Of a DNA stretch of 32,000 bases, positions 1 to 32,000 are shown in pieces (within the stretch, counting starts at the first letter, position 1; each line of letters starts with the position of its first letter). This stretch comes from Candidatus Saccharimonadota bacterium (GTDB lineage: Bacteria > Patescibacteriota > Saccharimonadia > Saccharimonadales > Saccharimonadaceae). The stretch covers positions 540,001-572,000 of the forward strand of contig CP064995.1 of the NCBI GenBank assembly GCA_016700015.1, in the 5' to 3' direction. Under the pieces are notes generated by a model. It was not told where the DNA came from, made no database searches, and saw only the letters and a list, made by a program, of their open reading frames with translations. The translations under genes and the position numbers were made by a program.

Positions 1-519
1 CAAGTAGACAAGATGGAACCCGAGCGCCACTGGCCCCGGGTCCAACTTTGGGAAGGGCATACCGCTCGCATCGGACGGGATCGAGCTGGGGCCAATCTTG
101 TTAACCGCCTCTGTCAGTCCAACCTTCATGCTGAGCACATAGGTATTGATCTTCCACATCGGTACTGCGAAAGCTCCGGTGAGAAGTACGGCAATACCAA
201 TTTGCGGAAGCTTGTCAAGGACACGCCCCCACAGGAAAATCGCGAGACATACGGCGCAGAAAAACACATTGAACGCGACATAGTTAGAAAGGGGCCAAAC
301 TTGCTCAAACATTGTCTGAGCCCAGTCGGCGTGTCCCAGCAATTTTGCCGGCTCGGTAAGGGCGGTGCTGATGAAGTTGTTTAGCTTCGTACACCACTCC
401 CACACACTTTCGGACCATCCTTCAGTAGGATCGAGAGGGTTTGCCGGGGTGAATGCCGTAAGCAATAGCACGACCGGAAGCACTCCAGCTATGCCTAGCT
501 TGCGCCTTGACCATGCCAT
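1..519 (-). CDS. Polytopic membrane protein, C-terminal part cut by the window edge (possibly a VirB6/TrbL-like channel component)
   Basis: Absent from the supplied ORF track because it runs off the left edge. Minus-strand ATG at 517-519 with AAGGAG (rc of 527-532) 7 nt upstream. The frame stays open to position 1 (173 codons): MAWSRRKLGIAGVLPVVLLLTAFTPANPL... It has a signal-like N-terminus followed by hydrophobic helices (NYVAFNVFFCAVCLAIFLW, IGIAVLLTGAFAVPMW). The functional label is inferred from context only. Confidence 0.6.
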   Translation of the reverse strand, partial: MAWSRRKLGIAGVLPVVLLLTAFTPANPLDPTEGWSESVWEWCTKLNNFISTALTEPAKLLGHADWAQTMFEQVWPLSNYVAFNVFFCAVCLAIFLWGRVLDKLPQIGIAVLLTGAFAVPMWKINTYVLSMKVGLTEAVNKIGPSSIPSDASGMPFPKLDPGPVALGFHLVYL

Positions 520-587
520 TTCAGTACTCCTTATCTATCAAAAAGTGGAGAGGGGCCGACGGCAAAACGCCGCCGACCCCGAACTTA

Positions 588-905
588 CTAACAGCCCGCG
601 CCAGGCAATAGGTTGGTGTTTGCCGCAAGCGCCGTCGCCACGACAATCATCAACAGCGAAATCCCAATCCCCTTCAAGAGAACAGGGATCTTCTTCGAGA
701 AAGCCAAGGGGATACCGATGGCAAACGCGATGACGATGAGGATCTTGCCGACCGTCACCGACGTACCGAAGATCTCACCCGCGAGCAACTTGAAGGTTGG
801 CTTCAGGCTATCCGCGACGCCGCACTGCGGCGTGATCACATCGGCCGGCAGTCCTGCCAGCTGTGTCTGCACATGGGCCGCAGCCCAAATCGTTGGAGAG
901 AACAT
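588..905 (-). CDS. Small two-TM protein, TrbC/VirB2-pilin-like
   Basis: 105 aa. GAAAGGA (rc of 911-917) lies 5 nt before the ATG, and the start is 15 nt after the stop of the upstream gene. The C-terminal two thirds form two hydrophobic helices separated by a short basic loop (KILIVIAFAIGIPLAF-SKK-IPVLLKGIGISLLMIVVATALAA), preceded by an amphipathic segment. This is the general layout of T4SS pilins. Family assignment is by eye. Confidence 0.5.
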   Translation of the reverse strand: MFSPTIWAAAHVQTQLAGLPADVITPQCGVADSLKPTFKLLAGEIFGTSVTVGKILIVIAFAIGIPLAFSKKIPVLLKGIGISLLMIVVATALAANTNLLPGAGC

Positions 906-920
906 GGTTGTCCTTTCGGG

Positions 921-2465
921 TCAGTACTCGTCGACGACGAGTGGGGCGGGTTCTTTGAAATCGTCCGGGACAGTAATGCCCTGGGCGCGTGCTGACTCTT
1001 CGAAAATCGCCACAGCGATAGCCAAGAAGTCACGGGCAGTACCCTGGTCAATCTCATTCAGATCGACCGGTGCCACGTCTTCACGAGCGATATACGGATC
1101 AAACCGAACAGTCAGTCCAGTACCAGCCCACTTGGGGACAGCTGGCGCATTAGCGTCTTGGACCTGTGCTCGAGTGAGTTCTTCGAAATCAACCGGTGGG
1201 TCACTGGGTCGAACTCCTGTCACCACAACAATCGAACGACGAACCTTTTCGCGCGTCGAGATCTTCTCCCCTGGTAGTGCCGAAGCATCAGCAAGCCGAG
1301 AAGTGCCGTCATGGTGGTCTGTATTGTAGCCGGCCATGGTCTTGGTGAGCGTTTGTAGCGAGATAGGTGTCGGGGCCATGCCCACAAACACCAGTACGTC
1401 GCTAAAACGCGTCGCTGCCACCGGCACGCTGCCAAACTCGACATTGTCATTACCGTGATCCAGGACGATCATGCCGGTGCTTTGGTAGAGCCCGCGCACG
1501 AGCGCAGTGAACTGATCGGTATTGTAGTTACCGGCATCCACCACAACGCTATTGGCGTCTTCGCTGACAATCCCCAGCCCGTGAGGGGTAATGGGAATAT
1601 ACGGCGAAAGCGCACGATAGGTGTTGAGCGATCCGATATCCTTGTTCAACTTACCAACCGGCAACATCGTCCGGACATCAATCCCTGCCATGATGGCCAG
1701 AGTACTGGTAGCCGTGTTGAGCGTCGCCGGCATGATGACGCCATTGATACGCGTCTTCTCGGTCACCGATGATGCGACATAAAGTCCCACCGTCGACTTG
1801 CCACCCGACTTGATGTTACAAAACGACACCACGGGACGAATCCCAAAGTTCGTCAGCAACCGCAAGCGATTGGTAAACCGCTCAGTCTGCGCAGCCTCTT
1901 GCGCCACGCGTGCTTCCTCATAACGGGCAGCCCAGAACTTCTGGAACGTGGCAAGTTCAGCAGCATTCAGCTGACGCACCAGCGGCTTCTTGACACGCAA
2001 CAGCTTGCGCAGGCGCACATCCCAGCCGAGGCACGGACCAAGTCCGCCTTCGGTCGCCGGAATGGCAGGGTTATCGGCCCGCTTCAGCCGCGCCTCTTGC
2101 TCCTTGGGGGAGTGGTTGGCGCGCACATCGGCGGTCGATTCCTGCTGCTGCGGCAAGCCATAGCTGGCTTCAGCGCGCTCACGGCTAAGGAGCGAACGCG
2201 TCACCACAACAGCGGCAACAAGTCCGAACACGACAACCGAAAACGGCCAGAGCAAGCGCGTGAACCACGAAACTGCCGCAAGGAGTGCAAGCACTACCAC
2301 AGCGACAAAAGTCGGGTTGAGTTGGATACGACGTTTGGTCAACCGCATCCTCCGGGTTTCGGGGATGGTTGGTGACGAAGGGGTGGTTTGCTGAGTGGCG
2401 CGTGCATGTGCTTTCGCGTCTTGCACGACACCGACTACGCGACCCTGATCATCAGACTTTGCCAC
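921..2465 (-). CDS. Membrane-anchored protein with a ParA/MinD-like P-loop domain
   Basis: 514 aa, GTG start with AAGGAGG 7 nt upstream. The N-terminal basic region is followed by two TM helices (FVAVVVLALLAAVSWF, FSVVVFGLVAAVVV). It carries a P-loop-like CNIKSGGKSTVGLYVAS and a Walker-B-like MIVLDHGND. The P-loop is one residue shorter than the canonical KGGxGK[ST], so ATPase activity is uncertain. Confidence 0.6.
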   Translation of the reverse strand: MAKSDDQGRVVGVVQDAKAHARATQQTTPSSPTIPETRRMRLTKRRIQLNPTFVAVVVLALLAAVSWFTRLLWPFSVVVFGLVAAVVVTRSLLSRERAEASYGLPQQQESTADVRANHSPKEQEARLKRADNPAIPATEGGLGPCLGWDVRLRKLLRVKKPLVRQLNAAELATFQKFWAARYEEARVAQEAAQTERFTNRLRLLTNFGIRPVVSFCNIKSGGKSTVGLYVASSVTEKTRINGVIMPATLNTATSTLAIMAGIDVRTMLPVGKLNKDIGSLNTYRALSPYIPITPHGLGIVSEDANSVVVDAGNYNTDQFTALVRGLYQSTGMIVLDHGNDNVEFGSVPVAATRFSDVLVFVGMAPTPISLQTLTKTMAGYNTDHHDGTSRLADASALPGEKISTREKVRRSIVVVTGVRPSDPPVDFEELTRAQVQDANAPAVPKWAGTGLTVRFDPYIAREDVAPVDLNEIDQGTARDFLAIAVAIFEESARAQGITVPDDFKEPAPLVVDEY

Positions 2466-2930
2466 GAGTTTTCCTCCTTACATAAGAGTTCGTAACCATT
2501 GCTGTGATGTTAAGGTACACGAGTACCAGGAGAACCCTGGTGCTTGTCGTGTAGACACGAGCAAGCCCGAACATGCGTCCGGGTCACCACTCTGCTTTCC
2601 CACACCATCTACTCGCAGAACCGAAATCCAGACACAAAACTTGGTGTTCGCTGGTTGTTCTTGACGGGTGCACTGTGTGTATTTTTACATACATTACCAC
2701 AGAAATATATTGTCAACAAGTCTATTAATCATGTGTTATTTATGGTATTAGTATGTATTTTATTGGGGTGATTTAGCGATACTTAATGAAAATACATTCC
2801 TTGCTTTTTTATAATTTTAATTTAAAGTACGTTTACGCTGATAATTTGGGTTGCTGCGTGTTGTTTACGGCCACCCAATCGTGTATGCTTATGGTATAAC
2901 TAGCTAACAACAAAAAGGATATTCTCGTCC

Positions 2931-3443
2931 ATGAGAGACAAAATCATCATTATCGCACTTGCCACCGTACTGCTGGCATCGGTTGCCTATGCAGCCTTCT
3001 CGCGTACCCTACAGATCAACGGTACATCATCCATTAGCGGTGACTGGGACGTACATATCGACAGTATCACGCCAACCATGGGCGCCGGTACTGCCAATGC
3101 TACCGCACCGATTGTTGGAGCCGATGGACTATCGGCAACCTTCGACACAACCTTTGCATACCCAAGTGCAACCGCATCGTACGATGTTGCTATCACTAAC
3201 CATGGGAGCATAAACGCCGAGGTGAGCGCCATCCCGAGTGTCGCCGCCATCAACGCTGTCGAACCGATCGATATCGAATATCAAATCGCTGGCCCAGCCA
3301 TTGGCGACCAACTTCATGCCGGTGAAACTGTTCACGCAACAGTAACGGTACAATGGAAATCAACCAGTACTTCCAACCCATCAGTTCTATCAAAATCCAC
3401 CACCTTTAGCTACGGCTTTATCCAAAGCGCCACCCAGCCATAA
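2931..3443 (+). CDS. Secreted or membrane-anchored protein of unknown function
   Basis: 170 aa. AAAGGA lies 12 nt upstream, and a TGgTATAAC extended -10 sits at 2892-2900. The N-terminal signal/anchor is MRDKIIIIALATVLLASVAYAAFSRTLQINGT, followed by an Ala/Thr/Ser-rich, beta-rich-looking domain. A strong terminator follows directly. Confidence 0.65.
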   Translation: MRDKIIIIALATVLLASVAYAAFSRTLQINGTSSISGDWDVHIDSITPTMGAGTANATAPIVGADGLSATFDTTFAYPSATASYDVAITNHGSINAEVSAIPSVAAINAVEPIDIEYQIAGPAIGDQLHAGETVHATVTVQWKSTSTSNPSVLSKSTTFSYGFIQSATQP

Positions 3444-3463
3444 GCACTAAAATTTTTACAAAC

Positions 3464-3496
3464 AAAAACACTACGACGCGAAATCGTAGTGTTTTT
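3464..3496 (+). terminator. Rho-independent terminator (bidirectional shape)
   Basis: AAAAACACTACGA-cgcgaaa-TCGTAGTGTTTTT: a perfect 13-nt inverted repeat with the A-run and T-run forming its outer ends. Confidence 0.85.
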
Positions 3497-3507
3497 ACCG
3501 GGTAAAA

Positions 3508-3516
3508 TGCTATAGT
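3508..3516 (+). promoter_or_regulatory. Extended -10 promoter (TGcTATAGT) giving a leaderless or near-leaderless MMPL mRNA
   Basis: TGCTATAGT ends 7 nt before the ATG at 3524, and there is no Shine-Dalgarno sequence in between. Confidence 0.4.
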
Positions 3517-3523
3517 TATAGGT

Positions 3524-5767
3524 ATGGCTAAACCTCCTGTGTGGCTTCGCATATTTCTCCCCGTGTTCTTAATTATTGTCTGGTTTGCCGCCGCTGGCGT
3601 TGGTGGGCCGTACTTTGGCCGCATAGAAGAAGTATCGAGTAACGACCTTTCGACGTTTTTGCCAAAAAGCGCCGAATCAACTGCGGTCAATAATGAGCTA
3701 TCGAAATTCCAAGACAACAAAACAATCCCGGCTACCATCGTATTCGAATCGCCTCAGGCCTTGACAAGTGACGAGATGGCAATGCTAACGCAGCTCGGCG
3801 CGCAATTACAAAAAACTGATGGCGTCAACGGAACGATCAGCCCACCTATCATCGCTAAGGACGGCAAGGCCGCACTGATCGTTGTACCGCTCGACAGGGA
3901 AGCGAAACTGAAAACTGTGTTTGGTGAGCTGAAAAAAACCATCAGCAATACCGATACAAAGCTTAGCTACCATATTGGCGGCCCGGCGTCTTTCTCGCGC
4001 GACCTTCAGGTCGCATTTGGTGGTATTGACGGTACGCTACTAGTAGTGGCACTAGCGGTAGTGTTTATCATCTTGCTTATTGTCTATCGCTCCCCACTTC
4101 TACCAATGATTGTCCTTATGACCTCAATGGTAGCACTTTCAGCAGCCATTTATGTTGTGTGGCACACTGCGGACGCCGGCATCATTACTCTCAACGGACA
4201 GGTGCAGGGGATTTTGTTCATCCTCGTTATCGGTGCAACGACAGATTATTCTCTCCTGTATCTTTCGCGTCTGCGTGAAGAACTATTTAACCAACGTACG
4301 GTCCACCAAGCTACAGTAGCCTCACTCAAAGGTACCTTTGAGCCAATCCTGGCGGCCGGAGCTACCGTCATCGTCGGGCTCATGTGCCTGCTGCTTTCTG
4401 ACCTCGGCTCAAACAAAGCTCTCGGGCCAGTAGGCGGGATTGGTATCGCTATTGCAATGCTCGCCGCTCTGACATTTCTGCCAGCAGCGCTGTTACTCAT
4501 CGGCCGCAAGGCTTTCTGGCCGCGCATACCAAGCTATGATCCAGCACATATGACATCATATGCGGCGCGCCATCGTTTGTGGGCACGGGTAGGTGCAGTC
4601 GTCGCAAAACAACCAAGGCGAATCTGGACACTCACTACTGCCTGTCTACTGCTGGCATGTATAGGCTTTTTCCAACTGCGCGCCAGCGGTGTGCCGCAGA
4701 GTAGCTTAGTACTTGGCTTTTCTGAAGCACGCGAAGCCCAAAAACTTATCGACGCCCATTTTCCCGGTGGATCAGGTGTTCCCGCTGTTGTCATTACACC
4801 GTCGGGTAAGCTCGCCGATGTCGTCGCCCTCCTCGACAAAGATACTGGCATCGCATCAGTTAGCGTGGTTGCAACCGGATCACCAAGCAATACAATGCCG
4901 GTCGGCAAAGCAAGGGCCGAGCTAATGCGGACTATTGGCGATGGCGTGCGCGCCAAGCTAGCGAGTGATCCGCTGTATGTTTCACTTGACGAGCAGGGGC
5001 AGGGGAACCTCTACCGTGGGCTCCTGCTACGGGCCGACCCGTTCGCTATTGCATCACCAAAAGTCGTCGACGGTAATATCGTTCTCCAAGCGACGCTCGC
5101 CAATGAACCAGACTCAGACGCAGCCAAAGCCACGATCACACGCCTTCGCAGTGCTGTAAAGTCAGTCGATAACACGGTCCGCGTAGGTGGGGTAACCGCA
5201 CTGCAGCTCGACACTAACACAACATCACAACGCGATAGCGCCATCATCATCCCGACAATTCTATTGGCAATCACTGTCATTTTAGTTCTATTACTCCGAT
5301 CACTCGTCGCACCACTCGTTCTACTGGCCACGACAGTGTTGTCGTTTGGCTCGACGCTTGGCATCGCTGCACTCCTATTCAATCATGTTCTCAAATTCCC
5401 TGGTGCCGACCCATCGGTGGTGTTGTTTGGCTTCGTGTTCTTAGTAGCACTCGGTATCGACTACAACATATTCCTCATGACGCGTGTACGCGAGGAAACC
5501 CTCCGTAGCGGCGTGCGGAAGGGCACGCAAAAAGCGCTTGTCGTCACCGGTGGTGTTATTACTAGCGCTGGTGTGGTACTGGCAGCGACGTTTGCGGCGC
5601 TCGGTGTGATTCCCATCCTGTTCTTGGCGCAACTAGCATTTGTCGTCGCGTTCGGCGTGCTGCTTGATACTATCATCATCCGCTCACTACTCGTGCCAGC
5701 GCTCACGCTTGAAATCGGCAAACCAATGTGGTGGCCTGGTCTTAAGAAAAATAAAAGCCCCCGCTAG
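3524..5767 (+). CDS. MMPL-family (RND superfamily) membrane transporter
   Basis: 747 aa with two bundles of about six TM helices, each preceded by a large extracytoplasmic domain. Typical MMPL stretches include GGIDGTLLVVALAVVFIILLIVYRSPLLPMIVL and LGIDYNIFLMTRVREE. Confidence 0.85.
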   Translation: MAKPPVWLRIFLPVFLIIVWFAAAGVGGPYFGRIEEVSSNDLSTFLPKSAESTAVNNELSKFQDNKTIPATIVFESPQALTSDEMAMLTQLGAQLQKTDGVNGTISPPIIAKDGKAALIVVPLDREAKLKTVFGELKKTISNTDTKLSYHIGGPASFSRDLQVAFGGIDGTLLVVALAVVFIILLIVYRSPLLPMIVLMTSMVALSAAIYVVWHTADAGIITLNGQVQGILFILVIGATTDYSLLYLSRLREELFNQRTVHQATVASLKGTFEPILAAGATVIVGLMCLLLSDLGSNKALGPVGGIGIAIAMLAALTFLPAALLLIGRKAFWPRIPSYDPAHMTSYAARHRLWARVGAVVAKQPRRIWTLTTACLLLACIGFFQLRASGVPQSSLVLGFSEAREAQKLIDAHFPGGSGVPAVVITPSGKLADVVALLDKDTGIASVSVVATGSPSNTMPVGKARAELMRTIGDGVRAKLASDPLYVSLDEQGQGNLYRGLLLRADPFAIASPKVVDGNIVLQATLANEPDSDAAKATITRLRSAVKSVDNTVRVGGVTALQLDTNTTSQRDSAIIIPTILLAITVILVLLLRSLVAPLVLLATTVLSFGSTLGIAALLFNHVLKFPGADPSVVLFGFVFLVALGIDYNIFLMTRVREETLRSGVRKGTQKALVVTGGVITSAGVVLAATFAALGVIPILFLAQLAFVVAFGVLLDTIIIRSLLVPALTLEIGKPMWWPGLKKNKSPR

Positions 5768-5775
5768 GCGGGGGT
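5746..5775 (-). terminator. Rho-independent terminator for the minus-strand gene 5783-6205, overlapping the MMPL stop codon
   Basis: GCCCCCGC-tag-GCGGGGG hairpin at 5757-5774. On the minus strand it is followed by a CTTTTATTTTT run. Confidence 0.6.
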
Positions 5776-5782
5776 AAGCGCA

Positions 5783-6205
5783 TTATGCGCGATTCTGAGA
5801 ACGATGAGTAATCTTCATTGCCCAAAGGCCGTCGATTACGACCTCCCATCCCAGATGTCGCAACCGCTTAACAAAGAGATCCCGGGCAGGGAAGTACAGT
5901 GCCTCACTTTGGAGGCCCGAGCCGTCGAGCGTGAGCGTCGTTCCGGGCCCCTTGTACTGCGTTTTGAGGGCCAGCATGAAAGCTTGCACCAGCTTATCGA
6001 GGGTAATATTCACTGCTGGCTTCAGTTGCCGCCACGCCTCATCGGGCGAAGGCAACAGCTCGCACGGATCCACATCCGACACGGCGCCGGCCTGATAGGG
6101 TGGCTGGTTAAGGGGTGCATCTTGCGGTGTCACAGCCGTTCGATCTCCACTACTACCTACACCTGCGTCTTCTTCGTCACGTCGAGGCTTGCTATTGACC
6201 AACAT
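5783..6205 (-). CDS. Hypothetical protein
   Basis: 140 aa. I prefer it over the fully overlapping plus-strand ORF 5804-6229 for three reasons: a terminator directly downstream, a TTGTCA-17-TATTAT promoter upstream, and GGTGAAGG just before the ATG. No recognisable motif. Confidence 0.45.
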   Translation of the reverse strand: MLVNSKPRRDEEDAGVGSSGDRTAVTPQDAPLNQPPYQAGAVSDVDPCELLPSPDEAWRQLKPAVNITLDKLVQAFMLALKTQYKGPGTTLTLDGSGLQSEALYFPARDLFVKRLRHLGWEVVIDGLWAMKITHRSQNRA

Positions 6206-6274
6206 CCTTCACCGCCGTACTATCCCTGAGAATGAGCAAGGATTGACTCTGGTTCCGTTTACACGGTCACTCCC

Positions 6275-6303
6275 ATAATACAAAATAGATAAGCACCTGA
6301 CAA
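6275..6303 (-). promoter_or_regulatory. Sigma70-type promoter TTGTCA-17-TATTAT
   Basis: The rc of 6298-6303 is TTGTCA and the rc of 6275-6280 is TATTAT, with a 17-nt spacer. It lies about 65 nt upstream of the 6205 start. Confidence 0.4.
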
Positions 6304-6389
6304 TACGTCAACTTTATTGCATTACTATTTATTGGTGTGCTATCGTTAGTTTGTACCCCAACACCGCACATTTCATAGAGGAGGCGAGG

Positions 6390-7166
6390 ATGTCCCGCAC
6401 CAAAACTCCCGCCGACCTCGGCTGGGAATCGGATACTTGGCGACAGGTAGGCAATTGCACCGTATGGTTGGCGGTTGCTGCCGCACTCGCCGGATGGATA
6501 GGCGTGGGAATTTTTGTCGCTCTCATCACCCACGAGGTAGGGCATCTTGTTGCGGCGCGCTGGAGTGGAGCGAAAACCTTCGGCATTGCCTGTCACCCGA
6601 CTGGCATGGTGACAAGAATTTATGCTGACTACACGCCCGCCCTCGGCGCACGGCTGGCTATTGCTGGACCCTTGACTGGAGTAGTCTTGGCGCTTATTGC
6701 GCTCGCCACTACTGCCATCACCCATCAGTCAGGGCTGCTGGCCTATGCGTACATTAGCGCCTGTATCAATATTCTTGTGCTGATGCCGTATGGAGAAACC
6801 GATGGCGTACGAGTAGTCGCAGGGGTGACGCATAGCCCCAAGGCAAAACTGCGGAGTAGCGTTGCCGCCGCTCTCCTCTACACTAGCGTTATTGCCGCTA
6901 GTGTCATTGCCGCCCCGCTGATTGGGATTGGCTTTGGCATTATAGTCATAACCATGCTTGTTCGATACGGGCTCCAAAGTAGTGAGTTTGAGCACACGAG
7001 GCACATATCGGCTCGCAGCCGACTCTTCTACGGCGGCCTCTATCTTTTGACGGCAATCGTCGCAGCAGTTGTCATTCGCACTAGCCTTGAGCTAGGGAGT
7101 GCAGCTGCGGTAACAGCTATCCTAGGTAGCCACTGGCTCGGGCTCGTCGAGCTTGTAACCAACTAA
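6390..7166 (+). CDS. M50 / site-2-protease-like membrane zinc metalloprotease
   Basis: HEVGH sits inside a TM helix (FVALITHEVGHLVAA), and a second S2P-type motif is NILVLMPYGETDG (compare NxxPxxxLDG). The protein has multiple TM helices. I moved the start from the track's 6351 to the ATG at 6390, which has GAGGAGG 7 nt upstream. Confidence 0.6.
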   Translation: MSRTKTPADLGWESDTWRQVGNCTVWLAVAAALAGWIGVGIFVALITHEVGHLVAARWSGAKTFGIACHPTGMVTRIYADYTPALGARLAIAGPLTGVVLALIALATTAITHQSGLLAYAYISACINILVLMPYGETDGVRVVAGVTHSPKAKLRSSVAAALLYTSVIAASVIAAPLIGIGFGIIVITMLVRYGLQSSEFEHTRHISARSRLFYGGLYLLTAIVAAVVIRTSLELGSAAAVTAILGSHWLGLVELVTN

Positions 7167-7206
7167 CCCACGCGACGGATCGATTCGGTCGACAGCGTGG
7201 GTTTTT
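7167..7206 (+). terminator. Rho-independent terminator
   Basis: CCCACGC...GCGTGGG stem (7167-7173 / 7195-7201) followed by TTTTT. Confidence 0.6.
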
Positions 7207-7320
7207 CATGCTCCACGGAGGTACGTTACTTGTACTTGGCCTCCTTTGCCGCTATACTAGGCCATAAGCACTATTACAAAAAATAGGGGGCGAATCATAA
7301 AACCACGCCAGTTCAGCAAT

Positions 7321-9312
7321 GTGCTGCATCAACGCATCTGTGATGCGGTGTTTGTGGTTGCGCTCGCTATTGGCGGTTTTCAGTTATGGCAGCGCTTCGC
7401 TTCGCCCGGGAATATGGATCCGTTGCTCCGTATTCCTGATCTCATCGGTTATGCTGCACTCGGTACTGCAGTAGTTGCTGCAGGCCTGCGGTTTGTATCG
7501 GCTCGCTCAACACGCCTAATCACAAGTATGGTCGCCTACATCGCGCTTTTTATCACCGCAGGTATGCTCGTACTTGGTACGGGTGGTGCTAGCTCAAAGT
7601 ATCTCTCGGTGTGGGTGGTTGTCGCTCTGTTTGCGCCGCTATTCGGCACTGTTATCACGGTAGCTTGCCTAGCTGCTGCCGTGGCTTTCATTGTGCTACA
7701 ATACACCACCGGAGTGATCGCTATAGGAGGGTTGGTCGCCCTATCGCTTGCCGCTATTATACCCCTCATTGTTGGGCTGCTGGCCTGGGGCTTCGATGAC
7801 AAACCCGACACAGGCCAGACCGAAGAAGACAAATCATACAGCGAACTTGCTAATGAGCTTAGTCAGGTCGCAGGGAAATCTGAAGTAGTGATTAACGCCA
7901 TTGCCGATGGCGTATTAGCACTTGATAGCAAGGGAACAATCCAGCTTATCAACCCAGCAGCGCAACAGCTTATCGGCTGGACAAAACATGACGCACTGAG
8001 CCTCAGTTACAAGTCTGTTCTCAAAATTATCAATATCAAAAATGAGATTGTCAGCGAGTCGGAAGATCCAATCATAAAGGCCCTGTCTACCAACAAACAA
8101 GTATTCACTGATCAACTAAGTCTCCAGACCAATTCTGGTAAAAACTTTATCGCATCAATCTCGGTATCACCGGTCGGCCAGCTCGGCAAGGGTGTAATTG
8201 TGGTATTTCGTGACGTGACAAACGAAAAATCAGATGAGCGCCAGCGAGCCGAATTTATCAGCACCGCCAGTCATGAGATGCGTACTCCGGTGGCCAGTAT
8301 CGAAGGCTACCTGGGGCTTGCGCTCAATCCAGCAACAGCGCAAATTGATGCCAAAGCCCGTGATTTTATCACCAAAGCCCATGAGTCGGCTCAACATCTT
8401 GGTCATCTATTCCAAGACCTACTCGACGTCAGTAAGGCCGATGATGGCCGCATGCAAAACAACCCTACGGTGATTGATGTTATTCCCTTTATGCACGAAG
8501 TCGTGACCGCCCTGACACCAAAAGCTGCAGCTAAAAACCTACGCATTACCTACAAGCCAGCGCCCGATGGCGATGTACATGATGAACTTTCCAAGCGGCT
8601 CAACCCCGTATATTACGTCAATGTTGACCGCGATCATCTGCGTGAAGTCTGTGACAACCTCGTTGAAAACGCCATCAAATACACGCCTCAGGGAGAAGTG
8701 GTGGTCGATGTTGGTGGCGACCAGGCCCATGTTGTCATTACTATCCAGGACACAGGTATTGGTATACCAAAAGAAGACCAAGCGCATTTATTCCAAAAGT
8801 TTTACCGCGTCGATAACAGTGACACCCGCGAGATTGGCGGTACCGGCCTCGGTCTCTACCTCTGTCGAAAATTAACCGAAACGATGGGGGGGCGTATATG
8901 GATAGAGAGTGAATATAAAAAGGGCAGTACATTCTTCGTCGAGCTACCACGGCTTGACCACGATGAAGCACAGCGGCTAATTGAACAGGCAAGTATACTC
9001 GCCGAACAGCAAGCAAACCAAGAAGCCCAAAAAGCGGCCGAAGAATCGATAGCCGTCCAACAAGCCCAAATGGCGCAAATGAATACCACCAACTCATTCA
9101 CGCCGCCAGTAGCGCCAATAGCCACACCAGTTCCGACTCAAGCGCCCCCAGTGGTGCAGCCATCTCAAGTACCCGTACAAGTAGTAGCAGCACCCGTAGC
9201 CCAACCGCCTTCACCCCCCAACACACCCCTTTCGATCATAGAAGCAAACCCTAGCGGCTACACAACACGTCCGCCTGCAAGTGGAGTTTCTATCCCACCT
9301 AGGCAACAATAA
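7321..9312 (+). CDS. Sensor histidine kinase (multi-TM N-terminus, PAS, HisKA, HATPase_c) with a Pro/Gln-rich C-terminal tail
   Basis: H-box FISTASHEMRTPVASIEGY, N-box ENAIKYTP, G-boxes IQDTGIGIP and GGTGLGLYLC, and a PAS-like VINAIADGVLALDSKGTIQLINPAAQQLIGW. The start is uncertain: GTG at 7321 has no SD, and the frame is open from 7288. Confidence 0.9.
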   Translation: MLHQRICDAVFVVALAIGGFQLWQRFASPGNMDPLLRIPDLIGYAALGTAVVAAGLRFVSARSTRLITSMVAYIALFITAGMLVLGTGGASSKYLSVWVVVALFAPLFGTVITVACLAAAVAFIVLQYTTGVIAIGGLVALSLAAIIPLIVGLLAWGFDDKPDTGQTEEDKSYSELANELSQVAGKSEVVINAIADGVLALDSKGTIQLINPAAQQLIGWTKHDALSLSYKSVLKIINIKNEIVSESEDPIIKALSTNKQVFTDQLSLQTNSGKNFIASISVSPVGQLGKGVIVVFRDVTNEKSDERQRAEFISTASHEMRTPVASIEGYLGLALNPATAQIDAKARDFITKAHESAQHLGHLFQDLLDVSKADDGRMQNNPTVIDVIPFMHEVVTALTPKAAAKNLRITYKPAPDGDVHDELSKRLNPVYYVNVDRDHLREVCDNLVENAIKYTPQGEVVVDVGGDQAHVVITIQDTGIGIPKEDQAHLFQKFYRVDNSDTREIGGTGLGLYLCRKLTETMGGRIWIESEYKKGSTFFVELPRLDHDEAQRLIEQASILAEQQANQEAQKAAEESIAVQQAQMAQMNTTNSFTPPVAPIATPVPTQAPPVVQPSQVPVQVVAAPVAQPPSPPNTPLSIIEANPSGYTTRPPASGVSIPPRQQ

Positions 9313-9364
9313 CCACAAGAAGTATGGTATTTTACTCCACCTTTGGATACAATAGAAAGTAATT

Positions 9365-10348
9365 ATGGCAAAAATTCTGCTTGTAGAAGATGACAAAAGC
9401 CTCCGAGAAATCTATGGGGTACGGCTATTAGCCGAGGGCTACGATATCGTATCGGCTGGTGACGGAGAAGAAGCGCTAGCAATGGCAATCAAAGACCGTC
9501 CTGATTTGATCGTCAGTGACGTGATGATGCCCAAAATCAGTGGCTTCGATATGCTTGACATTCTGCGATCTACCACTGAAACCAAGGGCATAAAAGTAAT
9601 TATGATGACAGCGCTTTCAAGCGAGGACCAGCGTCAGCGCGGGGTAGCGCTTGGTGCCGATCGTTATCTGGTCAAATCGCAGGTTGGGATTGAAGACGTT
9701 GTACGTACCGTTCACGAAGTGCTGGCCGACGCGCCAGTCACCGCTCCCACGCTGCTTTCGACCACGCCAAGCCCGGCAACTCCTGCGCCCGCACCTACCG
9801 CCTCGTCGCCAGCACCTGTCAGTCTGCCGCAGCCCCCCGTAGCTCCTCTTCCAGTTAGCCCCGCACCCGTCCAGCCCGTCGCGGCACCCGTTGTACCACC
9901 GCAACCTCCCGCGACCACAAGCACACCCACGTTAGTCACGCCACCACCCACTCCAGTAGTAGCACAGCCCACACCAACTCCTACACCCGCACCTGCCAGT
10001 AGTACACTGCCACAGCCATCAGCACCATTCTCCACCCCTCGTAACACACTTGCCGATAGAGTCATTGAGCCACTTACACAAAACAGTGGTAATCAGCCAC
10101 CAGATTTTGGTCATATGATGAACCAAGAACTCGCCCAGGCAAACCCTAATCCTTTTTCCGAAAAACCCGCAGTAGAACCCGGTTCGACTAGTACAAACAT
10201 TCCACCCGCACCACCATCGGCGATTGCAATGCCCGCATCAGCCCCACCGGTTCCATCTGGTCTCAGTTTTGAAGAAACACCACGCCCAGCCAACAGCGCT
10301 ACGCCACCACTCCCACCAGCCCCCCAACCGCCTAACCCGGGTGTATAA
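9365..10348 (+). CDS. Response regulator: CheY-like receiver only, followed by an about 205-aa proline-rich low-complexity tail with no recognisable output domain
   Basis: Receiver motifs are LLVEDD, DLIVSDVMMPKISG, MMTALS and LVKS. From residue 123 onward the sequence is PAPAPTASSPAPVSLPQPPVAPLPVSPAPVQPVAAPVVPPQPP... Confidence 0.9.
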   Translation: MAKILLVEDDKSLREIYGVRLLAEGYDIVSAGDGEEALAMAIKDRPDLIVSDVMMPKISGFDMLDILRSTTETKGIKVIMMTALSSEDQRQRGVALGADRYLVKSQVGIEDVVRTVHEVLADAPVTAPTLLSTTPSPATPAPAPTASSPAPVSLPQPPVAPLPVSPAPVQPVAAPVVPPQPPATTSTPTLVTPPPTPVVAQPTPTPTPAPASSTLPQPSAPFSTPRNTLADRVIEPLTQNSGNQPPDFGHMMNQELAQANPNPFSEKPAVEPGSTSTNIPPAPPSAIAMPASAPPVPSGLSFEETPRPANSATPPLPPAPQPPNPGV

Positions 10349-10356
10349 TCATTTCC

Positions 10357-11046
10357 GTGTCTCCTGCTGAATCTCGCCTCAATAAATACCTAGCCTTACA
10401 GCTAGGTATCTCGCGCCGCGAAGCCGACAATCTCATCAACACTGGCACGGTTACTGTTAATGGCAAGGTGGCGGAACTAGGCGGCAGGGTTACGCCTGGT
10501 GATACGGTTGTCGTCGCCGAGACAATACTGAAGCCAGATGCCGTCGCCCACAGCTATGTCGCGTTTAACAAGCCACGCGGCTATGTGTGCTCGCGTCGCG
10601 CCCAGGGGAGCAATGAGACGATTTATGCCTTGCTTCCTAAGGGTTTTCACACCCTCAAACCTGTTGGTCGACTCGACAAAGACAGCTCTGGACTTTTACT
10701 ACTCACGAATGATGGTGATTTTGCCTACCAGATGACACATCCAAAATTTCGTAAGACAAAGGTCTATTCGCTTCGCCTCAACAAACCACTCGAACCGCTT
10801 CATCAGCAAATGATCGCCGATATTGGCATCAGCCTCGACGATGGGCGAAGTCAGTTGGGACTAACACGCCTTGGTGATGATCGCAAGGAGTGGGAGGTGA
10901 CAATGAGTGAAGGTCGCAATCGACAAATCCGTCGTACTTTCAGTGCCCTTGGCTACACTGTCACTCGTCTCCACCGTACTCAGTTTGGTCCCTATGCGCT
11001 TGGTGATATAAAACGCGGTGCCTGGAAAATAGTGACTATTCACTAG
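10357..11046 (+). CDS. Pseudouridine synthase, RsuA/RluB family, with an N-terminal S4 domain
   Basis: S4-like RLNKYLALQLGISRREADNLINTGTVTVNGK, the catalytic motif GRLDKDSSGLLLLTNDG, and GRNRQIRR. GTG start. Confidence 0.9.
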   Translation: MSPAESRLNKYLALQLGISRREADNLINTGTVTVNGKVAELGGRVTPGDTVVVAETILKPDAVAHSYVAFNKPRGYVCSRRAQGSNETIYALLPKGFHTLKPVGRLDKDSSGLLLLTNDGDFAYQMTHPKFRKTKVYSLRLNKPLEPLHQQMIADIGISLDDGRSQLGLTRLGDDRKEWEVTMSEGRNRQIRRTFSALGYTVTRLHRTQFGPYALGDIKRGAWKIVTIH

Positions 11047-11205
11047 GTGGTATAGTCGTCGTAAAACGAGTGTGAACCTGTGTTGATGCTAGTATTTCGT
11101 CATGTTATTACCAAAACATCAACCATTCGCAAGCTCGGTTATAGCCGAAATTATTTTGCCTTTACCCCTTAATTTAGATATTGTATATATTACACTAATA
11201 TACTA

Positions 11206-11234
11206 TTGACTTTTGATGGTAAGTACTGAATAAT
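11206..11234 (+). promoter_or_regulatory. Sigma70-type promoter TTGACT-17-AATAAT
   Basis: It lies in the AT-rich spacer, about 100 nt upstream of the 11342 start. That start has a strong AGAGGTGAGGTG Shine-Dalgarno sequence. Confidence 0.5.
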
Positions 11235-11341
11235 TAATACCAGCAAAAAGCAGTGCCGAACATAGCACCCGTGGTGGGGAGCGATTTTTTGCGCTCATTC
11301 ACAACCCGGCCGAAAACCAACACAGAAAAGAGGTGAGGTGA

Positions 11342-12148
11342 ATGGTTATCACGGGCACAAAATCCCCGTATACAGTCATTGCGCCGCTCGCCCACACCAC
11401 GTCGCACCGTCTCTACATCTGCAAGGATGGCACGGGAAACTTGAGATTGCTGCAAATCGCAGTCACTAGGGGCGCGAATGGAGGACTTGGGCGCGGTGCC
11501 TACATACTGGGGCAGCTCACCGCTGAGTCTCAGCGACTCGATACGCTCTATGCTACCAAGCATGATGGCAAGCACTTGCACTACGACCGGCTCTTCCCTG
11601 AGCTAGTCGAGTCATTTGTTTCGCCCACACAAGACAAACGCCGGGTGAATATTCTGGCGTTTACTGATGTGACAGATGTCGCTAGCCTAGTGCCGTTTTC
11701 CAACCTGCGCACGCGTGACCAAGTCCGTCTGGACCTGAAAACGAGTGCGTGGGTGATGGGGCGACTCTTGAAACTGCAGACGTTTGTACACGCACAGGGC
11801 GTTGGTATCCGGGCTATTCGTTCGGATAACATCTTGCTCGACCCGAGCAAGCACTTCGCGATCGTGCTCGACTGGTCATCCGCGAGGATGTACCAGCAAG
11901 CCATTGAACGTGAAGGGGCAATGTCTGATATCGCTTCGGCCGCCAGTGCGGTGATGGCGAGTATCGGTGGTACGTCACATGGCGTCTCGTATGAACTCGA
12001 CGAAGCCGAGGTACGCTATGTCGCACTCCTACGCCAGCTTGGCGACGGGGCTGTGACTGATGCGATAACCGCCCATAGCCAGTTCTACGAGCTGGTGCGG
12101 GATATTTGGCCCAACGAATTCCACCCATTCACCACACTGCCGCTCTAG
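11342..12148 (+). CDS. Protein-kinase-like fold protein with degenerate catalytic residues (candidate pseudokinase)
   Basis: IRAIRSDNILLD aligns with the HRDLKPENILLD catalytic loop: Arg and Asn are kept, the catalytic Asp is Ala. VLDWSSA aligns with the DFG region (Asp kept). The N-lobe LRLLQIA has Gln where the VAIK Lys would be. Alignment was done by eye. Confidence 0.55.
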   Translation: MVITGTKSPYTVIAPLAHTTSHRLYICKDGTGNLRLLQIAVTRGANGGLGRGAYILGQLTAESQRLDTLYATKHDGKHLHYDRLFPELVESFVSPTQDKRRVNILAFTDVTDVASLVPFSNLRTRDQVRLDLKTSAWVMGRLLKLQTFVHAQGVGIRAIRSDNILLDPSKHFAIVLDWSSARMYQQAIEREGAMSDIASAASAVMASIGGTSHGVSYELDEAEVRYVALLRQLGDGAVTDAITAHSQFYELVRDIWPNEFHPFTTLPL

Positions 12149-12223
12149 AGCGGCCCCAACCGAAAGGAAGCGTCATGGGTTACCGACGATTCACCGAAGC
12201 CTCATACACCACGTCGTACAGCG

Positions 12224-12252
12224 ATTATACCATTTATGTATATTTATGTCAA
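12224..12252 (-). promoter_or_regulatory. Perfect consensus promoter TTGACA-17(TGn)-TATAAT pointing antisense, with no ORF downstream
   Basis: The rc of 12247-12252 is TTGACA and the rc of 12224-12229 is TATAAT. The spacer is exactly 17 nt and ends in TGG (extended -10). Confidence 0.6.
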
Positions 12253-12284
12253 TACTGCTCATGCTCGTAATAGGGGTAAAACTC

Positions 12285-12293
12285 TGGTATAAT
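12285..12293 (+). promoter_or_regulatory. Extended -10 promoter (TGgTATAAT) for der, near-leaderless
   Basis: TATAAT at 12288-12293 is 9 nt before the der ATG at 12303, with no SD. Confidence 0.45.
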
Positions 12294-12302
12294 TAAGCAA
12301 CT

Positions 12303-13703
12303 ATGGCATCACGACTCCCAACAGTTGCAATCATCGGGCGAGCGAATGCGGGCAAAAGCTCGCTGTTTAACCGTATGGTGCGTGCTCAGCAGGCGATTGT
12401 GGCTCGCGAGGCCGGCACCACGCGCGACAACGTAATCGGTAAAGTAGAGCACCAGTATCATCAATTCTGGCTCGTCGATACCGCCGGACTAAAAAACGCC
12501 CAAGACGAGTTTGAAGCGACAATCCAGGACCAGATCGAAGAAGCAGCCGCCGCCGCAGATGTCATACTGGTCGTAGTCGATAGCACACAGTACCCTGGCG
12601 ACGAAGACCGCTTAGTAGCCAAAAAGGCTTTGAAGAGTAAAAAGCCAGTTATTCTCATTACTAACAAAGCCGACCTACGCGAAGCGCTGCACGACAGCGA
12701 ATTTCAGCGACTTGGTATCAAGCCAATTATTCGTACCAGTGCCGAACACGGTAGCGGCGTCAGCGATGTACTCGACGAAATCATCACCCATATTCCTGCT
12801 GGCCACGAAGCTATGCCCGACGATACACTACGTATTGCACTGATTGGCCGCCCCAATGTCGGCAAAAGTTACTTGTTTAACACGCTTGCGGGTAAGCAGC
12901 AGGCGATTGTGGCCAATGTTGCCGGCACCACCCGCGACCTCAACCGCGTCAGTGTGACCTACCATGGGCAAGCAATTGAACTCATCGATACGGCCGGTAT
13001 CCGTCGCCAGGGCAAACAAGAAGTTGGTATCGAGAAGTTTAGCGTTCTGCGCACCCTCGCCGCCATCGAAGAATCAGATATTTGCTTGTTGCTGATGGAT
13101 GTTACCGAACTCAACACGCAGCTCGATCAGCGGCTTGCCGGCATGATTGCCGAAGCAGGCAAGGGGCTGGTGCTGGTGGTCAGCAAGTGGGACGCCGTCG
13201 AAGGCAAAGATGCTTACACGCGTGATGCGATCGCGCCTAAAATTGCCACCAGCTTCGACTTTGTACCCTGGGCGCCACTTATCTTCACCAGTAGTGTTAC
13301 GGGGCAAAATGTCACCAAACTCTACGATCTCGCCCTCGATATTCGTGCCCGCCGCGACCAAGATACCAAAACCAGGGTACTCAATGACATGCTGCAACAG
13401 GCAGTGGCAAAACACCCCCCGGCTGGGCTAAAAAACACTCACCCCAAACTCCGTTACATCGTGCAAACCGATAAAGACCCACCATGGTTTGTTATTCACG
13501 GGAGCAACCTCAAATTTGTACACTGGAGCTACAAACGCTACCTCGAGCGCTTGCTGCGCGAAACCTACAGCTACGCGGGCGTACCGATAAAATTTAGTTT
13601 CCGCGACGAAAAACAGATCAAAAAGAATGACGAGCGGGTGAAGCGCGGCCTCGAACCCGTCACCAAAACCTATAAACAGCGAAAAAACGCCGAAAAAAAA
13701 TAA
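12303..13703 (+). CDS. der: Ribosome-associated GTPase Der (EngA)
   Basis: Two tandem GTPase domains (GRANAGKSSLFN...DTAG...NKAD and GRPNVGKSYLFN...DTAG...SKWD) plus a KH-like, basic C-terminus. Confidence 0.95.
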   Translation: MASRLPTVAIIGRANAGKSSLFNRMVRAQQAIVAREAGTTRDNVIGKVEHQYHQFWLVDTAGLKNAQDEFEATIQDQIEEAAAAADVILVVVDSTQYPGDEDRLVAKKALKSKKPVILITNKADLREALHDSEFQRLGIKPIIRTSAEHGSGVSDVLDEIITHIPAGHEAMPDDTLRIALIGRPNVGKSYLFNTLAGKQQAIVANVAGTTRDLNRVSVTYHGQAIELIDTAGIRRQGKQEVGIEKFSVLRTLAAIEESDICLLLMDVTELNTQLDQRLAGMIAEAGKGLVLVVSKWDAVEGKDAYTRDAIAPKIATSFDFVPWAPLIFTSSVTGQNVTKLYDLALDIRARRDQDTKTRVLNDMLQQAVAKHPPAGLKNTHPKLRYIVQTDKDPPWFVIHGSNLKFVHWSYKRYLERLLRETYSYAGVPIKFSFRDEKQIKKNDERVKRGLEPVTKTYKQRKNAEKK

Positions 13704-13725
13704 CCCCGCCATATTTCAGACGGGG
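13693..13725 (-). terminator. Rho-independent terminator for the minus-strand operon, overlapping the der 3' end
   Basis: CCCCG-N12-CGGGG hairpin at 13704-13725. On the minus strand it is followed by TTATTTTTTTT, which is the complement of the last der codons. Confidence 0.55.
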
Positions 13726-13731
13726 AGTTAG

Positions 13732-14073
13732 CTACTGCTGTCGCAGCTGCTCGATCACCTGATCGAGCGTCAAGCCCTCTGGGCCGAAGTTCGCAGCGTG
13801 GCGCTGCGCATCAACGTACAGGGTATAGCGCAGTTCATAACGCATACCCTGGTATAGGACGACAACCAGCAGTAGCATCGCCACAATACTGACAGTGATC
13901 ATCAGCCAAGAGCCAGCGATAAAGCTAGCCGGCACCACGATGACCATAAATACCACCAGCAGGCCCATACAGGCACCCATCAACTGACGAACGAGCCGCT
14001 GCCAGCCCTTTTTGGGAGTGGCCAGCAACCGCTGCCAGCTTTCGACTTGCGCGATCTCACTCTCGTCATTCAT
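13732..14073 (-). CDS. Small membrane protein (2 TM), unknown function
   Basis: 113 aa with GGAGGTAGCG directly upstream. TM hairpin LMGACMGLLVVFMVIVVPASFIAGSWLMITVSIVAMLLLVVVL. Confidence 0.65.
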   Translation of the reverse strand: MNDESEIAQVESWQRLLATPKKGWQRLVRQLMGACMGLLVVFMVIVVPASFIAGSWLMITVSIVAMLLLVVVLYQGMRYELRYTLYVDAQRHAANFGPEGLTLDQVIEQLRQQ

Positions 14074-14075
14074 CG

Positions 14076-14252
14076 CTACCTCCGCAGCCCTAGTAGGTTG
14101 TCGAACAGGATAGCGATCGAACGGAGCACTGTCTCAACGACACCTGCGATCGTTTTGATCCACCCACCCACCATGGCGGGCTCCTTGATGGTAGCGTATG
14201 CCAGGTAGGCAAGCGCCAGTGTCACGACGATACGTATCACCACTTTCTTCAT
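14076..14252 (-). CDS. 58-aa small membrane protein, below the ORF-track size cutoff
   Basis: MKKVVIRIVVTLALAYLAYATIKEPAMVGGWIKTIAGVVETVLRSIAILFDNLLGLRR. GGAGGTAGC lies immediately upstream of the ATG. Its TAG stop is embedded in the next gene's GGAGGTAGCG-ATG, which suggests translational coupling. Confidence 0.55.
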   Translation of the reverse strand: MKKVVIRIVVTLALAYLAYATIKEPAMVGGWIKTIAGVVETVLRSIAILFDNLLGLRR

Positions 14253-14295
14253 GCTACCTCCAGCCTGTAGGAGAGAAAAGCTAAAGAATATTACT

Positions 14296-14324
14296 ATAAT
14301 ACATTATTAATTATAATATGTCAA
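14296..14324 (-). promoter_or_regulatory. Sigma70-type promoter TTGACA-17-TATTAT
   Basis: The rc of 14319-14324 is TTGACA and the rc of 14296-14301 is TATTAT. It lies about 40 nt upstream of the 14252 start. Confidence 0.55.
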
Positions 14325-14373
14325 ATGAAACGTCCGCCGCTCCCCACTAGGGAAACGACGGACTGATATGTGG

Positions 14374-14916
14374 CTATCTCCACTGGACGATGCCACGCCA
14401 CCGCTGCGACACAGGGGTTTCTTGTGGTTCATCAGCAACGGCAGTATGTGCTGTCGCAGCTACCAGACCGTGTGCGGCGTGGAGCTGCTGGTTGAGCGTC
14501 CCGGGCTGAGACGCAGTGCGGCGGGCATCGCGTCTCAGCCATAGGTACGCAGCGAGGAGTATTGCTGCACCAACTGCCACCGTGACTATGCTTTCAGCAT
14601 ACTCGCTAATCCAGCGAGCGGTGCCAATAGCAGCAGTGACGAGCACTACAGCAAGAAGTACAAGTGAGCCGATAAACATGGCCCACACTAGGAGTGCTGG
14701 CGTCAGTAATGGCACCTGCCAAAACTTTTTCTTGCCGTTCTCCCGGTAGGGAATACGGACAATCCACACCAGCGACAAACCACGTGGCCTCCAGCTGCCA
14801 AGCCAAGCGACGATGCCCACATCGAGCAACGTACCTAGTGGCGGAAGCACGTAGAGAATCTTTGCACTCACCGCCAGGGCCATCATCCACTGTGCGTACA
14901 GCGTTAATCCGGTCAT
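14374..14916 (-). CDS. Membrane protein (about 4 TM), unknown function
   Basis: The track ORF 14374-15237 is trimmed here to the Met at 14916 (MTGLTLYAQWMMALAV...). GGAGA lies about 8 nt upstream of that Met. The discarded N-terminal 107 aa is Arg/Gly/His-rich junk that overlaps a better ORF in another frame. Confidence 0.6.
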   Translation of the reverse strand: MTGLTLYAQWMMALAVSAKILYVLPPLGTLLDVGIVAWLGSWRPRGLSLVWIVRIPYRENGKKKFWQVPLLTPALLVWAMFIGSLVLLAVVLVTAAIGTARWISEYAESIVTVAVGAAILLAAYLWLRRDARRTASQPGTLNQQLHAAHGLVAATAHTAVADEPQETPVSQRWRGIVQWR

Positions 14917-14945
14917 TTGCGGTCTCCGTCTCCTACACTGCGTGT

Positions 14946-15296
14946 CTAATGACGCTCCATCCTCCCCACACTCATATCGCGCAGGTAATCCATGCGCGCC
15001 TCCCATTTGTGGTCGAGGGGTAACGGTTCCACGACGCCGTACTTCTCTTGCCGCTGCGCCGCCTCCAGTGCGTCGCGATAGCAGCGGTCGGCGGCGGTGA
15101 CAGTGCGGGTCAGACGCGCAGCGAGCACCCCAACCACGATCATGATCGGAAGGTACCACAGAGTGCGCGTGACAGTCAGAAGATACAGAGCAACGGCCGT
15201 GGCGGTCCAGGCCAGCGAGATCAAGACGACCATCCATGCGTAGCCAGTCGTACCCTGCCGCAAAGCCTGGGTGGACGTGTTTTCCTGCTGATTCAT
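14946..15296 (-). CDS. Small membrane protein (2 TM plus a helical cytoplasmic tail), unknown function
   Basis: 116 aa with AGGAG 6 nt upstream. TM hairpin YAWMVVLISLAWTATAVALYLL / LWYLPIMIVVGVLAA. Confidence 0.65.
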   Translation of the reverse strand: MNQQENTSTQALRQGTTGYAWMVVLISLAWTATAVALYLLTVTRTLWYLPIMIVVGVLAARLTRTVTAADRCYRDALEAAQRQEKYGVVEPLPLDHKWEARMDYLRDMSVGRMERH

Positions 15297-15351
15297 CGAT
15301 ACTCCTATGTTCGTAGGGGCGTACCCCTATTTTGAAGGGATATTGGTGTAT

Positions 15352-15380
15352 ATTATATCATACTTATTCATATACCACAA
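15352..15380 (-). promoter_or_regulatory. Sigma70-type promoter TTGTGG-17(TGa)-TATAAT
   Basis: The rc of 15375-15380 is TTGTGG and the rc of 15352-15357 is TATAAT. The 5' UTR contains a TAGGGG-tacg-CCCCTA hairpin. Confidence 0.5.
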
Positions 15381-15502
15381 TGGTACATAAGCTTGAATCC
15401 CAAGACCCTTCAAACCACAATAAAGGCGCAGTGCGGCGATGCCCTAATCCTACCGGAAGCAAAAAGCGGTATGGTAAGTGAGGGTTTTATGACTCAGGAT
15501 AT

Positions 15503-15539
15503 AAAAACCCGCCACCTTGCCTTGCGGCTTGGCAGCGGG
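15503..15539 (-). terminator. Rho-independent terminator
   Basis: A 14-bp imperfect stem (minus-strand CCCGCTGCCAAGCC-gcaa-GGCAAGGTGGCGGG) followed by TTTTT. Confidence 0.75.
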
Positions 15540-15566
15540 GAACGAGTGGATTCACTCAGAGGCGGC

Positions 15567-15845
15567 TTACTTCGCTTCCTGGTGCGCCACGTTGAGCTCG
15601 GCGCTCTTGATGCCAACGACCATGCCGTAGATCAACACGGCCAATAGCAGCAGCCAACTGGCCACCGCAACAAGCAGTGGCACAAGACCCCACTCTTCTA
15701 GCAAAATGAGGGTAGTCAGAACCACGCCGATGCCGGCAAACAGCACGGCGACAACCGTGATGCCCGTTCTCTTGCAGGGCGACCCATCTTGCGGGTCAGC
15801 CGCCGCCAGCCATCGAGCAGCCTTCTGATACCATAACATGCGCAA
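15567..15845 (-). CDS. Small membrane protein (2 TM), unknown function
   Basis: 92 aa. TM helices ITVVAVLFAGIGVVLTTLILL and LVPLLVAVASWLLLLAVLIYGMVV. It has its own promoter and terminator. Confidence 0.6.
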   Translation of the reverse strand: MRMLWYQKAARWLAAADPQDGSPCKRTGITVVAVLFAGIGVVLTTLILLEEWGLVPLLVAVASWLLLLAVLIYGMVVGIKSAELNVAHQEAK

Positions 15846-15893
15846 CTCCCATCCCTACGCACCGCCATCTACTAGGCGGTGTCTCTAGTATTT

Positions 15894-15922
15894 ACTATAG
15901 TATATTTGCTATATTATGTCAA
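15894..15922 (-). promoter_or_regulatory. Sigma70-type promoter TTGACA-17-TATAGT
   Basis: The rc of 15917-15922 is TTGACA and the rc of 15894-15899 is TATAGT. It lies inside the spurious N-terminal extension of the track's pth ORF. Confidence 0.55.
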
Positions 15923-15938
15923 TAATACGCCAACAACC

Positions 15939-15947
15939 TGCTATACT
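15939..15947 (+). promoter_or_regulatory. Extended -10 promoter (TGcTATACT) giving leaderless pth
   Basis: TATACT at 15942-15947 is 6 nt before the ATG at 15954, with no SD. Confidence 0.45.
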
Positions 15948-15953
15948 GGTGTT

Positions 15954-16517
15954 ATGAAATGTATCATTGGGCTGGGCAATCCAGAGTTGCACTATCGGCA
16001 GACAAGGCACAACGTTGGATTTGAGTTACTTGACGCATTTGCGACTACACATGGCGCTACCTGGCAGCGCCGCGACAAGTTTCGCGCCGACATTGCCGAG
16101 CTAAACATCGCCGAAGAAAGGGTAATCCTCGTCAAGCCGACAACCTACTATAACCGAGTCGGTGAATCAGCACAGGCAATCGTCGATTTCTATAAAATCA
16201 CGACAAATGATGTAGTGGTCGCGCACGACGACCTTGCTCTGCCACTCGGCACGATCCGCACCCGACAAGGGGGGAGTGACGGAGGCAACAACGGTCTCAA
16301 ATCGCTCTCCCAACATCTTGGCGCCAATACAAATCGCATCCGCATTGGCGTCTGGACCGATCATCATACTGCCATGGACAAAGCCGATGTCGTGCTGGGC
16401 AAATTTACCGCCGATGAACAGCAAGTAATTACAAAAATTAAACCGACAGCCATTAGCCTGCTACAAGATTTTATCGCCGGTCACTTTGAATCGACAACTC
16501 ACTACAGCAACAACTAA
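15954..16517 (+). CDS. pth: Peptidyl-tRNA hydrolase
   Basis: MKCIIGLGNPELHYRQTRHNVGF is the canonical Pth N-terminus, and HDDLALPLGTIR and GGNNGLKS follow. The start is moved from 15879 to 15954. Confidence 0.9.
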   Translation: MKCIIGLGNPELHYRQTRHNVGFELLDAFATTHGATWQRRDKFRADIAELNIAEERVILVKPTTYYNRVGESAQAIVDFYKITTNDVVVAHDDLALPLGTIRTRQGGSDGGNNGLKSLSQHLGANTNRIRIGVWTDHHTAMDKADVVLGKFTADEQQVITKIKPTAISLLQDFIAGHFESTTHYSNN

Positions 16518-17263
16518 ACACCCAGCATCGTAATCGCAACAGCCACAAACACCACACCACCCAGTAGCACCACCGCCTGCCAGGTACCGATGTTGCGTGG
16601 CTGTTCGTGAATATCAGGGATGATGTCGCTCGCTGCGATGTAAATGAACATACCACTGGTGATCGCCAGGAGCTGCGCAATCGGCAGACCGCTATCGGTG
16701 CCCAGTAAATACGTCAAACTCGCCGCCACTAGTGTACCCACTGCTGTCATGGTGTTGGCAAGCAGCACTTTTTTGTCTTTCCAGCCGCGCGATAGCAGTA
16801 TGCCAAAGGTACCTAGTTCTTTGGGTATTTCGTGTGCACTGACAGCCAGCGTGGTGACGATACCAGTCACGGGGTTTGCCACAAATGCCGCGCCAATCGC
16901 TACGCCGTCGATCACATTGTGAAGTAGGTCACCAATCATCACCATGACGTTCTGCGACTGATTCTGCACACCATGCGAGTGTTCATGATGGTGGTGAAAC
17001 CAACCGGCTGTCCGCTCCAGCACAAAAAACGCCAAAAATCCCGCGAGTGCCCACAGCAGTAGCGACCGAGGTTCCGCTAGCTCAAAACTTTCTGGCAGCA
17101 GATCAAAAAATGCTGCTGCAAGCAGGGCACCAGCACCAAATGGCATCGCCAAAGTAATAGCGGTCGAACGGCGTTTTTGGCTAAGAAAAATTGTCGCGCC
17201 GCCAAGCAGCGAAACCGCGCTGCCTATCAAAATAACCGCGATCATGAGAGCGAATATATCCAT
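16514..17263 (-). CDS. ZIP-family divalent metal transporter (ZupT/GufA-like)
   Basis: 249 aa, about 8 TM. It has a His-rich loop WFHHHHEHSHG and the motifs HNVIDGVAIGAAF and HEIPKELGTFGILL. Confidence 0.85.
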   Translation of the reverse strand: MDIFALMIAVILIGSAVSLLGGATIFLSQKRRSTAITLAMPFGAGALLAAAFFDLLPESFELAEPRSLLLWALAGFLAFFVLERTAGWFHHHHEHSHGVQNQSQNVMVMIGDLLHNVIDGVAIGAAFVANPVTGIVTTLAVSAHEIPKELGTFGILLSRGWKDKKVLLANTMTAVGTLVAASLTYLLGTDSGLPIAQLLAITSGMFIYIAASDIIPDIHEQPRNIGTWQAVVLLGGVVFVAVAITMLGV

Positions 17264-17269
17264 ACACGC

Positions 17270-17278
17270 ATTGTACCA
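17270..17278 (-). promoter_or_regulatory. Extended -10 promoter (TGgTACAAT) giving a leaderless ZIP transporter mRNA
   Basis: The rc of 17270-17278 is TGGTACAAT, 6 nt before the ATG at 17263, with no SD. Confidence 0.4.
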
Positions 17279-17314
17279 TGCCCATCACTACCACTCGGGA
17301 GTATCAAGCATACC

Positions 17315-17340
17315 AAAAACCGAGCCGAAGCTCGGGTTTT
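17315..17340 (-). terminator. Rho-independent terminator (bidirectional shape)
   Basis: Minus strand: CCGAGC-UUCG-GCUCGG followed by UUUUU. The plus strand also has a T4 run. Confidence 0.8.
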
Positions 17341-17613
17341 GACTATTCTTCCGTAAAGGTGCCAGGTAAGGGTGGGCATCACCTGGCACCATTACGCCCT
17401 TCATCCCACCCTGAAGTCGGGTATTAGCGTGACCCACCTCACAAATACAAGAGGTCCGCCGGACAAAGGGGTTAGTATACGCACGAGAGCTGACAAGGCA
17501 AGCCTTGGCCTGACAGTGGAGGGTAGAATACTGGCAAGCACCCTTGTGCGCAACCTAACATAAGTTAGAATAGGGGGTATAAGGTGCTTGATTCAGCTTT
17601 CGCTGATCAATCG
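17315..17613 (-). ncRNA. Unassigned structured RNA of about 300 nt (independent sRNA, or a terminator-containing leader of the ZIP transporter gene)
   Basis: It is bracketed by a TTGACA-17-TAATAT promoter and an intrinsic terminator, with no credible ORF inside. Several hairpins can be folded by hand, including a 10-bp perfect stem (17358-17367 / 17381-17390), a GNRA-capped stem (17594-17605), and loop-loop complementarity GGUGGG/CCCACC. Confidence 0.5.
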
Positions 17614-17619
17614 TACTTC

Positions 17620-17648
17620 ATATTATCACACACTTGACTATATGTCAA
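17620..17648 (-). promoter_or_regulatory. Sigma70-type promoter TTGACA-17-TAATAT driving the candidate ncRNA
   Basis: The rc of 17643-17648 is TTGACA and the rc of 17620-17625 is TAATAT, with a 17-nt spacer. Confidence 0.55.
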
Positions 17649-17669
17649 TACTTTTTACCACCAAATTTT

Positions 17670-18530
17670 ATGAAAATCAATGAAATCTCACCTCTAAAGC
17701 ATAAGTACTTACGGATTACCTCTGTTATTGCTAAACCACCACAAAAGTTGTTTTATATCGGCGCATTGCCAAAAACTCGAATCCCCACCGTTGCGGTTGT
17801 CGGCACGCGCAAGCCAACCAGTTATGGCAAAGAGGTGACTGAGCGCCTGGCGTACGATCTCGCCAGCAAAGGTGTCGTTGTTGTCAGCGGGCTGGCGCTT
17901 GGCACCGATGCCATCGCCCACCAAGCTGTTCTCGACGCTAAAGGCACAACTATCGCCATATTGCCATGCGGTCTACCAAAAATCGCACCCGCAACCAACC
18001 ATCAGCTAGCTCACCGTATCGTCGAGCACGGCGGAGCACTGATTAGCGAGTTCACCGAAGGTGCAGAGATTGTCTGGAAATCGAATTTGCTGCAGCGGAA
18101 CCGCCTGGTAGCTGGCCTCGCTGATGCACTACTCATTACTGAGGCCAGTGCCCGCAGCGGCACGCTCAATACCGCCGGCCACGCGCTCGAGCAGGGAAAG
18201 CACGTGTTTGTGGTACCGGGCAATATCACTAGTCCGCAAAGTGCCGGGTGCAACCAGCTCATCAAACAAGGGGCCACCCCTGTTACCTGCGCCGAAGACA
18301 TTCTCGAAGTGATTGCACCACAGTTACTTACCGCTCAGTCACAACTGGCACTGGGCGGCACACCCGCCGAAACCGCCATCATAGAGCAACTAAAAGCCGG
18401 ACTGCGCGATGGTGATGAAATCCAGCGTACAACTGGTACTGCGGCAGAGGAATTTGGCGTCGCGCTCACCATGCTCGAACTTGCCGGCACCATCAAAGCC
18501 CTCGGTGCCAACCAGTGGACGCTACGCTAA
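17670..18530 (+). CDS. dprA: DNA processing protein DprA (Smf)
   Basis: Rossmann-like DprA core VAVVGTRKPTSYG...VVVSGLALGTDAIAHQAVL...ILPCGL...NRLVAGLADALLITEASARSGTLNTAGHALEQGKHVFVVPG. The start is moved from the TTG at 17634 to the ATG at 17670. Confidence 0.9.
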   Translation: MKINEISPLKHKYLRITSVIAKPPQKLFYIGALPKTRIPTVAVVGTRKPTSYGKEVTERLAYDLASKGVVVVSGLALGTDAIAHQAVLDAKGTTIAILPCGLPKIAPATNHQLAHRIVEHGGALISEFTEGAEIVWKSNLLQRNRLVAGLADALLITEASARSGTLNTAGHALEQGKHVFVVPGNITSPQSAGCNQLIKQGATPVTCAEDILEVIAPQLLTAQSQLALGGTPAETAIIEQLKAGLRDGDEIQRTTGTAAEEFGVALTMLELAGTIKALGANQWTLR

Positions 18531-18628
18531 GACTACATTTGACTACTGATATATCATTTACTTTTACACAAATTTGTTATACTATATCGAATACATAGTA
18601 GTCCCCCTACTCGCACCTAGGAGTCCCT

Positions 18629-19111
18629 ATGTTTTCAGACGAGCTAAGAGAAGGCGAAACACTCGCCAGTATTCTCGATAGGAAGATTGCCGAAGTCATT
18701 GAGGAAGACCGGCAAAGGAAAGCAAAGGAGCAGCGTGATTACGAGGAGGCATTGACGGCCGCTAAGCCCCTGCTCGATGTCCTTGCTGTTCTCGGCCGCT
18801 GGTTCAGTGGGCTGAATGACACCACAGGCTTGTCCGAGCTCCAAATCCAGGTCAAGTTGAATGGGCACAACTTCGGCCTAATGCTGTGCTGGAACCCGGC
18901 CATCGAAAAGTGGTTGATACGGTTCCCGAAAACCACCTACATCAGTGCCGAGGTCCTGGAGACGTATCACTTGCGCTTCCTGGCTAGCGTCAACTGGGCT
19001 ATGCTGGCACGGACCATCGCCGAGATGGCAACCGAGTGCGGTGTCGCCCCGCCACGGTTCGCCCCGCAGGACGCTCTCCCGCAAGACGCGGCAAGCGAAC
19101 AGGGCGAGTAA
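18629..19111 (+). CDS. Hypothetical cytoplasmic protein
   Basis: 160 aa with AGGAG 6 nt upstream and its own terminator. It has a charged helical N-terminus and no recognisable motif. Confidence 0.6.
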   Translation: MFSDELREGETLASILDRKIAEVIEEDRQRKAKEQRDYEEALTAAKPLLDVLAVLGRWFSGLNDTTGLSELQIQVKLNGHNFGLMLCWNPAIEKWLIRFPKTTYISAEVLETYHLRFLASVNWAMLARTIAEMATECGVAPPRFAPQDALPQDAASEQGE

Positions 19112-19119
19112 CCCACACA

Positions 19120-19153
19120 CCCCGCACCCTTACCGGTGCGGGGCTATTTATTT
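19120..19153 (+). terminator. Rho-independent terminator
   Basis: CCCCGCACC-cttacc-GGTGCGGGG followed by CTATTTATTT. Confidence 0.75.
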
Positions 19154-19242
19154 GGCGATACTTGCAAACACCCGGTAACTAGCGTAGTATAAGCCACTGT
19201 ATTTGGCGCTATGCGCATCGTTATATATAGTAGGTCTAAGTT

Positions 19243-21546
19243 ATGAGCAAAAATCTTGTTATCGTCGAAAGCCCCGCGAAGGCAAAAACTATCGAAAAAT
19301 ACCTGGGCAAAGACTTCAAAGTCCTCAGTAGCATCGGGCATATTCGTAGTATCGCCAAAAAGACCAAAGACGGCACGCCGCCCATCGACGTAAAAAATGG
19401 CTTCAAAACTACCTACGAAATCGATAGTGAAAAGAAAAAAGTCATCGCCGAACTAAAAAAAGCCGTCAAAGCCGCCGATACCGTATGGCTCGCCACCGAC
19501 GAAGACCGCGAAGGCGAGGCAATTGCCTGGCATTTGTGTGAGGTACTTGGGCTCAATCCGGCAAAAACCAACCGTATTGTCTTTCATGAAATTACCAAAA
19601 CCGCCATTGAAGAAGCGGTCAAAAAGCCACGTACTGTCGACATGCACCTGGTACAAGCCCAGCAAGCTCGACAGATCCTCGACCGTATTGTCGGTTTCGA
19701 ACTGAGCCCTGTCGTGTGGCAAAAGGTCCCGGGCGGCAAAAGTGCCGGCCGCGTGCAAAGCCCAGCTGTTCGGCTACTCGTCGAGCGCGAGCGCGAAATC
19801 AGTGCGTTTGAAGGCAGCGCGCAGTTCAAAGTTAACGCCGTGTTTACCCATGGCAAAGACGAGGTGAAAGCCGAACTCAACAAACGTTTTGACACCGAAG
19901 ACCAGGCGCGCGCATTCTTGGAAAAACTTCAAGACGCAACCTTCACCGTGACAGGCGTCACCACTTCGCCCAGCACGCGCAACCCAGCTGCGCCGTTTAC
20001 CACTAGCACCCTCCAGCAAGAAGCCAACAGCAAGCTTGGCTATAGCAGTAAAGCCACCATGGCCAGCGCTCAAAAACTCTACCAAGAAGGGCGTATTACC
20101 TACATGCGTACCGATAGCGTCAATTTGAGCGGACAGGCGATTGCTGCAGCAGCCGATTTCATCAAGCGACTCTACGGGGTAGACTACAGCACGGTTCGCA
20201 AGTTCAAAACCAAAAGTGCTGGCGCCCAGGAAGCACACGAGGCCATCCGCCCCACCGATATCACCCGCGAAAGCGTCAGCGGCAACGACTACGACCAAAA
20301 GCTCTACGACCTCATCCGCCGCCGCACCCTCGCTAGCCAAATGTCACCGGCCAAGCTCGAAAAAACCACCGTCAGCATCGCTATTTCTACCAGCAAAGCA
20401 GTCTTTGAAGCCAAGGGCGAAGTCGTCGTCTTTGACGGTTTCCTACGCGTTTATGGGGGCAAAGACGACACACTACTACCGCCACTCAGTAAAGGCGACA
20501 CCTTGTCACGCTACAGCGTCGAGGCCCGCCAAGTGTTTGCCCGTCCACCCGCCCGCTACAGCGAAGGCGCTTTAGTGAAAAAGCTTGAAGAACTCGGCAT
20601 TGGCCGCCCCAGCACCTACGCGACAATTATCAATACTGTTCAAACGCGCGGCTATGTAGAGCGTGGCGAAAACGAAGGTACACCGCGCGACGTGGTGGTA
20701 CTTCAGTTACTCGAAAGTGGCGTCGACAGGGAAGTTGTGCAAGAAAAAACTGGTAGCGATAAGGGTAAGCTGGTGCCTACACCCGCCGGCGAACTGATTA
20801 GCGACTTCCTCGGCAACCATTTCAACCAAATTGTCGACTACGGCTTTACTGCGAGCGTCGAAGAGCATTTCGACGACATTGCTGCCGACAAGCTCGAGCG
20901 CAACCAAATGCTCGAAGAGTTTTATGCGCCATTCCATAGTCTTATTGAACAATCATCAAGTATCGACCGTAGTAGTGTAGGGCAGAGTCGTGAAGTGGGT
21001 GTTGACCCTAGAACCGGTCGTGTTGTTACCGCGCGCTTCGGGCGGTTCGGGCCTATGCTCCAGCTTGGCACTAGCGACGACGCCGACAAACCACAGTTCG
21101 CCCCTATGCCACGTGGCGTCAAGATCGACACCGTTACTATCGAACAGGCTATCGAAGCCTTCAAATTACCACGCCTCGTTGGCCAGACCGAAGATGGCCA
21201 AGATATCAAAGCCAATATTGGCCGCTTTGGCCCCTACATTCAGGTCGGTAAGCTATTTGTCAGCATCAAAGATCACGATCCGCACGACATTACGCTTGCC
21301 GATGCCCGTACGCTTTACGCCGCCAAACTAAAGGCCGAGGCCGAAAAAACGATTGCTGATTTTGGCAGCATAAAAGTCCTTAACGGCCGCTTTGGGCCGT
21401 ATGTAACCGATGGCAAAAAGAATGCCAAAATCCCTAAAGATACCGACCCTAAAACATTGACTGAAACCAGCGCCAAAAAGCTCCTGGCCGAAGCTCCCGC
21501 AAAGAGCAAAGCTCGCCGTATGCCACGTACCCGCAAAAAATCGTAG
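19243..21546 (+). CDS. topA: DNA topoisomerase I
   Basis: TOPRIM N-terminus MSKNLVIVESPAKAKTIEKYLG...LATDEDREGEAIAWH and the active-site region ITYMRTDS. The C-terminal repeats (GRFGPY, three times) end in a basic tail. Confidence 0.97.
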   Translation: MSKNLVIVESPAKAKTIEKYLGKDFKVLSSIGHIRSIAKKTKDGTPPIDVKNGFKTTYEIDSEKKKVIAELKKAVKAADTVWLATDEDREGEAIAWHLCEVLGLNPAKTNRIVFHEITKTAIEEAVKKPRTVDMHLVQAQQARQILDRIVGFELSPVVWQKVPGGKSAGRVQSPAVRLLVEREREISAFEGSAQFKVNAVFTHGKDEVKAELNKRFDTEDQARAFLEKLQDATFTVTGVTTSPSTRNPAAPFTTSTLQQEANSKLGYSSKATMASAQKLYQEGRITYMRTDSVNLSGQAIAAAADFIKRLYGVDYSTVRKFKTKSAGAQEAHEAIRPTDITRESVSGNDYDQKLYDLIRRRTLASQMSPAKLEKTTVSIAISTSKAVFEAKGEVVVFDGFLRVYGGKDDTLLPPLSKGDTLSRYSVEARQVFARPPARYSEGALVKKLEELGIGRPSTYATIINTVQTRGYVERGENEGTPRDVVVLQLLESGVDREVVQEKTGSDKGKLVPTPAGELISDFLGNHFNQIVDYGFTASVEEHFDDIAADKLERNQMLEEFYAPFHSLIEQSSSIDRSSVGQSREVGVDPRTGRVVTARFGRFGPMLQLGTSDDADKPQFAPMPRGVKIDTVTIEQAIEAFKLPRLVGQTEDGQDIKANIGRFGPYIQVGKLFVSIKDHDPHDITLADARTLYAAKLKAEAEKTIADFGSIKVLNGRFGPYVTDGKKNAKIPKDTDPKTLTETSAKKLLAEAPAKSKARRMPRTRKKS

Positions 21547-21580
21547 CATTGCAAATACCGCATATTCATGATATAAATTA

Positions 21581-21609
21581 AGCGACAGCACATGTTGTCG
21601 CTCGTTTCT
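21581..21609 (+). terminator. Rho-independent terminator (weak T-run)
   Basis: AGCGACA-gcacatgt-TGTCGCT followed by CGTTTCT. Confidence 0.5.
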
Positions 21610-21626
21610 ATGAAAGGGAACTCACT

Positions 21627-21890
21627 ATGCTTGGCTCGCTGATCGGTGCCTTCTTGTTTAGCATAATCCTGCTTGGCGTCTTCCAGGTACTGGGGTTACG
21701 CACTCTCAGTGATGACCGCGACTTGTCGCGGTTCTCCAAGATTGTGGCAGTGGTCTGCCTGGTCATGTGGGCCCTCAGGGGCTTCGGGCTGAGTACCCTG
21801 TTCAGCCAGATCGGCACGTGGGCCGGCTTCACGGCCGCCGCCTGGCTGTTGGTTCACCTCAATCGCCGTGGCGCCTTGCCGAGGCGCTGA
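21627..21890 (+). CDS. Small membrane protein (about 3 TM), unknown function
   Basis: 87 aa with AAAGGGA 8 nt upstream, followed by a very strong terminator. Confidence 0.6.
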   Translation: MLGSLIGAFLFSIILLGVFQVLGLRTLSDDRDLSRFSKIVAVVCLVMWALRGFGLSTLFSQIGTWAGFTAAAWLLVHLNRRGALPRR

Positions 21891-21899
21891 CACAGGTAC

Positions 21900-21941
21900 G
21901 CCTGGTGCTAGCGATACGTATCGTTAGCACCAGGCTTTTTT
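21900..21941 (+). terminator. Rho-independent terminator
   Basis: An 18-nt inverted repeat with one G-U pair, GCCTGGTGCTAGCGATAC/GTATCGTTAGCACCAGGC, followed by TTTTTT. Confidence 0.9.
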
Positions 21942-21958
21942 GTATCTATGGTGTAATA

Positions 21959-21982
21959 TTATCCACATTTTTCTGTGGATAT
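21959..21982. promoter_or_regulatory. Inverted pair of DnaA-box-like 9-mers (TTATCCACA / TGTGGATAT) that can also fold as an AT-rich hairpin plus T-run
   Basis: There is a perfect TTATCCACA at 21959-21967 and an 8/9 inverted copy at 21974-21982, followed by TTTTTTATTTTT. Whether this is a DnaA site or a second terminator is ambiguous. Confidence 0.3.
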
Positions 21983-22124
21983 TTTTTATTTTTGCAGGGG
22001 TAGTGTTTGACATAGCAGGGGAGTATGGGCAGGCTAACCATACTTTGATAGCAAAAAAAGCCTAAAAAAAGTATTTACCATTAGCGTCTACATTGTGGTA
22101 TACTAAAGTTAGAAAAAATTGTGT

Positions 22125-22153
22125 TTGACATTTCAGAAATATTGTTCTATAAT
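22125..22153 (+). promoter_or_regulatory. Perfect consensus promoter TTGACA-17-TATAAT
   Basis: TTGACA at 22125-22130 and TATAAT at 22148-22153. An additional TGgTATACT extended -10 lies about 50 nt upstream. The downstream 5' UTR is purine-rich (GAGGTGAGGCGGAGAGGACGAAGAG). Confidence 0.65.
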
Positions 22154-22221
22154 CAAACATAGTTTTACAATAAATGTTAAATTTCCAGAGGTGAGGCGGA
22201 GAGGACGAAGAGATACCAGCT

Positions 22222-23280
22222 ATGAGCGACAATGCCAGCAAAGACACAGCCCTAGTTCTAAAGACTGCTGTTCAAGACATTTTGGGAGCGATCGACCAGG
22301 AGCGCGAGCGTGAAATCATAACTCGTCGTTTTGGGTTATTTGATCGCCGTGAAACACTCGAGCAGATTGGCGAATTGCTTGGCATTACCCGAGAACGCGT
22401 ACGCCAGCTCGAAAAAGCCATCCTTATACGACTCAAAATTGCGGCTGACGATGGTAGAATTCCTGTTATCCATGAGGTCGAACGCCTTATCATACGCGAC
22501 CTCAGCGAAAACGGTCGCGTGGGGCGCATCCAGGATGTCGCAGCTCGTCTGACCAATAGCGTGCCGAGTGCCGAAACCAAAGCTCATGTCGCTTTTGTTG
22601 CCGAGCTTTCGCCTAAACTTACGGCTATTAGCGAAAATGATAACTATTTCCAAGGTGTCGGTATCGCCGAGAACGGTGACGAGAAAAAGGTTCGCACCCA
22701 AGTGGACGAAATTGTTAAAACCATCAAAAAGCACGGTGAACCTGTCGATATTGAAACACTCCACGGCATGCTTACCCATGAAGCCCCAAGTCAAGTGCGC
22801 GCTCTTGCTAGCCTTAGTAAGCTTCTCGCCAACCTCAAAGATGTGTGGGGCCTTGTTAAGTGGCCGACTGTCAACCCCAAGAATATTCGCGACAAAATTT
22901 ATGTTATTCTTGCCGACAGCGGTAAGCCAATGCATTTTAGTGACATCGCGGGACACATCAAGCAAAGTGATTTTAAGCGCAAAGACGTTACCACGCAAGC
23001 GATTCACAATGAACTGATTAAAGACAAACGCTTTGTGCTGATTGGCCGTGGCATTTATGCGCTTGACAGCTGGGGCTACAGCAAGGGAACAGTCAGTGAC
23101 ATCATCACCAAAGTTCTCAAAAAAGCCGGCGAACCACTCCACCGCGACGAGATCGTAAAAAGAGTGCTTAAAAGCCGCCAAGTGAAAGAAACGACCATTC
23201 TCTTGAACCTACAGAGCAAACCCGAGTTCAAGCGTGTTGCTAAAGCAACCTACACACTAGCAGAGCCGGTAGCAAAATAG
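22222..23280 (+). CDS. Sigma-70 region-4 HTH fused to tandem HARE-HTH / winged-helix modules
   Basis: Residues about 28-72, REIITRRFGLFDRRETLEQIGELLGITRERVRQLEKAILIRLK, look like sigma70 region 4.2. Three modules follow, each of the type I..(V/I)(L/K)..G.P(M/V/L)..... and ending in an aromatic motif: ...KDVWGLVKWP; IYVILADSGKPMHFSDIAGHI...RFVLIGRGIYALDSWGY; IITKVLKKAGEPLHRDEIVKRVL...ATYTLA. This resembles the RNAP delta-subunit HARE-HTH. Confidence 0.7.
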   Translation: MSDNASKDTALVLKTAVQDILGAIDQEREREIITRRFGLFDRRETLEQIGELLGITRERVRQLEKAILIRLKIAADDGRIPVIHEVERLIIRDLSENGRVGRIQDVAARLTNSVPSAETKAHVAFVAELSPKLTAISENDNYFQGVGIAENGDEKKVRTQVDEIVKTIKKHGEPVDIETLHGMLTHEAPSQVRALASLSKLLANLKDVWGLVKWPTVNPKNIRDKIYVILADSGKPMHFSDIAGHIKQSDFKRKDVTTQAIHNELIKDKRFVLIGRGIYALDSWGYSKGTVSDIITKVLKKAGEPLHRDEIVKRVLKSRQVKETTILLNLQSKPEFKRVAKATYTLAEPVAK

Positions 23281-23354
23281 ACTCAGGCGACGTTTCGTAG
23301 CCACTGCGCACACTACAACCGAAATGCGTACTGCGGCAAAGTAGTACGCATTTC

Positions 23355-23383
23355 TTGCTATATAGTATATAAAATGATATAAT
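23355..23383 (+). promoter_or_regulatory. Sigma70-type promoter TTGCTA-17(TGa)-TATAAT
   Basis: TTGCTA at 23355-23360 and TATAAT at 23378-23383. Confidence 0.55.
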
Positions 23384-23425
23384 GTACCTGATCGCACCTT
23401 CCCACACCCACGAAAGTTGGTCACC

Positions 23426-23977
23426 ATGAACCAGGCAAGACTTGAGTCAAGCAACCGCGAATGGACTGCCGCCAAGAAGTCTTCGCAGCGGATTCGCGCC
23501 GCGCTGCTGGTATATGCGGCCGCGCTGATGATTACCGCTTTCTTCTTTGCGGGTGCCGGTGCCCTGCCTGTCGCTATCTTTGTTGCAGGCATGGTCCCGT
23601 TTGCCGTCGTGATGTCCCAGCCGCGGTGGCTCGATCGCTTCCGCTATATCTGGCACTACCAGAGCGCGCAAGCCGTCATCGATTACGAGATCGAGGATGA
23701 TGATGAACCCACCAGGGAGATGCAGCCCGACGGCTCAGTCAAACTGGAGTTTAGTAGCAGCCTGATTATCCGCGAAGGTGACGTCGTGTACATCAACGTC
23801 ATCAATGGTCCAGTCCTCCAGCCAGTCCCGTACACACCTCGGTTGTGGCAAAGTCTCGGTGGACAGGATGGCCAGAGTAACCGCATCACCTACCGCACAC
23901 GCATCAACCCCGAAACGGGTTATGGCGAAGGTCAACTGGTTGACTACGAGTCTAATGACGGAACCGTCACCGTGTGA
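23426..23977 (+). CDS. Membrane protein (2 TM plus a C-terminal soluble domain), unknown function
   Basis: 183 aa from the ATG at 23426 (the track uses the TTG at 23417). TM helices ALLVYAAALMITAFFFAGAG and VAIFVAGMVPFAVVM. A strong terminator follows. Confidence 0.6.
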   Translation: MNQARLESSNREWTAAKKSSQRIRAALLVYAAALMITAFFFAGAGALPVAIFVAGMVPFAVVMSQPRWLDRFRYIWHYQSAQAVIDYEIEDDDEPTREMQPDGSVKLEFSSSLIIREGDVVYINVINGPVLQPVPYTPRLWQSLGGQDGQSNRITYRTRINPETGYGEGQLVDYESNDGTVTV

Positions 23978-23996
23978 CCCACAGTCCGCACCCGAA

Positions 23997-24046
23997 AGAG
24001 CCCGCTCCCCTAGAGCGTAGCGCTCATCGGGGGCGGGCTCTTTTTA
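23997..24046 (+). terminator. Rho-independent terminator
   Basis: AGAGCCCGCTCCCC...GGGGGCGGGCTCT followed by TTTTTAT. Confidence 0.8.
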
Positions 24047-24072
24047 TATTTGGTGCAAAATCCCGCTAACCC

Positions 24073-24101
24073 TTGCATTTTTTGCAGAGGTATGATATAA
24101 T
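24073..24101 (+). promoter_or_regulatory. Sigma70-type promoter TTGCAT-17(TGa)-TATAAT
   Basis: TTGCAT at 24073-24078 and TATAAT at 24096-24101. The ATG is 15 nt downstream with no SD, so the mRNA has a very short leader. Confidence 0.55.
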
Positions 24102-24116
24102 GAACATTACTAAGTT

Positions 24117-26963
24117 ATGTCATTTATCCTTGCCTTTATCAATATGCTTCTCCAGTGGTACGTCTGGCTGCCCATCGTACTGATACTGGCGTATCTGACA
24201 TGGCGCAACTATCAAAAGGTCGACATCGTCCGCGAGATAGAAAGCGTACTCCTCGTACTTGAGATCCCTAAAACCAATGATAAAAGCGAGCTGGCTGCCG
24301 AGCAAATGTTCGCTAGTCTCCACGGCATATTGCGCGATCGCAAAGAGCTTAAACTCAACGGTGGCTACCAAGAACACCTCAGCTTCGAAGTCGCCTCGGT
24401 TGGCGGCCGGATTCAGTTCTACGTATGGGTACCAAAAACCTTGCAGAGTTTTGTAGAAGGGCAAATCTATTCGCAGTACCCGCAGGTACAGATCCACGCG
24501 GCCGATGAAGACTATGTTACTCACGAGAGGCACCACAGCGTAACCTACACCAGCGAAATTGTGCCGACCGACAAAGAATTTTTGCCCATTAAAACCTTCC
24601 AAAGCTTCGAAGTCGACCCGCTGGCGGGCATCACTGGCACACTCGCCAAACTTGAAGACACAGACGAAGAAATTTGGATACAAATCCTTGTGCGCCCAGT
24701 AGCCGACGACTGGCATAAAGCAACCGACGCTTGGATTAAATCTGTCAAAAACGGTTCCATAAGCCTATTTAGCGGTGGCGGCATCAACGCCAAATGGTTT
24801 GCCGGCCTCTTTGAAGCATTGTGGGCTCCACCAGAGCAGGGCACAGCGAGCGCTGCCGTCAAAGAAGTCAGTGAACGCGACAAAACCCGTATCGCCGAAG
24901 CCGAAAAGAAAGCGACGAAACTCGGCTATCAGGCGAAAATCCGCATTGCTTACCTAGGCGAAAGTACAACCAATGCCAAGCTGCGCATGCAGGGAATCGT
25001 CGGCACCTTTAAACAATTCAATAGTACCAACCTCAATGGGTTCAAGATGGCTAACGACAGCTTCGCCAAAGAAGCGCTCGACAAATATAAATCCCGTCTT
25101 TTTGCCGACAAGGGTTATTTGCTCAATATTGAAGAAGTAGCGAGCGTGTACCACTTGCCTCACACCAACGTCGAAACGCCGAATATTGTCTGGGCCAGTA
25201 CTAAAACCGCCGAACCACCCGCCAAGCTACCGCTCCTCACCGGCAACCCCGCAATCGATGAAAACATCAGTGCGTTTGGTATGACCAATTTCCGCGGCAT
25301 CAATCACCAATTTGGTATGCTACGCTACGACCGCTCGCGCCATGTTTACATTATCGGCCAGACCGGTGCGGGTAAGTCAGGTTTGCTCGAGCTCTTCGCG
25401 CTGAGCGATATATTCCACGGCCAAGGCTATGCCATTATCGACCCGCACGGCGACTTTGCCATCAACAACATGAAGTTCATTCCTGGGGCTCGTATGAAAG
25501 ATGTCGTGTATTTTAACCCTGCAGATACGCAGTTCCCGCTCGGCTTCAATCCACTTGAAGTCACCAACCCCGAGCAAAAATCCAACATCAGCAGCGAAGT
25601 GATCGGCGTGCTTAAGCGCATGTTCGGCGAGAGTTGGGGACCGCGCCTCGAATACATTCTACGCTATACCATCCTCGCGCTGCTTGATCGTCCCGAAACC
25701 ACTATGCTCGACATTACCCGTATGCTCACTGACAAAAAGTTCCGCAAAGACACGCTCAGCTACTGTCAGGATACCGTGGTATTGCAGTTCTGGAATGTGG
25801 AATTTGCCAGCTGGACCGACAAATTCCAAGCCGAAGCGATCGCGCCCGTACTTAACAAAGTTGGTGCTTTCACCGCCAACCCGGTTATCCGCAACATCAT
25901 CGGACAGCCCAAAAGCACCTTTAATATCCGCGAGATGATGGACGAGGGCAAAATTCTCATCGTAAACCTCTCTAAAGGCCTCATCGGCGAAGACAACGCT
26001 GGTATCCTTGGCTCATTCCTTGTGACTAAAATTCAGCTCGCCGCCATGAGCCGCAGCGATATCGCGAGTATCGAGGACCGTCGTCCATTCTATCTGTACG
26101 TCGACGAGTTTCAAAACTTTGCTACTGATAGCTTTGCAACCATTTTGTCCGAAGCTCGCAAATACGGCCTCAACCTTACTGTCGCCAACCAGTACATCAG
26201 CCAGATGAGCGACACCGTGCGCAACGCCGTGTTCGGCAACGTCGGCACTATGATTAGTTTCCGTGTCTCGGCCGATGATAGCCCCATCCTGAGCAAGCAG
26301 TTCGAGCCACAGTTCGAACCAAATGATCTGTTGCAGATGCACAACCGCAACTTTGTCGTCAATATGGTGATAAATGGCGAGAAAGCTCCGGCCTTCAGCG
26401 CGCGCACACTCAACCTGCCACCGGCACAAACCGACAATACACATTTGATTATAGAGAATACCCGTGCGCTTTATGGCCAGCCACGTGCCGCGATTGAAGA
26501 ATCAATTAACAATCGCATCATGCCGCCCGAAAATCTCGTCGTCAAACGACCTGGCCCTGCCTACACACCACCCAAGAGCGAGGAGCAACGAGAAACCGAT
26601 CGCCGCGAGCGCGAAGTGGCAATGGTCGCTCAGGGCAAAACCTGGCCAATCAGCAATGTTACGCCCGACGAAGTAAATAGCGCCCTACAGGCGGCGAAAG
26701 AGCAGGGGAATACTAGCCCCGCAGCAACCGAGGCGGGCAATCGCCCCGTGGCTGCGTTTGGCTCACACGACAACGACCAAGGTAAGCGTAAACGTCCACG
26801 CACGCGTAAGCGTAAGCCCAGCGACGATAATGACTATCCACGCCAGGGGAGCAACAAGCCAAACCGACCGCGCATTATCCGCGAGAGTGATGACCGGCAG
26901 GGAGCAGACACCCCTGCGCCAGCGCGTCCGAAAGAAGATCCTACAGTTCTTTCGCTACGCTAA
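24117..26963 (+). CDS. TraD/VirD4-like (T4SS coupling-protein family) P-loop ATPase with an uncharacterised N-terminal domain and a basic disordered tail
   Basis: 948 aa with an N-terminal TM helix. Walker A is YIIGQTGAGKSGLL and Walker B is FYLYVDEFQNF, followed by ARKYGLNLTVANQYISQM. This is typical of TrwB/TraD/HerA-like hexameric translocases. Residues 1-400 show no motif I recognise. The tail is GKRKRPRTRKRKPSDD... Confidence 0.7.
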   Translation: MSFILAFINMLLQWYVWLPIVLILAYLTWRNYQKVDIVREIESVLLVLEIPKTNDKSELAAEQMFASLHGILRDRKELKLNGGYQEHLSFEVASVGGRIQFYVWVPKTLQSFVEGQIYSQYPQVQIHAADEDYVTHERHHSVTYTSEIVPTDKEFLPIKTFQSFEVDPLAGITGTLAKLEDTDEEIWIQILVRPVADDWHKATDAWIKSVKNGSISLFSGGGINAKWFAGLFEALWAPPEQGTASAAVKEVSERDKTRIAEAEKKATKLGYQAKIRIAYLGESTTNAKLRMQGIVGTFKQFNSTNLNGFKMANDSFAKEALDKYKSRLFADKGYLLNIEEVASVYHLPHTNVETPNIVWASTKTAEPPAKLPLLTGNPAIDENISAFGMTNFRGINHQFGMLRYDRSRHVYIIGQTGAGKSGLLELFALSDIFHGQGYAIIDPHGDFAINNMKFIPGARMKDVVYFNPADTQFPLGFNPLEVTNPEQKSNISSEVIGVLKRMFGESWGPRLEYILRYTILALLDRPETTMLDITRMLTDKKFRKDTLSYCQDTVVLQFWNVEFASWTDKFQAEAIAPVLNKVGAFTANPVIRNIIGQPKSTFNIREMMDEGKILIVNLSKGLIGEDNAGILGSFLVTKIQLAAMSRSDIASIEDRRPFYLYVDEFQNFATDSFATILSEARKYGLNLTVANQYISQMSDTVRNAVFGNVGTMISFRVSADDSPILSKQFEPQFEPNDLLQMHNRNFVVNMVINGEKAPAFSARTLNLPPAQTDNTHLIIENTRALYGQPRAAIEESINNRIMPPENLVVKRPGPAYTPPKSEEQRETDRREREVAMVAQGKTWPISNVTPDEVNSALQAAKEQGNTSPAATEAGNRPVAAFGSHDNDQGKRKRPRTRKRKPSDDNDYPRQGSNKPNRPRIIRESDDRQGADTPAPARPKEDPTVLSLR

Positions 26964-26965
26964 AT

Positions 26966-27610
26966 CTAGCCTTTTATCAGGTCTTTCAACAGCGCTATTA
27001 GTTTAGGTCGAGCAGAGCCGGTGAAATTGTGGTCGGCAGCGATTTCATAGCGCTGTGCGCCTGCTAAATGGCCGAGTCGTGTCTTACCCAGCACGTCATC
27101 CTCGGTTGCCCGCACTAGTACCGTCGGTACGCTCTCAGCAATACGCGCGTACAACCATTCAGGGTGTACGGTCGCGATTTCGTCCATATACGCTTTATCA
27201 ATCGTCGTCATTGTACCATCCGAACGCACAAGGTGGTACGCACCAGTACCGTCTTTGTAGCTACCCGGCCGAGCAGCTATGCGCTCGAGCAGTCGCTGCA
27301 TTATCGTTCCTGTCGGTGGGGCGAGTAGTATCACTTTACTCACTGTACTTACATCAACCATACCGGCAATCATACAACCCTGCGAATGGCAAAGCAGCGT
27401 GATGTCTTCGCCCTTATGGGTATCAATGGTTCGCTGCAAACGTTTTGCTTGTTCGGTCAGTGACGGCACGTACGTGCCACCCCTGCCGTCGCTGTCAGTA
27501 TAGTCAAACAATACAAAGGTTGCACCGCTCAGCGCACCCGCAATCTCCGTAAACATACCGCGCGAATCTGCACGGACCCCAAAGCCATGGGAACAAATCA
27601 CTGTTTTCAT
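26966..27610 (-). CDS. Alpha/beta-fold hydrolase
   Basis: HGFG oxyanion motif and a nucleophile elbow, LCHSQGC (GxSxG-type). There are C-terminal Asp/His candidates (ATEDD, ADHNF). The start is either the ATG at 27610 or the GTG at 27646. Confidence 0.7.
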   Translation of the reverse strand: MKTVICSHGFGVRADSRGMFTEIAGALSGATFVLFDYTDSDGRGGTYVPSLTEQAKRLQRTIDTHKGEDITLLCHSQGCMIAGMVDVSTVSKVILLAPPTGTIMQRLLERIAARPGSYKDGTGAYHLVRSDGTMTTIDKAYMDEIATVHPEWLYARIAESVPTVLVRATEDDVLGKTRLGHLAGAQRYEIAADHNFTGSARPKLIALLKDLIKG

Positions 27611-27698
27611 ATCGTTTCTTGGCAGCCCGGATAAGGCACCGCCCACGTGGTGAGTAGTCTTAGTCCGTTCCGGGCCATCTCTATTGTAACAATAATCA

Positions 27699-27733
27699 CC
27701 AAATTAAATCTCCCTCCGCTTTACAGAGGGAGT
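27699..27733 (-). terminator. Rho-independent terminator
   Basis: Minus strand: CTCCCTC-tgtaaagcg-GAGGGAG followed by ATTTAATTT. Confidence 0.6.
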
Positions 27734-27744
27734 ATTCGAGAGTT

Positions 27745-28572
27745 TCAGTGCCGCTGATACGACCAGGGCAGTAACACACCGTCACCAGCAGAGCGCGGTA
27801 CGATATGCACATGCAAATGAAACATTGTCTGCGTGGCGTCTGGCCCGACAGAGGTGATGAGGTTTGCCTGCAAACCATGGTCGCGCACATATGTCGCAGC
27901 ATCTTGGAATACCTGCGCTGCGATACCCGGATTGTCTGCCGCTGACGCGATATGCAACCGCGGTACGACAAGTTTGTGACCCGGCACGCATGGCGACAGG
28001 GGAGTGAATACTACGCCGTGATCAGTAGTTATCTCCACCTGTCCCTGTGGGTCCGAATGTGCGATCCTACAGAACGCGCAGGCCGTCGCGTCGTCCTCAA
28101 ACTGTCGGAGCAACCGTAGAGCCGCCGTGATAGTATCGGGCAGGGTACGGTGTGCCGACATGCCAGAACGTGCCACATACCACTCAATGTAGCGGTTGCC
28201 TGGTGTTCCTATGGGTGCGCCATAGACAAGCTTGCCACTATCCCACCAATTACCAAACTCGACATTGGTCGTGAATGCTGGCATATGTACCAGCTCACGC
28301 GGCACCCACGCCATGATAACACTGGCCTTCTGCAAAGCTTCGAGTTCCCACGCTACCTGCTCATCGTAGTTGCCTCGAAATCGACTCACGCCGTCAGCGT
28401 CGGGCCGATCCTCGGGTATGATGAGCGTTCCACTAAACCAATTTCGCCTAAACACTTCGGTGGCCGCCGGGCGCCACGACGTGACTATATCGCTACGCGG
28501 TGTCGGTCCGGCTAAAAATATCGAGCGCGGCATCACTCGCGGCAACGGCTCACGGGCGTAGATACTGTCCAT
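27745..28572 (-). CDS. Fusion protein: nucleoside 2-deoxyribosyltransferase-like domain (N-terminal) plus HIT histidine-triad domain (C-terminal)
   Basis: The N-terminal half has SIFLAGPTPR...SWR...YDEQVAWELEALQKASVIMAWVPRELVHMPAFTTNVEFGNW..SGKLVYGAP, which fits the Nuc_deoxyri_tr2-type pattern. The C-terminal half has CAFCRI...PGHKLVVPRLH...QTMFHLHVHIVPR, the classical HxHxHxx triad. Confidence 0.7.
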   Translation of the reverse strand: MDSIYAREPLPRVMPRSIFLAGPTPRSDIVTSWRPAATEVFRRNWFSGTLIIPEDRPDADGVSRFRGNYDEQVAWELEALQKASVIMAWVPRELVHMPAFTTNVEFGNWWDSGKLVYGAPIGTPGNRYIEWYVARSGMSAHRTLPDTITAALRLLRQFEDDATACAFCRIAHSDPQGQVEITTDHGVVFTPLSPCVPGHKLVVPRLHIASAADNPGIAAQVFQDAATYVRDHGLQANLITSVGPDATQTMFHLHVHIVPRSAGDGVLLPWSYQRH

Positions 28573-28622
28573 CTATCAATCTCTTTCTCTCGAGGTACGT
28601 GTCCCATTCTCCTGAGACAGGT

Positions 28623-28652
28623 TCATTGATAATCATAGGAGACCAGGGGATG
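28623..28652 (-). promoter_or_regulatory. Sigma70-type promoter TTGCAA-18-TATGAT
   Basis: TTGCAA at 28647-28652, and the rc of 28623-28628 is TATGAT. It lies about 55 nt upstream of the 28572 start. Confidence 0.4.
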
Positions 28653-28722
28653 GTATTGCAAGAATAAGCACCATCAATCGCACATCCTCCGTCCCTGGCC
28701 ATAGGGAGCTTTGATATGCTTG

Positions 28723-28743
28723 AAATAGATAATAGAACAAAAA
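28723..28743. repeat. Copy 1 of a perfect 21-bp direct repeat, ATAGAACAAAAATAGAACATT
   Basis: Identical to 29328-29348. The wider 26-nt match TTGAAATAGAACAAAAATAGAACATT is interrupted here by a 7-nt internal duplication (TAATAGA). It contains ATAGAAC twice at 11-bp spacing. Confidence 0.9.
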
Positions 28744-29327
28744 TAGAACATTATTTCAATTCGATATGCATCCATGTGACTCAACCACAGAATATGCCGA
28801 ATACGTAACAGCAACTGGCAAAAGCCAAAAACAGCCTTGCGGTGCCTATGGGCATGCAGGGAATAGTAATGCAGAACAACAGGTAGGCGGGTCCAAATTT
28901 TACAAACTGTGCGTAGGGAAACGTACTCGCGGGTGATATCATTATCTATTGATTTAACGTCGCGCAATATATCTTTCACGACATTAAAACAATGGCTCGA
29001 AGATGAGTCAGCATACGTCGAAATAGAGTGCTAATTTAACCTGATACCCCTGGTGGGGGAAGTGCTGCTTCTATTCGAATTATCTATGCATCATTTTACT
29101 GTTTGTTGTGCTTCATTTGTATACCACACACTAACTCCATGACCTGCGTGTTGTTAGTTTTGTGACATAGCTATCGCTATAGCGTACCGCTATTTATCCA
29201 CAAGTCCATGTTTTCACGAGCGCTGATATTTGCATTTTTTAAAAATTATTACCCCCCTATTCTTTTAAGGCTTTCCTTCCCTGTTTGCTTTTTTGTAGTT
29301 TCTATATTTTAATATATATTTTTATCA

Positions 29328-29348
29328 ATTATTGAAATAGAACAAAAA
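29328..29348. repeat. Copy 2 of the perfect 21-bp direct repeat, ATAGAACAAAAATAGAACATT
   Basis: Identical to 28723-28743, 605 bp away. It lies about 30 nt downstream of the ftsQ stop codon. Confidence 0.9.
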
Positions 29349-29379
29349 TAGAACATTTCCCAAGTGGTGAGGAGAGTCC

Positions 29380-30327
29380 CTATCGGTAAAACGCGCGTTG
29401 ACTGACGCGAACATCAAGGTACTCTGTTGGCTTAATCCCCTTTGCAGCAAGATACTGCACCGCTCGGGTCGTATCTTCCACCTGCTCCCCCACTGGCCGA
29501 TCAACACTGAGCTTGATTGGGTAGCTGATGCCATCGACATGAACCGCGATTTGTCGAGATGTACCAAGTGGTAAGTCGACCTGGTTGACATGGTACCCAC
29601 GGAGTTTCATCTGCCCAATCACGCGGCCAATAAAACCAAGAAAGCGGTTACTGGCGAGCACTTTATTGTCTTTAGTCACAATACCCGTTTGATCAACGAC
29701 TTTGACATTAGGTTCACTATAGTAATTGCGCACAAACGATACGCCAGTATCATCAACATATAGATTATTATCACCTGTTTTCCAGGCCACGGCCGGCTCA
29801 CGAATAGTAAGTTGGAGTTCGGTGGTTCCAAAACCAACAAAACGCATATCCGCCGACACAGCAGCGATCTCTGGGCAGTCATGTAGTTGCAAATATTGAG
29901 TAAGTCGCTTCGTATCAAGTGAAAAACGAAAGCGCTCCAGGGGCCGCCCATTTAAATATGCTTGTATCTTTTGTTGATATAGCTGCTGATCGACACTGAT
30001 TGCCGTGCTTGCTTTTATTTGCACCGATGCAATCGACTGATACACCAAAAAACCAAGTAGTACCACTACCGTCATTACTCCGAGCAGGACTGAAGATAAC
30101 TTTCGACGATGACGCCGTAGGTCATGGGCATGAACCCTGTGAGAACGTAGCTGTGAATGGGTTTCGCTGGCACTCGCAACATTTGATGCCAAACTTCCCG
30201 TCAAGGTTCGATTACGACGAAAGGTATAGCGCTGTTCCAGTTCACTGTCCGTAGCACGTGTCTGACGAATCGAAGCCTGACTGCTTCGCCTTACAGATAG
30301 CTGTTGTTTTTTTCGCAATAGATTCAT
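29380..30327 (-). CDS. ftsQ: Cell division protein FtsQ/DivIB-like
   Basis: 315 aa. It has a basic cytoplasmic N-terminus and a single TM helix (LSSVLLGVMTVVVLLGFLVY), then a POTRA-like and FtsQ-like periplasmic region (IREPAVAWKTGDNNLYVDDTGVSFV). Its position directly after murG in a dcw-type cluster supports the call. Confidence 0.7.
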   Translation of the reverse strand: MNLLRKKQQLSVRRSSQASIRQTRATDSELEQRYTFRRNRTLTGSLASNVASASETHSQLRSHRVHAHDLRRHRRKLSSVLLGVMTVVVLLGFLVYQSIASVQIKASTAISVDQQLYQQKIQAYLNGRPLERFRFSLDTKRLTQYLQLHDCPEIAAVSADMRFVGFGTTELQLTIREPAVAWKTGDNNLYVDDTGVSFVRNYYSEPNVKVVDQTGIVTKDNKVLASNRFLGFIGRVIGQMKLRGYHVNQVDLPLGTSRQIAVHVDGISYPIKLSVDRPVGEQVEDTTRAVQYLAAKGIKPTEYLDVRVSQRAFYR

Positions 30328-30365
30328 ACCGCTAGTGGTAGTATACCACCCCTTGTGCTTGCATA

Positions 30366-31529
30366 CTAACTCTGGTTTTTGACTGCAGCTAGCACTAGGA
30401 GAGCCATATCACGCGCCGCGTGTGGTTTGGCAAATTCGCTAAATACCTGCGCCATCACCCGCTGCCGAGAACTGTCAGCGAGGATATTCATGATTTCATC
30501 GTAGAGTAATTCTGGGCGAGCTTCGAGTTCATTTTCATCTATGATACTGACGGCGTTTTTCTCTGCGTATACCGCAGCGTTTTTGAGTTGGTGACCACCG
30601 GTTAAGTAGCCATTTGGCACAAGGATCGTCGGCTTGGCCAAGGCCGCAAGTTCAAGGATTGTCGTCGCTCCAGCTCTTGCCACTACTACATCGGCCGCAC
30701 CAAGCATGTCCGCCATCCCCTTACTGACGAAAGAGTGTAGCTGATATCGCTCATCATTTTGCGGCGTAAGTGCCCGCATTTCATCATACTGCCCTTCCCC
30801 ACTAATCAGAATCACATTTGTCCGAGCTAGCAATAATTGCAGCTGCTCGGCAACAGCATCGTTAAGGCGTTTAGCGCCAAGTCCACCACCCGTCACCACC
30901 ACAAGTGGACGTTCGGCCGTAAAGCCCAGCTGTTGCTTTATTCTGCGACGCCGCTCAGCTGAGTAGGGCGTAAACTCTGCCACTACCGGTACGCCGACAT
31001 AATGAGAAATTTTTGTTGGATATGAATAAAATTTCAGGGGCGCCCCTGTACCGATAGCTGTAGCCCATTTGGCCAACATGCGATTCGTAAGGCCAGGATG
31101 CGCATCGGAGTCATGAATCACCAGGGGTATGCCCAGTAGTTTAGCAGCTAGGCCAATCGGCAAGCAGACAAAGCCACCCTTCGTAAACACGACATCAGGC
31201 CGCCATAGCAGAAGTTTTATACTACTCTGTACCAACCCCACCCCAACCAGTACCATATCGCGTAGGTTTGGCAATACAATCCCACGCAGGTTGCGCAGTT
31301 GTTGCCAGAGTGTCAGTGAATGATATCGTCGTAATTTGCCGCTAATAATTGTGTCAATACGAATTGAATCATCAAAATGCCCCATAACACTGCGCGCCGA
31401 ACCGGCAAATTTACGGTCGCACCAAAATCTCACCTCCGCGTCAGGGACGCGCTGCTTAAGCTCTCGTAAAACCGCGACGACTGGGGTGACGTGACCCCCC
31501 GATCCGCCGCCGGCTGCTAGAATTCTCAT
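30366..31529 (-). CDS. murG: UDP-N-acetylglucosamine--N-acetylmuramyl-(pentapeptide) pyrophosphoryl-undecaprenol GlcNAc transferase
   Basis: MRILAAGGGSGGHVTPVVAV is the canonical MurG N-terminus, and the C-terminal half has VVTGGGLGA...ARAGATTILELAALAKPTILVP. Confidence 0.95.
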   Translation of the reverse strand: MRILAAGGGSGGHVTPVVAVLRELKQRVPDAEVRFWCDRKFAGSARSVMGHFDDSIRIDTIISGKLRRYHSLTLWQQLRNLRGIVLPNLRDMVLVGVGLVQSSIKLLLWRPDVVFTKGGFVCLPIGLAAKLLGIPLVIHDSDAHPGLTNRMLAKWATAIGTGAPLKFYSYPTKISHYVGVPVVAEFTPYSAERRRRIKQQLGFTAERPLVVVTGGGLGAKRLNDAVAEQLQLLLARTNVILISGEGQYDEMRALTPQNDERYQLHSFVSKGMADMLGAADVVVARAGATTILELAALAKPTILVPNGYLTGGHQLKNAAVYAEKNAVSIIDENELEARPELLYDEIMNILADSSRQRVMAQVFSEFAKPHAARDMALLVLAAVKNQS

Positions 31530-32000
31530 ATCTAGGCTCCATTATAGTACTGTGTGACGTAAACTGCGAGAGCTGGTAGACGAGCCCGAGTGCACCGGCC
31601 ACAAACACCATGCTTGTACCGCCAAAACTGAGTAGCGGCAGCGTGATGCCGGTAAGCGGCACGAGGCCGATCATTGATGCGACATTTAGCACCACATGCG
31701 CCGCCAGCCATCCAAAAACTCCAGCAACAGCCAGTTTCATAGTCATATCAGTCAACCTATCAGCAATCCGTAAAATGCGCAGTAACAGCGCTCCGAACAA
31801 GCCTAAAATCACCGTTACGCCGACAAAACCAAAGATTTCGCCCATAATAGCAAACACTGAATCATTAATCGCTTCAGGTAAATAGCCGGTTGCCTGTATA
31901 CTATTACCGATCCCTAGCCCCACTAAACCCCCCGTACCGAGAGCAATCATAGCATTTTTAATATGATAGTTACTGTCGTCGGCTGCTGCATGCGAACTGT
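31456..32000 (-). CDS. ftsW: SEDS-family peptidoglycan polymerase FtsW/RodA (N-terminus outside the window)
   Basis: The frame stays open beyond the track's internal Met (31950) to the window edge: ...DDSNYHIKNAMIALGTGGLVGLGIGNSIQATGYLPEAINDSVFAIMGEIFG...TGITLPLLSFGGTSMV. These are the conserved SEDS C-terminal motifs. The 3' end overlaps murG by 74 nt. Confidence 0.9.
   Translation of the reverse strand, partial: SSHAAADDSNYHIKNAMIALGTGGLVGLGIGNSIQATGYLPEAINDSVFAIMGEIFGFVGVTVILGLFGALLLRILRIADRLTDMTMKLAVAGVFGWLAAHVVLNVASMIGLVPLTGITLPLLSFGGTSMVFVAGALGLVYQLSQFTSHSTIMEPRYENSSSRRRIGGSRHPSRRGFTRA

Follow-up and report, generated by a model that had tools for sequence, protein, structure and literature searches.

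What is encoded in the 400-bp gap between a ZIP metal transporter gene and the competence gene dprA in a Saccharibacteria genome? The window analysed here is a stretch of 32,000 nt from one such genome, and the gap occupies positions 17264–17669. The first-pass annotation of the window found no credible ORF there and proposed a structured RNA of about 300 nt on the minus strand, with its own promoter and terminator. It left two possibilities side by side: a metal-sensing leader of the ZIP gene, or a stand-alone RNA. The features of the locus are as follows.

16514–17278, minus strand: ZIP transporter gene, a neighbour and not part of the RNA (Pfam Zip, 1e-39)
17315–17614, minus strand: predicted transcript of ~300 nt, its start placed from the -10 box
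17315–17357, minus strand: lineage-specific 3' tail with a second terminator, CCGAGC-UUCG-GCUCGG-U5 (terminator scan)
17353–17615, minus strand: conserved RNA core (covariance-model match, 212.7 bits, E = 6e-62)
17620–17660, minus strand: promoter of the RNA gene (promoter scan, 10/12 matches plus TG)
17648–17643, minus strand: -35 box TTGACA (promoter scan)
17625–17620, minus strand: -10 box TAATAT, with the extended form TGaTAATAT at 17628–17620 (promoter scan)
17670–18530, plus strand: dprA, a neighbour and not part of the RNA (Pfam DNA_processg_A, 3e-66)

The absence of a credible ORF holds across relatives. Among 113 homologues the longest ORF has 18–89 aa (median 41) and no ORF is conserved, and a protein-coding gene in the gap is rejected. 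The promoter TTGACA-17-TAATAT was recovered by the promoter scan and is kept in 86 of 88 distinct relatives, with the TG extension in 77. Its 17-nt spacer contains GTCAA, which forms a palindrome with the -35 box (17648–17634) and is retained in 67. An A/T-rich stretch, AAAAAGTA, lies upstream of the -35 box. As read from these elements, this is a near-consensus promoter of the UP-like, extended -10 type. The predicted transcript is unusually stable, with a minimum free energy of -126.6 kcal/mol against -93.5 +/- 5.0 for shuffled sequences (z = -6.7), and none of 100 shuffles is equally stable. Within the helices, G.U pairs exceed A.C pairs by 183 to 32 in the minus-strand reading, which indicates that the minus strand is the RNA strand. 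Transcription from the plus strand is rejected by this asymmetry and by the positions of promoter and terminator. The scans, the folding z-score and the homologues thus bear out the proposed RNA; we infer its start, 3' end and abundance from sequence.

Homologues are found by nhmmer and the covariance model at the dprA loci of all 37 Saccharibacteria species genomes sampled, and their size ranges from 221 to 450 nt. The whole RNA is also present in 118 of 120 metagenome contigs bearing the loop motif described below. The matches to this motif in L158 and L197 sit in coding DNA and not in the RNA, and are regarded as chance. None of the viral contigs screened carries the motif, and no homologue was found by either method in the non-Saccharibacteria loci searched. 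This taxonomic range refers to loci reached via dprA or via the invariant loop motif, and homologues in other Patescibacteria may have escaped detection if they are divergent.

Alignment of the orthologous spacers supports six covarying helices, P1 to P6, with two neighbouring domains, one closed by P2 and the other by P4. From a plain MAFFT alignment, RNAalifold predicts 45 pairs, of which 20 show compensatory changes. In covariance-model alignments the paired fraction of cells is 92.7%, compared with 34–47% with slid partners. Both-side changes occur at 50–51 pairs in these alignments, and the observed values are reached by none of 500 shuffles. A joint MAFFT alignment of the main clade with the divergent clade D misaligned the 5' half (>400 columns), and the covariance model was left without such a joint seed. 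The elements of the fold, from 5' to 3', are the following.

17588–17610, minus strand: P1, the 5' hairpin UUGAU-CAGC-GAAA-GCUG-(A)-AUCAA (both-side changes at 6–7 of 7 pairs)
17564–17587, minus strand: J1/2, the conserved single strand GCACCUUAUACCCCCUAUU followed by the upstream CUAAC copy (alignments)
17471–17559, minus strand: P2–P3 domain (both helices predicted by RNAalifold on the plain MAFFT alignment)
17559–17555 with 17475–17471, minus strand: P2, GUUAG/CUAAC (GUUGC/GCAAC in clade D)
17552–17542 with 17487–17478, minus strand: P3, UGCGCACAAGG/CUCGUGCGUA (both-side changes at 11 of 11 pairs)
17514–17531, minus strand: L3a loop GUAUUCUACCCUCCACUG, with the near-invariant anti-Shine-Dalgarno-like UACCCUCCA (invariant columns)
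17470–17461 with 17406–17397 (span 17397–17470), minus strand: P4, CCCUUUGUCC/GGAUGAAGGG (97–98% paired)
17405–17411, minus strand: J5/4 G-rich strand GGGUGGG, candidate pseudoknot partner of L6 or L3a
17358–17390, minus strand: P6, the 10-bp hairpin GGUGCCAGGU/ACCUGGCACC (98.9–100% paired; both-side changes at 9 of 10 pairs)
17380–17368, minus strand: L6, the invariant 13-nt loop GAUGCCCACCCUU (identical in every recovered copy reaching L6)

The hand-folded hairpins of the first-pass annotation fare differently against this consensus. CAGC-GAAA-GCUG is the tip of the conserved P1, and the 10-bp stem at 17358–17390 is P6. The local hairpin CUAAC-UUAU-GUUAG does not represent P2; its GUUAG pairs at long range with the downstream CUAAC, and main-clade RNAs may adopt the local form as an alternative. 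The minimum free energy fold of the window includes the same P2 and P3. CAAGG-CUUG-CCUUG exists as a hairpin inside the P2–P3 domain, together with P3a, but it is species-specific and its position differs between species. GUGA-(GGUGGG)-UCAC is not a conserved pairing, and its GGGUC pairs instead with GACC(C) in P5.

P4 shows compensatory changes at three inner pairs and encloses a variable domain, of which short and long forms occur among the relatives. In the window this domain is a short "type A" P5 hairpin (17460–17426) with the loop motif GUGAGGUGGGUC. P5 covaries, from GACC/GGUC to GAUC/GAUC and from GCG/CGC to GCA/UGC. Peripheral insertions of up to ~170 nt are tolerated at four sites.

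Conservation reaches 95% or more at about 50 positions, half of which are unpaired. They cluster in the C-rich segments GCACCU, UACC(C)UCCA and GAUGCCCACCCUU and in the G-rich segments GGGUGGG, GAGGUGGG and AAGGG. GCACCU of J1/2 is kept even in clade D. L6 is identical in the window and in 36 of the 37 species extractions (36 reach L6; that of L034 ends before it). The complementarity noted earlier between CCCACCC of this loop and GGGUGGG is confirmed and holds across relatives (94% of cells paired). The two strands hardly vary, and for this reason no covariation is seen between them. L3a reads UACCUCCAC in clade D, and its candidate tertiary partners are GUGGAG, GUGAGG or GGGUG. With J5/4, UACCC/GGGUG changes to UACCUCC/GGAGGUG in clade D; with the domain loop, CUCCAC/GUGGAG, CUCCGC/GUGGAG (G.U) and CUCCGC/ACGGAG (G-C) are seen. 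More than one tertiary model fits, since any of three C-rich elements could pair with the G-rich strand. Mutually exclusive pairings are possible too, because several C-rich and G-rich elements have alternative potential partners. Comparison of sequences and synteny found no evidence that such pairings switch the expression of a downstream gene.

The distal terminator CCGAGC-UUCG-GCUCGG with U5 (17335–17315), reported earlier, was recovered by the terminator scan. It is an add-on restricted to the source species and its closest relatives: the identical hairpin is seen only in L001, and different second hairpins are seen in L002 and L003. P6 is followed by a U run of at least 4 (U4–7) in 91 of 97 relatives, and by no more than UUU in the window. 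Judged from this arrangement, the P6 hairpin itself is the intrinsic terminator in most relatives.

No known family accounts for the RNA. Rfam 15 at the gathering score assigns no family to it in the whole window, and at E<=10 the searches of 651 nt and 276 nt return only chance-level matches to miRNA and terminator-like models. Fourteen relatives searched at gathering thresholds yield no family and one unrelated tRNA. ARAGORN finds neither tRNA nor tmRNA in the window. The hallmarks of RNase P, tmRNA and SRP, which had been sought by eye in vain, are also missing by motif checks. For RNase P, CR-I (GAGGAAAGUCC) and CR-V (ACAGAAnnnGGCUUA) have best matches with 4/11 and 4/12 mismatches on either strand, and RF00010 and RF00011 give no match at E<=10. 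A string with two mismatches to AGGGUGAAAnGGUG, which we take to be RNase P J11/12-like, is judged coincidental G-richness. The tmRNA T-arm/CCA pattern has a best match with 6/15 mismatches, and no Rfam tmRNA model matches. The SRP helix-8 consensus has 11/23 mismatches, with no Rfam SRP match at E<=10; the partial resemblance pointed out before (GUCAGGCC...CAGC) falls in a hairpin lacking conservation across species. The 5' and 3' ends are unpaired with each other, the former being a local hairpin and the latter the terminator hairpin. The consensus is multi-branched and not a 6S rod closed by its ends, and no 6S model matches at E<=10. The raiA linker UUAGACGUAA has a best match with 4/10 mismatches, with no end-to-end stem and no Rfam raiA match at E<=10. 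Riboswitch aptamer models (e.g., NiCo, yybP-ykoY, M-box) match neither at the gathering threshold nor at E<=10. The open-access literature contains no description that we could find of a non-coding RNA at the pth-dprA locus of Saccharibacteria or the Candidate Phyla Radiation (CPR).

The ZIP, dprA and topA genes (topA in L116) lack Shine-Dalgarno (SD) sequences and appear leaderless. Translation in this lineage may therefore start from unusual signals.

Based on these results, the gap probably contains the gene for a stand-alone, trans-acting non-coding RNA, working within a ribonucleoprotein and representing an uncatalogued family confined to Saccharibacteria (TM7, class Saccharimonadia). The alternatives that tie the RNA to a neighbouring gene conflict with synteny. 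A metal-sensing leader or riboswitch governing read-through into ZIP would suit the window and a few relatives, where ZIP lies on the same strand ~50 nt past the terminator, and alternative C-rich/G-rich pairings exist. Yet ZIP is directly downstream in only ~5–6 of the 37 species genomes and in ~10 of the 120 metagenome contigs. In most genomes the RNA's own terminator faces the 3' end of the convergent pth, and therefore no co-oriented gene follows the RNA. In clade D the RNA lies between pth and topA, facing the other way and preceding topA, and dprA is absent from the locus. The terminator hairpin and its loop are invariant and not part of a switchable platform, no riboswitch model matched, and ZIP has its own extended -10 element TGGTACAAT (17278–17270), 7 nt before the ATG at 17263. 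A ZIP leader is hardly credible against this synteny, and the other option of the first-pass annotation, a stand-alone RNA, is the one that stands. It is also very improbable that the region is a cis-acting element of dprA, whether through divergent overlapping promoters or as an antisense 5' region controlling this competence gene. dprA is divergent from the RNA gene, its true start (ATG 17670) is just 21 nt from the -35 box of the RNA, the palindrome TTGACA-N3-TGTCAA is kept in 67 of 86 relatives, and the two genes adjoin in nearly all main-clade genomes. Against this, clade D keeps the RNA without an adjoining dprA, the region is broadly syntenic anyway, and promoter interference needs no six-helix fold with invariant loops. 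A highly diverged universal RNA (RNase P, SRP, 6S or tmRNA) missed by Rfam models in the CPR is comparably improbable. The size of 221–450 nt would fit RNase P or tmRNA, the gene is present in one copy in a conserved housekeeping neighbourhood, and CPR RNase P RNAs are known that fall below Rfam thresholds (PMC8172020). RNase P RNA of the RF00010 type has, however, been reported in two circular Saccharimonadia genomes (PMC8172020), and the missing motifs, the unpaired ends, the multi-branched fold and the lack of a match to these families at E<=10 on 276 nt all disagree with it.

The RNA could also regulate in trans by base pairing, or imitate the 3' end of 16S rRNA, and so tune translation initiation globally, although we regard this as unlikely. 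In one version, the G-rich ribosome-binding sites of mRNAs would be bound by its loops UACC(C)UCCAC, GCACCU and CCCACCCUU; in another, its GGAGGUG-like strands would target the 16S anti-SD. The presence of three conserved C-rich YACC motifs, with CCUCCA universal even in clade D, is consistent with this, as are the perfect SD sequence GGAGGUG in J5/4 of clade D and the SD-less neighbouring genes. However, every C-rich loop has a conserved internal G-rich complement and is probably engaged with it. Seed-pairing sRNAs do not typically show phylum-wide invariance or a six-helix fold of 250–450 nt, and a search within the window found no consistent target sites complementary to the loops. A ribozyme with a new activity or a new fold is improbable. 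The RNA is large, has many invariant unpaired nucleotides and candidate pseudoknots, and is retained in genomes of ~1 Mb; most large conserved bacterial RNAs of such complexity are catalytic or ribonucleoprotein cores, as argued in PMC10861870. On the other hand, it shows no known ribozyme signature, Rfam ribozyme match or evident substrate.

For the stand-alone RNA favoured here, the following mechanism is proposed. The RNA would be made constitutively at a high level. Pseudoknots or kissing loops between its C-rich loops and the G-rich strands would pack it into a compact core, and it would act in trans via its three-dimensional fold, not as a ligand-sensing leader of any neighbouring gene. 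Its most likely role would be that of an RNA subunit or scaffold of a ribonucleoprotein, because the conserved C-rich single strands suit KH-type binders. Judging from their sequence, the anti-SD-like loops could instead pair with mRNAs. A further and rather doubtful extension is that the RNA is an essential housekeeping RNA of Saccharibacteria's own, with a status like that of RNase P, SRP or tmRNA. Its pseudoknotted core would then belong to a ribonucleoprotein or ribozyme, and its invariant anti-SD-like loops would contact the translation apparatus, for example by mimicking the 16S 3' end or an SD/anti-SD duplex.

Comparison with known RNAs might shed light on this role. C-rich seed sRNAs of Gram-positive bacteria (RsaE/RoxS) are ~100 nt long with two or three simple hairpins. 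They share with the Saccharibacteria RNA several unpaired C-rich motifs able to pair with G-rich ribosome-binding sites and a 3' intrinsic terminator, but the latter RNA is longer (221–450 nt), with six covarying helices and internal G-rich partners. RNase P RNA, tmRNA, SRP RNA and 6S RNA are likewise phylum-wide, present in one copy, of similar size and pseudoknotted, with a strong promoter of their own, while their defining motifs and topologies are absent here. The raiA motif RNA (ModT) of Bacillota and Actinomycetota is also a stand-alone, single-copy RNA with a complex fold of ~200–250 nt, many invariant nucleotides and pseudoknots (candidates in the present RNA). Its gene lies beside the competence gene comFC, as that of the Saccharibacteria RNA lies beside dprA. 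The optional multi-stem peripheral domain of raiA has a possible analogue in the short and long domain forms seen here; like the candidate pseudoknots and the position next to dprA, this is a resemblance and not homology. In raiA the P1 stem joins the 5' and 3' ends and a UUAGACGUAA linker is present; both are absent here. Helix topology and phylum also differ, and here the terminator hairpin belongs to the conserved core. The raiA RNA is abundant, has knockout phenotypes and binds KhpA/KhpB, and its molecular function is still unknown (PMC10861870, PMC12968392). It is by analogy with this profile that a ribonucleoprotein role is suggested for the Saccharibacteria RNA. OLE, ROOL and GOLLD are similarly lineage-restricted and strongly covarying, and were found by comparative genomics before any function. 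They form homo-oligomers (PMC12286853), are 2–3 times larger, share neither sequence nor structure with the present RNA, and have no Rfam match here.

Large, phylum-wide and intricately folded bacterial RNAs are rare, and past cases are either core machinery (RNase P, SRP, tmRNA, 6S) or open problems (OLE, raiA). With the covariance model, Saccharibacteria genomes can be annotated better, and the RNA could be used as a marker of the lineage. Cultivated oral Saccharibacteria are genetically tractable through natural transformation (PMC10633639), and the oral-type genomes L030–L032 hold a homologue; the function of the RNA is therefore directly testable. The RNA sits in the CPR, a group whose RNA biology has hardly been explored and whose genomes of ~1 Mb keep few dispensable functions. 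If it is a housekeeping RNA, it would make up for functions that these ultra-small epibionts have lost, and a new core RNA machine would have arisen within the reduced genomes of the CPR.

An RNA gene occupies the minus strand of the 406-bp gap between the ZIP transporter gene and dprA. The promoter and the terminator proposed in the first-pass annotation were both recovered by scans, the promoter with an additional TG extension.

Features of the gap and its flanks
16514-17263, minus: ZIP transporter gene
17335-17315, minus: distal terminator of the RNA, CCGAGC-UUCG-GCUCGG plus U5 (terminator scan)
17648-17620, minus: RNA promoter, TTGACA-17-TAATAT with TG extension (promoter scan)
17670, plus: true start (ATG) of dprA; a start at TTG 17634 was rejected

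The 306-nt stretch from promoter to terminator has a minimum free energy of -126.6 kcal/mol, versus -93.5 ± 5.0 for dinucleotide shuffles (z = -6.7). Rfam 15 has no match in the whole window at gathering score, and only chance-level hairpin and terminator matches at E<=10. ARAGORN reported no tRNA and no tmRNA. These results indicate that the original observation was accurate.

The flanking proteins (Der/EngA, Pth, ZIP, DprA, and TopA) and the best dprA relatives assign the window to Saccharibacteria (TM7); DprA shares 81% identity with its counterpart in MAG UBA669. With nhmmer, each of the 37 Saccharibacteria species genomes retrieved shows a homologue of the RNA directly upstream of dprA and on the strand opposite to it. 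A covariance model built from 15 short members recovered 38/38 copies (74-269 bits), with zero matches among the non-Saccharibacteria dprA loci searched. The 13-nt loop GAUGCCCACCCUU (L6) is invariant in the window and 36 of the 37 species copies; extraction of the remaining copy (L034) ended before it. When this loop with an upstream AAGGG anchor was searched in metagenomes, 120 contigs were returned, 118 of which contain the complete RNA; the other two were rejected as chance matches inside coding DNA. The motif was not found in any viral contig. Homologues are 221-450 nt long (median 290).

RNAalifold on a plain MAFFT alignment gave 45 pairs, 20 with compensatory changes. In model-guided alignments, standard pairs occupy 92.7% of cells, versus 34-47% with partners slid by 1-3 columns. 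Two-sided changes occur at 50-51 pairs, and 0/500 shuffles match the observed values. G.U outnumbers A.C in the helices (183 versus 32), indicating that the minus strand is the folded one. Of 88 distinct upstream regions, 86 keep the promoter (77 with the TG extension), and 91/97 relatives have a U run after the last hairpin. The longest ORF varies between 18 and 89 aa in 113 homologues, which indicates no conserved translation and agrees with the initial reading that no credible ORF is present.

Elements of the RNA model (all minus strand)
17610-17588: P1 hairpin
17587-17569: J1/2 single strand, GCACCUUAUACCCCCUAUU
17559-17555 with 17475-17471: P2, GUUAG/CUAAC, enclosing P3, P3a, and L3a
17552-17542 with 17487-17478: P3, inside P2
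within the P2-enclosed domain: L3a loop, GUAUUCUACCCUCCACUG
17470-17461 with 17406-17397: P4, CCCUUUGUCC/GGAUGAAGGG, enclosing a variable domain
17460-17426: P5, the short hairpin form of the variable domain
17411-17405: G-rich strand, GGGUGGG
17390-17358: P6 with the invariant loop L6

Among 38 species-level copies, 52 columns are conserved at >=95%, 31 of them invariant; 25 of the 52 are unpaired in the model. P2 is GUUGC/GCAAC in a divergent clade and GUUAU/AUAAC in one relative (L033), and it is also present in the single-sequence minimum free energy fold. The hairpin CUAAC-UUAU-GUUAG had been proposed here. The conserved partner of GUUAG is the downstream CUAAC; the upstream CUAAC, which the main clade alone has, may pair with it as an alternative. 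The proposed GUGA-GGUGGG-UCAC hairpin is replaced, since its GGGUC pairs with GACC(C) in P5. P6 and its U run are the terminator in most species. The second terminator is an addition of this species and those closest to it, in which only UUU comes after P6.

The P4-enclosed domain is either a short hairpin (two types) or a multi-stem module of ~100-175 nt that has covarying hairpins of its own. The long form (e.g., L007:3627-3947 and L023:3585-3947) has the conserved junction ACUAUNCAGUAGUG-hairpin-CAGGCGC-hairpin-GACGCUUC. Insertions of ~170 nt occur at two further peripheral sites (L005:3545-3976 and L017:3501-3950), one between J1/2 and P2 and the other right after L3a.

The suggested pairing of CCCACCC in L6 with GGGUGGG is complementary in 94% of cells, with no covariation because both sides are nearly unvarying. 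L3a and J1/2 (CACCU) are further possible partners of the same strand. The L3a pairing changes from UACCC/GGGUG in the main clade to UACCUCC/GGAGGUG in the divergent clade, corresponding to one compensatory event. CUCCAC, the 3' half of L3a, is opposite a domain loop GUGGAG in one subgroup of the long form; five sequences have the variant CUCCGC/GUGGAG (G.U) and one has CUCCGC/ACGGAG (G-C). These complementarities make a compact, pseudoknotted core likely.

The complement of J1/2, AAUAGGGG(G), has four copies in the window outside the RNA gene (five with its antisense strand), where chance would give ~1. Histidine-kinase and der ORFs begin 27-39 nt downstream of two of them; the sites have no consistent context.

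Sites of AAUAGGGG(G)
7282-7290, plus
12269-12276, plus
15324-15331, minus
29253-29261, minus

The gene order at Saccharibacteria loci is der-pth-[variable]-RNA-dprA-[variable]-topA-sigma. A metal-sensing leader of the ZIP gene was one reading of the RNA. ZIP is immediately downstream in only ~5-6 of 37 species genomes and ~10 of 120 contigs, and at many loci the terminator faces the pth 3' end, leaving no co-oriented gene after the RNA. The ZIP gene also has its own extended -10, TGGTACAAT (within 17263-17278, minus), ending 7 nt before the ATG, and no Shine-Dalgarno sequence; its mRNA is thus probably leaderless. These facts contradict the leader and support the other reading, a stand-alone RNA, which has its own promoter and terminator and is kept where neighbours differ.

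In the divergent clade, itself part of Saccharibacteria, the RNA is reversed, between pth and topA, with its own promoter and terminator and no adjoining dprA. Its conserved strands are altered to GCACCUAAAUAA, UACCUCCAC, and GGAGGUGUG.

RNA copies of the divergent clade, among others (relative: positions)
L036: 3647-3968
L103: 8480-8802
L110: 554-854
L116: 2136-2438
L122: 2547-2843
L172: 6777-7079

What is conserved is the RNA gene, which is not tied to dprA. In L116, 27 nt separate the end of the terminator from the topA ATG, and topA is preceded by the same layout as ZIP (extended -10 close to the ATG, no Shine-Dalgarno; 2100-2135). In the window (17634-17670 region), dprA has no Shine-Dalgarno sequence and starts 21 nt from the RNA -35, which lies within a palindrome TTGACA-N3-TGTCAA. 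The palindrome is kept in 67/86 relatives and absent from the clade without adjacent dprA, which suggests back-to-back promoters or an operator. Elsewhere at this locus, the convergent pth (15879-16517, plus) and ZIP genes share 4 nt at their 3' ends (16514-16517). Downstream of topA are a sigma-70 region 4 and HARE-HTH protein (22222-23280), syntenic across Saccharibacteria loci, and a type IV coupling protein (TraG/TrwB/VirD4 type, 948 aa; 24117-26963).

RNase P RNA was rejected, as neither CR-I nor CR-V is present and the 5' and 3' ends are unpaired; an RF00010-type RNase P RNA is reported in two circular Saccharimonadia genomes (PMC8172020). tmRNA, SRP RNA, and 6S RNA lack their defining features here, and the stretch once likened to SRP helix 8 falls in a hairpin not conserved between species. 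The closest analogue in character is the raiA motif RNA, a stand-alone, complex, and pseudoknotted RNA with an optional hairpin-or-multi-stem domain and an adjoining competence gene, which binds KhpA/KhpB (PMC10861870, PMC12968392). The short and long domain forms, the candidate pseudoknots, and the adjoining dprA are the analogous traits here, and the long-form junction loosely resembles raiA's optional multi-stem domain with an E-loop. Membership in the raiA family was rejected: the closing P1, the UUAGACGUAA linker, and an Rfam raiA match are all absent. No account of this Saccharibacteria RNA was found in the open-access literature.

The RNA is a single conserved gene with a predicted very strong, constitutive-type promoter and a built-in terminator. 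By comparison of homologues, its fold is covarying and multi-domain with invariant unpaired nucleotides. It would act in trans through the compact pseudoknotted core. By analogy, it is most probably the RNA component of a ribonucleoprotein. The main rival is that it might act by anti-SD-like base pairing or as a decoy, and catalysis could be considered as a further candidate activity. The RNA represents a genuine family of large structured RNAs, hitherto absent from catalogues and, at the loci searched, confined to Saccharibacteria.
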